The position numbers and the translations under genes are program-made. Below, one piece after another: positions 1 to 64,000 of a stretch of DNA of 64,000 nt. This DNA comes from an uncultured Acidobacteriota bacterium (GTDB lineage Bacteria; Actinomycetota; Acidimicrobiia; Spongiisociales; ZC4RG35). The notes under the pieces were generated by a model, which did no database searches, was not told the DNA's origin, and was given only the letters and a program-made list of their open reading frames with translations. How positions within the stretch are numbered: position 1 is the first letter of the stretch; every line of letters starts with the position of its first letter. The DNA lies in contig CAWHEU010000024.1 in assembly GCA_963828465.1 (NCBI GenBank), forward strand, positions 1 through 64,000. Reading direction: 5' to 3'.

Positions 1-16
1 CCTTGGAGATCCATTC

Positions 17-718
17 ATGAGCGGGCTCGTGATCGAGGCGTGCCGGTTCGCCTCGGCAGCCCTCGCCGCGGTCGCCGATCCATCCAAGGCGCCGGATATG
101 CAGGCCTACATGAAGACCGATATGCCCTTCTATGGGGTGCAAAAGACGGCTCGAGCCAAGATCCTCCGGGAACTGGTCCATCGGTTCCCGCCCGCTGACC
201 GAGCAGAGTACGAAGCACTGGTGATGGCGCTCTGGCGGCTTGCGCATAGGGAGGAGAAGTATCTGGCGCTCGGTGTGGCCCGGCACTGCCACGAGTTCGT
301 CGTGCCCGAAGAGCTCCCGCTGTACCGGGGTCTGATCGTAGAGGGTGCCTGGTGGGACCTCGTCGACGAGGTGGCCACTCATCTGATCTGCGATCTTGTG
401 GTGGGACATCCGGAGGCGGTCTGGCCGACGGTGGACACCTGGATCGACGACGACGACATGTGGCTGAGGCGGACGGCGATCATCTGCCAGGTCGGTGCAC
501 AGGAGGACATCGATGCAGCCAGGCTGTTCCGTTTCTGCGAGGCACGTGCGTTCGAGACGGAATTCTTCATCCGCAAGGCAATCGGCTGGGCGCTCCGCCA
601 ACACGCCAGAGTCGATCCCGACGCGGTTGCACGTTTCGTGATCGAGCGTCGAGATCAACTCTCCGGTTTGTCTTACCGGGAAGCCACGAAGCACATCGGC
701 CATCTCCTCCCATCGTGA
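17..718 (+). CDS. DNA alkylation repair protein (AlkD-like HEAT-repeat family)
   Basis: Motifs MQAYMK..FYGV, WWDLVD, WLRRTAI and EFFIRKAIGWALR are typical of AlkD-like proteins. Confidence 0.85.
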   Translation: MSGLVIEACRFASAALAAVADPSKAPDMQAYMKTDMPFYGVQKTARAKILRELVHRFPPADRAEYEALVMALWRLAHREEKYLALGVARHCHEFVVPEELPLYRGLIVEGAWWDLVDEVATHLICDLVVGHPEAVWPTVDTWIDDDDMWLRRTAIICQVGAQEDIDAARLFRFCEARAFETEFFIRKAIGWALRQHARVDPDAVARFVIERRDQLSGLSYREATKHIGHLLPS

Positions 719-2253
719 CTGCCGATGCGATAGCACTCGAGGTCGCCCGTAATCGTCTCGCCTCGGTGGCAGACGAGATGGGCACAGTCCTCCGGCATTC
801 CTCCCTTTCGCCCAACATCAAGGAGAGGGCCGACTGCTCGGCTGCCGTGTTCACGGCCGACGGCGAAATGCTGGCCCAGGCAGAGCACATCCCGGTTCAT
901 CTCGGATCGATGCCCGAGTCGGTGGCAGCGTGCCTGGCCCGATTCGAACCAGTCCCAGGTGTCCAGTACGCGGTCAATGACCCGTTCTTTGGTGGCACTC
1001 ATCTCAACGATCTCACTCTCGTCGCCCCGGTCTTTGTGGCCTCGAGACATGTCGCCTGGGTGGCGAATCGGGCCCATCACGCCGACGTCGGAGGTGAAGC
1101 GCCCGGGTCGATGCCGGCCCATGCGGTGACTGTCGATCAGGAAGGTCATCGGGTCCCTCCGGTGGTGGCTTTCGAGTCGGGCCATTGGGCAGATGACTTC
1201 GCAGAGCCCTTCATCGCCGCCTCTCGTACTCCGTGGGAGCGCCGGGGGGACCTCGAAGCGCAGATCGGAGCCAACGCAGTCGGCTCGACCCGGTTGGCGG
1301 AACTGGTCGCCGGAATCGCCGGGGTGCCGTTCTCGTCCATGGCTGCGTCTCTTCTCGACTACGGGGAACGGCGGACGATCGCGGCCCTTCGTCAATTGCC
1401 CGAAGGGAAATTCGAATTCACCGACTTCATGGAGCTGGGTGAAGCCGATGTCGGAATCCGGGTCACCGTTACCATCGCCGATGGGCGGCTCACGGCAGAT
1501 TTCACCGGGAGCGACGACCAGGTGGCGGCGAACTTCAACGCAGTCGAGGCGGTGACGAGGTCCTGTCTCTACTACGCGGTCCGGGTGGCAACCGATCCCA
1601 CTATCCCCGCCAACGGCGGGTGCTACCGACCGCTGACCCTGATCGCCCCGTCGGGATCGGTGGTCAATGCCCGCCCTCCCGCAGCGGTGGCCGCCGGCAA
1701 CGTGGAGACCAGCCAACGAATCGCCGATGTCCTCCTGGGGGCATTGGCCCAGGCTGCCCCCGACCGCGTGCCAGCGGCCTCCCAGGGGACGATGAACAAT
1801 GTCCTGGTCGGCAACGACGAGTTCGCGTATTACGAGACGATCGCCGGGGGGCAGGGCGGTCGGCCCGGGCGAGCCGGTCAGTCGGGGATCCAGACGGGGA
1901 TGACCAACACTGAGAACACCCCGATCGAGGCATTGGACACCCACTATCCATTCCGGGTGGAGCGTTACACGCTGCGACGTGGAAGCGGTGGTGAGGGCAG
2001 GTTCCCGGGTGGTGAGGGCATCGAGCGTGAGATCCTCTTCCTCGCCGACGCCACGCTCTCGCTAATGGGTGAGCGGCGGCGGCATCGACCCTGGGGCCTG
2101 GCCGGTGGTGGACCGGGGGCCACCGGCGAGGACCTGCTGATCAAGCCAGATGGCCGCCGGGAGCGGCTACCCGCCAAATCCACGATCCCGGTGTCCGCCG
2201 GCGATCGCCTACTGGTGCTCACCCCCGGCGGCGGTGGCTGGGGCCGACCCTGA
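715..2253 (+). CDS. Hydantoinase B / 5-oxoprolinase family protein
   Basis: SPNIKERADCSAA, HIPVHLGSM, NDPFFGGTHLND, HHADVGG and TPGGGGWG motifs; GTG start at 715 overlaps the upstream stop. Confidence 0.9.
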   Translation: MTADAIALEVARNRLASVADEMGTVLRHSSLSPNIKERADCSAAVFTADGEMLAQAEHIPVHLGSMPESVAACLARFEPVPGVQYAVNDPFFGGTHLNDLTLVAPVFVASRHVAWVANRAHHADVGGEAPGSMPAHAVTVDQEGHRVPPVVAFESGHWADDFAEPFIAASRTPWERRGDLEAQIGANAVGSTRLAELVAGIAGVPFSSMAASLLDYGERRTIAALRQLPEGKFEFTDFMELGEADVGIRVTVTIADGRLTADFTGSDDQVAANFNAVEAVTRSCLYYAVRVATDPTIPANGGCYRPLTLIAPSGSVVNARPPAAVAAGNVETSQRIADVLLGALAQAAPDRVPAASQGTMNNVLVGNDEFAYYETIAGGQGGRPGRAGQSGIQTGMTNTENTPIEALDTHYPFRVERYTLRRGSGGEGRFPGGEGIEREILFLADATLSLMGERRRHRPWGLAGGGPGATGEDLLIKPDGRRERLPAKSTIPVSAGDRLLVLTPGGGGWGRP

Positions 2254-2375
2254 ACCTCAGGTTCTCCGACCCGGATACGGGCCGAATCGCCTCACGTTCC
2301 GTGCCTGGCCGAAATGCGCTCCGGAACGTGAGGCAAGTCGTTTCACATACGGGCCGTACAACCTGAGGTTCGCCG
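2252..2375. repeat. Palindromic intergenic repeat element (AACCTSAGGTT motif with about 35-bp period)
   Basis: GAACCTCAGGTT 2252-2263 pairs with AACCTGAGGTTC 2360-2371 and encloses GCCTCACGTTCCG 2289-2301 / CGGAACGTGAGGC 2322-2334; related half-copy at 21041-21094. Confidence 0.75.
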
Positions 2376-2402
2376 CTCCAGGCCACAACTACCCTCACCC
2401 CT

Positions 2403-3827
2403 GTGAGCCTTGTCGGGGATCTGCGTGGTGTGTTGAGTGAGGATCGGGTGCTCGAGGAGCCGGTCGAGCTCTACCTCTATTCGAGGGATGCATCCCTGAT
2501 GCAAGGTCAGGCGACTTGCGTGGTTTTCCCCGAAACCACAGAGGAAGTCGCCGAGGTGGTGCGGGTCGCGGAGAAACATGGGGTCCCGATCGTCGCCCGC
2601 GGCGCGGGCACCGGGCTCGCCGCCGGGGCGATTCCCGTCGACGGCGGGATTGTCCTGTCCACCACCGCGATGAACCAGATCGACATCGACGTCGAGAACA
2701 GGACCGCATGGGTCGGAGCCGGGGTGATCAATCTCGATCTGAGCACGGAGGCCGAGCCGTTCGGTCTGGCCTTCGCCCCCGATCCCTCCTCGCAGTCGGC
2801 TTGCACGATCGGCGGAAACGTCGCCAACAATTCGGGCGGCGCCCACTGTCTGGCCGAGGGCGCCACCACCAGCCATGTCCTCGGCATGGAGGTGGTCCTG
2901 GCCGGTGGCGAGACCCTCGTCCTCGGCGGCCAGGCACCTGACATGCCGGGTCTGGACCTGAAGGGGTTGATGGTTGGATCGGAAGGCACGCTCGGTGTGG
3001 TGACTCGGGCCCTGGTCCGCCTCCTGCCCATCGAAGCAGACGTGAGGACGCTCCTTCTCGACTTCGAGGACCTGGAAGGGGCGACGCGGACGGTGTCTCA
3101 GGTCATCGCATCCGGGCTCGTGCCGGCGGCATTGGAGATCATGGACCAGAAGATGACGACCGCCGTCGAGAACTGGCTCAAGGCGGGCCTTCCCTGCGAT
3201 TGCGCGGCGATCCTCCTCGCCGAGGTGGTCGGCGAGCCCGAGGCGGTGGAGGCCGAGGCAGCCCTCATCTCACGCATCGGCCGCGCCAACGGGGCGCGCG
3301 ATGTCAAGGTGGCCAAAGACGAGGCCGAGCGCGCCATCCTCTGGAAGGGGCGCAAGTCGGCGTTCGGAGCCGTGGCCCAGGTCTCCCCGAACTACTACCT
3401 GCACGACACGGTCGTCCCTCGGTCGCGTCTGGTCGAGACGATGGAGGAGGTTCAGGCGATCGCCGACCGATACGGGTTGGACGTCTACAACGTCTTTCAT
3501 GCCGGCGACGGCAATCTCCACCCGCTCATGGCATTCGACGCTTCCGACCCGGTCATGTTGGACAAGGTCCACAAGGCGGGCGAGGAGATGGTTGCAGCAT
3601 GTCTCAGCCGTGGTGGCGCCCTCTCCGGTGAGCACGGGATCGGCCTCGAGAAGAGGGACATGATGCGGGCAGATTTCACCGAGCTCGACCTCGATGCCCA
3701 GGCCCGGCTCAAGGAGGCCTTCGATCCCGCTGGAATCTTCAACCCGGCGAAGGTGCTCCCGGAGGGCTCGCGATGCTTCGACTTCGGTGGGGTGAGACGG
3801 GAGATACCGGACGGGGCCTGGGTATGA
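2403..3827 (+). CDS. glcD: Glycolate oxidase-like FAD-linked subunit GlcD
   Basis: RGAGTGLAAG, PDPSSQSACTIGGN, GSEGTLG, HAGDGNLHP and SGEHGIG motifs; followed by glcE and glcF. Confidence 0.85.
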   Translation: MSLVGDLRGVLSEDRVLEEPVELYLYSRDASLMQGQATCVVFPETTEEVAEVVRVAEKHGVPIVARGAGTGLAAGAIPVDGGIVLSTTAMNQIDIDVENRTAWVGAGVINLDLSTEAEPFGLAFAPDPSSQSACTIGGNVANNSGGAHCLAEGATTSHVLGMEVVLAGGETLVLGGQAPDMPGLDLKGLMVGSEGTLGVVTRALVRLLPIEADVRTLLLDFEDLEGATRTVSQVIASGLVPAALEIMDQKMTTAVENWLKAGLPCDCAAILLAEVVGEPEAVEAEAALISRIGRANGARDVKVAKDEAERAILWKGRKSAFGAVAQVSPNYYLHDTVVPRSRLVETMEEVQAIADRYGLDVYNVFHAGDGNLHPLMAFDASDPVMLDKVHKAGEEMVAACLSRGGALSGEHGIGLEKRDMMRADFTELDLDAQARLKEAFDPAGIFNPAKVLPEGSRCFDFGGVRREIPDGAWV

Positions 3828-4885
3828 ACGGGACCGCCGGGGGCGGTCCCGAGCGTGTCGCTCCATCCACCGTCGAGGATCTGTCCTCGATCCTGAGAAA
3901 GGCCACCGAGGAACAACGCGTTGTGAATGTGGTCGGGGGCGGGACCAGACAGGGCTATGGCTCCCCCCTGCTTCCTGACCTCGTGTTGGAGATGAGCGGG
4001 CTCTCCGGGATCGAGGAGTGGGACCCCGATGACCTCACCGTGACCGTTGGGGCAGGAACCCCCGTCGCCGAACTGGAAGCTGCCCTAGGCGAACGCTCAC
4101 AGACCGCAGTACTACCCGAAGTCCCGGGCGAATCCACTGTCGGAGGGGTCATCTCGGCCGGGATCTCACCGTTGCGGAGGGCCCGTCTCCTCGGCACCAG
4201 GGAAAGGATGCTCGAAGTGCGCCTGGTGACCGGAGACGGTCGGGTAGTTCGGGGTGGCGGCCGGGTGGTGAAGAACGTGTCCGGGTACGACCTGCCGCGT
4301 CTGGTCGTTGGCGCCTTCGGCTCATTAGGGGTCCTCACCTCGGTCTGTCTCAAGTTGTGGCCAATGCCCCCCGCTGCGGTGACGATCACCATCGATGACA
4401 TTGGACTTGCCGACCGGGTTACGAGGCCGCTTGCTGTCCTGGAGCGAAACGGCGTCACCGAGGTCTTTCTCTGGGGCACACCCGAGGAGGTCGCAGCTTC
4501 CGGGGGTCGCCTCGGTGGGGCGGCGGTGGAGGGGCATCGATGGCCGGCCGACCCACAGGGCCTATACCGATGGTCGGTTCGAGTCCCACCCGCCCTGACG
4601 TCGGAGGCGATAGCCCGGCTCCCCTCAGGGTGGGACTATCTCGCCGTCCACGGCGCCGGTGACATTCGCGCCGCCTCGTCCAACGCGGATGGGGCGGATG
4701 TGCTGCGCTCGTGGGTGGAGGCCTCCGGCGGCGCCGTGGTGGTGATCGGTGCGCCAGACGGGGGCCTCGACGGTCTCGACCCCTGGGGATCGCCGCCCCC
4801 GGGACTGGAGATCCAGCGTCGTCTCATCGCCCAGTTCGATCCGGGCCGGATCATCAATCCGGGCCGGTTGCCCGGAGGTCTGTGA
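3824..4885 (+). CDS. glcE: Glycolate oxidase-like FAD-binding subunit GlcE
   Basis: GGRVVKNVSGYDL and FDPGRIINPGR motifs; ATG 3824 overlaps the glcD stop. Confidence 0.8.
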   Translation: MNGTAGGGPERVAPSTVEDLSSILRKATEEQRVVNVVGGGTRQGYGSPLLPDLVLEMSGLSGIEEWDPDDLTVTVGAGTPVAELEAALGERSQTAVLPEVPGESTVGGVISAGISPLRRARLLGTRERMLEVRLVTGDGRVVRGGGRVVKNVSGYDLPRLVVGAFGSLGVLTSVCLKLWPMPPAAVTITIDDIGLADRVTRPLAVLERNGVTEVFLWGTPEEVAASGGRLGGAAVEGHRWPADPQGLYRWSVRVPPALTSEAIARLPSGWDYLAVHGAGDIRAASSNADGADVLRSWVEASGGAVVVIGAPDGGLDGLDPWGSPPPGLEIQRRLIAQFDPGRIINPGRLPGGL

Positions 4886-6137
4886 TGGGATGGGCAACCC
4901 TCGAGCATCCGACCACCGATGAGCTCAATGCGTGCGTCCAGTGCGGGCTTTGCCTGCCCGCATGCCCCACATTCCGCTTGACGGGGCGGGAAACCGCGTC
5001 CCCCGCGGTCGAATCCAGGCGATGAAAGCGGTTCACAACGGTGTGCTCGAGGTCGACGGTCCGTTTCAGGGCGTCATCGACTTCTGTCTCGGTTGCCGGG
5101 CCTGTGAGCCGGTATGCCCGGGGATGGTCCCCTACGGGAGGGCACTCGAGGGAACCCGTGCCGAGATCGCGGCACAACGCCCAACATTCGGTCATCGGCT
5201 TCGCTCGTTCCTGCTCGGCACGGCTATCGGCTCGAGGCGATCGCTTCGCTTTTCGACGGGGGCTCTGCGCATGGCCCAGGCGACCCGGGCCACCTCCCTG
5301 GCGCCTCGGCGCTATCGGAGGCTCTCCGGGGGTATACGTCCGCTTGGTCGGAGGCCACAGCCGACACTCGGTCACCAAGGGGGGAGCGGCGTGTCGGGCT
5401 CGGTCGCTCTTGTCGCGGGATGCATCCAGGACGAGTGGTTCCGACCTGTCAACCACGCTGCCATCGAGCTGTTGGAGCTGGCCGGCTATCGAGTCGAGGT
5501 TCCCCCCGGCCAGACCTGCTGTGGCGCTCTGGCTGCCCACGACGGTAAGTCGGAGGCCGCCCGGGCCCTGGCGGCGCGGAACGTGCCGGTTCTCTCCGGT
5601 TACGACCAGGTGGTGGTCACCTCGGCCGGATGCTCAGCCCATGTCCGCGAGTACGGCCGTTGGGCCGAACACGGCGAGGAAATCGGGGCCCGGGCAGTCG
5701 ACGTCACCGTGGCCGTGGCACGTGCCATTGAGGCCGGCCTCCTCCCGTCGCTATCCGGAGGCTCGGGCGAGATGGCGATCCAGGACCCCTGCCATCTCCG
5801 ACACGCCCAGCGGGTGACCGCCGAGCCCAGGCAAATCCTCGAGGCAGGTGGATACGAGGTCGTGGAGATCGACCCGGCGGGGATGTGTTGTGGCGCCGCC
5901 GGTCTCTACACCGTCCTCCAGCCGGAGGCATCTCAAGAGCTCGGAAACCGAAAGGCGGCCCAGATACGTTCAACCGGGGTGAGCAGGGTTGCCTCCGCCA
6001 ACCCGGGTTGTGAGATGCAGCTCAGGTCTGCCCTGGGACCTGATTACGAGATCGCGCACCCGATCGAGTGGTATCTGAGCGCTATCGCAGCAGCGGGGCC
6101 GCCCGGTAGGGTCGCCTCGGTGAAGGAAGCGAGATGA
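4885..6137 (+). CDS. glcF: Glycolate oxidase-like Fe-S subunit GlcF (one frameshift near 5000)
   Basis: CVQCGLCLPACP in one frame continues as RGRI..CLGCRACEPVCP in another; two CCG motifs; shift lies at a C5 run. Confidence 0.8.
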
Positions 6138-6724
6138 CCGACGACATCGCCCGCGTCGACAGCCGCCACGCCGCCAAGCGCTACGCCATTCTCGCCTACG
6201 GGTCGTTCGGGACCATGTTCGACGTCGGCCTGATGGTGATCGGGAGTCTGCTCGTGGGTCTGGCCGTCTCGGTCTTGCTCGCAGGCTTCGACATCGTCAA
6301 CGTGATCCAGGACTTGTCCACCGGGGCGATGCTCGCCTCAACGCTGGTGCTGGCGGTCATCGGCCTCTTCTGCCTCGGTGTCGCCGCCGAAGGGCCGTTG
6401 GGACGGGGCCGGCGTCTCATCGGGTTCAAGCTGTGGGAGGTCGGCTTGGGCCGCATCATCGCCGTGTTCGTCGTCGGCCTTCTCTTCCTCATCGTTCACG
6501 GGCTTATCGACGACGTGGTGGAAGGTCTGCCGTTGCCGGTCACCACCGGGGTGGCCGGGATCCGGGCGGTAGGTGTCGCCGGGATGACCGTCATGCCACT
6601 CCTCGGGGTCCCTGTCGCCCTCGCCGCCCGCTGGTATCCCGATGGGCCGGACTGGCTCCGCTCCACCGAGATCCCCATCATGTTCGTGATATGGGCGGTG
6701 GCGACCATGGCGATCATCTCCTGA
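6134..6724 (+). CDS. Hypothetical membrane protein
   Basis: About five hydrophobic segments; ATGA overlap with glcF. Confidence 0.7.
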   Translation: MTDDIARVDSRHAAKRYAILAYGSFGTMFDVGLMVIGSLLVGLAVSVLLAGFDIVNVIQDLSTGAMLASTLVLAVIGLFCLGVAAEGPLGRGRRLIGFKLWEVGLGRIIAVFVVGLLFLIVHGLIDDVVEGLPLPVTTGVAGIRAVGVAGMTVMPLLGVPVALAARWYPDGPDWLRSTEIPIMFVIWAVATMAIIS

Positions 6725-6727
6725 GCC

Positions 6728-6830
6728 TTTCCCCCGTAGGGGGAGGTGGCCCGAAGGGCCGGAGGGGGATTCTCAGGTGACGATCCCCCCTCCCCGGCTT
6801 CGCCGGTACTCCCCCCTTCGGGGGGAGAAA
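6728..6830. repeat. REP-like inverted pair of double-hairpin units between convergent genes
   Basis: Unit A 6728-6770 and unit B 6783-6830 are approximate reverse complements; unit B recurs at 58762-58803. Confidence 0.75.
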
Positions 6831-6837
6831 TAGGCCC

Positions 6838-7680
6838 TCAGAGCGCCTTCGAGTAGATCTCCGCCGGGTGCACCTCGAAGCCCTCACGCTGCAATGCCTC
6901 GACGCTCCAGACCGTGACCGGGACCATGGCCTCGACCCGACCGCCTTCCCGATCTCGCAGGAGGTCACGCAGACCCTGGAGAAGCAACGGAGCGTCCGGA
7001 GCCGTGGTCGCCAGCCACCGCACCGAGATCCCCTCCTCATCGGCCTCGACAACGACCCATCCCCCGGGGCTCTGATAGAAGTTGTGGGTATTCACGGCAC
7101 GCTCCAGGTCGCCGCGGGATGCCTTCCTCCATCGCCAGCCCAGCGAGATGAGGTCACGCGCAGCATGGGCGAGGTCGCTCTGTGACCAGAAGGTCCAGGC
7201 GGCGTCGGCATCCACGGTGACACCCGGCCGCAGACGCTCGTCTTGTGGCAGACGCCGGCCGGTCGACTCTGGGGCGGTGGCGTAAGCCCATCGGCCGGCC
7301 GGCCGATAGTTCGACCGCATCACCTGGCCGCGGGCGGCCTCGTTCGACTCTTCGATGACGAGTCGGGCCACCAGGGCTCCGTGCGATCTGGCCCACTCCA
7401 CGGCATGGTCGTTCATGGCCATTCCCATGCCCGATCGCCGATGGTCGGGATGAACCCGGGTGGCGCTGAGCCAGGCCTCGGTCGGTGAGAGGAGTTGCGC
7501 CCGTGACAAGGCAACCGGGATGTCGTCGTCGTAGACGCAGACGATTACAAGGGAATCCGGCTCCTCCAGCCAGTCGCCCATCATCGCGGGCACATAGTCA
7601 CCCCAAATGAAAGTGTCCTGGGTCCAGCGCCCGATCGACGCGACGTCCTCGGCCCGGGCCGGGCGGATGACGAACGACAC
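6838..7680 (-). CDS. GNAT family N-acetyltransferase
   Basis: RVHPDHRRSGMG acetyl-CoA motif A; GTG start just after the argS stop. Confidence 0.8.
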   Translation of the reverse strand: MSFVIRPARAEDVASIGRWTQDTFIWGDYVPAMMGDWLEEPDSLVIVCVYDDDIPVALSRAQLLSPTEAWLSATRVHPDHRRSGMGMAMNDHAVEWARSHGALVARLVIEESNEAARGQVMRSNYRPAGRWAYATAPESTGRRLPQDERLRPGVTVDADAAWTFWSQSDLAHAARDLISLGWRWRKASRGDLERAVNTHNFYQSPGGWVVVEADEEGISVRWLATTAPDAPLLLQGLRDLLRDREGGRVEAMVPVTVWSVEALQREGFEVHPAEIYSKAL

Positions 7681-7682
7681 AG

Positions 7683-9446
7683 CTACATCCGGTCGGGCAC
7701 TTCGATGCCGAGGAGATCGAGCAGGCGCTCGAGAGCTGCCAGCGCCCACGCCGCGAGCGAGAGCCAGGATCCCCTGCGGGCCGTGTCCTGCTCGGAGAGG
7801 ATGTGGCAGGTGTCGTAGAACCGGTTGAAACGGCCCGCAACGTCATATGCGAATTCGGCGACATGGTTCGGAGCGCGAAGGGCGATGGCGCGGCCGACGA
7901 CGTCGGGGAGGCGCAGAAGCTCGAGCATGAGCTCGCGCTCGACATCGACGCCCGGTGCCAGAAGAGGGCCTTGCTCCACCCCTTCCGATTCTGCCCGGCG
8001 CAGGATCGACTTGATCCTCACTGCGGCGTACTGGAGATAGGGCCCTGTCTTCCCTTCGAAGGACGTGAACCGGTCCAGGTCCAGGACGTAGTCGGAGGTG
8101 CGGTTGTTGATCAGGTCGCCGAACTTGAGGGCGGCCACGCCCACGATGGAGGCAATGCTCGATCTCTCTGCCTCGGGGTAGTCCTCGGCGAGGTGCGCCT
8201 CGTCGAGCCGCCGTCGAGCGGCCTCGGTGAGCATCTCGATCACATCGGAGAGGCGGACTACTCCGCCCTCTCGTGTCTTGAAGGGCTTGCCGTCCGGCCC
8301 GTTCATCGTCCCGAACCAGATGTGCTCCAATCTGGTCCCATCGGGGACGATGCCGGCCTTCGCTGCCGCGCGGAAGATCTGGAGAAAATGGTCGGCCTGC
8401 CGCCGGTCGACAACATAAAGGACGAGGTCGGCCCGTAGGTCCTCCATCCTCATCTGGATCGTGGCCAGATCGGTGGTGCTGTATAGGAAGCCGCCGCGGG
8501 ATGACTCGAGGATCAACGGCGGGATGTCCCGATTGTCTCCGTCCTCGCCGATCCGAATCACGATCGCACCCTTCGACTCCTCAGCCACGCCGGACTCCCG
8601 CAACGTGGCCACCAGCGGACCCAGCCTGTCGTGCACATCCGATTCTCCGTACCACAGGTCGAAATTGACTCCGAGGGTGGCGAAATCCTGACGCTGGGAC
8701 TCCTCGGATACCGACTTCATATGACGCCAGAGGGCCAGGTACCCGGGGTCGCCCTGCTGGAGCCGAACCGTGGCCGCACGGGCGATGTCGGCGAAGTCGT
8801 CGTCGCTGCGGGCACGAACCGACGCCTCTGGGTAGATCCGCTGCAGATCGTCGAGCGTGACCGGTGACTCTGACGGATACGTGCCGGCGTCGGGATCGAA
8901 ATAGGCGAGCTCAGGCTGCTCTTCGGCGATGGCGGCGATGAGCAAGCCCATCTGGAAGCCCCAGTCGCCGAAGTGGGGGTCGCGGATCACCTTGTGCCCG
9001 GCGAAGGAGAAGAGCCTGGCGAGCGAGTCACCGATGATGGTGGCCCGGAGATGGCCGACATGCATCGCCTTGGCCACGTTGGGGCCGGCGTAGTCGACCA
9101 CCACGTTCTCCGGATCGTTCGTGACAGGGAAACCGAGATAGGGGTCGGCGGCATCCTCGACCGCGATCCGAGCGATGGAGGCGTCGGTCATCGTGATGTT
9201 TATGAAGCCGGGGCCGGCCACTTCGACCCTCGCGATGTCGGGATGTTCGGCCAGGCGGTCCGCGACCTTCTGGGCTATCTCTCTGGGTGCCTGGTTGGTC
9301 GCCTTCCCGGCGGCCATGGCCCCGTTGACCTGGTACTGCGCCAGCTCAGGCCTCTGTGAGGGAACCGTCTCGCCCAGCTCGGGGGACAACCCGAGCTCGC
9401 TGAAGGCTTCACCGGCGATCGACGAGAGATACGACAGCAGCGACAT
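7683..9446 (-). CDS. argS: Arginine--tRNA ligase
   Basis: DYAGPNVAKAMHVGHLR (HIGH), FKTREG and GKTGPYLQYA motifs. Confidence 0.97.
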   Translation of the reverse strand: MSLLSYLSSIAGEAFSELGLSPELGETVPSQRPELAQYQVNGAMAAGKATNQAPREIAQKVADRLAEHPDIARVEVAGPGFINITMTDASIARIAVEDAADPYLGFPVTNDPENVVVDYAGPNVAKAMHVGHLRATIIGDSLARLFSFAGHKVIRDPHFGDWGFQMGLLIAAIAEEQPELAYFDPDAGTYPSESPVTLDDLQRIYPEASVRARSDDDFADIARAATVRLQQGDPGYLALWRHMKSVSEESQRQDFATLGVNFDLWYGESDVHDRLGPLVATLRESGVAEESKGAIVIRIGEDGDNRDIPPLILESSRGGFLYSTTDLATIQMRMEDLRADLVLYVVDRRQADHFLQIFRAAAKAGIVPDGTRLEHIWFGTMNGPDGKPFKTREGGVVRLSDVIEMLTEAARRRLDEAHLAEDYPEAERSSIASIVGVAALKFGDLINNRTSDYVLDLDRFTSFEGKTGPYLQYAAVRIKSILRRAESEGVEQGPLLAPGVDVERELMLELLRLPDVVGRAIALRAPNHVAEFAYDVAGRFNRFYDTCHILSEQDTARRGSWLSLAAWALAALERLLDLLGIEVPDRM

Positions 9447-9457
9447 GTCATCGACAG

Positions 9458-9492
9458 TACTTAGGACCTACGACCTAGAACCTAGGACCTAA
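9458..9492. repeat. Short heptamer tandem repeat (5 copies, consensus GACCTAG)
   Basis: TACTTAG GACCTAC GACCTAG AACCTAG GACCTAA. Confidence 0.7.
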
Positions 9493-11537
9493 TACTTCGC
9501 CAGCTCCTGAGCCTTGAGGACGATGCCCTCAGGCGTGGGGTAGAGCTCGTTCTCCAATGGTCCGGCGTACGGCATGATGGGGACGTCGGGAAGGGCGTAC
9601 CGACGCACCGGCGCGTCGAGCCATTCGAAGGTCTTGTCTGCGATCTGGGCCGCGAGTTCTGCGCCATATCCCGCGAACTCGTTGTCTTCGTAGACGATCA
9701 GAGCACGTGACGTCTTCTTGACGGACTCTTCGATGGTGGGCCAGTCGAGTGGCTTGAGGCTGCGCAAATCGATCACCTCGGGGCTGATGTCCAACTCCTC
9801 GAGCAATGACGCCGCCTCGACGGCGAAATGGGCCATCGCCCCGTAGGCGATGATCGTCAGGTCCTCGCCCTGATGGCGGATGGCCGCCCGGCCCAGGGGA
9901 ACTCGATGCTCGCCTGCCGGATACGGGCCCTTGGCGAGGCGGTAGAGCTTCTTCGGCTCGAGGAACATGACCGGGTCTGGGTCCTCGACAGCCGTGAAGA
10001 GCAGCCCCTTCACGTCTGCGGGAGTCGAAGGCACCACCACCTTCAGCCCGGGCACGTGGGCATAGAAAGACTCGATGGACTGAGAGTGGTAGAGCGCGCC
10101 GTGGATCCCGGCGCCGTATGGGGTGCGGACGACCATCGGCACGTTCCATTTCCCGTCGGATCGGAACGAGATCCGCGCCGCCTCCGATACCAACTGGTCG
10201 AAGGCAGGGTGGATGTAGTCGGCGAACTGGATCTCAGGGATCACCTTGAATCCGCTGACGGCCATGCCGATGGCGGCGCCGATGATCGATGACTCGGCGA
10301 TCGGGGTGTTGAAGCATCGGTCGGCTCCGAAGCGATCGGTCAGGTCCTGAGTCGCCTTGAAGACTCCGCCCTTGCGCCGGGCCACGTCCTCACCGAACAC
10401 GATCGCGTCCTCGTGGGCCTCGAGCACTTCGTGTAGGGCCATGTTGATCGCCGTGATGAGATTCACGGTCTCGCCGCCGGAGGCAACCTCAGGTTCGGTG
10501 ACCGGGGGACCTGGCTCGATGACCTTGGCATACACGCGGCTGGTCGGCTCGTCGGGGTTCGGGGCGGCCTCGGCGTTTTCGACCGCCCGGGCCAGAGCCT
10601 CGATCACTTCGTCGTCGATCCGCAACTCTTCGGCCTCTGTCAGGAGGCGGTTCTCGATGAGGTACTGACGGACCCTGGCCACCGGGTCTCGTTTGCGCCA
10701 GGTCTCAACCTCCTCCCGACTGCGGTACAGGGTGTCGTTGTCGTCGGAGGTGTGGGCGTAGTAGCGATAAGTCTCGGCTTCGATCAGGGTGGGTCCCTCC
10801 CCGGCCCTGGCCCGGCGAACCGCCTCCTGCATCACCTTGTAAACCCGAAGTGTCCGGTTGCCATCGACCTCGACACCGGGAAACCCGTAACTCTCCGCTC
10901 TCGCGGCGAGGCTTCCGGCGACCTGTTCTTCCTGTGGCACCGAGATGGCGTATCGGTTGTTCTCGATCACGAAGATCAAGGGCAGTTTGCGGATCCCAGC
11001 CCAGTTCATCGCCTCGTGCCAGTCGCCCTCAGACGTCGAGCCCTCGCCCCCGTACACCGCCACCACGGAGTCGTCACCCCGGTTGGCCACAGCCTGGGCG
11101 ATGCCTACCGCATGGGGGTACTGAGTGCCGATCACCGAGGACTGGGTCAGGACTCGGCGTTCCCGACTGGACCAGTGGCCAGGGAGCTGGCGACCCCCGG
11201 ACATCGGGTCGGTCTTCTTGGCGAACGCACCGAGGAAGATCTCCTCCGGCTCGAAACCCCAGGCCAGCGCCACACCCATGTCGCGGTAGTAGGGCAGAAC
11301 CCAGTCCTTCTCTTGGTCCAGTGCCAGCGCCGAGGCCACCTGGACGGCCTCGTGGCCCGAGGACCCGACCACGAAAGGAGCGCGGCCCTGACGCTGAAGG
11401 GCGAAGAGACGGTCGTCGATTCGCCGCGTCGTGAGCATCAGCCGGTACATCTCCACGACCTGCTCGTCGCTCAAGCCCAATTCCCCGTGGTGGAGATTCC
11501 GGTCGAAGTCCATGCCGTAGGTGCGGTGGCTCGTCAA
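9489..11537 (-). CDS. 2-oxoacid dehydrogenase E1, fused alpha-beta subunits (probably branched-chain)
   Basis: GEGSTSEG..ENN TPP motif, HTSDD, GEDV..GGVFKAT and HSQS motifs; coupled to Leu/Val dehydrogenase. Confidence 0.92.
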   Translation of the reverse strand: MTSHRTYGMDFDRNLHHGELGLSDEQVVEMYRLMLTTRRIDDRLFALQRQGRAPFVVGSSGHEAVQVASALALDQEKDWVLPYYRDMGVALAWGFEPEEIFLGAFAKKTDPMSGGRQLPGHWSSRERRVLTQSSVIGTQYPHAVGIAQAVANRGDDSVVAVYGGEGSTSEGDWHEAMNWAGIRKLPLIFVIENNRYAISVPQEEQVAGSLAARAESYGFPGVEVDGNRTLRVYKVMQEAVRRARAGEGPTLIEAETYRYYAHTSDDNDTLYRSREEVETWRKRDPVARVRQYLIENRLLTEAEELRIDDEVIEALARAVENAEAAPNPDEPTSRVYAKVIEPGPPVTEPEVASGGETVNLITAINMALHEVLEAHEDAIVFGEDVARRKGGVFKATQDLTDRFGADRCFNTPIAESSIIGAAIGMAVSGFKVIPEIQFADYIHPAFDQLVSEAARISFRSDGKWNVPMVVRTPYGAGIHGALYHSQSIESFYAHVPGLKVVVPSTPADVKGLLFTAVEDPDPVMFLEPKKLYRLAKGPYPAGEHRVPLGRAAIRHQGEDLTIIAYGAMAHFAVEAASLLEELDISPEVIDLRSLKPLDWPTIEESVKKTSRALIVYEDNEFAGYGAELAAQIADKTFEWLDAPVRRYALPDVPIMPYAGPLENELYPTPEGIVLKAQELAKY

Positions 11538-12616
11538 TTCGTGTCCTCTCCGCTGCGTCGGAAGCGGCGCAGGTCACCGATTGCCCTGATCCGGTCCTCG
11601 GCGACCATGACTGCCGCCTGATTCGGGTTGATCTGCTGATCCTTCGATGCGACGAGGATGGCCTTGGTCGCGTCGAAGATGGAATCGACACGGTGCATGG
11701 CTCGCATCTTCGAGTATCCGTGCAATTCGTCGTGGACATTGATCAGGCCGCCCGCGTTGACCACGAAATCCGGGGCATACAGGATGCCCCGATCCGCGAT
11801 GCGATCGGCGTCCTCGTCGGTGGCGAGTTGATTGTTGGCGCTGCCCACTATCGCCTGACAGTTGAGGCGGGGGATCGTCGAGTCGTTCAGCCCTCCTCCG
11901 AGAGCGCATGGCGAGTAGAAGTCACAGTCGACGGTGTAGATGTCATCGATGTCGACACTCTTCACCCCGTAGGTCTCTACCGCGTCCATGACCGCGCTTT
12001 CGCTCGCGTCGGCCACTATGACCTCGGCCCTGGCCTCGACCAGGAGCTGGACAAATGCCGATCCGACCTTGCCTACTCCCTGAACGGCGAACCTGCGCCC
12101 GGCCAGGTCGGTATCTCCCCAGATGAAGTCGGCCACTGCTCTGGCCGCAGCGAAGAGACCTCGTGAGGTGACGGGCGATGGGTCACCGGCGCCTCCCTCG
12201 GCCGGTGAGCTGCCCAGGGCCCAGCGGGTCTCACGGCGGATGATGTCTACATCGGTCGTGGTGGTGCCCACGTCCTCGGCAGTGATGTAACGCCCGCGGA
12301 GCGAGTCGACGATCCGTCCGTAGGCACGGAGGAGGCGCTCGGTCTTGTCGGTAGCCGGATCACCGATGATCACGGCCTTGCCGCCTCCCAGGTCGAGACC
12401 GGCGGCGGCGGCCTTGTAGGTCATCCCCTTGGCGAGACGGAGGACGTCGACCAGTGCGTCCTGTTCGGTCTGGTACGGAAAGAAACGGGTCCCGCCGAGG
12501 GCGGGACCCAAAGCCGTGGAGTGGATTGCGATTATGGCCCGAAGGCCCGATACGTTGTCGTAGCCGTAGATGATCTGCTCGTGACCTCCACGGGCAACCT
12601 CATCGAATACGACCAA
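11534..12616 (-). CDS. Leucine/valine (Glu/Leu/Phe/Val family) dehydrogenase
   Basis: HSTALGPALGGTR, GMTYK, GGGKAVI, AEDVGT and PDFVVNAGG motifs. Confidence 0.93.
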   Translation of the reverse strand: MVVFDEVARGGHEQIIYGYDNVSGLRAIIAIHSTALGPALGGTRFFPYQTEQDALVDVLRLAKGMTYKAAAAGLDLGGGKAVIIGDPATDKTERLLRAYGRIVDSLRGRYITAEDVGTTTTDVDIIRRETRWALGSSPAEGGAGDPSPVTSRGLFAAARAVADFIWGDTDLAGRRFAVQGVGKVGSAFVQLLVEARAEVIVADASESAVMDAVETYGVKSVDIDDIYTVDCDFYSPCALGGGLNDSTIPRLNCQAIVGSANNQLATDEDADRIADRGILYAPDFVVNAGGLINVHDELHGYSKMRAMHRVDSIFDATKAILVASKDQQINPNQAAVMVAEDRIRAIGDLRRFRRSGEDTN

Positions 12617-12751
12617 GTCCGGTCCTCCATTCTCGAGAGGCGGTTCTCACTCCGCGACCGATGTTACCTGGACGCCCCTGGCACGGCCCCGCGCCTTGCG
12701 GTGCTTGATAGGACTGGTGAACTTCGGGTAAACCCATGCCAGGATGTTGGT

Positions 12752-13489
12752 GTGACCAAGACCGCCCATCTTCGGGTTTACACGCCGGAGAGCACCGAGA
12801 ACGGTGACCCCGTGCCGGCGTTCGTCCGGGGTTATGGGCTGCTCTCCGAGACGGAGAGCGACGCCGACTGGGTGGTCGAGTGGAACGGGCAGCGAATGGT
12901 GTGCCCGCGAAATCTGCGTCTTCGTGTCCTCGAATCGACTGTCGCCTTCGCCAATGCGTTTCGGGGTCTCGGATCCGGCCTCATCCCCGAAGAGGCGGCG
13001 CAGGCCGCAGATAGCGAGCTTCGCCGGTATCACCAGGAGCATCCCGGTCATCGCTCCCACGTCCTCACGTCCGCATGGCACGTGCCGGTCCGCTGGTTCA
13101 CCGCCTTCCAGCCGGAGGACAAGGAGGTGTACGAGGTGGACGGCGCTCCCCGAATCCGGCTCCGGGTCGATCTGGCTGTGGGCCGGAAGCGGGTGGACCA
13201 TGCCCTGGGGGTGCTCCGTGGCCTCCAGGTCTTCCAGGGCCCAGCCGAGGAGCTTGCTCAGCTGTCGGACTGGATCGAGAGCTTTCCGATTGGATCGATG
13301 CTCGAGCTCGACTACTCGACGGTCTCCGACCTGTTCGCCCCACAAGAGCTGGTGTTCGACGACTCGGTGGAGCTGGTGCGGCGCTCGATCGAGGCCCTCG
13401 CCGACGGGGACATGATGGCCGCCGGCGAGAACTACGGTCGGGTCGTCTCCCGGTGGGCCCCCGCCTTCTCGGTCACTTTCAGCAGCTGA
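12752..13489 (+). CDS. Conserved actinobacterial hypothetical protein
   Basis: LRVY, CP, WHVPVRWF and LELDY motifs recall the actinobacterial protein usually found next to valine dehydrogenase; start approximate. Confidence 0.7.
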   Translation: MTKTAHLRVYTPESTENGDPVPAFVRGYGLLSETESDADWVVEWNGQRMVCPRNLRLRVLESTVAFANAFRGLGSGLIPEEAAQAADSELRRYHQEHPGHRSHVLTSAWHVPVRWFTAFQPEDKEVYEVDGAPRIRLRVDLAVGRKRVDHALGVLRGLQVFQGPAEELAQLSDWIESFPIGSMLELDYSTVSDLFAPQELVFDDSVELVRRSIEALADGDMMAAGENYGRVVSRWAPAFSVTFSS

Positions 13490-13529
13490 ACCGGGTCGGG
13501 AATAAATCGGGTCCGCATACGTTGTGGAT

Positions 13530-13547
13530 TTGTGAACAGAATCACAA
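13530..13547. promoter_or_regulatory. Candidate CRP/GlxR-type binding site
   Basis: TTGTGA-ACAGAA-TCACAA, a perfect TGTGA-N6-TCACA in intergenic DNA. Confidence 0.6.
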
Positions 13548-13567
13548 GCTGTTCCCCTCCTCCAAAC

Positions 13568-13648
13568 TTTGCGAGGGCCAGTGGAGCCAGTTTCCGCTAC
13601 TCCCAGCGGACTCCTTCTCCTCCTCAAACGCTCCACTGGCCTCGCAAA
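13568..13648. ncRNA. Candidate structured RNA (long hairpin)
   Basis: 19-bp stem 13568-13587 / 13630-13648 with one bulge, enclosing an inner TCCGCT/AGCGGA hairpin and a CU-rich loop. Confidence 0.4.
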
Positions 13649-13709
13649 CCGTGACGATGACGCTTCCGGTATTGACCCGTGTCGGGAAACGCCTACCATC
13701 GTTCCCGAC

Positions 13710-13775
13710 ATGACTTGCCCCACGAGCCCGACCCGCTGCTGCGCTTGTAGCTGTGCGGCCGTGCCGTGTGGGTAG
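13710..13775 (+). CDS. Putative Cys-rich leader peptide MTCPTSPTRCCACSCAAVPCG
   Basis: 6 Cys in 21 codons; preceded by TTGACC-N16-TACCAT and followed by a terminator-like hairpin; upstream of sulfur-relay genes. Confidence 0.55.
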   Translation: MTCPTSPTRCCACSCAAVPCG

Positions 13776-13808
13776 CGATGTCCTGAGTCAGCAAGAGACA
13801 GACACTCG

Positions 13809-13846
13809 AAGCCCGCACCGGCACCGGATGCGGGCCTTTGTTATTC
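13809..13846 (+). terminator. Intrinsic terminator/attenuator in the tusA leader
   Basis: GCCCGCA-CCGG..CCGG-A-TGCGGGC stem followed by CTTTGTTATT. Confidence 0.65.
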
Positions 13847-13880
13847 ACGGGCCCCTCCGGACCACAGAAGGAGAAAGCCC

Positions 13881-14147
13881 ATGACCAGCCAGTACGCCAA
13901 GGTGACTGACGAACGCGTCGATGTTGAGCTCGACTGTTCGGGGGTGCTCTGCCCCTTACCGGTTTATCGGGCCTCGTTGGCTCTCGGCCAGATGTCGCCC
14001 GGACAGGTGCTCAAGTTGATCACGACCGACCCCGGGGCGCTGGAGGATATCCCGGCCCTGGCCAGGCAGACCGGCAACGTCTTGCTCGGTGTCGAACGTG
14101 AGGAGACCCGTCAGTTGTTCTGGATCGAGAAGGCGGTGCGGCCATGA
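13881..14147 (+). CDS. tusA: TusA family sulfurtransferase
   Basis: LDCSGVLCPLP and TTDPG motifs; RBS GAAGGAG. Confidence 0.88.
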   Translation: MTSQYAKVTDERVDVELDCSGVLCPLPVYRASLALGQMSPGQVLKLITTDPGALEDIPALARQTGNVLLGVEREETRQLFWIEKAVRP

Positions 14148-14656
14148 CCGACACACTCAGGCAGCCCGCTACCGAAGATCGACAGGAGGAGCGCCGGCGC
14201 CGGATCGCCCTGGTCGCCTCGAAAGGGACGCTCGACCAGGCCTACCCGCCTCTCATCCTGGCCACGACGGCGGCGAGCCTCGGATGGGAGGCAGGGGTCT
14301 ACTTCACCTTCTACGGCCTCGACATCATCCACAACGACCGACTGGAGAGCCTGAAGGTGGCGTCGCTGGCCAACCCGGCCGGGCCGATCCAGCTCCCCAA
14401 CCTGCTCGGCGCACTTCCCGGTGCGACGGCTGCCGCCACCAAGATCATGAAGAAATGGATGAGCGACGCCCGGATGCCCACGGTCCCCGAATTCATCGAG
14501 ATGGCTCAGGGCCTCGATGTCCGATTCTTCGCCTGCTCGACGACGATGGGAGTCATGGGCGTGGAGGAGGGCGACCTGATCAAGGGGTGTGAGATCGCTG
14601 GCGCGGCCGCATTCCTCGACTTCGCCGCCGACGCCGACGTCCAACTATTCGTCTGA
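14144..14656 (+). CDS. DsrE/DsrF/DrsH-like family protein
   Basis: SKGTLD..YPPLILA, FTFYGL, ACSTTM and GAAAFL motifs. Confidence 0.88.
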   Translation: MTDTLRQPATEDRQEERRRRIALVASKGTLDQAYPPLILATTAASLGWEAGVYFTFYGLDIIHNDRLESLKVASLANPAGPIQLPNLLGALPGATAAATKIMKKWMSDARMPTVPEFIEMAQGLDVRFFACSTTMGVMGVEEGDLIKGCEIAGAAAFLDFAADADVQLFV

Positions 14657-14661
14657 CCTGG

Positions 14662-16401
14662 TCAGCCGGCCAGTGAGGCGGTCTGCTCGGTCATTGGGAG
14701 GCTGAGCTCGAAGCGCGTCCAGCCGCCCCGACGCCGGTAAACGAGGTCCCCACCCATCATCCGCGCCAACTGTCTGGCGACTGCGAGGCCGAGGCCGACC
14801 GAGTCCGGTCTGGCGTCCGACGGCGTCTGCGAGCGGTAATACGGGTCGAAGATGTGCTCGGCGTCGATGCCCTTTACCCCCGGGCCGTCGTCACTGACCA
14901 CCAGCGATGCCACGTTCCGCTGGTTGGACACCTCGACCCGCACACTGTTGCCTCCGTAGCGATGGGCGTTGGTGAGCAGATTCCGGACGATCTGCCTGGT
15001 TCGCAACGTGTCGGCCCATGCCGTCGACGGGTCCCCGACAATCGCGACGTCGAGGTCCACTCCGAGCGACTCGACGATAGACCGGCATTCGTCGAGGAGA
15101 TCGATTGACCGCGGGCTGATGGTCAGGTTGCCCGATGCCGCTCTTTCGGCGGTGAGAAGGTCGTCCACCAGGTGGGCGACTTCCTGGCTCTGGCTCGAGA
15201 TGAGCACGACCATCTCGGCGATCTCCTCGCGTGAGTAGCCGTCGAGGCTGTCGGCCAACTCACCTGAGAACCCGACGACCGCGGCCAGAGGGGTGCGCAG
15301 CTCGTGGCTCACGGTGGCGATGAATCGGTCTTTGGCCTCGGCCAACTCCTCCAGACCCTCACGCGCCGACTCCCGCTCCCAATACGCGCCCACCATGTCC
15401 GCCGCCCTCATCAACCCCTCGACCTCGACATCGGTCCAGACATCGTCCCGCCAGAAATCGGAGTAGCCCAGCGTCCCCACCCACTGATCCCGGATCATGA
15501 TCGGGGCCATCAGCTCCGAGCGAATGCCCTCCGCCTCATATCGGGCCCGCACCGGCATCGGCAGGTCGCTGACCCGGATCCGGGCTGGCCGGCCTGCGGA
15601 GAGGACCTCGATGATGTCCGGAAACTGGCTGTAGTCGCCCTCGTCGAAGGAGTCCGGCCCCGGAGGGACGTTGTTACCTAGTGCCTCCGCCACGATCTCC
15701 CAAGTCACGTTGCCGTCCTTGGAGACCCGATTGATGTCGATGTAGGCATAGTCCGCTTCGGTGGCGTCGAGAAGGGCGCGCAGCGCGGCGGTCAGCGGCT
15801 GCTCATCACGACCGGTGAGAAGCGCCTGGGAACAGGTCGCCAGCGCCTTTTGGATGCGCGCCGTGTTGGCCTGATGCTCCGAGGCGTCCGCCAGCGACTG
15901 GATCAGCTGCCAGGTGATCCAAATGACCAACGCCTGCCCCGGGATACCGATCATCAGCCGGGCGAACACGACGGAGGCCGGGGGTCGATCGAGGATGAGG
16001 GAGGCAATGGTGAAGGCGGCCGTCAGGCCCGAGACGAGGACGAGTGGCGCCACCGACTTTCCCTGACGGGTGGCCACGTAGACCACCGATATGAGGATCA
16101 GGCAGGCCAGGGTGTAACCGCTGTCGAACCCGGGGGTTCTCCATGAATCGGTCAGGCTGAGCGCGCATAGCGTCAGTGCGGCCGTTGCAACCACCACCTC
16201 GATGCGCCGATGACGAGTCAACTGATAGGCGGCGGTGAGCCCGACGACGGCGTATGCGGCAAGGCGGTATCCCGCACCAGGCGCGGCGACGGACCATGTT
16301 CCGTACTCGGCGACGATGCCCAAGACGGTGGCTACGACGACGGCCAGCAGCACCGCGACACGAAAGCGCGGCGTAATGACCGGCCTGTTGGTCGGTGCCA
16401 T
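14662..16401 (-). CDS. Membrane GAF-domain sensor histidine kinase
   Basis: N-terminal TM helices, GAF-like region, SHELRTPL H-box, NLLTNA, DDGPG and GLGL. Confidence 0.92.
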   Translation of the reverse strand: MAPTNRPVITPRFRVAVLLAVVVATVLGIVAEYGTWSVAAPGAGYRLAAYAVVGLTAAYQLTRHRRIEVVVATAALTLCALSLTDSWRTPGFDSGYTLACLILISVVYVATRQGKSVAPLVLVSGLTAAFTIASLILDRPPASVVFARLMIGIPGQALVIWITWQLIQSLADASEHQANTARIQKALATCSQALLTGRDEQPLTAALRALLDATEADYAYIDINRVSKDGNVTWEIVAEALGNNVPPGPDSFDEGDYSQFPDIIEVLSAGRPARIRVSDLPMPVRARYEAEGIRSELMAPIMIRDQWVGTLGYSDFWRDDVWTDVEVEGLMRAADMVGAYWERESAREGLEELAEAKDRFIATVSHELRTPLAAVVGFSGELADSLDGYSREEIAEMVVLISSQSQEVAHLVDDLLTAERAASGNLTISPRSIDLLDECRSIVESLGVDLDVAIVGDPSTAWADTLRTRQIVRNLLTNAHRYGGNSVRVEVSNQRNVASLVVSDDGPGVKGIDAEHIFDPYYRSQTPSDARPDSVGLGLAVARQLARMMGGDLVYRRRGGWTRFELSLPMTEQTASLAG

Positions 16402-16447
16402 GGCTGACTATCGACAGAATGCGCCTTCGGGTGAAGGCGCCGTCGGG

Positions 16448-16825
16448 TCATTCCCCCCGGTAGGCGACGCAGTCGATCTCGACGGCTCCCCCGAGAGCGA
16501 GATCGACACCGCCAACAGTGATCCTCGCCGGAGGCGAGTCACCGATTGCCTCCATGTACGCCTCGTTCATCAACTGGAAGTCGGCCATGTCTGATAGGTA
16601 CACGTTCATCTTGACGACGTTGCCCAGCCCGACGCCTGCCGCCTCGAGGATCCGCTCGATGTTTCGGATGGTCTGGGTGGTCTGAGGGCCGACGCCTCCC
16701 TCGACCAACTCCGTGCCATCGCCCACGGTCCCCAGACTCCCCGCCACGTGGACGAAGTCGCCCGCGATGACGGCATGGCTGAATGAGGGAACACGGGCGA
16801 GCCCCTCGACGACGACCTTCTCCAT
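16448..16825 (-). CDS. RidA family protein
   Basis: FSHAV, MNEAY, PPARITV and VEIDCVA motifs; ATG at 16825. Confidence 0.9.
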   Translation of the reverse strand: MEKVVVEGLARVPSFSHAVIAGDFVHVAGSLGTVGDGTELVEGGVGPQTTQTIRNIERILEAAGVGLGNVVKMNVYLSDMADFQLMNEAYMEAIGDSPPARITVGGVDLALGGAVEIDCVAYRGE

Positions 16826-16874
16826 CTCATGACCTCCAGACCAATAGAGTCGCTGTCCTGCGAGGAGGAAGGTA

Positions 16875-17891
16875 GTGAGCGGCGATCGCCCGACCGGATG
16901 GGGCGGGGACCCTGTCCAGACGCCGCATCTCGAGGATGTGAGAGAGGCGGCAGAGCGGATCGAGGGCCTCGTGGTGCGAACTCCCCTCATGCCAATGCAC
17001 AGCTACGAGGCTGCCTCCGATATCTACCTGAAGCCCGAAGTCCTTCAGCCGGTGGGATCGTTCAAGATCCGGGGTGTCGGCAACTGGGCGTTGAGCCTCA
17101 CCGAGGAGGAGAGACGGCGCGGGATCGCCACCACCAGCGCAGGGAACACGGCCATGGCATTGGGGTACATGGGCCGGATTCTCGATGTGCCGGCGCGCTC
17201 CCATGTCCCCGACTCCCTCCACCAGTCGAAACTGGAATCCCTTGCCGCCTACGGGGTGGATCTGGTCCACGTCTCGATGACGGATCTGATGCGATTCATG
17301 TTCGAGGAGGAATGGCGGGAGGAGCCCCACAGCTATCTCAACCCCTGGGGTGAACCGCTGATGATCGCCGGTCACGGAACCATCGGAATCGAGATCTTCG
17401 AGGACCTACCCGAACTCGAGTCTGTCTTCGTCCCGGTCGGTGGAGGCGCCCTGCTCGGTGGCGTGGCCTCGGTGTTGAAGACGCTCAAACCGTCCATCCG
17501 GGTCTACGCGGTGCAAGCTCGGATCAACTCGGCGCTCGCCGCTGCGTTCGAATCTGGAGGGCCGAGATGGATCGAGTGGCAGGACACCATCGTCGAAGGC
17601 GCCTCCACCCCTGTCATCACCGACGAGATGTTCCCGATGCTTCGCCGCCTGGTCGACCACCTCGTCCTGGTCGGAGAGGACGAGGTGATGGCGGCGATGA
17701 GGGTGCTCGCAATGGGCGACAAACTGGTCACCGAGGGAGCGGGTGCAGCTTCCGTCGCCGCCGCACTGGCGACGCCGGCGAAGGAGCGTGGCCTCAGCGT
17801 CTGCATCGTGAGTGGAGGAAGCGTCGATCGATCGCTGTTGGCCAGGGTGGTGGGTGAAACGGGGCGGAGCCCCATCGGTAGCCTTGGCTGA
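16875..17891 (+). CDS. PLP-dependent threonine/serine dehydratase family protein
   Basis: LKPEVLQPVGSFKIRG, SAGN, VPVGGGALL and SGGSVD motifs; divergent from ridA. Confidence 0.88.
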   Translation: MSGDRPTGWGGDPVQTPHLEDVREAAERIEGLVVRTPLMPMHSYEAASDIYLKPEVLQPVGSFKIRGVGNWALSLTEEERRRGIATTSAGNTAMALGYMGRILDVPARSHVPDSLHQSKLESLAAYGVDLVHVSMTDLMRFMFEEEWREEPHSYLNPWGEPLMIAGHGTIGIEIFEDLPELESVFVPVGGGALLGGVASVLKTLKPSIRVYAVQARINSALAAAFESGGPRWIEWQDTIVEGASTPVITDEMFPMLRRLVDHLVLVGEDEVMAAMRVLAMGDKLVTEGAGAASVAAALATPAKERGLSVCIVSGGSVDRSLLARVVGETGRSPIGSLG

Positions 17892-19129
17892 TGTACCGGC
17901 TGACCGCCGGCCGCGGCCGCTCTCATCTTCTCGCGGCCTGCACGGGTGATTCGGGCACGACGTCGACGGTCGTCGAGCAGACAACTGCGCCAGAGGCAAC
18001 CGAGCCTCTACCCGCCGACGTGTCGGAACTTCCCGGTCGCCTCGTGGTCGTGGACGACGACGGCAACATCGTCACGATGGAGCCCGATGGCACTGACTCG
18101 GCCAACATCACCGAGGACGGCGGTCAGGCAGCCGGCTATCGGCAGCCGGCCTTCTCCCCGGTTTCCGACACTGTTGTCTGGTCGGAGATCAATGCTGAGG
18201 GATCAGGCTTGGGTTCCAGTGACGGGCAGGGCGAGAACCGAATCTCAATACCGATGGCTGCCCCTCCGTTCTATATGTTCTGGTCACCCGACGGCAACGG
18301 GATCGGTGTTTTGCACAACAGTGCCGCCGGAGCGATCGAGTTCGAGGTCGTCGACGTTGGCGCGACCTCATCCGAGGTGCTGGCAGAGGGTTCCTCGTTC
18401 TACTTCTCGTGGAGCCCGGACAGCAGCCAGGTCGCCGCTCATGCCCGGCCGGAGTTCTTCGGCACTATCGGCCTCGATGGCGAGAGCTCCGACCTGGGGG
18501 CCACCGCCCCGGGCTACCAGGCGCCGCATTGGATCCCGGCGGGGATCCTCCACCTCGCCGAAGCGGGGCTCGAGCTGCGCCAGACCGGCGGCGAATCACG
18601 TTTGCTTGCCACTGCTCCAGGACCGGTCGCATTCGTGGCCAACCGCCAAGGCACCAGTGTGGCAATTCAGTCATTCGTCGAGGAAGAGACACCCCCTGGG
18701 GTGAACGCCGCTATCACCGAGACGCCGGCGATTCCCTCGAACACAGTCGTTGTCATAGACGTCGACAGCGGAGAGATGACCGAGGTGGTGGCTGCCGCCT
18801 CCTTGGGTCTGTTTTGGAGCCCGGACGGGGAATCACTCCTGGTCCTGATCCCTGACGAGGGCGGCGCTGCTGAGCTGACCACGACCGTCTGGCGGGCCGG
18901 TGAGACGACCGAGCTTTCGACTATGTCGCCAAATCCGACCTTCGTCGCCGATGTGCTCCGGTTCTTCGACCAGTACGGCCAGTCACTTCAGCTGTGGTCT
19001 CCCGATTCGGCGGCATTCGCCCTGCCAGGCGCAATCGACGACGACCCGGGCATCTGGGTCCACCTCGTGGCCGGTGGCGACCCGGTCAAGGTCCACGACG
19101 GCTCCTGGGTGTCCTGGTCAGCCGCCTGA
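17891..19129 (+). CDS. Putative lipoprotein with TolB-like beta-propeller repeats
   Basis: LAAC lipobox and repeated WSPD motifs; the signal h-region looks locally frame-disturbed. Confidence 0.7.
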   Translation: MYRLTAGRGRSHLLAACTGDSGTTSTVVEQTTAPEATEPLPADVSELPGRLVVVDDDGNIVTMEPDGTDSANITEDGGQAAGYRQPAFSPVSDTVVWSEINAEGSGLGSSDGQGENRISIPMAAPPFYMFWSPDGNGIGVLHNSAAGAIEFEVVDVGATSSEVLAEGSSFYFSWSPDSSQVAAHARPEFFGTIGLDGESSDLGATAPGYQAPHWIPAGILHLAEAGLELRQTGGESRLLATAPGPVAFVANRQGTSVAIQSFVEEETPPGVNAAITETPAIPSNTVVVIDVDSGEMTEVVAAASLGLFWSPDGESLLVLIPDEGGAAELTTTVWRAGETTELSTMSPNPTFVADVLRFFDQYGQSLQLWSPDSAAFALPGAIDDDPGIWVHLVAGGDPVKVHDGSWVSWSAA

Positions 19130-19172
19130 AGATTGGGATGAACTCGAGGCAAGGATGGCTCGTGACGACCGA

Positions 19173-20423
19173 TCAGACCCGGGCCGGTTCCTTGTTCCGT
19201 GACTGGCGCCAGGCCGGGATGTAGAGGGGGGCGGCGGCGGCCAGGACGACAGCCCCGACATATGTGGCCGTGCTGAGCGAGGTCGCCTCGGCTAGGGCGG
19301 TGAGCGCGATCAAGCCCAACGCACCGGCAGACATGCCTGCCATCGAGTTGAGGGAGGAAACGGTGGCGCGAAACGTCCCATCGACCTGGCGATGGAGCAG
19401 GGTCATGTGGATCGGGTTGGAGGCGCCATGGAACAGGTATGCAGTCAGATAGGCCACGATCACGCCAGGCACCCCGGCCGCGAACCCGATCCCGACCACC
19501 GCTATCCCCTGGAGCACTCGAAGCATCATGGCCGCCGGGGCCAGGCCGACACGACGACCTAGCCAGGGCACCGTGGCTGCCCCTGCTGCCGACACCAGCC
19601 AGGCCGCCGAGGCGGCAGGGCCGGCGATCGCTGCCGCTCGGTCGGCGTCACCAAGGATCTCGGATAGACGCAGTGGGGTGAAAGTCTCGAAAGTGGCCAT
19701 GCCAAAGCCCCAGAACAGCTCGACCGAGACGATGGCGAGGAGGACCCGGTTGTCCCGCAGCAGTCGCAGCCCACCTCTGATGGCAGCAGGTGTCTCGCGA
19801 GCGGCACGTGTCGCCGCCTGCCACCCCTTCTCGGAACGGATCTCGGTCATCAGGAGGGCGACGCCGAGGAGGCCGATGAGCTGGAGGGCCAAAGACACGA
19901 CTACCGGAGTGGCGAGAGCCTCCAGCCCTGTGATCGGGTCGAGGGTGACGAGCAGCCCGCTGAGCAGGGCGCCGGCGGCGATGGCCACCCCAAGCGCAAC
20001 CCCGGCGCCACTCAGCCCTTGCTGGATCTGCGCCTCGGGATCGGCGGCGTGGGTCGCATCGACGTACCAGGCTTCCAGCGGCCCGCTGTCGAGGGCCCGG
20101 AACACACCCTGGAGTGCGAAGGCGACGAAGAAGGCGGCAAAGGAGTCGGCGAAGAGATAGATGCCGACCGAGGTCATCCCGACCAGAGTCGATGCCATCA
20201 GCACTTGCTTGCGACCCAGCGAGTCGGCCAGGCCGCCGGTGGGCAGCTCGAGGAAGAGGACGACGAGTCCCTGTCCGGCGGCGGCGAGCCCAATCTCGCT
20301 TAGGGAAAGGCCACGCTCCAACGGCAGCAGGACGAAAACGGGGATGAGGAGGCCGGTGGGGAACCACCGCATCGCCACGAGTGTCAGGTATCGCCGCCGC
20401 ACCGCCACGTGCGGACAGAGCAT
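19173..20423 (-). CDS. MFS transporter
   Basis: ELPTGGLADSLGRK motif and about 12 TM segments. Confidence 0.9.
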   Translation of the reverse strand: MLCPHVAVRRRYLTLVAMRWFPTGLLIPVFVLLPLERGLSLSEIGLAAAGQGLVVLFLELPTGGLADSLGRKQVLMASTLVGMTSVGIYLFADSFAAFFVAFALQGVFRALDSGPLEAWYVDATHAADPEAQIQQGLSGAGVALGVAIAAGALLSGLLVTLDPITGLEALATPVVVSLALQLIGLLGVALLMTEIRSEKGWQAATRAARETPAAIRGGLRLLRDNRVLLAIVSVELFWGFGMATFETFTPLRLSEILGDADRAAAIAGPAASAAWLVSAAGAATVPWLGRRVGLAPAAMMLRVLQGIAVVGIGFAAGVPGVIVAYLTAYLFHGASNPIHMTLLHRQVDGTFRATVSSLNSMAGMSAGALGLIALTALAEATSLSTATYVGAVVLAAAAPLYIPAWRQSRNKEPARV

Positions 20424-20426
20424 GGG

Positions 20427-20996
20427 TCATATCCGTCCGTCCGGCTGAGGGAAGGCAAAAGTGCAGAAGATGATCCGGGCAGGGTCAGGACCGGCTTCGA
20501 GTTTGCGATAGCGGTCGATCACCGAGGTCAGCTCTTTGCCGAGATCCCTAAGTTGGGACGCGGATAGCTCGAGGAGATAGTCGGAAGAGCCGGCCGCGTC
20601 CCGCCACTCGACCGGCCAGTCCCACTCCGATGCGAACCACTCCTCGGCGAACACCTGGAACCGGCGCAACGATTCGCCGTGCAACCATTCGGCGGCGGCG
20701 ATCCCGTCGGGGTCCTCGCTGAGATCGCTGGAGAACCAGGAGTGCATCTCGTGGGAGGGACGCCACCATCGCTCCCGTCCCTTGCCTTCGCCGGTCTCCT
20801 CGACCAAGCCGACCGCCGCCAGCTTTCGCAAGTGATAGCTGGTGGCTCCGGTGTTGGTGCCGAGGACATCAGCCAGAGTGGTGGCGGTCGCCGGCCCATT
20901 GAGCCGGAGTTCGCCGAGAAGACGGCTGCGGAGCGGATGGGCCAGGACCTTCAACGCATCCGGATCGAGTCGGGGATAGGGGGCGGTGGTTGTCAC
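20427..20996 (-). CDS. ArsR-like winged-helix transcription regulator
   Basis: LAHPLRSRLL and TSYHLRKL motifs; GTG 20996 lies 7 nt after a TATTGT -10 box (probably leaderless). Confidence 0.85.
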   Translation of the reverse strand: MTTTAPYPRLDPDALKVLAHPLRSRLLGELRLNGPATATTLADVLGTNTGATSYHLRKLAAVGLVEETGEGKGRERWWRPSHEMHSWFSSDLSEDPDGIAAAEWLHGESLRRFQVFAEEWFASEWDWPVEWRDAAGSSDYLLELSASQLRDLGKELTSVIDRYRKLEAGPDPARIIFCTFAFPQPDGRI

Positions 20997-21031
20997 AGTA
21001 TGCACAATAGTTGTGCAAAAGAAATGTGCAA
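20997..21031 (-). promoter_or_regulatory. Promoter/operator of the ArsR-MFS operon
   Basis: Perfect TGCACAA-TAG-TTGTGCA at 21001-21017; minus-strand TTGCAC-N16-TATTGT. Confidence 0.65.
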
Positions 21032-21040
21032 GTTCCCAAC

Positions 21041-21094
21041 CGGAACCTGAGGCTCCGGGTCACGTGTCCGTTACGGAGAACCTGAGGTTCGCCG
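21041..21094. repeat. Half-copy of the 35-bp-period AACCTGAGG element
   Basis: AACCTGAGGCT 21044 and AACCTGAGGTT 21079; 21074-21090 is the exact reverse complement of 2252-2268. Confidence 0.7.
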
Positions 21095-21096
21095 TT

Positions 21097-21687
21097 TCAG
21101 GTGGCCTCGATGACCAGGTCGAACGATTCCGGCGGCATCACCTTGCCGAAATACCACTGCTCCGCCTCATCCCAGCGGGCGTTCCATTCCTCCCGGTAAT
21201 CCTCGCCCTCACGCTCGATCAGCTGGGCCCTACGCAGCTCGGCCGGGGCATCCAGCAGCACCCGGAGGTCGAACAGGTCGGCGAGCTCGGGTCGAGCGCT
21301 GTATGCCCCGTCGAGGATGATCACCGGGGCCGGCTCACAAGTGATGGGTGTCGGCGACAGGCTGACATCGTCGTCCGCCTCCCAGTCGTAGGGGTGCCAG
21401 GTAGCGACCTCGCCCCTTGCCAGTTTCTCGAGCACCGGTCGCTGTCTTCTCCAGTCCATGCAGTGGTTCGCCTTCTCGGCTGCACTCATCGCATCCCAGG
21501 TCGCTGCGGTGCCACCCGAATAGAATTCGTCGCCATCGATCACGACGGCCCCCACCAACGGGGCCACCACCGCGGCCAGGGTCGACTTCCCTGCTGCACT
21601 CCGCCCGTCGAGGGCGACGAGGATCGGACCGGGCCGATCCCTCCCGATCCGCCGGATGTGGCCGGCCAGCTCCGCCGCCGCATCCAT
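21097..21687 (-). CDS. Uridine kinase-like P-loop protein
   Basis: LDGRSAAGKST Walker A, IDGDEFY and IILDGAYS motifs. Confidence 0.8.
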   Translation of the reverse strand: MDAAAELAGHIRRIGRDRPGPILVALDGRSAAGKSTLAAVVAPLVGAVVIDGDEFYSGGTAATWDAMSAAEKANHCMDWRRQRPVLEKLARGEVATWHPYDWEADDDVSLSPTPITCEPAPVIILDGAYSARPELADLFDLRVLLDAPAELRRAQLIEREGEDYREEWNARWDEAEQWYFGKVMPPESFDLVIEAT

Positions 21688-21693
21688 CGCTTG

Positions 21694-22095
21694 TCAGGGC
21701 AGGGGAACGATGGCGTCGATCTCGACCAGGTACTCGGGGCTGGCCAGCGACGACACCACCAGCAGCGTGTTGGCCGGCGCCGGGGCGGGGAAGAACCCCT
21801 TGCGGACCTCCCCCACGGGACCACGGTCCTCGAGCCGGGTCAGGTACAAGGTGGTTCGGGCAACGTCGGCCATCCGGCCACCGGCCGCCTCGATCACCCG
21901 TTGCAGATTGCTGAGAACCTGTCTCGCCTGGGCGGCGGCGTCGTCACCTCCGACGAGCTCTCCGTTCTCGTCGAGGGCGACCTGACCGGCGACGAACAGG
22001 AGACGTCCCGATGTGACGATCCCGTGGGAGTAGTGCCCGGCCGGTGCTGGATGTCCCGGCACCTCGACCACTGATCGTTCGAATGTTTCAGCCAT
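21694..22095 (-). CDS. RidA family protein
   Basis: YSHG, AGQVA, PANTL and LVEIDA motifs. Confidence 0.88.
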   Translation of the reverse strand: MAETFERSVVEVPGHPAPAGHYSHGIVTSGRLLFVAGQVALDENGELVGGDDAAAQARQVLSNLQRVIEAAGGRMADVARTTLYLTRLEDRGPVGEVRKGFFPAPAPANTLLVVSSLASPEYLVEIDAIVPLP

Positions 22096-22118
22096 CCGCC
22101 CAACCTATCAGTCCCCAC

Positions 22119-22167
22119 TTGACAGCCCGTTGCAGGATGCGGTACCGTAGTCAATCAATCGATTGAT
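22119..22167 (+). promoter_or_regulatory. Promoter and palindromic operator of the ArsR-SRPBCC-VOC operon
   Basis: TTGACA 22119, N18, TACCGT 22143; ATCAATCGATTGAT palindrome at 22154-22167. Confidence 0.6.
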
Positions 22168-22185
22168 AAAGGAAACAGTTGAATA

Positions 22186-22533
22186 ATGATCATCGATCCG
22201 TCGGCTGAGGATCGTCTCGATCGGGCTTTCGCCGCGCTGGCAGACCCGGTGCGGCGGCGAATAATCGCCAGGCTGAGTCGGGGACCGGCAACGGTGAACG
22301 AGCTCGCCGAGCCGTTCGAGATCACCAAGCAGGCGGTGTCGAAGCACATCCAGGTGTTGGAACAGGCCGGCTTGGTGACGCGGAGTCGTGATGCGCAGCG
22401 GCGTCCCGTGCACCTCGACCCCGTCCAGCTAGAGGCAATGACCGCCTGGATCGATCGATACCGGCTGCAGCACGAGGAGCAATACCGGCGTCTCGACGCC
22501 ATGCTCGACATGAAAAAGGAGAAACGAAAATGA
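22186..22533 (+). CDS. ArsR/SmtB family regulator
   Basis: FAALADPVRRRI and AVSKHIQVLE motifs. Confidence 0.9.
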   Translation: MIIDPSAEDRLDRAFAALADPVRRRIIARLSRGPATVNELAEPFEITKQAVSKHIQVLEQAGLVTRSRDAQRRPVHLDPVQLEAMTAWIDRYRLQHEEQYRRLDAMLDMKKEKRK

Positions 22534-23021
22534 CCAACCCACTACAGGTCAGCGCACCGGAAGGTCTGCCCTTCATCGACTTCGAGCGTGAGTTCGACGC
22601 CCCGGTCACCGCGGTGTTCCAGGCCCACAAAGAGCCCGATCTCGTCAAGCAGTGGATGGGACCGCGCGACTACGAGACGGATATCGAGATCTATGACTTC
22701 CGGACCGGGGGCCGCTGGCGCTTTGTCCAGCGAAACCAGCAGGGGGAGGAGTACGCGTTCAACGGGGTCTTCCACGTTGTCCGCGAGAACGAGTTCGCCA
22801 TCCAGACGTTCGAGTTCGAGATGTTCCCTGAGGCCGTGAGTATCGAGAGCATCACCTTCGAGGACTTGGGAGATGGGCGAACCCGCGTCCGCGGCCACGC
22901 CACCTATCCCTCACTCGAAGCAAGGGATGGCATGGTCAGCGGGGGAATGGAGGTAGGGATGAACGATGGGTATCAGCGTCTCGACGATCTGCTGGCCACG
23001 CTGATGGCCGAAACGAGCTGA
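22530..23021 (+). CDS. SRPBCC/AHSA1 family protein
   Basis: EREFDAP, DFRTGGRWR and GMNDGYQRLD motifs. Confidence 0.9.
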   Translation: MTNPLQVSAPEGLPFIDFEREFDAPVTAVFQAHKEPDLVKQWMGPRDYETDIEIYDFRTGGRWRFVQRNQQGEEYAFNGVFHVVRENEFAIQTFEFEMFPEAVSIESITFEDLGDGRTRVRGHATYPSLEARDGMVSGGMEVGMNDGYQRLDDLLATLMAETS

Positions 23022-23025
23022 CGAC

Positions 23026-23466
23026 ATGGACTGGACATTGGAAGTGGTGCTGCTCCCTGTGAGCGACATCGATCGGGCTATCGAGTTCTACCGGGAAAAG
23101 GTCGGATTCGATCTCGACCACGACACGAGGACCGATCAGATGCATGTGGTGCAGCTGACTCCACCGGGGTCGGGCTGCTCGATCGTCCTCGGTGATCTCG
23201 ATGCACATCGTGAGATGCCCCCGGGCTCGATGCGAGGCCTCCAATTGGTCGTGGCCGACGCGGAGGCGGCCCGTCAGGAGCTCATCGATCGGGGGGTGGA
23301 GGCGAGCGAGATCATTGTCTTCGATGACAGGGACGGGGGGACCTTCTTCGGGTTCGCCGACCCCGATGGGAATACCTGGTCGGTCCAGCAGATCAAGGCT
23401 CGGGCCGAGAAGCCGCTGATCCCGCATGATGCGAGAAGCCGTTTCGGGGAGGGGATGGCACTCTGA
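23026..23466 (+). CDS. VOC/glyoxalase family protein
   Basis: PVSDIDRAIEFY, QLTPPGSGCSI and FADPDGNTW motifs. Confidence 0.9.
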   Translation: MDWTLEVVLLPVSDIDRAIEFYREKVGFDLDHDTRTDQMHVVQLTPPGSGCSIVLGDLDAHREMPPGSMRGLQLVVADAEAARQELIDRGVEASEIIVFDDRDGGTFFGFADPDGNTWSVQQIKARAEKPLIPHDARSRFGEGMAL

Positions 23467-23482
23467 CGCGTATCCTCGGCTG

Positions 23483-23773
23483 ATGGCTGCCGACCTGATT
23501 CTCCAACTGGTAAACGATCCATGGACGTGGGGACGCGGGTTCGCCATGCGCTGGATCGCCTGGTTTCTGTTCATGGCGTTCCTCGCCCTGTTGGCTCTGG
23601 GAGTTGCGTTGCTGTGGCGACGCGGCGGTGGCGACACCAAGGTCGCCGCCTCCTCCGGGGATGAGGCTCTGGACGCGATCCGTCTTCGCTACGCCCACGG
23701 TGAGATGACCCGAGAGGAGTTTCTCCAGGTCAACAAGGACCTGGGCGGCCCCGAGCCACCTCCGGCGGAATAG
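23483..23773 (+). CDS. SHOCT domain membrane protein
   Basis: One TM helix followed by ALDAIRLRYAHGEMTREEF. Confidence 0.8.
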   Translation: MAADLILQLVNDPWTWGRGFAMRWIAWFLFMAFLALLALGVALLWRRGGGDTKVAASSGDEALDAIRLRYAHGEMTREEFLQVNKDLGGPEPPPAE

Positions 23774-24301
23774 ATGAGCGTCGGGCGGATCGCCGGGATC
23801 GTCGTGCTGTTGGCCGCTGCCGGTCTTGGTGTGGCCTTTGCCCTGGGGGCCTTCGGGGAGGAGACGCCACCGACGACCACTTCAGCCGCGATCGGAGCCA
23901 CGAGTGTGGCCCCCTCCGTCTCATTGGCATCGACCACCCTGGCTCCCGCGACCAGTGCAGGCAACGACCCGCTTTGTGTCGCCCACGAGCAGATGGTGTC
24001 GGCCACCGACGGTCATCTCCCGGTGGAAGGGCCCGACGATCTGGAGATCGTTCGCACGGCGTCCCTCGCCTTCTACACGGAGGCGGTCGAACTGGTCGAC
24101 GAGGCGTCGCAAGGAGCCTTTGCCGAGTTCCTGCTCTACGAGCAGGCTATTTACGACTTCTACGAGGCCTACGAGTGGAATCCGTCGCCGCCACTCGAGG
24201 AGCTCGTCGATAACCCTCCACCGACAGCACCCGCCACCGCCACCCAGACGGTGATTCAGGTTCTCGAGGACCAATGCGGTGTGGTTGTTGTAACGGAGTG
24301 A
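23774..24301 (+). CDS. Hypothetical exported protein
   Basis: N-terminal hydrophobic helix, Thr/Ala linker, two Cys. Confidence 0.65.
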   Translation: MSVGRIAGIVVLLAAAGLGVAFALGAFGEETPPTTTSAAIGATSVAPSVSLASTTLAPATSAGNDPLCVAHEQMVSATDGHLPVEGPDDLEIVRTASLAFYTEAVELVDEASQGAFAEFLLYEQAIYDFYEAYEWNPSPPLEELVDNPPPTAPATATQTVIQVLEDQCGVVVVTE

Positions 24302-24318
24302 CTTACGTGAATTGCTGC

Positions 24319-24897
24319 TCACCCAAGGGCGGACAAGAAGACGAGCACGCGATCCGTCATCAGCATGGCCGCGGTCCTGTCATAGGTTGGCAGGGAGGAG
24401 TCGCCGAATAGGTGCACCTCACCGGGGTAGAGGAACAACTCTGCCTGGTCAGTGGAGTCGACGAGGGCCCGCGCCGCATCGAGATCGCCGCCGCCCGCGA
24501 ATTCTGGGTCGGCGTCCATCCCATGAATCTGAACCGGCACACCGTCGGGCCATTGGTCGCCGAACTCGGTGACCGGGAGGCAGGAGTCGAAGAACAGCGC
24601 CCCCCGAGCCCCCTCTCGGGTCTGAGCGAGCTTCTGGGCCGGCATCACTCCCATCGAGAAACCCGCGTAGACCAGATCGGATCCCAGCTTCTCCGCCTCG
24701 GTGACGCCGCGGTCGAGGATGGTGTCGAATCCGATAGTCCTGGCATAGGCCATGCCCTCCTCGATGGTGGGGAAGGTCTGGGCGTCGAACAGGTCGGGGG
24801 TGTGAACGATGTGGCCGGCAGAACGCAGCCGGTCGGCGAAATCTCCGATCCCGGGGGTGAGACCCATTACATGGTGGAACAACACGATTTCGGCCAT
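24319..24897 (-). CDS. Dienelactone hydrolase family protein
   Basis: LFHH..GLTPG, GFSMG nucleophile elbow and YPG..HLF motifs; RBS AGGAGGAA. Confidence 0.88.
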   Translation of the reverse strand: MAEIVLFHHVMGLTPGIGDFADRLRSAGHIVHTPDLFDAQTFPTIEEGMAYARTIGFDTILDRGVTEAEKLGSDLVYAGFSMGVMPAQKLAQTREGARGALFFDSCLPVTEFGDQWPDGVPVQIHGMDADPEFAGGGDLDAARALVDSTDQAELFLYPGEVHLFGDSSLPTYDRTAAMLMTDRVLVFLSALG

Positions 24898-24916
24898 GGT
24901 CTTCCTCCTGGTTGCC

Positions 24917-24940
24917 ATTGATCCAAAATATTGGAACAAT
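24917..24940. promoter_or_regulatory. Palindromic operator between divergent hydrolase and regulator
   Basis: ATTGATCCAAAATATTGGAACAAT, a near-perfect AT-rich palindrome. Confidence 0.6.
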
Positions 24941-24963
24941 CGGGAACGTTAGTCTGGACGGTC

Positions 24964-25536
24964 ATGGCAAGCAACCCCGTCGTACCCGATTACGAATTGG
25001 CGGACACCATCGAGCTCACTGACCCGACCCAGGTGCAGGCCATCGGCAACCAACTCCGTACGACGATCCTCGGCCTGCTGCACGAGCGGGCCGCCACCGT
25101 GACCGAGATCGCCAGCGCCGTTGGCCGGCCGAAGAGCACGGTGGCATACCACGTCGACGTCCTGCACGGGGCCGGGTTGGTCCGTGTTGTTAAGACGCGT
25201 CGGGTGCGAGCCATCGAAGAGCGTTATTACGGGCGGACGGCCCGGATGTTCTACGTCGGGGTGGGGAAGGGCTCGGGCGATGCGGCGATGCCGTTGGACT
25301 TCAACGACTTCGATGTCGCCGCCCAAGAGTCACAGGAGGCTTATCAGGCCCACCGGTTGTGGTCGTTCATCCGACATGCCCGGATTCCGCCCGAGCGTGT
25401 ATCCGGGTTTTGGACAGAGGTCATGTCGTTGGTGCAGGATTTCGACCTGATTCCCCGTTCGGGGGACACCGCCTACGGGTTCGTAGTCGGTATCTACCCG
25501 ATCCCGGATTACCCGATGCTGCCCGAGCCGGAATGA
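24964..25536 (+). CDS. ArsR-like winged-helix regulator
   Basis: LRTTILGLL, KSTVAYHV and ERYYGRTAR motifs. Confidence 0.85.
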   Translation: MASNPVVPDYELADTIELTDPTQVQAIGNQLRTTILGLLHERAATVTEIASAVGRPKSTVAYHVDVLHGAGLVRVVKTRRVRAIEERYYGRTARMFYVGVGKGSGDAAMPLDFNDFDVAAQESQEAYQAHRLWSFIRHARIPPERVSGFWTEVMSLVQDFDLIPRSGDTAYGFVVGIYPIPDYPMLPEPE

Positions 25537-26207
25537 CGCTCACGGGCAGACGTTTGCGAACCCCCCGTGCTGCGGCGGTGGCAGGCATCGCGTTCGCGCT
25601 ACTCCTGGGCACCTCCTACACCCTGATCCGCCTCTCCATACCGCTCGATCCCGAAGAGAGCGAATGGCTCGCCGAAAACGCCGGCACTGTGAGGGTGGCG
25701 TTGGGCCTCATCCCCTTCGCCGGAATCGCCTTCCTTTGGTTCATGGGTGTCGTTCGAGACCGCATCGGTGACTACGAGGACCGCTTCTTCTCGACCGTGT
25801 TCTTCGGAAGCGGCCTCCTATTTCTGGCGATGGTCTTCGTTTCGGCTGCGGCGGCGGGATCGTTGCTGGTCGCTCACGCCGAGTTCCCGGACCAGATCTT
25901 CGACAGCGGGATCTACAGCTTCGGCCGTGACCTCACCAATCGGGTAAGCAGCATCTACTCGATGCGAATGGCCGCGGTCTTCATGTTGTCTCTGGCGACC
26001 ATCGGAACCAGAACGAGGACGATGCCGCTGTGGCTGAACATCGCCACCTACGTCCTCGCACTCGTCCTTCTCTTCGTGATCAATGTCAACCTCTGGGTCT
26101 TCCTCGTTTTCCCGGCATGGGTCCTGATGATCTCCGTGTACTTCCTCATCGTCGGTGGGCGCGCCGGTGTGAGCGGCACATCGCCTGGGCCGGGGAACGG
26201 GAGTTGA
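25533..26207 (+). CDS. Hypothetical membrane protein
   Basis: TPRAAAVAGI and PFAGIAFLWFMGVVRD motifs; about 6 TM segments. Confidence 0.75.
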   Translation: MTLTGRRLRTPRAAAVAGIAFALLLGTSYTLIRLSIPLDPEESEWLAENAGTVRVALGLIPFAGIAFLWFMGVVRDRIGDYEDRFFSTVFFGSGLLFLAMVFVSAAAAGSLLVAHAEFPDQIFDSGIYSFGRDLTNRVSSIYSMRMAAVFMLSLATIGTRTRTMPLWLNIATYVLALVLLFVINVNLWVFLVFPAWVLMISVYFLIVGGRAGVSGTSPGPGNGS

Positions 26208-26212
26208 ACCGC

Positions 26213-26608
26213 CTACTGACGACTATCGAATGGTGGTCGTTGTTTCCGAAACGCGTTCTTGATGAGGATCTTCCCGTCGCGCACGGTCAGGAAGTCACAA
26301 CCGTTGACTTCTAACCGGCGTCCATCGGCCATCGTGCCGGTCAGGGTCCACTCGGATACCCCGTAGTCGGGAGCGATGCCGTGGTGACGCCCATTGCCCC
26401 AATTGGCGTCGGGCATGGATTCGAAGACATCAGCAAACGCCTGCCTCACCTCGGTGCGCCCCTGATACCGCGTTCCGCAGACCTCATCTCCCCCCGAGGA
26501 CTCGAACACGCAATCGTCGTCGAAGAGATCCATCAGTCCATCGAGGTCGTGGCGGTTCCAGGCCTCGGTGTGTTTGATGAGAAGTTCCAGCAAGTCCGGG
26601 TCTGTCAA
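26213..26608 (-). CDS. SnoaL/NTF2-like protein
   Basis: AWNRHDLDGLM, SEWTLTGT and GCDFLTVRDGKI motifs; TTG start after AGAGGAG. Confidence 0.85.
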   Translation of the reverse strand: MTDPDLLELLIKHTEAWNRHDLDGLMDLFDDDCVFESSGGDEVCGTRYQGRTEVRQAFADVFESMPDANWGNGRHHGIAPDYGVSEWTLTGTMADGRRLEVNGCDFLTVRDGKILIKNAFRKQRPPFDSRQ

Positions 26609-26655
26609 CGCAACTCCTCTCTGAAGACTCTGATCATCGCAGCGCCGATCGTGCG

Positions 26656-27870
26656 TCACTGCCCGCCATCCGCTCGCCGAGCCGTGTGGAGCGAAACCGC
26701 GCCGGCCACGCCTTTCAGCTCGACAGGTCCGATCTCGTCGAACCTCAGCTGGGTTCCCGAAGCGGCGTCGACGACCTCCTGGCTCACCAGCACCTCCCCA
26801 GGCCGTGCGTAATCGGAGATCCTCGCCGCGACGTTCACGGTCCGGCCAAAGTAGTCACCCTCCTGGAAGACCACGGGTCCGGCGTGGATTCCGACGCGTG
26901 CGGGCGGAAGTTCATGGGCCACGGCAACCTCCACCATGTCGAAGGCGGCCAGGACGCTGTGGGTCGGGTCGGAGAAATAGAACATCACGCCATCGCCCAG
27001 CCACTTGACCGACTCGCCACCGTGCTCCAGCGCCGACCGCCGGACCAGTGCCCTCAGCTCTGCGGCCAGGTCTGCCGCCGCCGCATCCCCCTGCTCTTCG
27101 GTCAGCCTGGTGTATCCGGTGAGGTCGAGGAAGCTGACTGCCGGCGGGCCATGAAGCCGGCTGTGGAGGCCTGCTTTCTCCAGGGCGTCTTCGGTTCGCT
27201 CCACGGCACTCCTGGTCCACACCCGTTCTTGCTGTCCGTGGTAGATGGCGACTAGAGCCTGCTCGACGAGCGGCGCCATCCTCGATCCGAACTCGCCCTG
27301 AGCCTCCAACATCTCGGCCTCGACCATGCCCCCCTCGAGCAGCGGCGATACGACCTCGGAGCCGTACCAGTCGGTCTCGGTCTCGGCGATGCGGCGAAGA
27401 CTCTCCTCGTAGACCCTCAGCCACCTCTCTATGACCACCCGCCGGAAACCGCTGGAAAGCTGAAGCTCGACAGCGGCTACCACCGCCAGCTCTTCCTCGC
27501 GGACGTAGTCCTCTGGCCGCGGCTCCGGATGGCCAAACGCCTCCCGGACGACAGCAAGGAGTTCGAGCGGAATGCCCCGCGTATTGCTCAGCTCCTCGAA
27601 GGTGGTGTTGCTGAGCCCGGCGAACCGATCGAACGCACTTTCGTCCAGAAAGGAGAAGGAGAGGGTCCCGTCACGGACTGCCTCGGCCATGTCCTCGAGG
27701 GGCACGCCGGCACGTTCGAAATTGTGAATCCAACGCGCCCTGCGTACGTCACCCGACGAGAAAGCGTCATCGACCAGGGGTGCCAACATCCCGAGCTCGA
27801 CCAATTGGTCGACATAGGAGGAAGCAACCCCGGCCTGATGGGCCACCTCATGGCGCGAATGCCCGGTCAC
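26656..27870 (-). CDS. Class III adenylate cyclase with N-terminal regulatory region
   Basis: FLDLTGYT, KWLGDG and DYFGRTVNVAAR give the full catalytic set. Confidence 0.9.
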   Translation of the reverse strand: MTGHSRHEVAHQAGVASSYVDQLVELGMLAPLVDDAFSSGDVRRARWIHNFERAGVPLEDMAEAVRDGTLSFSFLDESAFDRFAGLSNTTFEELSNTRGIPLELLAVVREAFGHPEPRPEDYVREEELAVVAAVELQLSSGFRRVVIERWLRVYEESLRRIAETETDWYGSEVVSPLLEGGMVEAEMLEAQGEFGSRMAPLVEQALVAIYHGQQERVWTRSAVERTEDALEKAGLHSRLHGPPAVSFLDLTGYTRLTEEQGDAAAADLAAELRALVRRSALEHGGESVKWLGDGVMFYFSDPTHSVLAAFDMVEVAVAHELPPARVGIHAGPVVFQEGDYFGRTVNVAARISDYARPGEVLVSQEVVDAASGTQLRFDEIGPVELKGVAGAVSLHTARRADGGQ

Positions 27871-27910
27871 GAGTCGGACCGTAACTGGAGTGGTTCGGCG
27901 ATGGGATCGA

Positions 27911-29050
27911 CTAGGTCAGCGAGGCCGCATAGAGCTCCCATTGGCCGGGAACTCCACGGAGGCTCACCGACCCCAGGGGAGCGAAACCGAGATCGGTTCC
28001 GGTGGCGAGATCGAGCACGGTTCGAGTCACCACGACCTGATTCGCCGATGCCGATCCCAGGGCTCGGGCCGCGATGTGAATCGCGATGCCGCCGACGTCG
28101 GCGTCGCGTACTTCGATCTCACCGGTGTGGATGGCCGCCCTCATCTCGAGTCCCATTCGAGCCAGGGCGTCGCGGAGATCGAAGGCACAGCGCAGCGCCC
28201 TGGTTGGCGCATCGAAGGTAGCCAGCACCCCGTCGCCTGTGGACTTGACGAACCTGCCCATCCAACGGTCGACTTCGGAGCGTGCCACCTCGTCGTGACG
28301 GTCGATGAGCCGTCGCCAGGCGCGGTCGCCGAGTTCCGCCGCCCGCCCGGTGGAGTCGACCAGGTCCGTGAACATCACCGAGGCCAGAATCCGATCCACG
28401 TCCTGTGCGGCTTGCAGGGAGCGCACCTGTTCCTGGGTCCAGGCGAAATCCGCCACGTATCGGCTGGTGGGCTCCTCCCGTTGCGGTTGATAGGTCAGGA
28501 GAACGACTCCAGAGCTGAAGGTGCGGGTAGCGACGAGTTGCAGATAGCGGGTGTCGATTCCGTCGCGGAACATGTGCTTCCCAGAGCCCAGGATCGTGGG
28601 GTAGATGAGAAGCCGGTATTCATCGACGAGGTCATGCTCGAGCAAAAGGTCCACGAGGTCTGCGCTGCCGTAGACGACCAGGTCACCACCCGCCTGTTTC
28701 TTGAGATCGATCACGTGGCTGACGACATCGCCGTTGATCAGTGTCGAATTGCTCCAGTCCGCTCTCGTCAGAGTGTTGGAAACCACATATTTGGGGATGC
28801 CGTTGACCCGCTCGGCAAGCTCCTCATCACCGGTGGCTGTTGGCCAAAAGGCGGCCCAGATCTGATATGTCTTCCGACCCAGTAGGTAGGCGTCAGCGGT
28901 GAAGGCCTGGTTCCGGTTGTATTCCTCGTCGTCTTCATTCTGAACCCGCAGCGCCCAGGCGTTTCTGCCATCGCGGTGCTCATCGAAGCCGGGGGCTTCG
29001 ATCACACCGTCCAGGGTGACGAACGCGGTGACGACAAGCTTCACAGTCAC
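27911..29050 (-). CDS. RibD_C/DHFR-like domain fused to a class III cyclase domain
   Basis: N-term TLDG, LGRKTY, PKYVVS and GSADL; C-term FTDLVDST, KSTGDG and HIAAR, all in one frame. Confidence 0.85.
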   Translation of the reverse strand: MTVKLVVTAFVTLDGVIEAPGFDEHRDGRNAWALRVQNEDDEEYNRNQAFTADAYLLGRKTYQIWAAFWPTATGDEELAERVNGIPKYVVSNTLTRADWSNSTLINGDVVSHVIDLKKQAGGDLVVYGSADLVDLLLEHDLVDEYRLLIYPTILGSGKHMFRDGIDTRYLQLVATRTFSSGVVLLTYQPQREEPTSRYVADFAWTQEQVRSLQAAQDVDRILASVMFTDLVDSTGRAAELGDRAWRRLIDRHDEVARSEVDRWMGRFVKSTGDGVLATFDAPTRALRCAFDLRDALARMGLEMRAAIHTGEIEVRDADVGGIAIHIAARALGSASANQVVVTRTVLDLATGTDLGFAPLGSVSLRGVPGQWELYAASLT

Positions 29051-29144
29051 GCATTCTGCCCCGGCGGCCGTCCTGAGGCGGGTCGGGCACGGCCGGCACC
29101 CTCGCTCTAGTGAGCGAGGGAAAGGCGGTTTAGAATCACGGTGG

Positions 29145-29768
29145 GTGAACGTGGGAAGCAGATCTTCTGGACTGGGGGCCAAGCGCGTCTTCGATGCGGT
29201 TTTGACCCTGCTGACCGCACCTGTATGGGTGCCGGTTCTGTTGGTCATCGCGCTCCTGGTCCGTCTGTTGCAAGGTCCGCCGGTCTTCTTTCGTCAAACC
29301 CGCCCCGGCTATCGGGGCAGACCGTTCCGACTGGTCAAATTCCGCAGCATGTCGGACAAACGGGATGCCGACGGCGATCTACGCCCTGACAGCGAGCGCA
29401 TCTCATCGATCGGAAAGTTTCTCCGTCAGACGAGCCTCGACGAGCTCCCCGAGTTGTTCAACGTTCTCCGGGGGGAGATGAGCCTGGTCGGCCCGCGGCC
29501 CTTGCTGATGGAGTACCTCGATCGTTACACGCCGGAGCAAATGAGACGACATGACGTGCCTCCCGGCGTGACCGGATGGGCACAGGTCAATGGGCGCAAC
29601 GCCTTGACATGGGATGAGAAGTTCGAGCTGGACACCTGGTACGTGGACAACCGCTCGATCAGCCTCGACCTCCGCATTCTGGGCCGGACGATCGGGCAGG
29701 TGTTGGCCAGGGAAGGGATCAGCGCCGAAGGCCACGCCACCATGCCCAAATTCGGGGAGGAAGCGTGA
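29145..29768 (+). CDS. Small phosphoglycosyl transferase (bacterial sugar transferase, PglC-like)
   Basis: KRVFD, KFRSM, SLDELPEL.NVLRGEMSLVGPRP and PGVTGWAQVNGRN motifs. Confidence 0.93.
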   Translation: MNVGSRSSGLGAKRVFDAVLTLLTAPVWVPVLLVIALLVRLLQGPPVFFRQTRPGYRGRPFRLVKFRSMSDKRDADGDLRPDSERISSIGKFLRQTSLDELPELFNVLRGEMSLVGPRPLLMEYLDRYTPEQMRRHDVPPGVTGWAQVNGRNALTWDEKFELDTWYVDNRSISLDLRILGRTIGQVLAREGISAEGHATMPKFGEEA

Positions 29769-30669
29769 GTGACGCCGCCGCCCGATACCGGGCCATGCTC
29801 CGGATTCGCCGATTCGAGGAGACGATCCTCGACAAGTTCCCCACCGGTGTGTTTCACGGCACCACTCACACCTACATCGGCCAGGAGGCCAACGCGGTTG
29901 GGATCCTCGACCACATCAGGGAGGGCGATTCGGTGTTCTCCAACCACCGCTGCCACGGGCATTTCCTTGCGTACGGCGGCGACATGCGCGGCCTCTTCGC
30001 TGAGCTGATGGGGAAGGCCACGGGAATCTGTGGAGGCCGTGGCGGCTCCCAACACATCCACTGGCGCCGCTTCTACTCAAACGGCGTACTCGGCTCCGCC
30101 ATCCCGGTGGCTACCGGAATGGGGCTGGCAGGCCGGTTTCGAGGTGACGACGACATCGTCGTGGTCTTCATGGGAGACGGTGCCATGGGCGAAGGTGTGA
30201 TCTACGAGGCCTTGAACATGGCGGCCCTGTGGCGGGCGCCGGTGTTGTACGTGGTGGAGAACAACCGGATCGCACAGACCACGCCGATCGAGTTGGCCAT
30301 GGCCGGAAGCATTCCCGGCCGTTTCGAGGGCTTCGGCGTACCTGCGCTCGCCATCGCCTCGTCCGACGTCGACGAGATCTCGTTGGCCGCATCGAAGGCG
30401 ATCGCAGAGGTCCGGGACGGCGGTACTCCTCAGGCACTGGTCATCGACACCAACCGTTTCGCTCCTCATTCCAAGGGCGACGACACGAGGCCCCAGGAGG
30501 CGATCGAAGCGCTGTGGGCGACTTCCGACCCGATTGAGATCCACGCGTTCCCGGCTCGATCCGCAATCAGCGTGAGGAACTTGTCGCCGAGGTGGCCGAG
30601 GAAGTGTCCCAAGCATTCGCTGTCGCCCTCGCCGATCCGGAGCCCGACGTCGAAGTGGGGGCGGCATGA
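29765..30669 (+). CDS. TPP-dependent dehydrogenase E1 alpha subunit (frameshifted near 30550-30567)
   Basis: GQEA, NHRCHGH, GGRGGSQH, GDGA..ENN and HSKGD motifs; C-terminus QREELVAE..GAA* lies in another frame. Confidence 0.85.
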
Positions 30670-31694
30670 GCACCGTCCTCGAGTCGCTCAACGCCGGCCT
30701 CCATGGCGCCATGGAGGCCGAAGAGAATGTGTACATCCTCGGCGAAGACGTCCTCGACCCATATGGGGGCGCCTTCAAGGTGACTCGGGGCCTGTCGACG
30801 GCATACCCGGACCGTGTCATAACCACCGCCGGTATCCGAGGCCGGTTTTGTCGGCGTCGCCACCGGGCTCGCCCTCAGTGGCCTTCGCCCGGTGGTGGAG
30901 ATCATGTTCGGCGACTTTGTCACCCTTATCACGGACCAGGTGATCAACGGCCTGTCCAAATACGGATGGATGTACGGGGGGGCGCTCGAAATACCTCTAG
31001 TGATCCGCACACCGATGGGTGGCCGCCGCGGCTACGGGCCTACTCACAGCCAAACCCTGGAGAAGCTGTTCCTCGGCGTTCCCGGGCTTGCGGGTGCTGG
31101 CACCTTCCGCTTTCACGGATCCGGGCGGGCTGCTGCGGGCGGCGATCGACGATCCCGGACCGGTCTTGTTCGTGGAGAACAAGCTCCAATACCAGAGGCG
31201 GCTCGATGACCCCGCCTTCTCTGCTCTCGAGACACGGGTGCAGGCCCAGGAGGGCTACGCCACGGCAGCCACAGTGAGTGTCGCGGGCGCACCGCGACCC
31301 CAGTTGACCATCGCGGCCTACGGCGACATGGCGGAGAGGGCGGCCGAGGCCCAGCTGAAGATGGCCTACGAGCTCGAGATCTTCTCAGAGTTGGTCGCCT
31401 TGGAACAGCTGGACCCGCTGGGTCCCAGCGGGGATCTCCCACGCGCTCTCGCCGACTCGCTTCGGCAGACCGGGTGTTTGCTCACCGTGGAGGAGGGCAC
31501 GCACACTCATGGGTGGGGTGCCGAAGTAGTGGCGAGGGCCGTGGAGACCTCACCGCAGAAGCTCGTCGATCGCCCGGGTAGCTGCGTTCGACAGCCCGGT
31601 GCCGGCCTCCCGGGTGCTGGAGGCGTCCGTCCTGCCCGACGTCGACGTCATAGTCGGCGCCGCTCAGAAACTCGTTGCCGCACTCGATGGCTGA
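30666..31694 (+). CDS. TPP-dependent dehydrogenase E1 beta subunit (three frameshifts)
   Basis: GEDV.DPYGGAFKVT, P.SEAGF, EIMFGDF, GPTHSQ, FVENK and VEEG..GWGAE motifs spread over frames; shifts near 30828, 31089 and 31568. Confidence 0.8.
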
Positions 31695-32763
31695 TCCGGT
31701 CGTCGTCGAGGTCCCGCTCGTCAATCCCAACGAGCCGGACGCTCTCGTCGTCGACGTTGCGTTGCCCGAAGGTGGCCATGTCTCGGCTGGGGATGTCCTT
31801 TGCTCGCTCGAGACCTCGAAGTCGGTCGAGGACGTCTACGCCGAAGTGTCGGGATACGTCTTTGGACTGGCTGCCAAGTTGGGCTCGACGGTGACAGCCG
31901 GCAACGTGCTGTGCTACCTGTCTGAGGACCCGCAATGGACTCCGCCGGTCGACGACGAGGGAGATCAGGGTGACGATGTCCCCGAGGACCTGCGGATCAC
32001 GGAGCCGGCATTGGCGGTCGCCAGGGAGCTCGGGCTCGACCTGAGCACGCTGCCGGTTGGGGTCCTGATCACCGAGCGTCACGTTCGTGAAGCGTCCGAT
32101 GTTGGCCGGGTGGAAGCGCCACCTGCCGATCCCTCCTCGGTGATCGTCTTCGGCGCCGGTGGCCACGGCAAGACGCTGATCGAGCTCATCCGGGAGGCCG
32201 GGCAACTGGAGCTAGTTGGCGTCGTCGACGACCGTTCGGCCAGAGGCTCGGACATTCTGGGCATCCCGGTGCTGGGCAATCGCGACGATCTGGCCTCGAT
32301 ACGGCGTGATGGCATCGGACTGGCAGCGAACGCGATCGGCGGCATCTCCAACATGGCGTCGCGTGTCGAGGTGTCTCAAGCACTCGCCGCCCGTGGGTTT
32401 GTCCTTCCAGCGCTCGTCCACCCCACGGCCTTCGTCGAGGCCAGCGCCTCGATCGGCGAGGGCGCCCAGATCCTGGCTCACTCCTACGTCGGTTCGGATG
32501 CAGTGGTGGGCAAAGGGGTGATCGTCAACACCGGTGCGGTGGTGTCACACGATTGTGTTCTCGAGGACCACGTCAACCTCTCCCCGGGTTGTCTTCTCGC
32601 CGGGGGGATCACCGTGGGTGAGGCCACGTTGCTGGGTATGGGGGTCACGACATATCTGGGGATCAGCATCGGTGACAACGTCCGGGTTGGGAACGGCGCG
32701 ATCATCACTGCCCCGGTGCCGGATGGCCGGAGGATCGCGACCGGCTCTGTTTGGGAGGGCTAG
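31687..32763 (+). CDS. Lipoyl domain + subunit-binding domain + PglD/NeuD-type hexapeptide acyltransferase fusion
   Basis: LETSKS..V.AEVSG (lipoyl Lys), PALAVARELGLDL..ITERHV (PSBD), FGAGGHGK, NTGAVVSHDC and hexapeptide repeats in one intact ORF. Confidence 0.85.
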   Translation: MADPVVVEVPLVNPNEPDALVVDVALPEGGHVSAGDVLCSLETSKSVEDVYAEVSGYVFGLAAKLGSTVTAGNVLCYLSEDPQWTPPVDDEGDQGDDVPEDLRITEPALAVARELGLDLSTLPVGVLITERHVREASDVGRVEAPPADPSSVIVFGAGGHGKTLIELIREAGQLELVGVVDDRSARGSDILGIPVLGNRDDLASIRRDGIGLAANAIGGISNMASRVEVSQALAARGFVLPALVHPTAFVEASASIGEGAQILAHSYVGSDAVVGKGVIVNTGAVVSHDCVLEDHVNLSPGCLLAGGITVGEATLLGMGVTTYLGISIGDNVRVGNGAIITAPVPDGRRIATGSVWEG

Positions 32764-32795
32764 AACAACTGGCACCCGCGACAATCGGGCCGGTC

Positions 32796-33194
32796 ATGAG
32801 TTATGAGCTGCGCCCGGTCGGGCACGTCGAGTCCGATCTCACCGATCCCGCCATCGCGCCCAAACAGGGTGTAGAAGGAGGTCCGGAGGCCTGGCTCGTC
32901 TTCGAAGGAGAGTACGAGCCGGCGATGCGGGAGCTGACAGTAGGGGAGCGGATCCATGTGATCACGTGGTTGCATCTCGCCGACCGTTCCGTTCTGCGGG
33001 TACATCCCCGGGACGACGAGAGCCAACCCATGCGCGGTGTGTTCGACACGAGGTCGCAGGACCGGCCCAATCCCCTCGGCCTGCACACCGTGACCGTCCT
33101 CGCCGTCGAGGAGAACAGGGTGCTGGTCAGCGACCTCGAGGCGGTCGACGGGACACTTGTGATCGACGTGAAGCCCGTGCTTCGGACCGACTGA
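32796..33194 (+). CDS. tsaA: tRNA m6t6A37 methyltransferase TrmO/TsaA family
   Basis: GVFDTRSQDRPNPLG and DGTLVIDVKP motifs. Confidence 0.85.
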   Translation: MSYELRPVGHVESDLTDPAIAPKQGVEGGPEAWLVFEGEYEPAMRELTVGERIHVITWLHLADRSVLRVHPRDDESQPMRGVFDTRSQDRPNPLGLHTVTVLAVEENRVLVSDLEAVDGTLVIDVKPVLRTD

Positions 33195-33225
33195 GTCGGC
33201 AGGGGCGCCTTCCGTCGTTCGGCGT

Positions 33226-34356
33226 CTAGACGCTCGAAGGCGAGACGGGAGTCGGTTCGACCGGCACCGGCGCCGCTCTGCGAGGGCGGAAAGCGAGGAT
33301 CACCGCACCGAGACCGAAAAAGATGACGATGAGCCCGAGCCAGCCACCGACGACGGGGATCGAAGTCAGAGCCACGACCAGGACCAGACCGAAGATCAGG
33401 GCGGTCCATCTACGAGCAGCTGACTGGAGCGAGAACCCCATACTCGCCATACCGACCCATGTTGGGGCACCGAACCCAGCAGAGAGGAAGAGGAGGAAGG
33501 TCAGCGTCACGATCGCGACCAGAGCCGCGAAGACGATCGCTCCGACAAGATCGTTGAGTCCGACGAGCGCAAGCCCGATCGCCAGGAGCACCGCCACCAG
33601 GATCACGAGGAAGACCAGAACACCGAAAGCGATCACTCCGACGAAACCGAAGCCGAGAGATGCCCAAGGCCTCTGCCTCAGCATCAGGGTGGGTTCCTCG
33701 ACGTACCGGGGGGCAAGCCAAAGGAACAGTGCGGCGACCACGAGGAGGCTGATGAGCCGCTGCAGCGCGTCCACGACCCGATCGGTGGTGGTGGGCGGTT
33801 CCACCTCCCGGATCGTGACGTTCTCGGTCCCCGCCACGGTCCCCTGCCGGTCGTAGTCACCGGCGGCCCCGAGCACGTCACCCCCGACTGTGCCACTCAT
33901 GGTCATCCGACCGCTCCCGAACACCAGATCCTCTCCCACCTCACCCGAATCGGACACGGTGGTCTGTCCCGAGGCGATGAACAGGTCTTCACCGATCGAT
34001 CCGCTCACCGTTGTTTGTCCAGCGGCGACTCTCGCATCGCCTCCGATCTCTCCAGAGATATCTACGGCGCCGGCGGAGGCCATGAGGTCGCCACTCACGT
34101 CGCCCGATACGGTCACCTGGCCGCCGGCTGCGATCAGATCACCGTCCACCGTGCCTTCGATGAGGATCCGCCCACCCGATGCATAGAGGTCACCATCGAC
34201 TGTTTGATCTGCCGGGATTGTGATCTGGCCTCCTGACTGGAGCTTGCCGCCGAGCTCGGTTTCCTGTGCCACGGCGACCGAAGCGCCGGTCACCACAAGT
34301 AGGGCGACGAGGGCTAGCCTCCTGACGCCCCCGGTGTGACGGCTCGTTTGGGCCAT
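33226..34356 (-). CDS. Membrane protein with bactofilin-like (polymer-forming) beta-helix repeats
   Basis: Repeated (V/I)xGDLxAxGG units followed by about 5 TM helices. Confidence 0.75.
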   Translation of the reverse strand: MAQTSRHTGGVRRLALVALLVVTGASVAVAQETELGGKLQSGGQITIPADQTVDGDLYASGGRILIEGTVDGDLIAAGGQVTVSGDVSGDLMASAGAVDISGEIGGDARVAAGQTTVSGSIGEDLFIASGQTTVSDSGEVGEDLVFGSGRMTMSGTVGGDVLGAAGDYDRQGTVAGTENVTIREVEPPTTTDRVVDALQRLISLLVVAALFLWLAPRYVEEPTLMLRQRPWASLGFGFVGVIAFGVLVFLVILVAVLLAIGLALVGLNDLVGAIVFAALVAIVTLTFLLFLSAGFGAPTWVGMASMGFSLQSAARRWTALIFGLVLVVALTSIPVVGGWLGLIVIFFGLGAVILAFRPRRAAPVPVEPTPVSPSSV

Positions 34357-34409
34357 GGAGCCCCGCCCTACCCATCAATGGCCAGGGGTAAACCCCCTCA
34401 GTGCAAGGG

Positions 34410-34847
34410 TCAGGTCTGAGGGCGAACCGTTGGCTCTTGCGATTGGTCAAGCATCGCGGCCCAAGACATGTGAAGTTGCCGCAGATGAGCCGGCGGAATG
34501 GAGTCAGAGGTGAGCAGAGCCAGCAGTTCGTCGTCGATCCCAAGCCGCACGAGTCGAGCCACATCCTGCCAATTCTTCAGCTCGACGGGGTCGCCCTGGT
34601 CACCCATCTCAACCATTTCGAGCAAATGCTCCGGCACAAAGGCGGATCCGATCCGCTGCCAGGCCAAGGCGTACATATCTGCGCGGACAGGGAGCATCTC
34701 AGAGGCCGCTCGCCAGGCGCCGGCATGGAAGGACTCCTCGATCGTCCCCCGTGCCGCGGCCAGCCGGAGTCGGTCGTCATCCGTCAGCGCCCTGGCCCGC
34801 TCGACCAGGGCGTCGATCATCTTCTGAGTCTGGTCTCGGTCGGTCAC
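34410..34847 (-). CDS. Hypothetical protein
   Basis: Only protein-like ORF in the interval; start uncertain. Confidence 0.55.
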   Translation of the reverse strand: MTDRDQTQKMIDALVERARALTDDDRLRLAAARGTIEESFHAGAWRAASEMLPVRADMYALAWQRIGSAFVPEHLLEMVEMGDQGDPVELKNWQDVARLVRLGIDDELLALLTSDSIPPAHLRQLHMSWAAMLDQSQEPTVRPQT

Positions 34848-34939
34848 TCGCGCCTTCGAACGTTTGCTTACGCGCCCTAGACGATGCGTCAGGCGGACGT
34901 GTAGGTTATCTCTCCTCTGCAAACGGAGAAGGAGGACAC

Positions 34940-36436
34940 ATGGCCGCCATCAGCCGTCGCGACTTCTTGCAGAAGGGTGCCGCCGCAGTTGTAGCCACTC
35001 TCGGTTCCACCATTGGGCCGTTCGCTGGGTTATCCGCTCGGGCTGCAACTGCAGGGCCCAAGTTCGCGGCAGAGAACGGAGGGTATGGACCGCTGATTCC
35101 GCTCCGCGACCTGCGGGATGGGGTGGAGCGGTTGTTCCTCCCGGAGGGTTTCAAGTATCGGTCATTCGGGGTTCGGAACACCTCGCTGACCGAAGAGTCG
35201 ACGTTGACTCCTGGTCGTCATGACGGGATGGCCGTGTTCTCCTGGAAGCAAGGGAAGGTTCGGATCGTCCGGAATCACGAGCAGACCCAGCCGAATCCGG
35301 TTGGCGTGTTCGGGAACGTCAGCCTCGCCTACGATCCTGCGGCTCCTGGGGGTACCACCACACTGGAGATCTCCCCGACCGCCGACGAGGTCAGCAGCTG
35401 GGTGAGCCTCAACGGCACGACTTTCAACTGTGCGGGTGGCGCCAGCCCGTGGGGGACCTGGCTGACCTGCGAGGAGACGCCGAATGGGATGGATCAGCAA
35501 CGCAGCTTCCTGGTCCTGCCCGGCCAACCGGACGATCTCACCTACACCCAGAAACACGGCTACTTGTTCGAAGTCCCTGTTTCGCGGGGACCCGGTGAGC
35601 TGGAGGTCGCCGAGCCGATCCGCTCTGCTGGGCGCTTCGCGGATGAGGCTGCCGCCGTCGACCCGACCACGGGCGATGTGTACATGACAGAAGACGACTT
35701 CGCATATGCATCTGGTTTCTATCGCTACCGGCCGCCCAACCGGCCGAAGCAGGACAAGCGGATAGCCGACGGAGGTGTCCTGGAAATATTGGGCGTGATC
35801 CCGCCCGGCGCCTCAGAACCGGTGACCATGGATCTTCACGCCGACCAGGCTCCAGGGGCCACCCATCAGGTGGGCTGGATCCGCATCGAGAATCCCGACC
35901 CGGCCTTTGCTCCTGGCCTGAGCAATGACGAAGCGGCACGCGTCGTCTTCCAGGAAGGAGAGTCCAACGGGGCGGCTCGATTCTCCCGGTTGGAGGGGAT
36001 GGACTACTTCAACGGGAAGATCTTCTTCGTCTCTACCGAGGGAGGCGGGCCTTTCGATTCGGACCCGCCTCCGAACGGAAGCGCCGGCTTTGGTGGCGGG
36101 TATGGCCAGGTCTGGATGTACGACATTTCCCAGGAGACACTGACGCTGGTGTTCGAGTCACCGGGGCCGGATGTGCTCGATTTCCCCGACAACATCATCA
36201 TTTCGCCGCGTCGTAAGAGTGTGATCCTCTGTGAGGACAGTTCCGGGGGCAACATGCTCCGGGCGCTGACGAGAGACGGGCTCATATTCGACTTCGCCTT
36301 GAACAATGTCGCAAGCGGGGTCGACGAGTTCTCCGGTGCCACCTTTGGACCCGGGGGCAAGGTGCTCTACGCCAACATGCAGGCCAACGGAATCACCTAC
36401 GCCATCTGGGGGCCCTGGAGCAACGGTCTGATCTAG
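34940..36436 (+). CDS. phoX: PhoX/DUF839 family alkaline phosphatase, Tat-exported
   Basis: SRRDFL Tat motif; HDGM, RNHE, NCAGG..PWGTWLTCEE, PDN and CED motifs. Confidence 0.85.
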   Translation: MAAISRRDFLQKGAAAVVATLGSTIGPFAGLSARAATAGPKFAAENGGYGPLIPLRDLRDGVERLFLPEGFKYRSFGVRNTSLTEESTLTPGRHDGMAVFSWKQGKVRIVRNHEQTQPNPVGVFGNVSLAYDPAAPGGTTTLEISPTADEVSSWVSLNGTTFNCAGGASPWGTWLTCEETPNGMDQQRSFLVLPGQPDDLTYTQKHGYLFEVPVSRGPGELEVAEPIRSAGRFADEAAAVDPTTGDVYMTEDDFAYASGFYRYRPPNRPKQDKRIADGGVLEILGVIPPGASEPVTMDLHADQAPGATHQVGWIRIENPDPAFAPGLSNDEAARVVFQEGESNGAARFSRLEGMDYFNGKIFFVSTEGGGPFDSDPPPNGSAGFGGGYGQVWMYDISQETLTLVFESPGPDVLDFPDNIIISPRRKSVILCEDSSGGNMLRALTRDGLIFDFALNNVASGVDEFSGATFGPGGKVLYANMQANGITYAIWGPWSNGLI

Positions 36437-37032
36437 GCAGAGGCGGGCGGACCCTCGAGCACCCTTGGGACATACTCGAGGAGCTGGATGCTGTCGTCGA
36501 ACGTCCGGCTGGCAACCATGTCGAGGGCGACATCGGGATATCCGTCATAGATCCGCTCGCGACCGGTCTTCCCGGTGATCACGGGGAAGACGACCACGCG
36601 ATAGCGGTCCACCAGGCCCGCCTCGAGGAGCGACCGGCACAAGGTCAGGCTGCCCAGTGTGCTCATACCGGTGGCGTCCCGCTTCATCGCTCCCACAGCC
36701 TCGACTGGATCCTCTCTGATGAGCTGGGTATTGGCCCACGCCAGTGGGTTCTCCAAAGTCGAGGAGAACACCACCTTGGGCGATCTGGTGAGTTCAGCCA
36801 TCGCGTCGTCCTCGTTGGTTCTCTCGTCTGATTCCGAAGTCTCGGATTCGGCGGCGAATCCATACATGAGCCGATACGTGTTCGCTCCCATCAGGATCGT
36901 GTAGTCGCGATCGGGTCGCTCGTCTAGCCAGGCGAGATACTCGGGGGCCTCGAGTCCCCACCACCCGGGCCAGCCTTCTGCGGAGGCGTAGCCGTCAAGC
37001 GAGATGATGAAGTCCACCACTAGTTCCTGCAT
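36433..37032 (-). CDS. Dihydrofolate reductase-like (RibD_C) family protein
   Basis: ISLDG, MGANTY, KVVFSSTL and GLVDRY motifs. Confidence 0.88.
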   Translation of the reverse strand: MQELVVDFIISLDGYASAEGWPGWWGLEAPEYLAWLDERPDRDYTILMGANTYRLMYGFAAESETSESDERTNEDDAMAELTRSPKVVFSSTLENPLAWANTQLIREDPVEAVGAMKRDATGMSTLGSLTLCRSLLEAGLVDRYRVVVFPVITGKTGRERIYDGYPDVALDMVASRTFDDSIQLLEYVPRVLEGPPASA

Positions 37033-37160
37033 CTCTCTCTCCTTCTTGATGGCGGGAAACCTCGATTACCCGCCCCGAGGATCGGGAAACAACGAAGTCG
37101 ACGGCGGTACGGCATCAGATACCAGCTTGGCGCCAGAACAGGTCAGTCGGGATATGAGTA

Positions 37161-37183
37161 ATCCCCTGTAACTAGCAGGGGAT
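37161..37183 (-). terminator. Hairpin downstream of the tRNA pair
   Basis: ATCCCCTG..CAGGGGAT inverted repeat just 3' of tRNA-Phe. Confidence 0.55.
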
Positions 37184-37189
37184 TCTCCG

Positions 37190-37262
37190 TGGTCAGGGAC
37201 GGCGTCGATCCGTCGACCTCCGGTTTTTCAGACCGGCGCTCTACCGACTGAGCTACCTGACC
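37190..37262 (-). tRNA. tRNA-Phe (GAA)
   Basis: Cloverleaf with GGTCAGG/CCTGACC acceptor stem and CCGGT-CTGAAAA-ACCGG anticodon arm; CCA not encoded. Confidence 0.93.
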
Positions 37263-37293
37263 TCCAAACCAAACCCTAAATGGCTTTGGTCGG

Positions 37294-37368
37294 CGGGAGC
37301 GACGGGATTTGAACCCGCGACCTCCGGCTTGACAGGCCGGCGAACACTCCAGGCTGTTCTACGCCCCC
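37294..37368 (-). tRNA. tRNA-Asp (GTC)
   Basis: GGGGGCG/CGCTCCC acceptor stem, CCGGC-CTGTCAA-GCCGG anticodon arm, GGTTCAAATCC T arm. Confidence 0.95.
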
Positions 37369-37750
37369 GGGGACGTCGCCGATTCCGAGAAGGTTCGTGG
37401 CGACCGGGGAAGTATAGATCTCACCGGTGCCTGCTCAACATCAGATCGAGGTGGAGTGCGGGTTCCCCTTGTGGGGTCGGCGAGCGCCCAATTCACACGC
37501 TTTAGCAATCGCTCTCGGGTCGGGACCCGGTCTCTAGGAAGGTCTAGTCCACTCCGGCGTTCACTAAATGGTCCGGATGATCCGGGACCTCATGAGACGT
37601 CCCTGGCGATAATACATTCGAATGCGGGGGCGATGACCTTCGCTTGCCAGGGAACATTGGGGGAGGCTGTGGTGGGGACGGGGTTAGAAAGACCGTCGCC
37701 TTGGGCCAGTGGTGAGACCGACCCCCTTCGAATAGCAAGGGGTGTTGGAT

Positions 37751-38590
37751 ATGTTGAAGAATCGCTGGCGGTCGGCGCTCGCGGGTTTCACGGTGGCGTT
37801 GACATTGGTGACCGTCATGGTGCCTCTGGTAGCGGGGGCTGCTCATCAACCACCAAATGATACGGAGCCAGGCGGCCCCGGTAACAACGAGGCCAACGAG
37901 ACTCCCTATTGGGTCGAGTACCTGGACGATGTGAGAGACATCGAAGACGCTTCGTGTAGCAAGATCAACCAGGCAGCAGGTACCGCTTTCGTGATGCCGG
38001 CTGAGCCTGTTGGTAGAGACTGGGTGTTGGTGGTCATCAAGCAGGGAATTGTCAACTACGTCTACAACGACCCGGAGGCAGGTCACAGCTATCCGTCAGT
38101 GGGTCAGAACGCACCGGGATTCAGTCACGTCATTGTGTGCTCGGTCAAGGAGAAGGTCACGACGACCAGCAGCACGTCGAGCACAACGTCGAGCACAACT
38201 ACCAGCAGCACGACGACCACGAGCAGCACTACCACGACGACTGATCCGACGACCACCACGACCACGACTCAGCCGACCACGACCACGACTCAGCCGACGA
38301 CTACGACGACGGGCGATCCGGGCACTACCACGACCGCGGTTGGTGATACGACGACGACGGGCGATCCTGGCACCACCTCGACCATTCCGGACGAAGTGCT
38401 GCCGACGGTGGTCACCAGCACGACGCTTGGGGACGAGGTGCTTGGCACGACCATCGTGGCAGGCGAGTTGCCCTTCACGGGCGTCGACGGCGAAACGCTG
38501 GGTCCTCTGGCCTTGGTCCTCCTGGCACTGGGGGCGTTGACCCTGCTTGCGGCGAAGTCGATTCGTGCCCGGTCTAACGAAGAGAGTTGA
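37751..38590 (+). CDS. Secreted Thr-rich protein with LPxTG-type sorting signal
   Basis: Signal peptide, two-Cys domain, long Thr tract, then LPFTG, TM helix and basic tail. Confidence 0.8.
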   Translation: MLKNRWRSALAGFTVALTLVTVMVPLVAGAAHQPPNDTEPGGPGNNEANETPYWVEYLDDVRDIEDASCSKINQAAGTAFVMPAEPVGRDWVLVVIKQGIVNYVYNDPEAGHSYPSVGQNAPGFSHVIVCSVKEKVTTTSSTSSTTSSTTTSSTTTTSSTTTTTDPTTTTTTTQPTTTTTQPTTTTTGDPGTTTTAVGDTTTTGDPGTTSTIPDEVLPTVVTSTTLGDEVLGTTIVAGELPFTGVDGETLGPLALVLLALGALTLLAAKSIRARSNEES

Positions 38591-38807
38591 TCGGACGGTC
38601 ACCTTGCGTTGGTCGACCCTCCTTGATCAACGCAAGCTGAATGGTGGGTGCCGGTCGGCGACTCCGACCGACCCCCACCACCAAATCGAAGAGTCCCGCG
38701 GATAGACACCGGCGTCAGGGACGAACCGATCGCCTGATCGAACCGTATTGAAGTTGTTCGAAGTGGGGTATGGCCGAGATCTGAGGCAGCAGCGCTAGGA
38801 GGTGCCT

Positions 38808-39668
38808 ATGTTGCGCAAGACCCTCAAGATCGGGCTGGCTACGACCCTGTTCGTGGTAGCCGCCCCGTTGACCGCTCTGGCAGACGGAGCCGAGTTTGAA
38901 GCGGACCTGAGCCCCGACGAGGAAGTAGCGACGCCACCTGTTGAGTCGGACGGAGAAGGTGAAGCTGAGTTGACCGTCCGCAGCGGCCAGGTTCGCTATG
39001 ACGTGGAATGGGAGGACCTGACCAGCCCCGTGATCATGGGCCACATCCACTGTGCCCCTGCCGGAGTGAATGGCCCGGTCGGGGTGACCCTGGTCCACGA
39101 GCCACTCGAGGCCGACGACCGAGTCCGGGGATCGTTCACCGGGCCCGACGCTGGCAACGCCTGTCTGTGGGCAGATCTCGAGGATGTTCTCGCCGCGATC
39201 TCTTCAGGCGAGGCTTACGTCAACATCCATACCGAGAACTTCCGTGGGGGCGAGATCCGGGGACAGCTCCGGATCGATGATCTCGAGTTCGAATTCGGGC
39301 TCGACCCCGAGCAGGAAGTTCAGACCCCTGCGGTGGTCTCGGATGGCGACGGCGAGGCCGACCTCGAGCTACGCAGGAATCGTGTCCGTTACAACGTGGA
39401 GTGGGAGGACCTGACCAGTGCCGTGATCATGGGCCACATCCACTGTGCGCCTGCGGGTTCCAACGGCCCCGTCGGGGTGACTCTGGTCCATGAGCCCCTC
39501 GACACTGACGACCGAGTCCGGGGATCGTTCGCCGGGCCTGACGCCGGCAACGCCTGCATGTGGGCCGATCTCGGTGATGTTCTTGGAGCTATGGCAAGTG
39601 GCAACGCCTATGTCAACATCCACACCGAGAACTTCCGTGGAGGCGAGATCAGAGGACAGGTCCGCTGA
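38808..39668 (+). CDS. Secreted protein with two CHRD domains
   Basis: GHIHCAPAG.NGPV and YVNIHTENFRGGEIRGQ occur twice at a 393-nt offset. Confidence 0.9.
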   Translation: MLRKTLKIGLATTLFVVAAPLTALADGAEFEADLSPDEEVATPPVESDGEGEAELTVRSGQVRYDVEWEDLTSPVIMGHIHCAPAGVNGPVGVTLVHEPLEADDRVRGSFTGPDAGNACLWADLEDVLAAISSGEAYVNIHTENFRGGEIRGQLRIDDLEFEFGLDPEQEVQTPAVVSDGDGEADLELRRNRVRYNVEWEDLTSAVIMGHIHCAPAGSNGPVGVTLVHEPLDTDDRVRGSFAGPDAGNACMWADLGDVLGAMASGNAYVNIHTENFRGGEIRGQVR

Positions 39669-39699
39669 AGGACTGATTGAAAAGGACGCCGGGCGCTAT

Positions 39700-40062
39700 C
39701 TAGCGCCCGGCGCTCCGTCTGGTATCCACCAGTTCGCCAACGATCCTCTCGACTAGCTCGTAGGGGATTGGCTCGTTCAGGGGGAACTGCACCGTGTCTT
39801 TCCCGGATCGATAGACGGCTACCTCCTCCTCCAGGGGCTCGTCGAGTACGTGGATCGGGTAGATGCTCACGTGCCGTTTCCAACCGGCGAAGTAGATCAG
39901 ATATTTGCCGTCGAGGGTGACCGTCGGAATCTGATAGCTGATGGTCTCCTCGGTGCCGGGCGCGGCGGACATGATCCGCCGTCGTATCTCCTCCAGGATC
40001 ACCTGGACCTCAGGCGGGAACGACTCGATATAGGCATCGACCGTGTCGAACCTGTTTGCCAT
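39700..40062 (-). CDS. DUF1801 (YdhG-like) protein
   Basis: VDAYI, ETISYQIP, HVSIYP and QFPLNEPIPYELV motifs. Confidence 0.88.
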   Translation of the reverse strand: MANRFDTVDAYIESFPPEVQVILEEIRRRIMSAAPGTEETISYQIPTVTLDGKYLIYFAGWKRHVSIYPIHVLDEPLEEEVAVYRSGKDTVQFPLNEPIPYELVERIVGELVDTRRSAGR

Positions 40063-40098
40063 CGAGATCGCAGAATACGCGGATCCCCCGGAACGCGA

Positions 40099-40139
40099 CA
40101 GGGACGTCTCTCAGTTGTCGCACCTGAGAGACGTCCCTG
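40099..40139. terminator. Strong hairpin after the lipoprotein gene
   Basis: CAGGGACGTCTCTCAG / CTGAGAGACGTCCCTG perfect 16-bp stem. Confidence 0.6.
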
Positions 40140-40161
40140 AGTCGGGCTCTTCGATCGCTGC

Positions 40162-40731
40162 TTAGTAGTCGCCGCGGTCGACGTCGTTGGAGGCTGACGG
40201 GCCTTCGATCATGTTCCCGTCAGCGCCGACGACGAACCAAACCCCACCCACCCCTTGGCCGTTGACGTCGCCCGGGGCTTCGTCAGGCGTGAACCGATAG
40301 AGCGGCATTCCGTTGACGGTCAGCTGCTCGGTCCCGTCGTCACGGGGGGAGGTCCCGAACAAGGAGGCATCGAGATCGGCGCCGATCGCAGTGTCACCGG
40401 GGACTGCCGGCCAGTTCGCGGCACAGTCGTCGTAGCAAGTGCTGGTGCCCTCGGTGTCGTTCGTGAAGATGTAGATGGTGAAACCCTCGGCGTCGACCAG
40501 GATCGAACCTAGGTCGGTTTCGGCCGTGCTGACGCCCTCGGCCGCAGGCTCAGTGGCGGGGGTGGTGGTCTCCTCGGCGGCTGCGGCGGTGGTGGTGGTC
40601 GCGTCCTCGACGGCGGCGGATGTGGTGGTGTCACCGGTGTCGGCCACTGTTGTGTCACTGGTTCCCTCCTCGCCACAGGCGGCTATCACCAGGAGAGCCG
40701 CTGTCAACAGGGTCAGGGTGCGTCGCTTCAT
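40162..40731 (-). CDS. COG4315-type lipoprotein (secreted repeat)
   Basis: IAAC lipobox, CYDDCAANWP, PLYRF..D and GQGVGGVWF motifs. Confidence 0.88.
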   Translation of the reverse strand: MKRRTLTLLTAALLVIAACGEEGTSDTTVADTGDTTTSAAVEDATTTTAAAAEETTTPATEPAAEGVSTAETDLGSILVDAEGFTIYIFTNDTEGTSTCYDDCAANWPAVPGDTAIGADLDASLFGTSPRDDGTEQLTVNGMPLYRFTPDEAPGDVNGQGVGGVWFVVGADGNMIEGPSASNDVDRGDY

Positions 40732-40805
40732 CGTTTTCTCCTCTGTCTGTTGCATTCTCTACGCATCGGAGCGTCGCATGGTTCGCAACCTGGCAGAATC
40801 CCCCT

Positions 40806-41324
40806 GTGGACCGCGAGGTTCTGGAACGGTTCCGGCTCGGTGATGAGGCGGCGGTCAAGGCCGTCTATGACCGATACGGTGGGCCGGTGTTCGCTCTTTC
40901 GATGAGCATCTTGGGCGAGCACGGCCTGGCCGCCGACGCCACACAACAGACTTTCATCAAGGCCTGGCGCGCCGCATCGACCTACGACGCCGGCCGGAGC
41001 TTCGGGCCGTGGATCTATGCAATTGCACGGAGGACGGCAATCGACCTCTACCGGAAACGGGCGAGGGTGGTAGTGAGTGACGACGTCGACGTCGTCACCT
41101 TCCCGATCGGCCTGGAGACGGTGTGGGAGGTGTTCGAGGTCAGGTCCGCCCTCGACCGTCTCCCCGACGAAGAGCGTCAGGTGATCAAGATGAGTCACTT
41201 CGACGGACTCACCCATGTCGAGATCGCAGAAAGACTCGACATCCCCGTGGGCACGGTCAAGTCCCGGTCGCATCGAGCCCATCAGCGACTCATAGAAATG
41301 CTCAAACATGTGGAGGAGGCGTGA
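40806..41324 (+). CDS. ECF sigma-70 factor (SigK-like)
   Basis: Region 2 DATQQTFIKAWR..WIYAIARR and region 4 EIAERLDIPVGTVKSR. Confidence 0.9.
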   Translation: MDREVLERFRLGDEAAVKAVYDRYGGPVFALSMSILGEHGLAADATQQTFIKAWRAASTYDAGRSFGPWIYAIARRTAIDLYRKRARVVVSDDVDVVTFPIGLETVWEVFEVRSALDRLPDEERQVIKMSHFDGLTHVEIAERLDIPVGTVKSRSHRAHQRLIEMLKHVEEA

Positions 41325-41373
41325 TGGTGCTGCGAACCGGCGGGGGGTCGTGGGACGTACTGGCTAGAGGGCT

Positions 41374-42018
41374 ATGACCACTGAAGATTCGCGCGCGCAC
41401 TACCTGGCATCCGGGGCCACGGAGGGAGGGGAGAGTCACGAAAGGCTCGACCTGATCCGCGACGTGCTGTCCACTGATGCGACCTGGTCCGAGCCACCCC
41501 CGCAGGTCGCCGACGGCCTGTTAGCCGCGCTGGCCGTGGAAGCGATCCCCGCCCCGGCGATGAACCAGCAGCGTTCAGGCCGCTGGGCATTGGTCCTAGC
41601 CGGAGCAGGAGGTCTTGTTGCGATCGGAGCCTTGGTCCTGGGCACGATGAACGTCATTCAGGACGAGGGTGACAACGTCGTGGCGATGAGTGGGACCGAG
41701 CTCGAGGCGGCAGCCCTCGGCGAGGCGGAATTCGGGCCGAACGAGGCCGGGTGGTGGATCCGCCTCGATGTCACCGGTCTTCCCCCGGCGCCCGACGGCA
41801 GTTACTACGAGGGCTGGGTCTGGAGCGACGAGGGGGAGGGAGTGAGCATTGGCACCTTCCATTTGCGGGGTGAGGACATGCCCATCGTGCTCTGGTCGGG
41901 GGTCCCCCTGGCCGACTACCCCTCGATCTGGGTGACCCTCGAGAGCGAGGACGACGGGCCGGAGGCGTCCGAATTGATCGTAATGAAGGGGCGCATCCAG
42001 CAGGTTCCCGAGGCCTGA
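41374..42018 (+). CDS. Anti-sigma factor (RskA-like)
   Basis: Single TM, GLPPAP..YYEGW, GTF and VTLE motifs; follows the sigma gene. Confidence 0.82.
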   Translation: MTTEDSRAHYLASGATEGGESHERLDLIRDVLSTDATWSEPPPQVADGLLAALAVEAIPAPAMNQQRSGRWALVLAGAGGLVAIGALVLGTMNVIQDEGDNVVAMSGTELEAAALGEAEFGPNEAGWWIRLDVTGLPPAPDGSYYEGWVWSDEGEGVSIGTFHLRGEDMPIVLWSGVPLADYPSIWVTLESEDDGPEASELIVMKGRIQQVPEA

Positions 42019-42022
42019 TCCG

Positions 42023-42250
42023 TCACTCTCCCCGGAACAAGCGGCTCACCAGGCTGAGGATCAGGCTGGCCACGACGCTGACCACCAGCATCGAGGTGAT
42101 AGGGATGAAGATCGTCGCGTTCTCCGTTTCCCGTTTGATGTCGCCCGGGAGGTTCCCGAACCAGGAGAACAGGCCAGGGAAATAACGGAGCGTCACCCCC
42201 ACCACGACGAGCCCGGCACCGATCGCGATCAGGAGATTGGCGCCACGCAT
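42023..42250 (-). CDS. DUF2905 small membrane protein
   Basis: FGNLPGDI and FIPITS motifs. Confidence 0.85.
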   Translation of the reverse strand: MRGANLLIAIGAGLVVVGVTLRYFPGLFSWFGNLPGDIKRETENATIFIPITSMLVVSVVASLILSLVSRLFRGE

Positions 42251-42253
42251 TGC

Positions 42254-43270
42254 TCAACCCGCGTGCCGCAACACGACTTTGCCCACCTGCTCACCGGCTT
42301 CGAGGTACTCGAGCGCGGCGGGAAGGTCGGTGAAGTCGAACACCTTGCTCACCGGCGCCCTGGCGCCCAGTGTGCCGACCCACGTCGTCGCACGGGCGAA
42401 TTGCGCGTGGTTGGCCATCGACGAACCGATCAGCTCGAGCTGGCGGAAGAAAAGGCTGGGGATGGTCAACTCCATCTTCGATCCGCTGGTCGCTCCACAG
42501 ATGGCGATCCGACCCCCCTTCTTGGCCGCCCGCATCGACTGGCGGATGGTGGCCGGGCCCACGTTCTCGATCACGACATCGGCCCCTCCCAGAGCGGCCA
42601 TCTCAGTCCCGAACTCGGCGTCGGACAGGAAGCCTCCCGCCGCTCCTTGCTCGACGGCCCAGTCGATCTTGTCCTGAGACCGTGAGGTGACATACACCTT
42701 CGCCCGCATGGCGAGGCCGAGCTCCATTGCCGCTGCCGAGACCCCGCCCCCGACACCGACGACGAGCAGGGTCTGCTCCGGCTTCAATCCGGCCCTCTCC
42801 ATCATGCGGAGCGCGGTCGCGGTCACCAGACCGAACGAGCCGGCCACTTCCCAGGGCATCGCCGATGGTTTGCGGATTGCGTTGATGGTCGGGATGACGA
42901 TTTTCTCGGTGAAGGTCCCCGGCCTGTGTTCGCCCAGGATCTGGAATGAGTCGCAGTAGACGATCTCGTCGTTCCGACATTGCGGGCACTCACCGCAGGA
43001 GAAGGATGGGTCGATGATGATCTCGTCCCCGATGTCGAATCCGCTTACCCCGTCACCGACCCCTTCGACCGTCCCTGCTCCGTCGGCGCCACCGATATGG
43101 GGAAGGTGCTTGGGGGCGGGAAGGCCCTGCGATACCCAGAGATCGAGGTGATTGAGCGCCGAATGGCTGATGCTGACCCGTATCTCGCCGGGCCCCGGCT
43201 CCGGGTCCTCGACTTCGTTTAGCTCGTACGACCCGATGCCCTGAGTGTCGGTGAGCTGCCAGGCCTTCAT
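42254..43270 (-). CDS. Zinc-binding dehydrogenase (MDR family)
   Basis: NHLDLW, GADGAG, CGECPQC..C and GVGGGV motifs. Confidence 0.9.
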   Translation of the reverse strand: MKAWQLTDTQGIGSYELNEVEDPEPGPGEIRVSISHSALNHLDLWVSQGLPAPKHLPHIGGADGAGTVEGVGDGVSGFDIGDEIIIDPSFSCGECPQCRNDEIVYCDSFQILGEHRPGTFTEKIVIPTINAIRKPSAMPWEVAGSFGLVTATALRMMERAGLKPEQTLLVVGVGGGVSAAAMELGLAMRAKVYVTSRSQDKIDWAVEQGAAGGFLSDAEFGTEMAALGGADVVIENVGPATIRQSMRAAKKGGRIAICGATSGSKMELTIPSLFFRQLELIGSSMANHAQFARATTWVGTLGARAPVSKVFDFTDLPAALEYLEAGEQVGKVVLRHAG

Positions 43271-43313
43271 CGAGGCGAGGGTAGCCTCGGACCGTCTGAG
43301 TCGAGGAGAGGGA

Positions 43314-43745
43314 TTGGGCGTCGAGCTACCAACGGATCGCGAGGTGCACGTCTCGTCGGTCAAGGTGCGTTTCTACGAGCTCGACCCCTACGACCACGTC
43401 AATCACACCAACTACTTCTCGTATTTCGAGACGGCTCGCATCGACTACCTCACCGAAATGGGGTGGGGCCTCGACCGGCTCAAGGAGCAGGGTTGGCAGC
43501 TCGTGGTCGTCGACCTGAACGCTCGGTTCTCCGCCGCCGCCCGGTTCGGGGAAGAGCTGATGATCCACACCTGGATCGAAGAGGTGGGCCGCGTGAAGTC
43601 GACCTGGCGGCAGGTGATGCTGCGAAACGACGAGGAGGTTGCACGCCTGACCGTTTCGGCTGCCTTCACCGACCTGGTCGGCAAACCAAGACGCATCCCG
43701 CCCGAATTCGCCGACCACATCAGAGGTCTGATACCCCGAACCTGA
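43314..43745 (+). CDS. Acyl-CoA thioesterase (4HBT/YbgC-like)
   Basis: VRFYELDPYDHVNH..YFETAR motif; TTG start after GAGGAG. Confidence 0.88.
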   Translation: MGVELPTDREVHVSSVKVRFYELDPYDHVNHTNYFSYFETARIDYLTEMGWGLDRLKEQGWQLVVVDLNARFSAAARFGEELMIHTWIEEVGRVKSTWRQVMLRNDEEVARLTVSAAFTDLVGKPRRIPPEFADHIRGLIPRT

Positions 43746-43757
43746 GGCTGTGCGTGC

Positions 43758-46076
<2,319 letters not shown>

Positions 46077-46201
46077 GTTCAAGGGAAAGATCCTCCTAGG
46101 GGGTTGCGGGCCGAGACTGTAGTGGAGGCCAATTCCTGTCGACAATCAGCACAACGGTGGGGTCTACCGTTGTATTACCGCTCACGAGGAAGGAATCGCA
46201 C

Positions 46202-46834
46202 GTGCTCGAAGGTTTGGTCGAATGGGTGACCTCGGTGGTCGAATCCCTCGGCTACGGGGGTGTCGCCTTCCTCGTGGCCCTGGAGAACCTGTTCCCGCCG
46301 ATCCCTTCCGAAGTGGTGCTGCCATTGGCCGGATTCGTGGCGGCGAATGGTGAGGCGTCGCTGGCCGGGATGGTTGTGGCCGCAACGATCGGGTCGATGA
46401 TCGGCGCTTTTCTCCTTTATGGCATCTCAGCCGCAATCGGCCCGGTTCGGCTCCGAGCGCTCGTCGTTCGCTACGGCCGTTGGTTCCGGCTCGACGAGGC
46501 CGATCTCGATCGCACCGAGGAGTGGTTCGACAGGCGCGCCAACGTCGCCGTCCTTATCTGCCGTTGTGTGCCGTTGATGCGGTCGCTGATCTCGATCCCG
46601 GCAGGGTTCCGGCGGATGTCGATCATCCCCTTCACGTTCTACACACTGATCGGCAGCCTGGTCTGGAACGTGGTGCTGATCGGGGCGGGGTACCTGCTCG
46701 GGGAGCGCTGGGATCAGGTCGAGGAGCCGTTGGAGCTGTTCAAGAACGCGGTCCTGGCCGCGATTGCCATCGCCGTCGCCTGGTACATCTGGCGCCGAGT
46801 CGTCCGGCCCCGGGTCCGAGGGGCCTCCGGCTGA
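46202..46834 (+). CDS. DedA family protein
   Basis: LENLFPPIPSEVVLP and RSLISIPAG motifs. Confidence 0.92.
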   Translation: MLEGLVEWVTSVVESLGYGGVAFLVALENLFPPIPSEVVLPLAGFVAANGEASLAGMVVAATIGSMIGAFLLYGISAAIGPVRLRALVVRYGRWFRLDEADLDRTEEWFDRRANVAVLICRCVPLMRSLISIPAGFRRMSIIPFTFYTLIGSLVWNVVLIGAGYLLGERWDQVEEPLELFKNAVLAAIAIAVAWYIWRRVVRPRVRGASG

Positions 46835-46854
46835 ACCCGTAACCCTCCCGCCCG

Positions 46855-46982
46855 CCTCGTCTGCGCTGCACGTGGTCGGTCCGGGCCCAACGTGGTGCAG
46901 CCCGTTCGACAAGCTCCGCTCGGTCCCTCGTCCGCGCTGCATACCGCTGATCTGGGGCTGACGGATTGCAGCGCAGACGAGT
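46855..46982. repeat. Two palindromic units (16-bp arms, 25-nt loops) upstream of the DUF559 gene
   Basis: Consensus CCTCGTCYGCGCTGCA-N25-TGCAGCSCAGACGAG at 46855 and 46926; first right arm degenerate. Confidence 0.8.
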
Positions 46983-47030
46983 GAAAACGATGGGGTTGAA
47001 CAACGGTCGGCGACCCACCATGTTGAGGAG

Positions 47031-47948
47031 GTGGGGGATTCAGCCAGTCTCTACCGGATCGCCGCCAGGCAATGTGGGGCGTTCAACATCGTCCAGGCCC
47101 GCGAGACAGGATTTGATCGATCGGCGGTGCACCATCGAATCTCTACCGGCACCTGGACCCGATTGGACGACTCGGTGTATGCCCTGGTGTCGGCACCTCG
47201 AACCTGGAGGCAGACCCTGTGGGCGGCCGTATTGAGTCGGCCCCGAGCAATCGTCACTCATTGGAGTGCCTGTCGTCTCCTCGACATGAGCGACATCCCC
47301 AACCATGAGCCGATGATCCTGACTCCCAGGGCATCGAATACGAGATCCTCGGTGGCGCACATCTACGAATCGGATCAATTCGACCGAATCGCCGTGACCA
47401 CGGTTGACGGACTGCCTGTCACGACCATGCCCGAGACGATCCTGGTGCTTGCCCGAGACGTGAAAGGGCAGGTGCTGACACATGTTTTCGACGAGGCGGT
47501 GGTATCAGGCAAACTCGATCTGAAGGCGATGTCGGCCACCATCGACCGCGAGGCCGGTCGCCGAACACCCGGAACGCCGCTGCTGCGACGTCTGACGTCG
47601 TCGCGGTTGCCGGGCGCCCGTTCGACGTCTTCGTCGTATCTCGAGAGGCTGCTCGAGGTGGTTCTTCACGATCCACGGATGCCCGGATGGACCCGCGAAT
47701 TCGAGTTCTCTCTGGATGGTGTTCCATCGCGGGTGGACTTCTACATCCCATCGGCCCGGGTGGTCATCGAGGCGGATGGCCGGAACTGGCACACCAGATG
47801 GGAAGCATTCGAGTCGGACCGTCGACGAGACAATGCACTCGCCGCCCGAGGCATCCAGGTCCTCCGTTTCACCTACGACATGTTGAAGTCGGAACCGGGG
47901 AAATGCCTCGAGCAGGCGATAACGACCTGCCTCCTTCGCGCTGCATGA
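47031..47948 (+). CDS. AbiEi-like N-terminal domain + DUF559 (Vsr-like) nuclease protein
   Basis: AARQCG, GLPVTT..TI, S.LE, RVDF, IEADG..WH and DRRRDN.L..RFT motifs. Confidence 0.85.
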   Translation: MGDSASLYRIAARQCGAFNIVQARETGFDRSAVHHRISTGTWTRLDDSVYALVSAPRTWRQTLWAAVLSRPRAIVTHWSACRLLDMSDIPNHEPMILTPRASNTRSSVAHIYESDQFDRIAVTTVDGLPVTTMPETILVLARDVKGQVLTHVFDEAVVSGKLDLKAMSATIDREAGRRTPGTPLLRRLTSSRLPGARSTSSSYLERLLEVVLHDPRMPGWTREFEFSLDGVPSRVDFYIPSARVVIEADGRNWHTRWEAFESDRRRDNALAARGIQVLRFTYDMLKSEPGKCLEQAITTCLLRAA

Positions 47949-48058
47949 CGTTGGGCTGGCGACGACATGCTGCAGCCCAGACGAGGACCGTCGATGACCG
48001 CCCTCGTCTGTGCTGTGTTTGGTCGGGCTGCAGCTAACGGAGTGCAGCCGAGACGAGG
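47930..48058. repeat. Two palindromic units (16-bp arms, 25-nt loops) downstream of the DUF559 gene
   Basis: Left arms at 47930 and 48002, right arms at 47971 and 48043. Confidence 0.8.
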
Positions 48059-48067
48059 ACGGTCGAT

Positions 48068-48770
48068 TCAGCCCAGGAAGTCCCGCACCCAATCGTCGGC
48101 CGGACGGGCGAGGATGTCAGGGAGGGTGCCGGACTGGACGATGGAGCCCTCCCGCATCAGGGCGATGCGGTCGGACAGCGCCTCCGCCTCCTCACGATCA
48201 TGAGTCACCACCAGAGCGGTCACCCCACCATCGGACAGGATGCTCCGGGTGTCGACCATGAGACGCTCCCGAAGGGCACGGTCGAGGGCGCCCAGCGGCT
48301 CGTCGAGCATGATCATTCGGGGCTCGGGGGCGAGGGTCCGGGCCAGAGCCACCCTCTGCTTCTCGCCACCGGACAGATCGGTGATCGATCGATTGTCGAA
48401 GCCGTCGAGCCCGACCAAGTCCAGGGTGGCGGCTACCCGTCGACGCATGTCGTTCTCGGGCAGGTTTGCCATGCGGAGTCCGAAACCGACATTCCCGAAG
48501 ACATCGAGGTGCGGGAATAGGGCATAGCCCTGGAACATGAGGCCGAAGCCCCGGAGATGGGTCGGGACCGTGGTCACGTCCTGGCCGTCCCAGGTGATCG
48601 ACCCCGATTCGATCGGCACCAACCCCGCCACGGCCCGTAACAACGTCGATTTGCCCGATCCCGAGGGCCCGAGCACTGCCACTGTCTCGCCTGTCTCGAC
48701 CGTCATGGTGACATCCCTGAGGATGAGTTTCTCGCCCAGGCGGACGTCGATCGACTTTCACGCCCAGCAT
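48068..48770 (-). CDS. thiQ: Thiamine ABC transporter ATP-binding protein (frameshift near 48757)
   Basis: GPSGSGKST, LSGGEKQR and LDEP motifs; removing one A joins ATG 48770 to the ORF. Confidence 0.82.
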
Positions 48771-50321
48771 CAGAACGTGCCGATCTCGCCGAATTGCAGC
48801 CGGTCGATCCAGAGAACGATCACCGCCGTCATCCCCGCCAGGATGACGGCGAGAGCGAGCGCCATGGCGAACGATGCCGATCCGGGCCGGGAGAGAAGTC
48901 GCACGATCATCACAGGCATGGTGGCCGTGTTGGGACGGGCAATGAAGGATGTGGCCCCGAACTCGCCGAGTGAGATCACGAAGGCGAATGCGGCCCCGAC
49001 CAGGGCGGCACGGGTGACGATGGGAAGGTCGATCTCCCTCCAGACCCGGCCCGGGGATGCGCCCAGCACCGCGGGCTGCCTCCCGGGTCTCTGCCGGTAT
49101 AGAGCGGAGAGTTGGCACGGTGCTGCGCACGACGAACGGAATGGCGACGAGGGCATGTGCGATCGGGATCAGCCAGAACGACGCTCGGAGGTCGACCGGC
49201 TCGCCTAAGGCCACGATGAACCCGAATCCGATGGTCACCGCCGACGTCCCCAGCGGAAGCATGAGCGTGAGGTCGAACCAGCGTGACATGGTGCCTCTGC
49301 CCCCAGTGATGACGGAAGATGCCATCACCCCGATGAGGACCGCGATCACCGAGGCGATGACGGCGAAGCGCAGGCTGTTTCCGATCGACGCGATCGGAGT
49401 GCCAACCACCGGATCGTCCCGGAAGAGGCCGGCGTAGGCAACGCCTCGTAGCGACCGGGCCACCAACACGACGACGGGGATGGCCAGAGCCATCAGAGTG
49501 CCGATGACAGAGGCGCCGACGAGGACACGCGCCCGGCCATTTGGCTTCGGCCGGTCCGCCTCGGCACGGAGTGCCCAGGTCGAGGTGTGGCGCTCCTGAT
49601 AGCGGGAGTAGGCATAGAGGGTCGCCGTCACCCCTACCAGTTGCACGACGGCCAGGGCGGCGGCCAGTGGCAGGTCGAACAGGGTCACCGCCTGTCGATA
49701 GATCTCCACCTCGAGGGTGGCGTACCTGAATCCGCCGAGGATCAGCACCACGCCGAACGAGGTGAAGGTGAACAAGAACACAATGGCGGAGGCGGCTGCA
49801 ATCGCAGGTCGTAGGAGTGGGAGCGTGATGGTCCGGAACACCTTCCACTCGCTTGCTCCCAACACGCGCCCGGCATCGTGCAGGTCGGGATCGAGTCGTG
49901 ACCACAAGGCTCCGACGGTCCTGACGACCACGGCGACGTTGAAGAAGATATGGGCAACGAGGATGGCCCCGACGGAATCCCTCCAGCCCAGCGCCACGAA
50001 TGCCGCGCCGACGACCACGGTGGGCAACACGAATGGCACAGTCACCAGTGCCGTGGCCAGTTTGCGCCCGCGGAACTCGAATTGAGAGACGGCCCATGTC
50101 ATCGGCGCCGCCGCCGCCACGGTCAGCACCGTCGACAACACCGCCTGCCACAGGGTGAACCACCCGATTTGAAAGAGCCGAGCCTCGACTCCGTCGAAGC
50201 CGATGTTGAGCTCCGACAGCCCCAGGGTGAGGATCCTTATGAGCGGGTAGAGGAAGAAATACCCGATGAACAGGGCCGGGACGGCCGCGACCAGGACATG
50301 GCCCCAGCGAATCGGCCTCAT
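48770..50321 (-). CDS. thiP: Thiamine ABC transporter permease (frameshift near 49072)
   Basis: Two permease halves with EAA-like motifs; C-terminus in another frame; lies between thiB and thiQ. Confidence 0.85.
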
Positions 50322-51352
50322 CAACCCTCCATCACGCCAACCCACTCGTCGATCCACCGGTCGCGGTTCTCGGCGATGGTGGCCGGGTCGAGCCTGGCAG
50401 GGTCGGCGGGAATGGTGGTGTGCTCGATGAACTCAGGGGGCAACTGAGCCCCGTCGTTGACCGGGAACACAAACCAGGTGAGGGGCACGGTCTCCTGGAA
50501 CTCGACCGACAGCATGTAATCGATCAGCTCACCTGCAGCCTGGGGGTAGTCCGTCCCGGCCAGGACGCCGGCGTATTCCACCTGTCGATAGCACCCGGCC
50601 TCGACGACACCGGTTGGAGCCTCATCAATCGGCTCACTGGCGAAGACGACTTCGGCGGGCGGCGACGAGGCATACGAGACGACCATCGGGCTGTCTCCAC
50701 CGTACGGCGTGAAGTCGCTGTAATAGGCGGTGTCCCAGTCCGGGACGACGCGGACACCGCCAGCCTTCAGGTCGGACCAGAACTCGAGCCAGCCATCCTC
50801 CCCGTACTCGTCGATGGTGGCGAGGAGAAAGGCCAGACCTGGTGATGAGGTGGCGGGGTGCTCGACAGTCAGCACTCCGGCAAGGGCCGGGTCACGAAGT
50901 TGGTCGAGCTCGGTCGGAACGGCCGTTCCCTTTTCGGCGAACCAAGACTTGTCGTAGTTGATGCAAACGTCGCCGTAGTCGATCGGGGTCACCAGGTCGG
51001 TGTCGGGGACGAACTGGTCGCCTACCTCCCCGAGCAGGTCGCTCCGATGCTCCGCGAAGATCTCCTCGTCGATCGCCCTGGACAAGAACGTGTCATCGAC
51101 GCCGAACATCACGTCGGCGAGTGGGTTGTCCTTGGACAGGGCGGCCTGGTTCACCATCGACCCGGCATCACCGGCGGCGATCATCTCGACCCCGATCCCG
51201 GTCCTCTCGGTGAAACCGGCAAATGTCTCTTCGCTCACCGACCCGGCGAACGAGTCATGCGCCATGAGGCGGAGGGTGTCCGGCGTCTCGGCCTCTTCGG
51301 CTCCGCACGCGATAACGGCAACTAGCACCGCCACGGTCAGGAACTTCCGCAC
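50321..51352 (-). CDS. thiB: Thiamine ABC transporter substrate-binding lipoprotein
   Basis: IAC lipobox, HDSF, GDAG, TSSPGLAF, VSYASSP and QVEYAG motifs; TPP riboswitch upstream. Confidence 0.92.
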   Translation of the reverse strand: MRKFLTVAVLVAVIACGAEEAETPDTLRLMAHDSFAGSVSEETFAGFTERTGIGVEMIAAGDAGSMVNQAALSKDNPLADVMFGVDDTFLSRAIDEEIFAEHRSDLLGEVGDQFVPDTDLVTPIDYGDVCINYDKSWFAEKGTAVPTELDQLRDPALAGVLTVEHPATSSPGLAFLLATIDEYGEDGWLEFWSDLKAGGVRVVPDWDTAYYSDFTPYGGDSPMVVSYASSPPAEVVFASEPIDEAPTGVVEAGCYRQVEYAGVLAGTDYPQAAGELIDYMLSVEFQETVPLTWFVFPVNDGAQLPPEFIEHTTIPADPARLDPATIAENRDRWIDEWVGVMEG

Positions 51353-51387
51353 TGTTCATCAACTCCTCGTTGTCGGGAGCGATGAGG

Positions 51388-51478
51388 CGGGTCCCTACGC
51401 CGGCATTATCCGGGTCAGGTTCATCGGTCGGGGTCTCCACAGACCCCCTCTCAGCCCGGTCTCACCGAGCTCCCGTTG
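51388..51478 (-). promoter_or_regulatory. TPP riboswitch
   Basis: Minus strand GGGAGC..GGGCTGAGAG..GAACCTGA.CCGGATAATGCCGGCGTAGGGA matches the THI-box consensus. Confidence 0.95.
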
Positions 51479-51479
51479 C

Positions 51480-51514
51480 GTTATACGTTATCCGTATTGC
51501 GTAGTACGTAAACC
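51480..51514. repeat. Degenerate heptamer tandem repeat
   Basis: GTTATAC GTTATCC GTATTGC GTAGTAC GTAAACC. Confidence 0.5.
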
Positions 51515-51528
51515 TAGAACGCTTGTTT

Positions 51529-52695
51529 TCACGCCACAGGCGTGAAAACAAGCACAGTGTTGTGCCCGCCAAAACCGAAGGAGTTGGTGATGGCGGGGGC
51601 AGGCTCCCATTCCCGAGGCTCTCGTACGACATCGTCGAGTGCGATCTCCGGGTCCAGGTTGGTCAGGCCGATGTTCGCAGGCAGTTCGTGGCGTCGCATC
51701 GCCTCCACGACGACAGCGGCCTCGATGGAGCCCGAAGCCCCCATGGCGTGGCCGGTGGTCCCCTTGATCGATGACACCGCAGGCTGAACTTCGAAGACGC
51801 GGTCGATCACCCCGCCCTCGGTGCGATCGTTCAGTTCGGTACCGGTGCCGTGGGCGTTCACGTAACCGATGTCCTCGGGAGCGATACCGGCGTCGCCCAG
51901 GGCGAGGCGGATCGCCCGCTCCGCCCCCTCCCCGCCAGGGTGGGGTGCCGTGATGTGGTGGGCGTCGGCGGTCGAGGCGCCGCCACTGAGCTCGGCCAGG
52001 ATCGTTGCCCCGCGCTGGATGGCCGAGTCTTCGGTCTCGAGGACCAGGGCCCCCGCACCTTCACCCATGACGAACCCGTCTCGGTCGACGTCGAACGGGC
52101 GGGCGATTCCGCTCGGGGACAGAGCCCTGGCCGCCCTGAACCCCTCCTCGGCGGACGGGCGGGCCGCGGCCTCGGTGCCGCCAACCACCGCTGCGTCGGC
52201 ATATCCCCATTGGATCTGACGGAGCCCTTCGAGAACGGCCTGAGTTCCGGCGGCACAGGCCACGGAAGGCGTGGACACCTGCCCACCGAATCCGTACTTG
52301 ATCGATATCCCGGCGGCGGCGGCGTTGGTCATCATCATCGGGATGAGGAACGGTGAAGCCCTTGGCTCGTCCTGATCGGCGACATGAACAAGTTCCTCGA
52401 GAGATCCGAGGCCGCCGATGCCGGTGGCCACCGAGACCGTCACCCGGTTGGGGTCGACATTGAGCGGGCCGGCCTGCTCCAGGGCCTCGTGGGCCGCGAC
52501 GAGTGCGAATTGGGTGAATCGATCGAGACGGCGGTGCTCGCGCTTTGGAAGCCAAGGCTCCGGGTCCCAGTTGGCGACCAGCTGCGACCCCGGCGCCGAT
52601 GGGGGCTGTTGCATGCCCTTCCACAGATCGTCCATGCCGACACCGGGTGCGGCCACGACACCGATCCCGGTGACGACAACCTTCCGCATGCTCAT
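51529..52695 (-). CDS. fabF: Beta-ketoacyl-ACP synthase II
   Basis: ACAAG, NAHGTGT, GH.MGASG (Cys-His-His) and NSFGFGG motifs. Confidence 0.9.
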   Translation of the reverse strand: MSMRKVVVTGIGVVAAPGVGMDDLWKGMQQPPSAPGSQLVANWDPEPWLPKREHRRLDRFTQFALVAAHEALEQAGPLNVDPNRVTVSVATGIGGLGSLEELVHVADQDEPRASPFLIPMMMTNAAAAGISIKYGFGGQVSTPSVACAAGTQAVLEGLRQIQWGYADAAVVGGTEAAARPSAEEGFRAARALSPSGIARPFDVDRDGFVMGEGAGALVLETEDSAIQRGATILAELSGGASTADAHHITAPHPGGEGAERAIRLALGDAGIAPEDIGYVNAHGTGTELNDRTEGGVIDRVFEVQPAVSSIKGTTGHAMGASGSIEAAVVVEAMRRHELPANIGLTNLDPEIALDDVVREPREWEPAPAITNSFGFGGHNTVLVFTPVA

Positions 52696-52717
52696 GTGCT
52701 CAATTCTGCCCGAAACC

Positions 52718-53488
52718 TCACGCTGGGAAAACCGTCCGTTGCAGCTTTCTCATTCCCCCAATCCACCGGTCGTAATCGTTGGCCTTGTTCTGAAAGAACT
52801 TTTCGACCTCGGCATGGGGCAGGATGAGGAAGCGCTCGGCCGCGATCCCGGCGACCACAGCGTCTGCCACCTCGTCAGGATCCAGGGCCAGGGGGTCGAG
52901 CAGGGTGTGGAACTCGTCGGCCGAGTCGAGAAGCGGAGTCTTGACCCCCATCGGGCACAGACAGCTCACCTTGATCCCCTGGTCTCCGTAGGTGATGGCG
53001 AGCCATTCGGCAAAGGACACGGCGGCGTGTTTGGTGACCGAGTACTGGGCAGCCTTCAGGTTGGTGAGGAGCCCGGCCGCCGACGCGGTCGACAGAAAAT
53101 ACCCCTCACCTCGTGCCAGCCATCCCGGGATGAGGCGGCGGGCAGCATGCACGTGTGACATCAGATTCACCTGCCACATGAAGTCCCAGCGCTCCGGAGC
53201 GGTCTGCTCATCGCCGGCGAAGCCGATTCCCGCGTTGGCACAAAAGAGGTCGACCGGCCCGAACCGATCCTCCGTCTCGTCGATGAGGCGGTCATTGGAC
53301 TCCGGGTCGGCGACGTCAACGTGCACTGCGGTGGCGCCGATGTCGGATGCGACCGACGTCGCCGATGCAATATCGAGATCAGCCACGATCAGGCCTCGGG
53401 GGTTCTCCTCGGCGAACCGTCGCGCCATGGCGGCGCCGATTCCGCTGCCCCCGCCGGTGACGACGACTACCCGATCAATGATGTTCAA
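52718..53488 (-). CDS. Short-chain dehydrogenase/reductase
   Basis: TGGGSGIG, ANAG and YSVTK motifs. Confidence 0.92.
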   Translation of the reverse strand: MNIIDRVVVVTGGGSGIGAAMARRFAEENPRGLIVADLDIASATSVASDIGATAVHVDVADPESNDRLIDETEDRFGPVDLFCANAGIGFAGDEQTAPERWDFMWQVNLMSHVHAARRLIPGWLARGEGYFLSTASAAGLLTNLKAAQYSVTKHAAVSFAEWLAITYGDQGIKVSCLCPMGVKTPLLDSADEFHTLLDPLALDPDEVADAVVAGIAAERFLILPHAEVEKFFQNKANDYDRWIGGMRKLQRTVFPA

Positions 53489-55269
53489 AATGGCGCGCTC
53501 TCGAGCAACGACGCCCCGCCCTTCACGGCGGGAGCGAGTCCGTTGGCCATCGGCAGCAGCTGCTCACCGTAGAAGCGGGCGGTGGTCACCTTGTCGGCCA
53601 GGAAAGACTCCTCGAATCCGGGTGGTTCGCCAAGGGCGGCGACCGCAGTGCGGGCCATGAGCCAGCCCCCGAGCACGATTCCGAACTGCCGCAGGTACGG
53701 CGAGGCGCCGGCCAGCGCCGATTGGATGTCCCCGGCGACCAGCCGCTCGCCCAGCCAGGTAGAAGTCTCAGCGAGGCCCTGTATGGCGACACCAAGTTCC
53801 TCACGGAACATGACCAGTTCCTCATGCCCTTCCATGGTGGCGAGCTCATCGGTCATGGCGCCGATGACACCGGCGACAACGGCGCCGTTTTCGAGCGGGA
53901 TCTTGCGCAGCACGAGATCGATGGCCTGGATGCCGTTAGTGCCCTCGTAGATCGGTGCGATCCTCGAGTCCCGCAGGAACTGTGCGGCCCCGGTTTCTTC
54001 GATATAGCCCATGCCCCCGTGCACCTGCACTCCGAGCGAGGCGACCTCGACGCCGACGTCGGTGCACCAGGCCTTGATGATCGGGGTGAGCAGGGCCAGG
54101 CGATCGGAGGCGAGCTTTCGCCGCTCTTCGCTATCGGCATGACCGAGATGGTCACCTTCGGCCGCCGTGACATAGAGGAGGGAGCGCATCGCTTCGACGT
54201 ACGCCTTCATCGTGAGCAGCATGCGACGGACATCTGGGTGCTCGACGATTGGGACGCTGGCCTTGGACTCGGCGCCGATGGACCGACCCTGGACTCTCTC
54301 CCGGGCGTAGTCGAGGGCGTGTTGATAAGCCCTCTCGCCTATGGCGACCCCCTCCATGCCGACGCCCACCCGGGCCATGTTCATCATGGTGAACATGTTC
54401 CGCATTCCCTCCTGCTCGTCACCAACGAGGTACCCGACGGCCCCATTTCCCTCGTCGCCGTAGGAGATCACACAGGTCGGGGAGGCGTGGATGCCCAACT
54501 TGTGCTCGAGCGAGACCACTTTCAGATCGTTGCGCTCACCCAGCTCTCCGTTCTCGTCGAGGATGAATTTGGGGACCAGGAACATCGATATCCCGCGGGT
54601 CCCCGGGGCGGCGTCTGGTGTTCGGGCCAGGACCAAGTGGACGATGTTCTCGGTCAGGTCCTGGTCACCCCAGGTGATGAAGATCTTGGTCCCGAACAGG
54701 CGGTAGGAGCCATCGTCCTGTGGCACTGCCTTGGTCCGGACGGCTCCCAGGTCGGATCCTGCCTCGGGCTCGGTCAGGTTCATGGTGCCGGTCCACTCGC
54801 CGTTGACCAGCTTTTCGATGTAAGCGGCCTTCAACTCGTCAGACCCATGCCGGTGCAAGGCCTCGACTGCTCCGTGGGTGAGCATGGCCGCCAGGGAGAA
54901 AGCCATGTTGGCCGTCTTGAACATCTCCTCGATGACGACTCCCACCACGTATGGCATACCGCCGCCGCCCCATTGCTCGGGCATGTGCGCCGCTGCCCAC
55001 CCCGACTCGACGTACTTTCGATACGCCTCCTTGAAGCCCTCGGGGGTTCGCACGGTTCCCGCCTCGGTGAGGACCGAGCCCTCCTCGTCGCCGGTCCGGT
55101 TGAGCGGCGCCATCACCTCGGTGAAGAACCGGCCCGCCTCCTCGAGAATTGCCCCCACCGTGTCTGGATCGGCGTCCTGATGGCCATCGAGCTTGGCAAC
55201 GTCCTCCAACCCGGCGACATGGGTGAGGGTGAACATCATGTCGTCGATGCGCGGCTGGTACCCGGCCAT
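53485..55269 (-). CDS. Acyl-CoA dehydrogenase (long, DmdC/FadE5-like)
   Basis: MNLTEPEAGSD, GTKIFIT, QVHGGMGY and IYEGTNGIQ motifs. Confidence 0.93.
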   Translation of the reverse strand: MAGYQPRIDDMMFTLTHVAGLEDVAKLDGHQDADPDTVGAILEEAGRFFTEVMAPLNRTGDEEGSVLTEAGTVRTPEGFKEAYRKYVESGWAAAHMPEQWGGGGMPYVVGVVIEEMFKTANMAFSLAAMLTHGAVEALHRHGSDELKAAYIEKLVNGEWTGTMNLTEPEAGSDLGAVRTKAVPQDDGSYRLFGTKIFITWGDQDLTENIVHLVLARTPDAAPGTRGISMFLVPKFILDENGELGERNDLKVVSLEHKLGIHASPTCVISYGDEGNGAVGYLVGDEQEGMRNMFTMMNMARVGVGMEGVAIGERAYQHALDYARERVQGRSIGAESKASVPIVEHPDVRRMLLTMKAYVEAMRSLLYVTAAEGDHLGHADSEERRKLASDRLALLTPIIKAWCTDVGVEVASLGVQVHGGMGYIEETGAAQFLRDSRIAPIYEGTNGIQAIDLVLRKIPLENGAVVAGVIGAMTDELATMEGHEELVMFREELGVAIQGLAETSTWLGERLVAGDIQSALAGASPYLRQFGIVLGGWLMARTAVAALGEPPGFEESFLADKVTTARFYGEQLLPMANGLAPAVKGGASLLESAPF

Positions 55270-55291
55270 GCCAAAAGGGTACCGAGCACCT

Positions 55292-56245
55292 CTAGCTGTG
55301 GCCCACCTCGAGCTGTGTGATGACGGTTCCGTGGAGGACCTCGTACCCCAATCCCTCGTAGAGGCCATAGGCGCCGGTGGGGTTCTCGGAGTCGACGCCG
55401 AGCATCGTATGTGTCAGTCCGGCGTGGAGAAAAGCATTGAACGAGTTCTCGAGTAGCGCCGATGCAACTCCCCGGCCCCGCCACGCCCGTTTCACCCCAA
55501 GACTTCTCACCCAACCCTCCCGGCGGCCCGTCACTTGCTCGTCGTCGGGGAAGAATCCGTTGAGGGTGTAGCCGACTACCTCGCCCCCAGCCACCGCTTG
55601 AAAGGAGAGATCGAGACGGATCGCATTGCGCTCGATGAGGTGCCGAAAGCTTTCCGAGTCCATGCGGGTCGACCCCCAGTGATCGCCGAAAGCCTCGTTC
55701 AGCGCTTCGCGGGTCCCCTCGTCGAGTGATCGGTCCCAGGGGATGATCTCCACGCCATCGGGTGACCGCGGCACGACCGGCGCTTCCAGCGGCCGGATCA
55801 TCTCCTTTATGAACCGGACGGGCTCCAGGCCGAAGCGGCGGTAGAGCCGAAATTCGTCCTCAACCCAGTCGAACGCATTGGTTCGGATGTACCAGGGCAA
55901 GGCGGGGTCGCACGACGAGAGGGACTCCCGGGCCCGCTCGATCTGCCATCCGATGAGATGCCGGCCGATGCCTTGCCCCCGGTAATCGGGGTCCACCAAC
56001 CCGATCAGAAGGGCCCGCTCCTCACGTGCGCCGCTTGGACGATGCCACACGAGCCCGTACGCCACGAGGGTTCCCTCGAGCCAGTAGCCCCGGGTGTCGT
56101 GCTCGGGGTCGACGAAGGGCTCGTCGAAGTCGTCCTCCACCTCGGACGCCGGAGTCAGCACAGGCAGGTCCCAGAAACGCTCGTAGCGATTCATCAGATC
56201 CGCGACGGCCGGGGCATCCTCCAGAGTCAGAGCCCTGATGTCCAT
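55292..56245 (-). CDS. Tandem GNAT acetyltransferase
   Basis: VDPDYRGQGIG and V.RAWRGRGVA, two motif A copies. Confidence 0.88.
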   Translation of the reverse strand: MDIRALTLEDAPAVADLMNRYERFWDLPVLTPASEVEDDFDEPFVDPEHDTRGYWLEGTLVAYGLVWHRPSGAREERALLIGLVDPDYRGQGIGRHLIGWQIERARESLSSCDPALPWYIRTNAFDWVEDEFRLYRRFGLEPVRFIKEMIRPLEAPVVPRSPDGVEIIPWDRSLDEGTREALNEAFGDHWGSTRMDSESFRHLIERNAIRLDLSFQAVAGGEVVGYTLNGFFPDDEQVTGRREGWVRSLGVKRAWRGRGVASALLENSFNAFLHAGLTHTMLGVDSENPTGAYGLYEGLGYEVLHGTVITQLEVGHS

Positions 56246-56284
56246 ACCGGCAAGGTACCGATGATCGGTTGTGGTGGTGGCCGA

Positions 56285-57064
56285 TTATCCGGCGAGGACA
56301 CCTTCCACCAACCCGGGAAGCACCTCACCGATGGCCGCGTCGATCTTGACCGCGGCTTGCTCATCGGCCTCGGTGGGACCCTGATTGATGATCACGATCG
56401 GAAGTGAGAGATAACCGCCGTACATGACAATGTCGGACGCCGGCGAGACGGACACCGTCGATCCGACGACGATGATGGCGTCCGCCATGGCGAGGAACTC
56501 CATTGCCTTCTCCATCTCCTCCTGGGGCAGGATCTCGCCGAACATCACCGTGGCCGTCTTTACCATCCCGCCGCAGTCCGGGCACGCGGGGTCGAGCTCG
56601 CCGGCCTCCACCCAGGCAAGGACGGTCTCCGTGTCCCAATCCTGCGCGCAGTCCACGCAAAGGCTCTTTCTGACGTTTCCGTGCAATTCGGCCACCTGAT
56701 CGTCGTCGAGACCTGAGACCAGGTGGAGGCCGTCGACGTTCTGGGTGACAACTCCGGCCAGTCGGTCGGCGTCGGCGAGTCTCTTGATGGCTTCGTGCCC
56801 TGTGTTGGGTCGCACCGTGGAGCGGGCGCCCCACAGCTCGCCATCGAGGTGCATCTTCCAGCCCCTCATCCTGAGCTCGGGACTCGACCGATAGCGATCG
56901 ATATGGAAGTCGTCGGGGTCGACTTTGCTCCACAAGCCATCAGGCCCGCGGAAATCGGGGATTCCCGACTCCGTCGAGATCCCGGCACCGGTGAACACCA
57001 GAATCTTTTCCGCAGGGCGCAAGACGGCGATGGCCGATTCGATGTCGGAGGATGTTTGGGTCAC
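56285..57064 (-). CDS. cobB: Sir2 family NAD-dependent protein deacylase
   Basis: TGAGISTESGIPDFR, TQNVDGLH, HG and two CxxC motifs. Confidence 0.92.
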   Translation of the reverse strand: MTQTSSDIESAIAVLRPAEKILVFTGAGISTESGIPDFRGPDGLWSKVDPDDFHIDRYRSSPELRMRGWKMHLDGELWGARSTVRPNTGHEAIKRLADADRLAGVVTQNVDGLHLVSGLDDDQVAELHGNVRKSLCVDCAQDWDTETVLAWVEAGELDPACPDCGGMVKTATVMFGEILPQEEMEKAMEFLAMADAIIVVGSTVSVSPASDIVMYGGYLSLPIVIINQGPTEADEQAAVKIDAAIGEVLPGLVEGVLAG

Positions 57065-57152
57065 GCCGGATTATCCGGCTTCTCGACCCCGTAGCTCAAC
57101 TGTCCTCACGAAATCGGTGTGACCCGGGGAGAGCCCGGCGTACGATTCGGTT

Positions 57153-57536
57153 GTGACGACATCGGAAGTCCAGGCCTGGCTCGATCGCTACATCGAGGCG
57201 TGGCAGAAGAACGACCCCGAACTGGTCGAGGCACTGTTCACCAGCGACGCCGTCTACCGCTTCCGGCCGTACGGGGGCGATGGCCGGGTCGCCGAAGGTA
57301 TCGCCGACATCGTGAGCAGCTGGATCGACTTCGACGAGGATCCGGCGAAGTGGGAGGCGTCGTACCGGCCCTACGCCGTCGAAGGCGATCGGGCGGTTGC
57401 TACTGGTACCAGTCGGTATTTCGGTGCCGGGGACAAGGGCGACGAGGTGTATCACAACTGCTTCCTGCTCCGGTTCGCCGAGGGCCGTTGCGCCGAGTTC
57501 ACCGAGTACTGGATGCTCGAGCCGAGCGAGAGCTGA
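57153..57536 (+). CDS. SnoaL/NTF2-like protein
   Basis: YIEAW..ND, LFTSDAVY and C.EFTEYW motifs. Confidence 0.82.
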   Translation: MTTSEVQAWLDRYIEAWQKNDPELVEALFTSDAVYRFRPYGGDGRVAEGIADIVSSWIDFDEDPAKWEASYRPYAVEGDRAVATGTSRYFGAGDKGDEVYHNCFLLRFAEGRCAEFTEYWMLEPSES

Positions 57537-57542
57537 CCCGGG

Positions 57543-58964
57543 ATGTCCGATCCCCAATCGGAGATGATGCGCAAGGGCTGGGATCCCGAGGAAGGGCTCG
57601 ACTCGCTCAAAACCCCCCTCTTCCAAACCTCCACCTTCGTGTTCGAGTCCGCGGCTGCGGCCGAGCGTCTCTTCGCCATCGTCTATGGAGGGGAGACTCC
57701 GGAGCCGGGCGAGGACGTGGGGTTCATTTACACCCGAATGGACCACCCGAACCTGGTCGTCGTCGAGGGCCGGCTTGCCGTGTGGGACGGGGCGGAGGCA
57801 GCGCTCATCTTCTCCAGCGGGACCTCTGCCGTCTTCACCACCTTCCTCACCCATGCCAGACCCGGCAGCTTGATCCTCCACAGCACACCCCTGTACGGGG
57901 GTACGAACACCATGCTCTACAAGGTGCTGGCGCCGCTTGGCTATGAGATGGCCGCCTACGGCCCGGATGCATCACAGGATGAGGTCGAGGATTTGATCGG
58001 GGACCGCGACCTCGCTGCGGTGTACTTGGAGACTCCGGCCAACCCGAGCAACGACGTTTTCGACATCGACCTTGCGGCGCGGGTCGCGGCCGCAGCAACG
58101 ACGCCCGAGCAGCGCGCGCTGACAATCGTGGACAACACGTTTCTCGGGCCGTATGCCCAGCGTCCGCTGGACCACGGGGCCGACCTCGTGGTGTACTCGG
58201 CCACCAAGTACTTCGGGGGCCACGACGATCTGGTGGCCGGGGTGGTGACCGGTGCGTCCGCGTTGATCGAACCGATGAAGACGATGCGGTACAGGATCGG
58301 AACCACCGCCGATCCACATACCGCGTGGCTCCTGGGGCGGAGTCTGGAGACCTACGCCATCAGGGTCGAGCGCGAGACCGCAAGCGCCGGCCGGGTGGCC
58401 GGGTTTTTGGCCGGGCACCCGAAGATCGCGAGTGTTCGCTACCTCGGCCTCATCGAGGACGAGGATCCCCGGGCGGACCTGGCCAAACGCCAATGGTCTT
58501 CGGCGGGCGCCATGATCTCTTTCGATGTGGCCGGGGGGAAAGAGGAGGCGTTTCGCTTCCTCGACTCGATGAGGCTCATCGCCAACACCACGTCCCTGGG
58601 AGGAACCCAGTCGATCGCATGCCACCCGTGGACCACGACTCACTCCAATGTCGACCCGGCGACCAAGCTTCGGATTGGCATCACCGATGCAATGATCCGC
58701 CTGTCGATAGGGGTGGAGGCGCCCGAGGACATCATCGCCGACCTCGACCAAGCCCTGGAGGTCCCCCCTCCCCGCTGCGCGGTACTCCCCCCTTCGGGGA
58801 GAAGATGGGTCGAACAGCCCATTCTCAACCGCTTCCCCCTCGGGAATAATCACCTACGGACGCGCTTGGGAGACGTGAGTAGGGAGAGGCATGAGCCACG
58901 GGCCGCTTGTTCTCGGGGGTTAGCTCAAATCGTCTCCCAACCGCGCCGCTATTCCAAAGTCTGA
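57543..58964 (+). CDS. Trans-sulfuration PLP enzyme (methionine gamma-lyase/cystathionine gamma-synthase family); aberrant C-terminal extension after about 58763
   Basis: QTSTF, YTR, ETPANP, VDNTF, SATKYFGGH and IRLSIGVE..DLDQAL motifs. Confidence 0.88.
   Translation: MSDPQSEMMRKGWDPEEGLDSLKTPLFQTSTFVFESAAAAERLFAIVYGGETPEPGEDVGFIYTRMDHPNLVVVEGRLAVWDGAEAALIFSSGTSAVFTTFLTHARPGSLILHSTPLYGGTNTMLYKVLAPLGYEMAAYGPDASQDEVEDLIGDRDLAAVYLETPANPSNDVFDIDLAARVAAAATTPEQRALTIVDNTFLGPYAQRPLDHGADLVVYSATKYFGGHDDLVAGVVTGASALIEPMKTMRYRIGTTADPHTAWLLGRSLETYAIRVERETASAGRVAGFLAGHPKIASVRYLGLIEDEDPRADLAKRQWSSAGAMISFDVAGGKEEAFRFLDSMRLIANTTSLGGTQSIACHPWTTTHSNVDPATKLRIGITDAMIRLSIGVEAPEDIIADLDQALEVPPPRCAVLPPSGRRWVEQPILNRFPLGNNHLRTRLGDVSRERHEPRAACSRGLAQIVSQPRRYSKV
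58762..58803. repeat. REP-like double-hairpin unit, copy of 6784-6829
   Basis: TCCCCCCTCC-hairpin-TACTCCCCCCTTCGGGGAGAA. Confidence 0.75.
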
Positions 58965-59056
58965 GGCTTCTTCTGCCGCGATCTGCGGTCAGAAGTAGCG
59001 GGTGCTCCTACCCAATGGAGCCGGCGAGGGCGGCCCTTCGGGGCCGCCCTTGCTTA
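58862..59056 (+). ncRNA. Candidate structured ncRNA with terminator
   Basis: Stems 58866-75/58931-40, 58946-51/58996-59001, 58970-80/58984-95 and 59004-08/59017-21, then a 13-bp TTCG hairpin 59024-59053. Confidence 0.4.
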
Positions 59057-59091
59057 TCGACGATCGGCTCTCACCTAGATTCGCCGGTCAT

Positions 59092-60366
59092 ATGACCGAT
59101 ACCTACCGCGACACCATCAAGGAGCTGAGCGACCGCATCGTCGAAGCCCAGAAGCCGATCAAGGTCCTCAACGCGATCAACTGGGACGACTCGATCAAGG
59201 AGAAGTTCTTCGCCTCGGAGTTCAAGGAGCTTCCGGCGATCGACCTGGCCTACTACGAGGCCCGCAATAGCAAGCTCGATCCCGATGCAACCCGCAACCA
59301 GTTGAGGGGCATCGAGGCCGACCTCCAGTCCAAACTCGGCCCGGTCTCTCCGGCCGGCAACCTGATGAGATTCATGTGTGAGCAGTTCCGGCAGACGGTC
59401 GACTTGCTCGACGCCAGAGGAACTCCTGGGTTCTCCCAGATCGCCAGTCTGCTCTACGGGACGCCCCACGACGTCTTCCACGTCGGGGGCCCGACTATTG
59501 CCGATCTGGCACAACAGATGAGACATGTGCTCCAGGGGTTGGATGTGGACTCGGAGACGGAGAAGGACCTGCGGAACATCCAGGGCACCGAGGCGGTGGG
59601 GATCCTGCAGGGCCGCGTAGACATATCGATGGGGAAGGGCATGGTCGATGTCCGGGCAGACGATGGGATCGCAGCCGACGCCGCCGCCGGGAGCGACTAC
59701 ATCAAGGTCCGAGAAGACCGCATGTTCTCCCAGCGTGACCTCGACCTCCTCGAGACCCATGAGGCCTGGGTCCATATCGGGACCACTCAGAACGGCCTGG
59801 CCCAGCCGGTGTGCACCTTCCTGGGCAAGGCGGCCCCTCGTACCACCGTGACCCAGGAGGGGCTGGCGGTCCTCACCGAGATGCTCAACCTGCGCAGTCA
59901 TCCCCGTCGCCTCGCCAAGCTCATGCATCGCATCGAGGGGATAAGAGCGGCCAGCGAAGGAGCGAACTTCGTCGAGGTGTTCGAGATGTTCCGCACCGAT
60001 GGTCTCACCGAGGACGAGGCCTGGGCGGCTGCGGTTCGCATCTTTCGAGGCAGCCTTCCGGACCAAGGGCCCTTCACCAAAGACTTGGGCTATGGCAAGG
60101 GTCTGATCCTCACCCTTCTCTACGTCCGCTTGGCGATAAATCTGGGCCGCTCACATCGAATACCGCTCCTGTTCTGCGGAAAGGTGGATCTGCTCGACAT
60201 GGTGACCCTCCATCAGTTGGAGGAGGAGGGTCTTGTCGAGGAGCCCAAGTTCATCCCGCCTCCATTCGACGACATCGCCGCGCTGGCGTCCACGTTGAGC
60301 CTGGGCGGGTTCACCGCCATGCTCGACTGGGAGCGGCTGGAGGCGGACTACTCGGTGCTCATCTGA
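59092..60366 (+). CDS. QEGLA-motif (DUF1704) putative metallopeptidase
   Basis: HEAWVH, TQEGLA, RIFRG and FTKD motifs. Confidence 0.88.
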   Translation: MTDTYRDTIKELSDRIVEAQKPIKVLNAINWDDSIKEKFFASEFKELPAIDLAYYEARNSKLDPDATRNQLRGIEADLQSKLGPVSPAGNLMRFMCEQFRQTVDLLDARGTPGFSQIASLLYGTPHDVFHVGGPTIADLAQQMRHVLQGLDVDSETEKDLRNIQGTEAVGILQGRVDISMGKGMVDVRADDGIAADAAAGSDYIKVREDRMFSQRDLDLLETHEAWVHIGTTQNGLAQPVCTFLGKAAPRTTVTQEGLAVLTEMLNLRSHPRRLAKLMHRIEGIRAASEGANFVEVFEMFRTDGLTEDEAWAAAVRIFRGSLPDQGPFTKDLGYGKGLILTLLYVRLAINLGRSHRIPLLFCGKVDLLDMVTLHQLEEEGLVEEPKFIPPPFDDIAALASTLSLGGFTAMLDWERLEADYSVLI

Positions 60367-60399
60367 CGAAGGGGGAGCGGAACCGCTCCCCCTTCGTCA
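60364..60399. terminator. Bidirectional terminator hairpin
   Basis: TGACGAAGGGGGAGCGG / CCGCTCCCCCTTCGTCA between convergent genes. Confidence 0.75.
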
Positions 60400-60408
60400 T
60401 TTCCTCGA

Positions 60409-61257
60409 TCAGGGGGCACCCGTTTCGATCGGATAATCCTCCGACTGCGCCACGAACTCTTCGGCATACTCGAGGACGGTTGGAACAGTCTCCGGATTAC
60501 TCATGAGGGTGTCCACCTCGACTTCGGGGTGGGCTTCTTCCAACCAGACGTCGAATGCCTCGCGGAATGCGACCACCTCGGCGTCGACTTCTCGGTTCAT
60601 CACGGCCACGACTGCTCCGTTGTCTACGACCCAGTGGTAAGTGGTAGCCATTTGGATCCCGGCCATGTCCCAGAGGGAATTCGTCTCGAAGGCTTGGCAG
60701 ATGAAGTAGTAACCGGTGGGAGTAGGAACTCCGGGGTCGGTCACCTCGCTCCAATCGCCGTAGCCTCGAGACTCACATCCGGTCACGTCGAGCCGGCCAT
60801 TCAAATCGTGATCTGCCTGGAGGCCCAACACGTCCTGGGCACGTTCCTCGTCGCTCGGCGCCTCGGCATTTCCCATGGCCCTCACATCGACCCACACCGG
60901 ATCTCCGGTGTTGAATGCGTGGAAGGCCGCCTCCACCGCATGGAACTCCTCTGCGGCTTGGGGATCACCGTCTGCTACTTCGAGGGGGATGGCCGGCACT
61001 CCGGCCTGGTTTAACACGATGGCGGCCACGCCGAGGACGATCACGGCGATGGCCGCCACCAGCCAGGGTGTGGTCCAGAGTCGTTTGCTCTCCTCTTCGC
61101 TTTTCTGGGTTTCCAGTTGGGTCATGTCGCTGCTCCTTTGCTCGAGAGTGGCGAGGTAGGTGGCAGCGGGAACTCCCGTCGAGGCTTCCTCGGCGACTTC
61201 GGTCGCCGGGTTTCCCTCTGCGAGCAATGCCATGACAAGACGTTCGTCGCTCACCAC
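60409..61257 (-). CDS. Single-TM hypothetical protein (putative anti-sigma partner)
   Basis: Overlaps the ECF stop; short N-terminus, TM helix, then extracytoplasmic domain with two Cys. Confidence 0.65.
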   Translation of the reverse strand: MVSDERLVMALLAEGNPATEVAEEASTGVPAATYLATLEQRSSDMTQLETQKSEEESKRLWTTPWLVAAIAVIVLGVAAIVLNQAGVPAIPLEVADGDPQAAEEFHAVEAAFHAFNTGDPVWVDVRAMGNAEAPSDEERAQDVLGLQADHDLNGRLDVTGCESRGYGDWSEVTDPGVPTPTGYYFICQAFETNSLWDMAGIQMATTYHWVVDNGAVVAVMNREVDAEVVAFREAFDVWLEEAHPEVEVDTLMSNPETVPTVLEYAEEFVAQSEDYPIETGAP

Positions 61258-61808
61258 ACACCTCCTTCCTGAGCAGCGGGGTTGGGAATGACGTTCTTCT
61301 TTTCGTATGTGTCCTCGTACATGTCGCTGAGCCGTTTGCGGGCGCGGCTGAGCCGTTGACTGGCCGCATCGGGGGAGATGTCGAGCACGATTGCGATTTC
61401 GGCGGTGTCGAGCTCCTCCCAGGCGGCCAGGCGGAGGATCTCGGCGTCGGCCGGCTTCAAATCATCGAGAAGACGCACCACCGCCCTCACCTCCTCGCGT
61501 ACCACCACCTGGTCAGCGGTCGGGCTCGGCGCTATCACTCTGATCGCGCTCACCTTCGATTCGAGACGCCACCTGCGCGCCGCGCCTCGCCAATGATTCG
61601 ACACCGTCAACTGGCAGATCCGGTAGAGCCAGGGGAGAGTTTCTGATCCGCTCGGGGCTTGGTCGATTCGACGCCACACGGTGAGGAAGACCTCGCCCAT
61701 GACATCGTCGGCCCGGTCTGCACCGACACGTCGACGGCAATACAGCCACACGGCGGACCGGTGGCGGTCATAGATGCCGGCGAATCTTGCATCGTGTGGG
61801 CGGCTCAA
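61251..61808 (-). CDS. ECF sigma-70 factor
   Basis: ADDVMGEVFLTVWRR, LPWLY and EIA..LDIS..RLSRARKRL motifs. Confidence 0.9.
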   Translation of the reverse strand: MSRPHDARFAGIYDRHRSAVWLYCRRRVGADRADDVMGEVFLTVWRRIDQAPSGSETLPWLYRICQLTVSNHWRGAARRWRLESKVSAIRVIAPSPTADQVVVREEVRAVVRLLDDLKPADAEILRLAAWEELDTAEIAIVLDISPDAASQRLSRARKRLSDMYEDTYEKKNVIPNPAAQEGGVW

Positions 61809-61861
61809 ACTCCTCCACCTAACTCTCTCGTCGGACCCTTATGTGTCCGGCACAGCAGTTT

Positions 61862-61892
61862 GGTGACACGAAAAGCGCGACCGCGTGTCACC
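61862..61892. promoter_or_regulatory. Inverted repeat upstream of the ECF sigma gene
   Basis: GGTGACACG-N13-CGTGTCACC. Confidence 0.4.
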
Positions 61893-62074
61893 TGGAGGTC
61901 GGTCCGGACATAACTACGGCGAGCAACGGGGGTTGCAATGGGCGAAACCGGGTGCGGCCGACCCGGAATCGCCCCGGACGACTCGTTAGGGTTCACAGGA
62001 TTGGAGTCCGAGCCCATCGCCGCAGCTGTTGAGCTCGTGCTCGAGGGAAGCCGTCATGGGATCGCCAGGGTGTA

Positions 62075-63044
62075 ATGGCGCACTTCGATCTTCCGCTCGA
62101 CCAACTGAAGACCTACGTCCCGGACGTCGAGGTACCGACCGACTTCGATGCCTTCTGGTCCATCACGGCTCGAGGACGCATCCCTTCATGCCATCGACGT
62201 GGCAGTGGAGCCGGCGGGCGACCTGATCAGGTCGGCTGACGTCCTGGATGTCCGGTTCTCCGGGCACGGTGGTGACAGGGTTGCCGCTTGGCTCTACCTG
62301 CCGCACGAGACGGCCGATGCAGCGCCCGTGGTGGTCGAGTACATCGGCTACAACGGAGGCCGGGGCCGGCCGATCGATTGGCTTCGCTGGTCGAGCGTTG
62401 GCTATCCGCATCTCGTCGTGGACTCGAGGGGACAGGGCGGAGTGTGGCGATCGAGTGACACACCCGATCCGGGAGACACAGGTGAGCCGGGGAGCAGGGG
62501 CTTCGTCACGCGAGGGCTGTCCGATCCGAAGGACCACTACTACTCGCGGCTTTTCGTCGATGCTGCTCGGGCAGTGGAAGCCACGAGGGCGATCGATTCC
62601 GTTGCCGATCGCCCGGTGGTCGTCTGCGGTGGGAGCCAGGGCGGTGCGCTCGCCCTCGCCGCGGCAAGTCTCTCCCAACAAGCGTCTGTGGTCCTCGCCG
62701 ACGTGCCGTTCCTGTCCGACTTTCGCCGCGCGGTGGCGATCACAGATGCGGCGCCGTTCTCAGAGATCAGGGACTACTGCGCGACATACCCCGATCGGGT
62801 TGGGTCCGTGTTCAGGACACTTTCCTACTTCGACGTCGTCAACCACGCCAAGAGGGTGACGTCGCCATCGCTGTTCAGTGTGGCGCTCATGGACGAGATC
62901 ACCCCACCTTCAACCGTGTTCGCCGCCTACAACAATCTCGCCGGGGAGCGTCGCATCGAGGTCTACGAGTTCAACGGGCACGAGGGAGGCGGCTCGGTCC
63001 ACTTCGAGAAACAGGTCGGATTCGTCCGCGAGCATCTCGGGTGA
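62075..63044 (+). CDS. Acetylxylan esterase / cephalosporin-C deacetylase (CE7), frameshift near 62167
   Basis: MAHFDLPL..DFDAFW N-terminus in one frame; RGQ, GGSQGG, PPSTVFAAYN and GHE in the next. Confidence 0.88.
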
Positions 63045-63067
63045 GAGAGTCCGATCCGTATCGGGGT

Positions 63068-63424
63068 CTAAGCGCACACCTGATCTGCTCGAAGGCTCAC
63101 CGTCTGCGAGTTGGTGACCTCTACCGAAACCGGTTCTCCGTACCACCAGCATCCGGTCGTGGGACCGGTCGACTCTTCGAGGACGCCGCCAACCTGAAAG
63201 AGGTAGGTGCCAGGGCCGGGCACCTCCACGGTGACGGGTTCGTCAGAGACGTGAATGGTTTCTCTGAAGTCGCCCCCGCTGATCGAAACATCGACACCGA
63301 CGTCCTGCTCTGAAGACCGCTCGACGGCAACGGCGATCTCGATCGGAGTGGATGTCTCAATCGGGTCTGACGTGGTGCAGGCAGCCGCCAGGACGACCCA
63401 TGCCAGGACGCGAAGACACCTCAT
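63068..63424 (-). CDS. Putative lipoprotein
   Basis: LAAAC lipobox; RBS GAGGA. Confidence 0.6.
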   Translation of the reverse strand: MRCLRVLAWVVLAAACTTSDPIETSTPIEIAVAVERSSEQDVGVDVSISGGDFRETIHVSDEPVTVEVPGPGTYLFQVGGVLEESTGPTTGCWWYGEPVSVEVTNSQTVSLRADQVCA

Positions 63425-63533
63425 GGTGTCCTCGCGTCTAGAGTGCGGGTTGGATCCCGTGCTTAGAGCGGTCCCAGGCTGTCGAGATTCCCGGCAATGT
63501 ACGCACGGAGGAAGAACGACGCCATCTGCTGTC

Positions 63534-64000
63534 TCAGGATCGGGTCCTCAGGGCAGTAATTGGTGTTAGCAGGCGGGTTGCAGCCGCGGGTGATCCCCTC
63601 GAGCGGCAATCGAGTTGATGGCGTTGACGAACACCGAATTGGCTATGTCGGTGAACCCCTGGTCGCCGGCCGGGGGAAGGTTCAGAGCCCGGGTGAAGAA
63701 GCCGGCCATCTGCCCACGGCTGGTGATGTCGTCGGGGCAGTACCTGGTCGTTAGCCGGCGGGTTGCAGCCGAGGGTGATCCCCTCGAGGGCTATCGAGTT
63801 GATGGCGTTGACGAACACCGAATTGGCTATGTCGATGAAGCCCTGGTCGCCGGCCGGGGGTAGTGCACAGCCCTCGTACGAAGAAGGCGGCCATCTGCCC
63901 ACGGGTGGTGTCCTCGGTGGGGCAGTAATTGGTGTTAGCAGGCGGGTTGCAGCCCTGGGTGATCCCTACCCTCTCCATCCAGGCGATGGCCAGCGCAAAC
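63534..64000 (-). CDS. C-terminal S-layer homology (SLH) repeats of a truncated gene, with several frameshifts
   Basis: Three GITxGCNPP..CP..TRGQMAxF units at about 183-nt period; gene starts beyond the window edge. Confidence 0.75.

Follow-up and report, generated by a model that had tools for sequence, protein, structure and literature searches.

A candidate 2-oxoacid dehydrogenase-like operon with a lipoyl-bearing PglD-type N-acyltransferase in place of the E2 catalytic core

Introduction

Sugar N-acylation proceeds by acyl-CoA, acyl-ACP or ATP-grasp chemistry, and lipoyl arms deliver their acyl groups to CoA, to the glycine cleavage system or, rarely, to an ACP. The PglD-type enzyme of bacillosamine pathways has a C4 aminotransferase and a PglC-like transferase as its partners. 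The window analysed here (the whole stretch of 64,000 nucleotides) contains an operon that raises the question of how these two kinds of chemistry might be connected: what becomes of an acyl group on a lipoyl arm when the protein that bears the arm ends in a PglD-type domain? In the literature, we found no characterised example of a lipoyl-armed PglD-type acyltransferase paired with E1. We consider, with a probability of roughly 0.7, that the operon encodes a small 2-oxoacid dehydrogenase-like machine with a sugar N-acyltransferase where the E2 catalytic core would normally be.

Gene organization of the operon

Positions 29145-32763 of the plus strand encode a PglC-type phosphoglycosyl transferase, E1 alpha, E1 beta and a 362-aa fusion protein in overlapping genes (Table 1). 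Read from the sequence, the overlaps are GTGA (the stop of the PglC-like gene and the start of E1 alpha), ATGA and 20 nt, and Pfam searches and sequence reading located all features that an initial annotation had assigned to these four genes.

The PglC-like protein comprises 207 aa from a GTG at 29145, the same start as in the intact protein of the relative G021, to which it is 97% identical over residues 1-207. It contains a single N-terminal hydrophobic helix and the motifs LDELPE and GPRP, the DELP part of which we take to be functional in PglC-type phosphoglycosyl transferases. The Bac_transf match covers residues 56-230 of the long PglC-like ORF, and the match to NCBIfam TIGR03025 is limited to the C-terminal 180 residues. 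The Bac_transf domain, the length of ~200 aa and the one N-terminal membrane helix are those of the PglC-type monotopic class.

The absence of an E2 catalytic domain, claimed in the initial annotation, was borne out: the 2-oxoacid_dh profile (PF00198) matched no operon protein, and the E2 of a congener, included as a positive control, scored 3e-52. Also as described there, the window contains no E3, aminotransferase or dehydratase, since Pyr_redox_dim, DegT and Polysacc_synt_2, searched across the whole genome, gave no match on the contig of the window (C24). Two E3-like genes, a LipB-like gene, three DegT genes and a PglF-like dehydratase gene are present on other contigs of the genome.

Table 1. 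Coordinates of the operon genes, the domains of the fusion and the insertions in the E1 genes
Feature	Position	Strand	Evidence
PglC-type small monotopic phosphoglycosyl transferase	29145..29768	+	Pfam Bac_transf, E 8e-63
E1 alpha, ThDP-binding subunit	29765..30669	+	E1_dh, E 8e-51
E1 beta	30666..31694	+	Transketolase_C match (middle frame)
Fusion, whole gene	31675-32763	+	Biotin_lipoyl 7e-10, PglD_N 3e-11, Hexapep 1.5e-13
Fusion, lipoyl domain (residues 1-85)	31675..31929	+	Biotin_lipoyl, E 7e-10
Fusion, PSBD-like helix-loop-helix (residues ~104-143)	31984..32103	+	Structure model, colinearity with a true E2
Fusion, PglD/NeuD-type N-acyltransferase (residues 152-362)	32128..32763	+	PglD_N 3e-11, Hexapep 1.5e-13
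Five single-base insertions in E1 alpha and E1 beta	30547..31568	+	Comparison with three relatives

E1 subunits and frameshifts

As in PDH and BCKDH complexes (e.g. human and Geobacillus PDH), the operon encodes a ThDP-dependent E1 alpha/beta pair with conserved catalytic residues. The best solved relative of E1 alpha is human PDH E1 alpha (E 7.5e-45), and E1 beta matches human PDH E1 beta with an E value of 3.9e-45. E1 alpha retains the ThDP motif GDG...NN and the sequence PHSKGD with the alpha His, and in E1 beta, E58 and H127 are invariant among 25 aligned relatives hand-picked out of the 72 loci having an E1 beta match; with the E1_dh match, these residues provide the catalytic Glu and His of a ThDP-dependent E1. 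Unlike PDH proper, both subunits score well under the NCBIfam PDH cut-offs (234 versus 394 for E1 alpha and 203 versus 321 for E1 beta), and E1 alpha carries the clade-specific, invariant residues T33, H61, H66 and Q171 at positions occupied by F, Y, F and M in human E1 alpha.

Frameshifts in both E1 genes, which the initial annotation had pointed out, are indeed present, two in E1 alpha and three in E1 beta. E1 alpha, 300 aa long in relatives, is spread over three frames because of two extra bases, with the tblastn segments 1-261 and 268-298 in different frames. E1 beta, 341 aa long in relatives, is divided by three extra bases into four segments (1-54, 55-141, 139-299 and 300-341, in frames 1, 2, 3 and 1, respectively), each of which is 96-100% identical to the intact 341-aa G021 protein in tblastn. 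Comparison with three relatives placed the +1 insertions at ~30547 and ~30563 in E1 alpha and at ~30826, ~31088 and ~31567/8 in E1 beta. All five extra bases are missing from the relatives G012, G021 and G017, and also from every covering Logan short-read contig in four public runs (X1-X4), which come from one study; one covering contig of 210 bases has just one other mismatch. Outside the C-terminal tail of E1 alpha (residues 268-298, 84%), identity of the E1 segments to the intact G021 proteins is 96-100%, no lower than in the neighbouring genes.

Two of the three DegT genes found elsewhere in the assembly are likewise split between frames, and G012, another few-contig assembly, has a private frameshift of its own in E1 beta.

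On these sequence comparisons, the five insertions are most likely assembly errors and the broken appearance of the E1 genes artefactual. Their clustering is odd for random error, as all five lie within 1.02 kb, none is in a homopolymer run and none is in the two flanking genes. This pattern would fit a decaying pseudogene cluster with real frameshifts in a genome that no longer makes the acylated sugar, and so would the patchy occurrence of the operon in the genus, where a full-length fusion was found in 5 of 25 genomes, as expected of a dispensable accessory trait; we consider such decay improbable in view of the short-read contigs, the preserved identity of the E1 segments outside the E1 alpha tail, and the frame-split genes in this assembly and in that of G012. 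The concern expressed at the outset that the frameshifts might be real, with no intact homologous operon, thus finds no support in any short-read contig, and an intact operon exists in a congener.

Domain structure of the fusion protein

The fusion contains a single lipoyl domain, a linker and a PSBD-like segment, an arrangement colinear with the E2 of a congener and like that of 2-oxoacid dehydrogenase complexes, followed by a PglD-type left-handed beta-helix transferase in place of the CAT-like E2 domain (PF00198). The putative lipoyl-lysine, K49 in LETSK (codon 31819-31821), is invariant in two alignments (17/17 and 37/37 sequences), the second of which is diverse and extends down to 27% identity. 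The lipoyl domain was modelled with pLDDT values of 87-91, and its Biotin_lipoyl match (7e-10) and conserved Lys are, at the sequence level, those of an E2-like lipoyl domain.

The peripheral-subunit-binding motif of the initial annotation is supported indirectly. Pfam E3_binding gave no match to the fusion even at E<=10, but the segment (RITEPALAVARELGLDL...ITERHVREA) is colinear with the congener's true E2, in which E3_binding spans residues 102-137 (BLASTP E 3e-7), and the model of the fusion has a helix-loop-helix at 110-143 (helices 110-118 and 134-143). In a complex prediction with two copies of E1 beta, fusion residues 98-150 gave an ipSAE of 0.62 versus 0.26 for the best control; three runs shared at least 95% of contacts, and the partner pLDDT was at least 79. 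In the calibration of this docking test, 58 of 80 solved complexes and 2 of 110 mismatched pairs scored at or above the mark, and the pass obtained here may reflect likeness, because a similar PSBD-E1 complex has already been solved. The segment is thus predicted, from modelling, to dock on the C-terminal domain of E1 beta, as in 2-oxoacid dehydrogenase complexes.

The remainder of the protein consists of a nucleotide-binding N-domain (GAGGHGK) and a left-handed beta-helix, as in PglD, NeuD, PglB, VioB and PerB, with the putative catalytic His292 in NTGAVVSHDC (VSHDC; codon 32548-32550). Like K49, H292 shows no variation in either alignment (37 of 37 sequences in the diverse one), and the GGHGK motif and the PglD_N nucleotide-binding domain are conserved among relatives. 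The G021 orthologue passes TIGR03570 (NeuD/PglB/VioB family) at 161.6 bits against a cut-off of 160.8. Matches in the PDB are the acetyltransferase domain of Neisseria gonorrhoeae PglB (4m98, 6e-32), PerB (9e-29), VioB (2e-19) and PglD (6e-17), and in the alignment H292 falls on the His of VDHDC in 4m98 and PerB (Asn in the PerB entry 4eaa), consistent with a catalytic His of the (D/E/S)-H-(D/E)-C type. The fusion of a lipoyl domain with a PglD/NeuD acyltransferase, recognized in the initial annotation, can be read directly from LETSK, GAGGHG and NTGAVVSHDC. The Ser that was said to replace the Glu of PglD is also there, but it does not set the fusion apart: proteins of stand-alone length that share VSHDC are about 44-50% identical to the PglD half. 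This half is also close to CoA-using enzymes in the PDB, and its sequence is compatible with acyl-CoA as the donor.

Distribution and gene neighbourhood of the family

Fusion relatives are encoded by 539 of 599 candidate stretches in species genomes, the best 80 of which are all full-length, and 105 of the best 150 representatives of 50%-identity clusters are full-length fusions; the fusion is therefore not unique to this assembly. The family occurs in hundreds of mostly uncultured species of Chloroflexota and some Acidimicrobiia, and possibly, by the Atlas listing, also in Pseudomonadota, Planctomycetota and other Actinomycetota. A survey of architecture and co-occurrence, proposed with the initial annotation, revealed linkage to E1 in both the genome set and the more distant metagenome set, and glycan genes were commoner in the Chloroflexota set than in the distant one.

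Where 1.1 kb or more of sequence is available upstream of the fusion, E1 beta is the immediately preceding gene in 71 of 72 genome loci, and E1 alpha is present in 61 of 64. The corresponding numbers in the metagenome set are 54 of 58 and 40 of 45, and E1 alpha and E1 beta are fused into one ORF in several loci. The fusion has no adjacent E1 in five loci (L038, L136, L153, L187 and L196), and E1 beta has no adjacent E1 alpha in three (L041, L055 and L186); in L191, the sole E1 beta match is at the contig edge, ~2.3 kb upstream, and E1 alpha was not seen.

In the Chloroflexota set, a DegT aminotransferase gene lies directly downstream of the fusion in 40 of 75 genome loci, its best NCBIfam matches being PseC (291 bits) and LegC (288 bits), both under cut-off, and 40 of 57 loci have a PglC-like gene upstream. 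The fusion is thus accompanied there by the same partners as PglD-type enzymes. In the distant metagenome set, DegT is adjacent in 6 of 52 loci and a PglC-like gene is upstream in 10 of 33. No aminotransferase or dehydratase gene adjoins the operon in the genus of the window.

In 4 of 160 loci (L119-L122), a lipoate-protein ligase gene (LplA-B_cat 1e-56) and an E3 gene (Pyr_redox_2 2e-59 and Pyr_redox_dim) are located beside the fusion. L120 also contains CBS-nucleotidyltransferase and DegT genes, and both L120 and L121 are in sugar-modification clusters. Within 10 kb of the fusion, neither E3 nor lipoate ligase was found in any of 80 genome loci. All five Chloroflexota genomes with the fusion that were inspected also have E3 and ordinary E2s. 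E3 and the lipoylation enzymes of a 2-oxoacid dehydrogenase system would be supplied in trans, or from alongside in L119-L122. At the level of gene linkage, the association with E1, aminotransferase, PglC-like, lipoate ligase and E3 genes supports the acylation logic of the initial annotation.

Proposed mechanism and alternatives

In the mechanism we favour, the E1 alpha/beta heterotetramer would use ThDP to decarboxylate a 2-oxo acid, or to cleave a related donor, and would reductively acylate K49 of the fusion, which the PSBD-like segment would hold on E1 beta. The flexible lipoyl arm would then bring its acyl thioester to the active site of the trimeric PglD-type domain in the fusion itself, where His292 would activate the 4-amino group of a nucleotide-linked 4-amino-4,6-dideoxy-HexNAc of the bacillosamine or legionaminic acid precursor type, and the acyl group would pass from the lipoyl thioester to the sugar nitrogen without CoA. 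The reduced arm would be re-oxidized by E3, i.e. the host's own E3 here and a dedicated E3 in some relatives, and the PglC-like enzyme would transfer the completed sugar phosphate to polyprenyl phosphate as the first step towards a surface glycan. Loading of the lipoyl arm by E1 and transfer by the PglD domain to a nucleotide 4-amino sugar appear likely from the sequences, and the CoA-free nature of the transfer, taken alone, is about equally probable; lipoylation, the direction of transfer, CoA independence and the acceptor sugar are all features that we infer.

The lipoyl and PSBD-like segments might instead only tether or regulate a PglD domain that uses acyl-CoA, on E1 or on a PDH complex, and such a tether could place the domain close to where acetyl units are produced. 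All of its closest solved relatives depend on acetyl-CoA, the stand-alone VSHDC proteins are close in sequence and the fusion has no signature of lost CoA binding. We nevertheless regard this arrangement as unlikely: a dedicated E1 in the absence of an E2 core would acylate a lipoyl arm that has nowhere to unload, K49 is invariant in 37 of 37 sequences, and dedicated LplA and E3 in some loci make sense only if the arm turns over.

Alternatively, the beta-helix could stand in for the E2 core and hand the acyl group over to CoA, or to some thiol or amine other than a nucleotide sugar, as part of an unusual keto-acid dehydrogenase or of non-glycan tailoring. Five loci have no glycan genes near the fusion, which in L136 and L153 lies between an SMC gene and thyX, and DegT and PglC-like genes are often not adjacent in the distant set. 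This, too, has little probability in our judgement, because the nucleotide-binding domain and GGHGK are conserved, the TIGR03570 cut-off is passed, 4-amino-4,6-dideoxy sugars are the substrates of all the nearest structural relatives, most Chloroflexota loci have C4 aminotransferase and PglC-like genes flanking the fusion, and L120 and L121 belong to sugar-modification clusters.

Returning to CoA-free transfer from the lipoyl arm to an amino sugar, we take acetyl from pyruvate as the default acyl group, the nearest solved relative of the E1 being that of PDH. The group might also be non-acetyl and more polar; N-glycolyl is a guess. A broader proposal, namely a widespread class of 2-oxoacid:amino-sugar N-acyltransferases with a trimeric PglD-type core, a CoA-free lipoyl donor and a clade-specific polar E1 site (T33, H61, H66 and Q171) that supplies a non-acetyl, probably polar group (glycolyl or another hydroxyacyl), is tentative and in its entirety rather doubtful.

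Comparison with known systems

The fusion would differ from 2-oxoacid dehydrogenase complexes in its presumed acyl acceptor, an amino sugar and not CoA, and from PglD, NeuD, PglB, VioB and PerB in its N-terminal lipoyl and PSBD-like segments, its genetic tie to E1 alpha/beta and its probable donor, which would be its own lipoyl thioester and not acetyl-CoA. In Neisseria PglB, PglC-like and PglD-like parts are fused, and swapping of the acylating module in the PglB2 variant changes the 4-N-acyl group. The operon likewise couples a phosphoglycosyl transferase with a putative 4-amino-acylating enzyme; unlike in PglB and PglB2, each of the two activities has its own gene, and an E1-lipoyl system, not an ATP-grasp domain, is the module swapped in.

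As far as the portion of PMC6335953 consulted describes them, QncN/QncL/QncM and SclQ1-4 belong to natural-product pathways in which a glycolyl unit is loaded via a lipoyl domain; they retain an acyltransferase domain of the E2 type, and the acyl group goes to an ACP that serves an NRPS. The split E1-like proteins SclQ2 (305 aa) and SclQ3 (338 aa) are similar in size to E1 alpha and E1 beta of the operon. In these systems, as proposed for the operon, an E1-like ThDP enzyme and a lipoyl domain supply an acyl unit outside central metabolism. Compared by description and not by sequence, the operon differs in that its acceptor enzyme is a sugar N-acyltransferase in a glycan-gene context: PF00198 is absent, and the neighbours are glycan or housekeeping genes.

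Implications

If the mechanism is correct, the feeding of a glycan acyltransferase by a lipoyl arm would give 2-oxoacid dehydrogenase chemistry a new outlet and would add a new way of diversifying surface glycans. The system is tractable, requiring four or five soluble proteins. For annotation, the operon gives a reason against labelling these genes separately as 'pyruvate dehydrogenase' and 'acetyltransferase'. The family is a candidate source of N-acyl groups such as that of the possible N-glycolyl legionaminic acid discussed in the consulted part of PMC5378307, in an organism whose link to the family is not established here. Should the acyl group prove to be non-acetyl, the origin of unusual N-acyl groups on sugars of the bacillosamine and legionaminic acid types would be explained.

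Organization of the operon and its flanks

The genome that contains the window is 3.07 Mb in size (29 contigs, G+C content of ~64%), and the window lies on contig C24. Four genes on the forward strand encode a PglC-like phosphoglycosyl transferase, E1 alpha, E1 beta, and a fusion protein that joins a lipoyl domain, a peripheral-subunit-binding domain (PSBD)-like segment, and a PglD-type acyltransferase (see the table). The genes overlap end to end, with the junctions GTGA and ATGA followed by a 20-nt overlap, and no 2-oxoacid_dh domain was found in the fusion protein with Pfam; the description in the initial annotation of four overlapping genes without an E2 catalytic domain is therefore correct. 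The motifs that it listed, LETSK, GAGGHG, and NTGAVVSHDC, are present in the translation of the fusion gene, and its statement that the window lacks E3, aminotransferase, and dehydratase genes agrees with profile searches, in which contig C24 yielded no E3, DegT, or PglF-type gene.

Features of the operon and its flanks, the fusion protein, and the loci with their own lipoate ligase and E3 genes
Feature	Location	Strand	Remarks
Adenylate cyclase, 404 aa, upstream of operon	26656-29248 region	-	Ad_Cy_reg + Guanylate_cyc
Gene for 445-aa protein, neighbour of cyclase gene, upstream of operon	26656-29248 region	-	RibD_C, N-terminal; sole Pfam match
PglC-type phosphoglycosyl transferase, 207 aa	29145-29768	+	Bac_transf, E 8e-63
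E1 alpha	29765-30669	+	E1_dh, E 8e-51
Insertions in E1 alpha	~30547, ~30563
E1 beta	30666-31694	+
Insertions in E1 beta	~30826, ~31088, ~31567
Fusion protein, 362 aa	31675-32763	+	Biotin_lipoyl 7e-10, PglD_N 3e-11, Hexapep 1.5e-13
TrmO-like gene, downstream	32751-33194	+	1.8e-21
Unassigned gene, downstream of operon		-
PhoX alkaline phosphatase, farther downstream	34751-36436	+
Lipoyl domain	fusion residues 8-83		pLDDT 87-91
Acidic, Pro-rich linker after lipoyl domain			low model confidence
Two helices of PSBD-like segment	fusion residues 110-118, 134-143		AlphaFold2 model; short linker follows
PglD N-domain	fusion residues 152-240		pLDDT above 90
Locus L119	84-3512		own LplA and E3
Locus L120	2725-8108		own LplA and E3; DegT ... 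E1 alpha-beta, LplA, fusion, E3, methyltransferase, CBS-nucleotidyltransferase, two radical-SAM/SPASM genes
Locus L121	4037-10619		own LplA and E3; GT, DegT, two methyltransferases, E1 alpha-beta, fusion, LplA, methyltransferase, E3
Locus L122	1291-6630		own LplA and E3

The flanks are unrelated to the operon. By eye, the C-terminal part of the 445-aa RibD_C protein resembles a class III cyclase, a region in which Pfam is silent at E<=0.001. The TrmO-like gene starts 13 nt ahead of the fusion stop codon, and 13 bases are absent at this junction in the relative G017. A second, more typical E1_dh gene is present in the window at 10554-11447 (- strand, 279 bits), within a 694-aa open frame, and may represent an E1 alpha-beta fusion.

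Frameshifts in the E1 genes

As first annotated, both E1 genes are frameshifted in the window. Comparison with three relatives' genomes (G012, G021, and G017; 91-94% DNA identity) identified five single-base insertions private to the window in these genes and none in the PglC-like and fusion genes. In tblastn searches, E1 beta was recovered as four segments in frames 1, 2, 3, and 1, with 96-100% identity to the intact protein of G021 in every segment, and E1 alpha as two segments with a short stretch in between. The question of an intact homologous operon, raised in the initial annotation, is answered by G021, in which the four genes encode 207, 300, 341, and 362 aa. Logan contigs from four public soil runs, all belonging to one study, were aligned to positions 29800-32700; their coverage has gaps, for example at 32128-32321 in three runs. 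Each contig covering any of the five sites omits exactly one base there; one contig of 210 bases has a single other difference from the window, and an Illumina adapter was found in a loose end among the contigs. Two of the three DegT genes in the same assembly are split across two frames (G000:C29:89683-90737, - strand; G000:C22:265668-266742, + strand), suggesting that indel errors occur throughout the assembly, beyond the operon. Among the relatives, the few-contig assembly G012 has a frameshift of its own in E1 beta (L011 ~8752, G012:C10), and another few-contig assembly of the same lineage has one in the fusion gene (L023:10001-11090), which is interrupted near residue 270; both frameshifts are private. 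The operon is unbroken in three many-contig assemblies, namely G021, G017, and the record behind L021. The five breaks are, in our judgement, very likely to be assembly errors; their clustering within 1 kb stays odd.

Domain structure of the fusion protein

The AlphaFold2 model of the fusion protein has a mean pLDDT of 76, with a lower score for the beta-helix, which was modelled as a monomer. Each of the closest solved proteins N-acetylates a 4-amino-4,6-dideoxy sugar; they are the acetyltransferase domain of Neisseria gonorrhoeae PglB (6e-32), PerB (9e-29), VioB (2e-19), and Campylobacter jejuni PglD (6e-17), and H292 of the fusion protein aligns with the catalytic His of this group. The Ser preceding this His, which had been listed as a substitution for the Glu of PglD, is shared with relatives of stand-alone length; it is not a trait of the fusion and was dropped as a mark of CoA independence.

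An ordinary E2 of a congener is colinear with residues 9-157 across its lipoyl and PSBD regions (BLASTP E 3e-7), and the E3_binding domain of that E2 (residues 102-137) falls on the ARELGLDL...ITERHV stretch. Colinearity supports the previously noted peripheral-subunit-binding motif indirectly, but the middle (linker) segment has no match to Pfam E3_binding even at E<=10. On the basis of the colinear alignment, the N-terminal half can be regarded as the front end of an E2 whose catalytic core has been exchanged.

Distribution of the fusion family

The fusion is not confined to this assembly, a point on which the initial annotation had made its interpretation depend: 539 of 599 candidate stretches in species genomes encode relatives. 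The best 80 loci of this set are all full-length and mostly from Anaerolineales or Chloroflexota, with six from the window's own lineage. Full-length fusions are present in 5 of 25 genomes of the window's genus (a tally including the unpublished genome G018, counted as lacking the fusion) and in none of 16 from other genera of the order. A word-indexed search at E<=1e-3 returned 907 proteins. The domains PF00364, PF17836, and PF00132 occur together in almost every one of the 120 best matches, whose annotation goes no further than NeuD/PglB/VioB or EpsM acetyltransferase. In a library of 1.84 billion representatives, 506 proteins matched at E<=1e-30. Among the best 150 of these, 105 have one continuous match spanning the lipoyl domain through to the C-terminus; another 20, none below 319 aa in length, have a match broken into at least two pieces, and the remaining 25 are shorter proteins. 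For similar lipoyl plus hexapeptide clusters in the Atlas, which serve as leads only, the commonest phyla are Pseudomonadota, Planctomycetota, and Actinomycetota. Neither K49, the putative lipoyl-lysine, nor H292 varies among 37 diverse family members, whose identity falls as low as 27%.

A full PglC/E1/E1/fusion/DegT cassette also occurs at L036, in a MAG whose record is titled Methanosarcinales archaeon (contig name giving a coverage of 0.43); misbinning seems likely because of its close likeness to Anaerolineales loci.

Genes linked to the fusion

Gene linkage was compared between 80 genome loci and 80 more distant metagenome loci. In the genome set, the gene immediately upstream of the fusion is E1 beta in 71 of the 72 loci with enough sequence (exception, L038), and 61 of 64 loci have E1 alpha (exceptions, L038, L041, and L055); in the metagenome set, E1 beta adjoins the fusion in 54/58 and E1 alpha is adjacent in 40/45. 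The co-occurrence with E1 that had been proposed as a check is therefore evident in both sets, and E1 alpha, E1 beta, and the lipoyl-PSBD-PglD protein constitute the constant core. Co-occurrence with glycan genes is more frequent in the genome set, where a PglC-like gene occurs within 8 kb upstream in 40/57 loci and a DegT aminotransferase directly downstream in 40/75 (anywhere in the locus, 51/80), than in the metagenome set, where DegT is adjacent in only 6/52 and a PglC-like gene is upstream in 10/33. By NCBIfam, the nearest families to the DegT aminotransferase of the genome set are PseC and LegC, two C4 aminotransferases that act on 2-acetamido-2,6-dideoxy-hex-4-uloses.

No E1 was found by tblastn near the fusion at L136, L153, L187, and L196. 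At L136 and L153, E1 is therefore either encoded elsewhere or the protein works differently. At these two loci (L136:2311-8558 and L153:2110-8545), the fusion is flanked by an SMC gene on one side and a long gene with a ThyX domain on the other. The 1207-aa upstream ORF of L136, considered as a large E1, is the SMC protein. The translations of two extra genes considered as E3 candidates resemble, by eye, a membrane protein with beta-propeller-type repeats (L030, between E1 beta and the fusion) and a TPR histidine kinase (L033, between the two E1 genes).

E1 subunits and predicted docking

The closest solved relatives of the two subunits are human pyruvate dehydrogenase (PDH) E1 alpha (7.5e-45) and E1 beta (3.9e-45), and the operon proteins score far under the NCBIfam PDH cut-offs (234 vs 394 for alpha and 203 vs 321 for beta). 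Four further, more typical E1_dh genes are present in the genome. The ThDP motif, the alpha His of PHSKGD, and beta E58 and H127, which we take to function in cofactor activation and reductive acylation, are kept across the family (61 alpha and 69 beta sequences). Invariant T33, H61, H66, and Q171 in the E1 alpha of this clade correspond to Phe, Tyr, Phe, and Met in human E1 alpha, and some of them presumably line the active site. These polar residues hint, at the level of sequence comparison, at a donor more polar than pyruvate, but we name no 2-oxo acid from them. At ten loci (L026, L028, L061, L084, L096, L120, L121, L123, L130, and L131), E1 alpha and E1 beta form one open frame of ~645-665 aa, which at L120 matches E1_dh, Transket_pyr, and Transketolase_C in Pfam; alternatively, a stop codon may have been lost in some of the long-read assemblies.

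Complex prediction with two copies of E1 beta (25-row alignment) and fusion residues 98-150 (17-row alignment) gave ipSAE values of 0.62, 0.61, and 0.62 in three runs vs 0.26 for the best control. The calibration mark, reached by 58/80 solved complexes and 2/110 mismatched pairs, refers to jobs unlike the present one, which used its own alignments. The runs share at least 95% of contacts, with a partner pLDDT of at least 79, and the predicted contacts link residues 186, 205-209, and 233-237 of E1 beta with residues 107, 109-112, and 129-134 of the fusion. A PSBD-E1 complex of a similar kind has already been solved, and the result is therefore taken to indicate likeness rather than binding.

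Loci with their own lipoate ligase and E3

A cluster that is present on 172 contigs has L119-L122 as its four nearest relatives. Each of these loci carries a gene for an LplA-type lipoate-protein ligase and one for an E3 (dihydrolipoyl dehydrogenase) immediately beside the E1 and fusion genes. In L121, the matches are to LplA-B_cat (1e-56) plus a ligase C-terminal domain for the ligase and to Pyr_redox_2 (2e-59) plus Pyr_redox_dim for the E3. A sugar-modification cluster with its own LplA and E3 would make no sense unless the arm were lipoylated and redox-cycling. One of the several methyltransferases of L121 is TylF-like. LplA and E3 genes are not adjacent to the fusion at the other 156 loci, and searches with the genome's own E3 and LipB detected neither E3 nor lipoate ligase near any of the 80 genome loci. 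Other contigs of the genome that contains the window encode two E3-like proteins and one LipB-like protein, and all five Chloroflexota genomes tested have E3 and ordinary E2s.

Proposed mechanism and comparison with known systems

In the proposed route, E1 would acylate lipoyl-K49 and, by analogy, the lipoyl arm would swing into the PglD site of the fusion. H292 would activate the 4-amino group of the sugar, the acyl group passing from S to N without CoA; E3 would then re-oxidise the reduced arm, and the PglC-like enzyme would load the product on polyprenyl phosphate. The PglD active site of solved homologues lies between trimer subunits, and E2 cores are likewise built of trimers, so that exchanging the E2 core for PglD would keep the geometry. 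Since a PglF-like dehydratase and DegT genes are present on other contigs of the genome, the pathway can be complete. Acetyl is the default acyl group; the use of an elaborate E1/E3-dependent route despite available acetyl-CoA points weakly to another.

The system resembles a PDH/BCKDH-type complex up to the acyl-lipoyl step but is without its defining E2 core, and it resembles PglD after that step, passing TIGR03570, but has an added module. The closest parallel for a lipoyl arm that supplies a biosynthetic pathway is QncN/L/M and SclQ1-4; these keep an E2-type acyltransferase and an ACP (PMC6335953), whereas the fusion has no 2-oxoacid_dh domain. Searches of the main texts in a full-text library found no paper linking a lipoyl domain to a sugar N-acyltransferase.

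Strong comparative evidence supports the overall interpretation of a re-purposed 2-oxoacid dehydrogenase. CoA-free sugar acylation by this system is plausible, the E1 frameshifts in the window are probably artefacts, and the fusion system represents a variant of the 2-oxoacid dehydrogenase design that is widespread and so far unstudied.

Follow-up and report, generated by a model that had tools for sequence, protein, structure and literature searches.

A gene for an AbiEi-DUF559 fusion protein bracketed by fixed-spacing palindromic units in an acidimicrobial genome, a probable REP/RAYT-like partnership

REP-type repeats are among the commonest non-coding elements in bacterial genomes. To our knowledge, RAYTs are the only enzyme class that has been tied to them, mostly in Proteobacteria. 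In the parts of the published accounts drawn on here, the REP/REPIN-RAYT systems (REPtrons) usually consist of a single-copy enzyme gene with its own flanking palindromic repeats (PMC3116915, PMC3337134, and bioRxiv 10.1101/2022.05.22.493013). A second relevant system is Rv2827c of Mycobacterium tuberculosis, which, in the section of the report that deals with its DNA binding, binds two tandem pairs of 23-bp inverted repeats, with a 13-bp gap within each pair, upstream of its own gene (PMC7319586).

We analyzed a locus of an uncultured soil actinobacterium (Acidimicrobiia) that resembles both systems in part. As in the REPtron accounts cited above, an enzyme gene is flanked by cognate repeats that are also dispersed intergenically, frequently as doublets; repeat families differ from one gene lineage to the next; and inheritance is mostly vertical with losses. 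However, the REPtron enzyme in those accounts is an HUH/Y1 transposase, whereas the protein here has an AbiEi-type winged-helix module and a Vsr/DUF559 nuclease; the units are 43 to 57 bp with a fixed TGCA-N25-TGCA frame; the doublets are tandem rather than inverted; and the hosts are Actinomycetota (Acidimicrobiia), not Proteobacteria. The likeness to Rv2827c lies in the two tandem pairs of inverted half-sites at fixed spacing 5′ of the protein's own gene, 23+13+23 bp in the published description and 57 bp here, where they form a putative operator (PMC7319586, operator section). Full-text literature searches, covering sources other than subscription journals, yielded no published description of an AbiEi-DUF559 enzyme-plus-repeat partnership, which is widespread and seemingly undescribed.

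The cassette and its fusion protein

The window, i.e., the whole 64-kb stretch of DNA that was analyzed, holds the following features at this locus.

46157..46834, plus strand: DedA/VTT-domain gene, the left neighbor and edge of the insertion site
46855..46911, plus strand: unit 1, with left arm CCTCGTCTGCGCTGCA, a 25-nt loop, and a degenerate right arm (nhmmer E 2.5e-10, CM 60.7 bits)
46926..46982, plus strand: unit 2, the best palindrome among the four (nhmmer E 2.8e-13, CM 64.9 bits)
47031..47948, plus strand: fusion-protein gene, 305 aa, with an AbiEi-type module at residues 1-193 and a Vsr/DUF559-type nuclease at about residues 200-305
47930..47986, plus strand: unit 3, overlapping the 3′ end of the gene and found by pattern, nhmmer, and CM
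48002..48058, plus strand: unit 4, with left core GCTGTG, which deviates from the consensus
48068..48706, minus strand: ABC-transporter ATPase gene (putative thiQ), the right neighbor

Four 57-nt units with the core GCTGCA-N25-TGCAGC bracket the gene for the 305-aa protein, each laid out as two 16-nt arms around a 25-nt loop. The initial annotation had described four N25 palindromes around an AbiEi-DUF559 gene, and we recovered all of them, with starts at 46855, 46926, 47930, and 48002 and start-to-start spacings of 71, 1004, and 72. They share one orientation, each unit being itself palindromic. The consensus arms that it had given hold in general, but unit 1 has a right arm that is degenerate except for TGCAGCCC, and the left core of unit 4 is altered. 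In the window, the core pattern had three exact matches, with unit 4 at two mismatches; at up to two mismatches there were eight matches versus a shuffle mean of 2.59, and eight was reached in 0 of 100 shuffles. The DNA hairpin of unit 2 stood out from shuffled sequences (z -4.23), and that of unit 1 was no better than shuffles (z 0.18).

Units 1 and 2 lie in tandem at -176 to -49 relative to the start codon. Unit 3 supplies the last codons and the stop of the gene, as previously claimed: CTC CTT CGC GCT GCA TGA reads L L R A A stop, with L L R A A encoded by the left arm and the stop codon formed by loop bases 1 to 3. The form of unit with CGC GCT GCA plus a stop recurs at three further loci (L095, L097, and L099), whose homologues are 54 to 75% identical. 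No transposase ORF was found within the cassette, in agreement with the initial annotation. An Rfam search of positions 46500-48300 at E≤10 gave chance-level matches only. Scans for sigma-70 promoters and intrinsic terminators found none, such models saying little for this phylum, and no terminator-like T tracts were found.

The encoded protein matched DUF559 (PF04480) at 37.2 bits against a cut-off of 20.6. Pfam AbiEi_4 scored 17.1 bits, under its cut-off of 25, and the PADLOC AbiEi models matched residues 5-170 with an E value of 3.7e-26. In the predicted structure (pLDDT 88.8), residues 1-193 aligned with the whole AbiEi antitoxin 6Y8Q_A (Z 13.7, 182 residues aligned; Foldseek E 8.3e-7) and with Rv2827c (1ZEL_A, Z 10.3), and residues 200-305 of the same model aligned with the DUF559 protein NGO0050 (3HRL, Z 14.3, rmsd 1.5), I-Bth0305I (3R3P, Z 13.0), and Vsr (1CW0, Z 10.6). 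Six residues, E247, D249, H254, E261, D263, and D267, are invariant across 21 homologues (41 to 100% identity), and a HMMER alignment to 3R3P and 3HRL suggests that these acidic and His residues correspond to the catalytic residues of Vsr. The gene has a dN/dS of 0.10 to 0.13, indicating purifying selection. Judged by these matches, a complete DNA-binding module of the AbiEi type is joined in this protein to a Vsr/DUF559 nuclease, with both activities predicted. Searches of the protein with Pfam, PADLOC, NCBIfam, and fold comparison returned AbiEi and DUF559/Vsr only, and no HUH Y1 (IS200/IS605-like) transposase.

The N-terminal 190 residues resemble Streptococcus agalactiae AbiEi and Rv2827c (PMC7319586) in sequence and fold. 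Unlike in those systems, the AbiEii/DUF1814 toxin partner (PF08843) is absent both beside the gene and throughout the 92%-complete assembly, a fused nuclease domain being present instead, and further copies of the sites lie 3′ of the gene and at other places in the genome. I-Bth0305I (3R3P; PMC3239194), NGO0050, and Vsr have the same catalytic-domain fold and motif. In contrast to a homing endonuclease gene, however, the gene is flanked by repeats, interrupts no target gene, and encodes a different DNA-binding module; it is single-copy and intergenic and does not lie within an intron or intein.

Spacing, loops, and cognate palindromes of paralogues

In the 3.07-Mb assembly that contains the cassette (92% complete; G000), nhmmer found exactly 10 units of this family, which we call family A: the four of the cassette and three solo tandem doublets elsewhere, which occupy intergenic regions. 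Arrays were never longer than two units. A whole-genome search for GCTGCA-N(10-45)-TGCAGC gave 11 matches, 7 of them at N=25. The loop length, which had been put forward as a check on the initial proposal, did not vary freely: N25 was found in 50 of 51 distinct family-A units (with a pattern that permitted 24 to 26) and in 10 of the 11 exact sites of the genus (15 to 35 permitted). A generic spectrum of inverted repeats (13-nt arms, at most one mismatch) had no genome-wide peak at loop 25, the family being small in this genome. One doublet, with purC and a thioesterase gene as its neighbors, is found in this genome only and is flanked by divergent promoters; manual comparison found no near-identical source copy for it in the 92%-complete assembly. 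Family A is small and old here, with no visible sign of recent amplification. The families at 2252 and 6728 of the window, to which the initial annotation had pointed, are other REP-like families, and the type at 2252 flanks distant paralogues in relatives. Other, unrelated hairpin families in this genome fill similar slots.

The loops had been called unique. Their sequences do differ, but they are homologous: the 65-column alignment shows little or no variation at G25, G28, and C41, and among 50 distinct units CGT (unit positions 20-22) and ACG (36-38) are conserved as a covarying inner palindrome. Orthologous loci of different genomes have conserved loops, and loops from different loci of G000 have only about half of their bases in common by manual comparison. 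RNAalifold on the 10 units recovered 6 core pairs only, and the full 16-pair arms showed no covariation beyond shuffles in the same set; the long outer arms are locus-specific. Hairpin stability is unevenly kept among units, whereas the core and spacing are kept, which fits binding to half-sites in duplex DNA. Because the inner palindrome covaries, a hairpin or cruciform substrate would fit as well. We rejected the idea that the outer arms were copied from the local target, since flank matches of at least 8 nt occurred in 6.9% of 58 arms versus 5.4% of 1102 controls. Accordingly, we attribute to chance an inverted match of 9 nt close to the purC doublet.

The association of gene and repeat extends beyond family A. 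At 56 of 76 paralogue loci in Acidimicrobiia, the upstream and downstream flanks share an exact word of at least 12 nt, versus 21 of 300 mismatched pairs, and at 43 of the 76 there is a palindrome on each side with a common arm of at least 7 nt, which bears out the earlier suggestion that each DUF559 paralogue may have its own cognate repeat. The pattern TGCA-Nk-TGCA occurs in these flanks 84 times at k=25 and 6 times in total at the remaining k between 10 and 40, with no occurrence in the gene bodies. Different gene subfamilies have different cognate arms. The family-A profile found no unit beside the paralogues, which have other palindromes; those of subfamily B, whose genes are 38 to 42% identical, take the form TCGTGTGCA-N25-TGCACACGA and lie on either side of the gene at all five loci of the genus. 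Across families, doublets are tandem with a period of 60 to 72.

Genomes can have as many as 50 copies of a sister repeat family, GTGTGCA-N25-TGCACAC, near-identical in some genomes; among the repeat-rich lineages, G105 has 50, G150 has 35, G022 has 34, and G213 has 29. The five genomes of the genus with a B gene have 34, 20, 18, 14, and 8 B units, and the other 26 have 8, 4, 2, 1, 1, and 1, followed by twenty zeros. Among 201 genomes of the family, at least five units occur in 26, and 25 of these 26 encode the family gene (E≤1e-40), versus 79 of the other 175, an association that ties the repeats to DUF559 genes as the initial annotation had anticipated, with shared ancestry as a partial confounder. 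In three genomes of other genera (G065, G067, and G135), units directly adjoin the gene on both sides, and a unit is listed on one side only in five (G070, G104, G106, G092, and G122). Exact GTGTGCA units are lacking in many genomes that encode a B-clade gene, where the arms presumably differ. In genome G003, the sister-family units lie mostly directly 3′ of stop codons, in short intergenic regions.

Occupied, empty, and remnant sites

Of the 31 genomes of the genus, four have the cassette (G000, G012, G041, where the gene is frameshifted, and G044), always at the DedA-ATPase site. The empty sites that had been suggested as a check exist in relatives: six genomes (G023, G006, G020, G019, G015, and G007) have an empty site between the two neighbor genes, and a seventh, G021, has a remnant of the cassette only and is nested among occupied genomes. 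A metagenome contig without the cassette was also found, in a search that covered contigs, where the best matches had a share of at most 0.37 of the words sampled. An apparent backward joint in X5 reflects a cross-match of unit 4 with unit 2 and not a circle junction. The 1.4- to 3.3-kb gaps between the neighbor genes in distant relatives were discarded as candidate cassettes; the translations of their ORFs look ordinary, and by that appearance are taken to be a DUF21/CBS-type protein and a histidine kinase. Unit 4 is missing in G012, from which precisely this stretch of 72 to 73 nt is gone, and in G041, and it is present in G044.

In G044, a second copy of the last ~33 nt of the ATPase gene adjoins the cassette on its left (score 49 versus a maximum of 32 in 500 shuffles); such an edge duplication is significant in this genome only. 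No target-site duplication was evident at the purC site or at 17 sites of G003, and no consistent target-site duplication or target motif emerged at the sites compared. Between G000 and G044, dS is 0.15 for the cassette and 0.29 for the adjacent gene. The subfamily A gene occupies the same locus in 4 of 4 genomes of the genus, and the subfamily B gene in 5 of 5; with one fixed locus per gene subfamily, the gene shows loss and not demonstrable jumps. No family gene was found at the doublet sites examined in relatives. Solo family-A units persist in seven genomes of the genus that lack the A gene, and occupied and empty unit sites change fast between species.

A repeat-enzyme partnership and its alternatives

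The locus probably represents, at low copy number, a REP/RAYT-like partnership that rests on an unrelated enzyme, in line with the earlier proposal of a REP-like system with paired arms at fixed spacing, which the comparative tests support. In such a partnership, a unit would consist of two inverted AbiEi-type half-sites at a fixed distance (TGCA-N25-TGCA), and two protomers would bind one unit. The upstream tandem units probably act as an autoregulatory operator, as for Rv2827c. The binding module may bring the nuclease domain to the units, where it would nick or cut, and these breaks could cause units to be duplicated, dispersed, or lost, the cassette being affected in cis and solo units in trans.

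An alternative that we consider unlikely is that the protein is a regulator only, with the units as AbiEi-type operators, the protein repressing its own gene through the upstream pair, the other units serving as regulon sites or terminators, and no part of the protein in spreading the repeats. The architecture of the upstream pair is indeed that of the Rv2827c operator as it is described in the cited section, the genome-specific doublet lies between divergent promoters, and no signature of transposition was found. However, units also lie 3′ of the gene, where one overlaps its stop codon, and those of the sister family in G003 are mostly just 3′ of stop codons. The copy number of up to 50 per genome, near-identical in some, the quick turnover of occupied and empty sites between species, and the invariant nuclease residues under purifying selection also argue against it.

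It is improbable as well that the gene and units move jointly as a selfish cassette, in the manner of a homing endonuclease or transposon, with the solo doublets being scars of gene deletion by recombination between units. Recombination of unit 1 with 3 or of 2 with 4 would leave exactly one doublet, and yet the examined doublet sites have no family gene in relatives, and the dozens of solo units per genome exceed the scars expected of single-copy genes. The block is present or absent as a whole and its dS between G000 and G044 is lower than that of the adjacent gene, but a single locus is found per gene subfamily in the genus. The duplicated end of the neighbor gene at the cassette edges would likewise fit joint movement, although it is significant in G044 alone. 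The closest nuclease fold being that of the homing endonuclease I-Bth0305I also speaks for this explanation.

We strongly disfavor coincidence, i.e., ordinary host REP-like terminators or mRNA stabilizers that lie beside the gene by chance. The units are located at gene ends, and unrelated hairpin families of this genome are found in similar positions, but 4 of the 10 units of a 3.07-Mb genome bracket one gene, and flank words are shared far beyond mismatched pairs. The fixed frame in the flanks, the change of cognate arms with gene subfamily, and the missing T tracts also stand against chance. A CRISPR-like role of the 25-nt loops as guides or spacers, a guide-like role having been raised in the initial annotation, has its sole support in their fixed length and variable sequence and is scarcely credible, as the loops share conserved positions and an inner palindrome and are conserved at orthologous loci, arrays have at most two units in contrast to CRISPR, and no match was found in Rfam or, by blastn with both unit pairs, among 50,697 phage records.

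Returning to the favored partnership of enzyme and repeat, a broader version of it can be offered tentatively. Fusions of an AbiEi winged helix with a Vsr-type nuclease may be a new class of repeat-mobilizing enzyme and the actinobacterial counterpart of RAYTs, in which the protein would act as a caliper on the two half-sites of TGCA-N25-TGCA and nick the DNA to copy palindromic doublets across the genome; the operator-binding AbiEi antitoxins of type IV systems would then be relatives of such machinery. If a second, unrelated enzyme indeed has repeat families of its own, the enzyme-plus-repeat lifestyle would have evolved more than once, and many genes annotated as "hypothetical AbiEi-domain" or "very-short-patch-repair endonuclease" in Actinomycetota would be accounted for, together with intergenic palindromes. 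It would also offer a protein-DNA pair that obeys a strict spacing rule and can be tested directly.

Anatomy of the cassette and its repeat units

The cassette consists of four palindromic units and a nuclease gene, and it lies between two neighboring genes as follows.

46157 to 46834, + strand: DedA-type gene
46855 (start): repeat unit 1, 16-nt arm, 25-nt loop, and 16-nt arm; right arm degenerate
46926 (start): repeat unit 2, 16-nt arm, 25-nt loop, and 16-nt arm
47031 to 47948: nuclease gene (305 aa, AbiEi-type module fused to a Vsr/DUF559 nuclease)
47930 (start): repeat unit 3, 16-nt arm, 25-nt loop, and 16-nt arm
48002 (start): repeat unit 4, 16-nt arm, 25-nt loop, and 16-nt arm; left core GCTGTG
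48068 to 48706, - strand: ABC-ATPase gene

The units are spaced at 71 and 72 nt inside the pairs and at 1004 nt across the gene, whose last five codons and stop come from unit 3. In the window, the core pattern GCTGCA-N25-TGCAGC had three exact matches, plus unit 4 with two mismatches; when ≤2 mismatches were allowed, it had 8 matches versus a shuffle mean of 2.59, and 8 was reached in 0 of 100 shuffles. The arrangement of four palindromes around the gene, as described in the initial annotation, is real and far beyond chance. Across the entire 3.07-Mb assembly (G000), GCTGCA-N(10-45)-TGCAGC matched 11 times, with N = 25 in 7. An nhmmer profile of the unit found exactly 10 of these family-A units in G000, at four loci.

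Locus 1: the four units of the cassette
Locus 2: tandem doublet separating convergent genes for a deaminase and an enoyl-CoA hydratase
Locus 3: tandem doublet separating purC from a divergent thioesterase gene
Locus 4: tandem doublet between tRNA-Thr and holB

All 10 have a 25-nt loop and a period of 71 to 72 nt, and the core CGCGCTGCA/TGCAGCGC is the sole part common to them; their outer arms are locus-specific and showed no covariation. Among 51 distinct family-A units from all loci, the loop was N25 in 50 and N26 in 1, in a count whose regular expression admitted 24 to 26 only. The loops do differ in sequence, but they are not unique as had been claimed: they are homologous, with CGT at unit positions 20 to 22 and ACG at 36 to 38 conserved and three inner pairs covarying (≤6 of 1,000 shuffles were equally good), which leaves the suggested guide-like role of the 25-mers unsupported. 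We found no strand bias of G-T over A-C in the units (134 versus 100). Their predicted DNA hairpin stability ranged from z 0.18 to -4.2, a spread indicating that core and spacing are better kept than foldability.

Cognate palindromes and copy number across the family

Other members of the nuclease family in the genus have their own palindromes on both flanks. In G022, G003, G007, G014, and G008, subfamily B (38 to 42% identical) is bordered by a response-regulator gene on one side and a metB-like gene on the other, and it carries one or two TCGTGTGCA-N25-TGCACACGA units on each flank; this site is empty in G000. More distant members have different palindromes. Of 80 loci surveyed in named Acidimicrobiia MAG records, 76 had usable flanks. 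An exact word of at least 12 nt was common to the upstream and downstream flanks at 56 of the 76 loci, versus 21 of 300 mismatched pairs, bearing out the expectation that each DUF559 paralogue has its own cognate repeat, and a palindrome on each side with a common arm of at least 7 nt was present at 43 of 76. The proposed fixed spacing of the paired arms also held: TGCA-Nk-TGCA with complementary outer bases occurred 84 times in flanks at k = 25, versus a total of 6 times for the remaining k values in the range 10 to 40, and 0 times in the gene bodies of these loci. The longer arms are inward extensions of one TGCA frame. The flank palindromes of L074 and L090 (G018), L076 (G042), and L077 (G043), and a 137-nt G018 spacer, are from unpublished genomes.

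Repeat copy number followed the gene. The five genus genomes with a B gene held 34, 20, 18, 14, and 8 GTGTGCA-N(20-30)-TGCACAC sites, and the other 26 held 8, 4, 2, 1, 1, and 1, then twenty zeros; the reversed control gave 0 or 1 in the genus. Across 201 genomes of the family, the N25 pattern was held by 45, with up to 50 copies (control, 0). The family gene was present at E ≤ 1e-40 in 25 of the 26 genomes with at least 5 copies (in 21 at E ≤ 1e-90), the lone exception being 60% complete, and in 79 of the remaining 175; the 26 span 11 genera, and related genomes among them are not independent. Seven unpublished genomes (G018, G027, G038, G042, G043, G099, and G100) enter the genus and family counts with zero repeat counts and weak gene matches only. 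By coordinates, G065, G067, and G135 have units directly adjoining the gene on both sides, whereas G070, G104, G106, G092, and G122 have a unit listed on a single side, the gene match in G122 being a fragment. At 17 G003 sites, the units are mostly directly 3′ of stop codons, and 8 are doublets with a period of ~60; in G000, most of the orthologous sites are empty or occupied by another hairpin family.

Turnover of the cassette and of gene-end repeats

Of the 31 genus genomes, four have the cassette, all at one common site: G000 and G044 with 4 units each and G012 and G041 with 3 each, the gene being broken in G041. Empty sites in relatives, which the initial annotation had proposed looking for, were found in G023, G006, G020, G019, G015, and G007, where the neighboring genes are 0 to 13 nt apart. 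G021 retains 30 nt of the left cassette edge as a remnant and, in a phylogeny of both flanking genes, is sister to G041 within the occupied group (99/98 support); this nesting points to cassette loss. G044, G023, and G003 fall outside that group in no resolved order. In G044, the last ~33 nt of the ABC-ATPase gene is repeated at the left cassette edge (score 49 versus a maximum of 32 in 500 shuffles), a duplication that was not significant in the other three occupied genomes. In a public metagenome, one contig joins 46838 to 48067 via 54 other letters, and the same run holds the gene too. The purC/thioesterase doublet is found in G000 only, G012, G044, G021, and G023 having 12 to 41 nt of unrelated spacer.

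The deaminase/enoyl-CoA hydratase site is occupied by a family-A doublet in G000, G044, and G023, and by ~1.2 kb of other DNA in G012 (L176, G012:C22, 265 to 684 and nearby) and G041 (G041:C192). In G012, this stretch holds a short ORF with an HNH-like histidine/cysteine motif by eye, which may be the leftover of another selfish nuclease gene. The adjacent hydratase gene (L001, G000:C18, 3103 to 3901) is in two overlapping frames in G000, with Pfam ECH_1 positions 134 to 250 and 8 to 134 on separate ORFs, and is a single 265-aa ORF in G012; the split reflects either a frameshift or a fault in the assembly.

Other repeats are present in the window. A palindromic element of ~125 nt at 2252 to 2380 (AACCTCAGGTT ... 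AACCTGAGGTT) has an inner 15-nt inverted repeat, and palindromes with such ends flank distant AbiEi-DUF559 paralogues in relatives (L072, L073, and L088; L076 and L077 in unpublished genomes); one such palindrome occupies the G003 site between the two neighboring genes of the cassette. G000 has no intact gene matching this type. A G/C-rich hairpin cluster lies at 6702 to 6863 (GGGGGAGG / CCCCCTCC), and the orthologous G003 site has a GTGTGCA-N25 unit instead. Two other G000 sites (on C6 and C4) are filled by this hairpin type where G003 has GTGTGCA-N25 units. Separate repeat families seem to compete for common gene-end slots.

The protein and its relation to known systems

DUF559 exceeded its Pfam cutoff in the 305-aa protein, AbiEi_4 and MTES_1575 were under theirs, and PADLOC AbiEi models covered residues 5 to 170 (E 3.7e-26). 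In an AlphaFold model built from 21 homologues (pLDDT 88.8), residues 1 to 193 superpose on the entire AbiEi antitoxin of S. agalactiae (6Y8Q_A, Z 13.7 with 182 positions aligned) as well as on Rv2827c (1ZEL_A, Z 10.3), and residues 200 to 305 on the DUF559 protein NGO0050 (3HRL, Z 14.3, rmsd 1.5), the catalytic domain of the homing endonuclease I-Bth0305I (3R3P, Z 13.0), and Vsr (1CW0, Z 10.6); a profile search over PDB sequences also retrieved 3R3P and 3HRL. E247, D249, H254, E261, D263, and D267 showed no variation in homologues as low as 41% identity. The dN/dS of the G000, G012, and G044 copies was 0.10 to 0.13, and the G041 copy is frameshifted, reading in three frames. No AbiEii toxin gene adjoins the nuclease gene or occurs in the whole G000 assembly.

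The nuclease gene has a dS of 0.15 between G000 and G044, roughly half the value of 0.29 for the adjoining DedA-type gene, which weakly hints at a later exchange of the cassette than of its flanks; in the comparison of G000 with G012, the synonymous divergence of the two genes is similar. A 197-aa open frame elsewhere in G000 (L005, G000:C25, 2401 to 2991) matches the family profile (E 7e-14) by a C-terminal DUF559-like part alone and is probably a gene remnant of the family.

AbiEi binds a pair of 23-bp inverted repeats separated by 3 bp, and the Rv2827c promoter has two inverted-repeat pairs in tandem, with 13 bp within each pair and 4 bp between pairs (-1 to -131), each repeat being bound by the protein (PMC7319586). 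The 57-bp unit could be read as a similar operator, with 22 + 13 + 22 bp and two tandem units at -176 to -49 giving a common layout. The logic of a gene with cognate repeats is also common to REP/RAYT systems; however, they use an HUH transposase, and no such domain was found in our protein by Pfam, PADLOC, NCBIfam, or fold searches. Full-text searches of the literature outside subscription journals found no paper that ties nucleases of the DUF559 or AbiEi type to cognate repeats.

The flanks, spacing, copy number, and empty sites give comparative support to the main proposal of the initial annotation, a REP-like partnership in which a nuclease gene is tied to its cognate repeats. On this reading, the protein would bind and cut the units and spread them.
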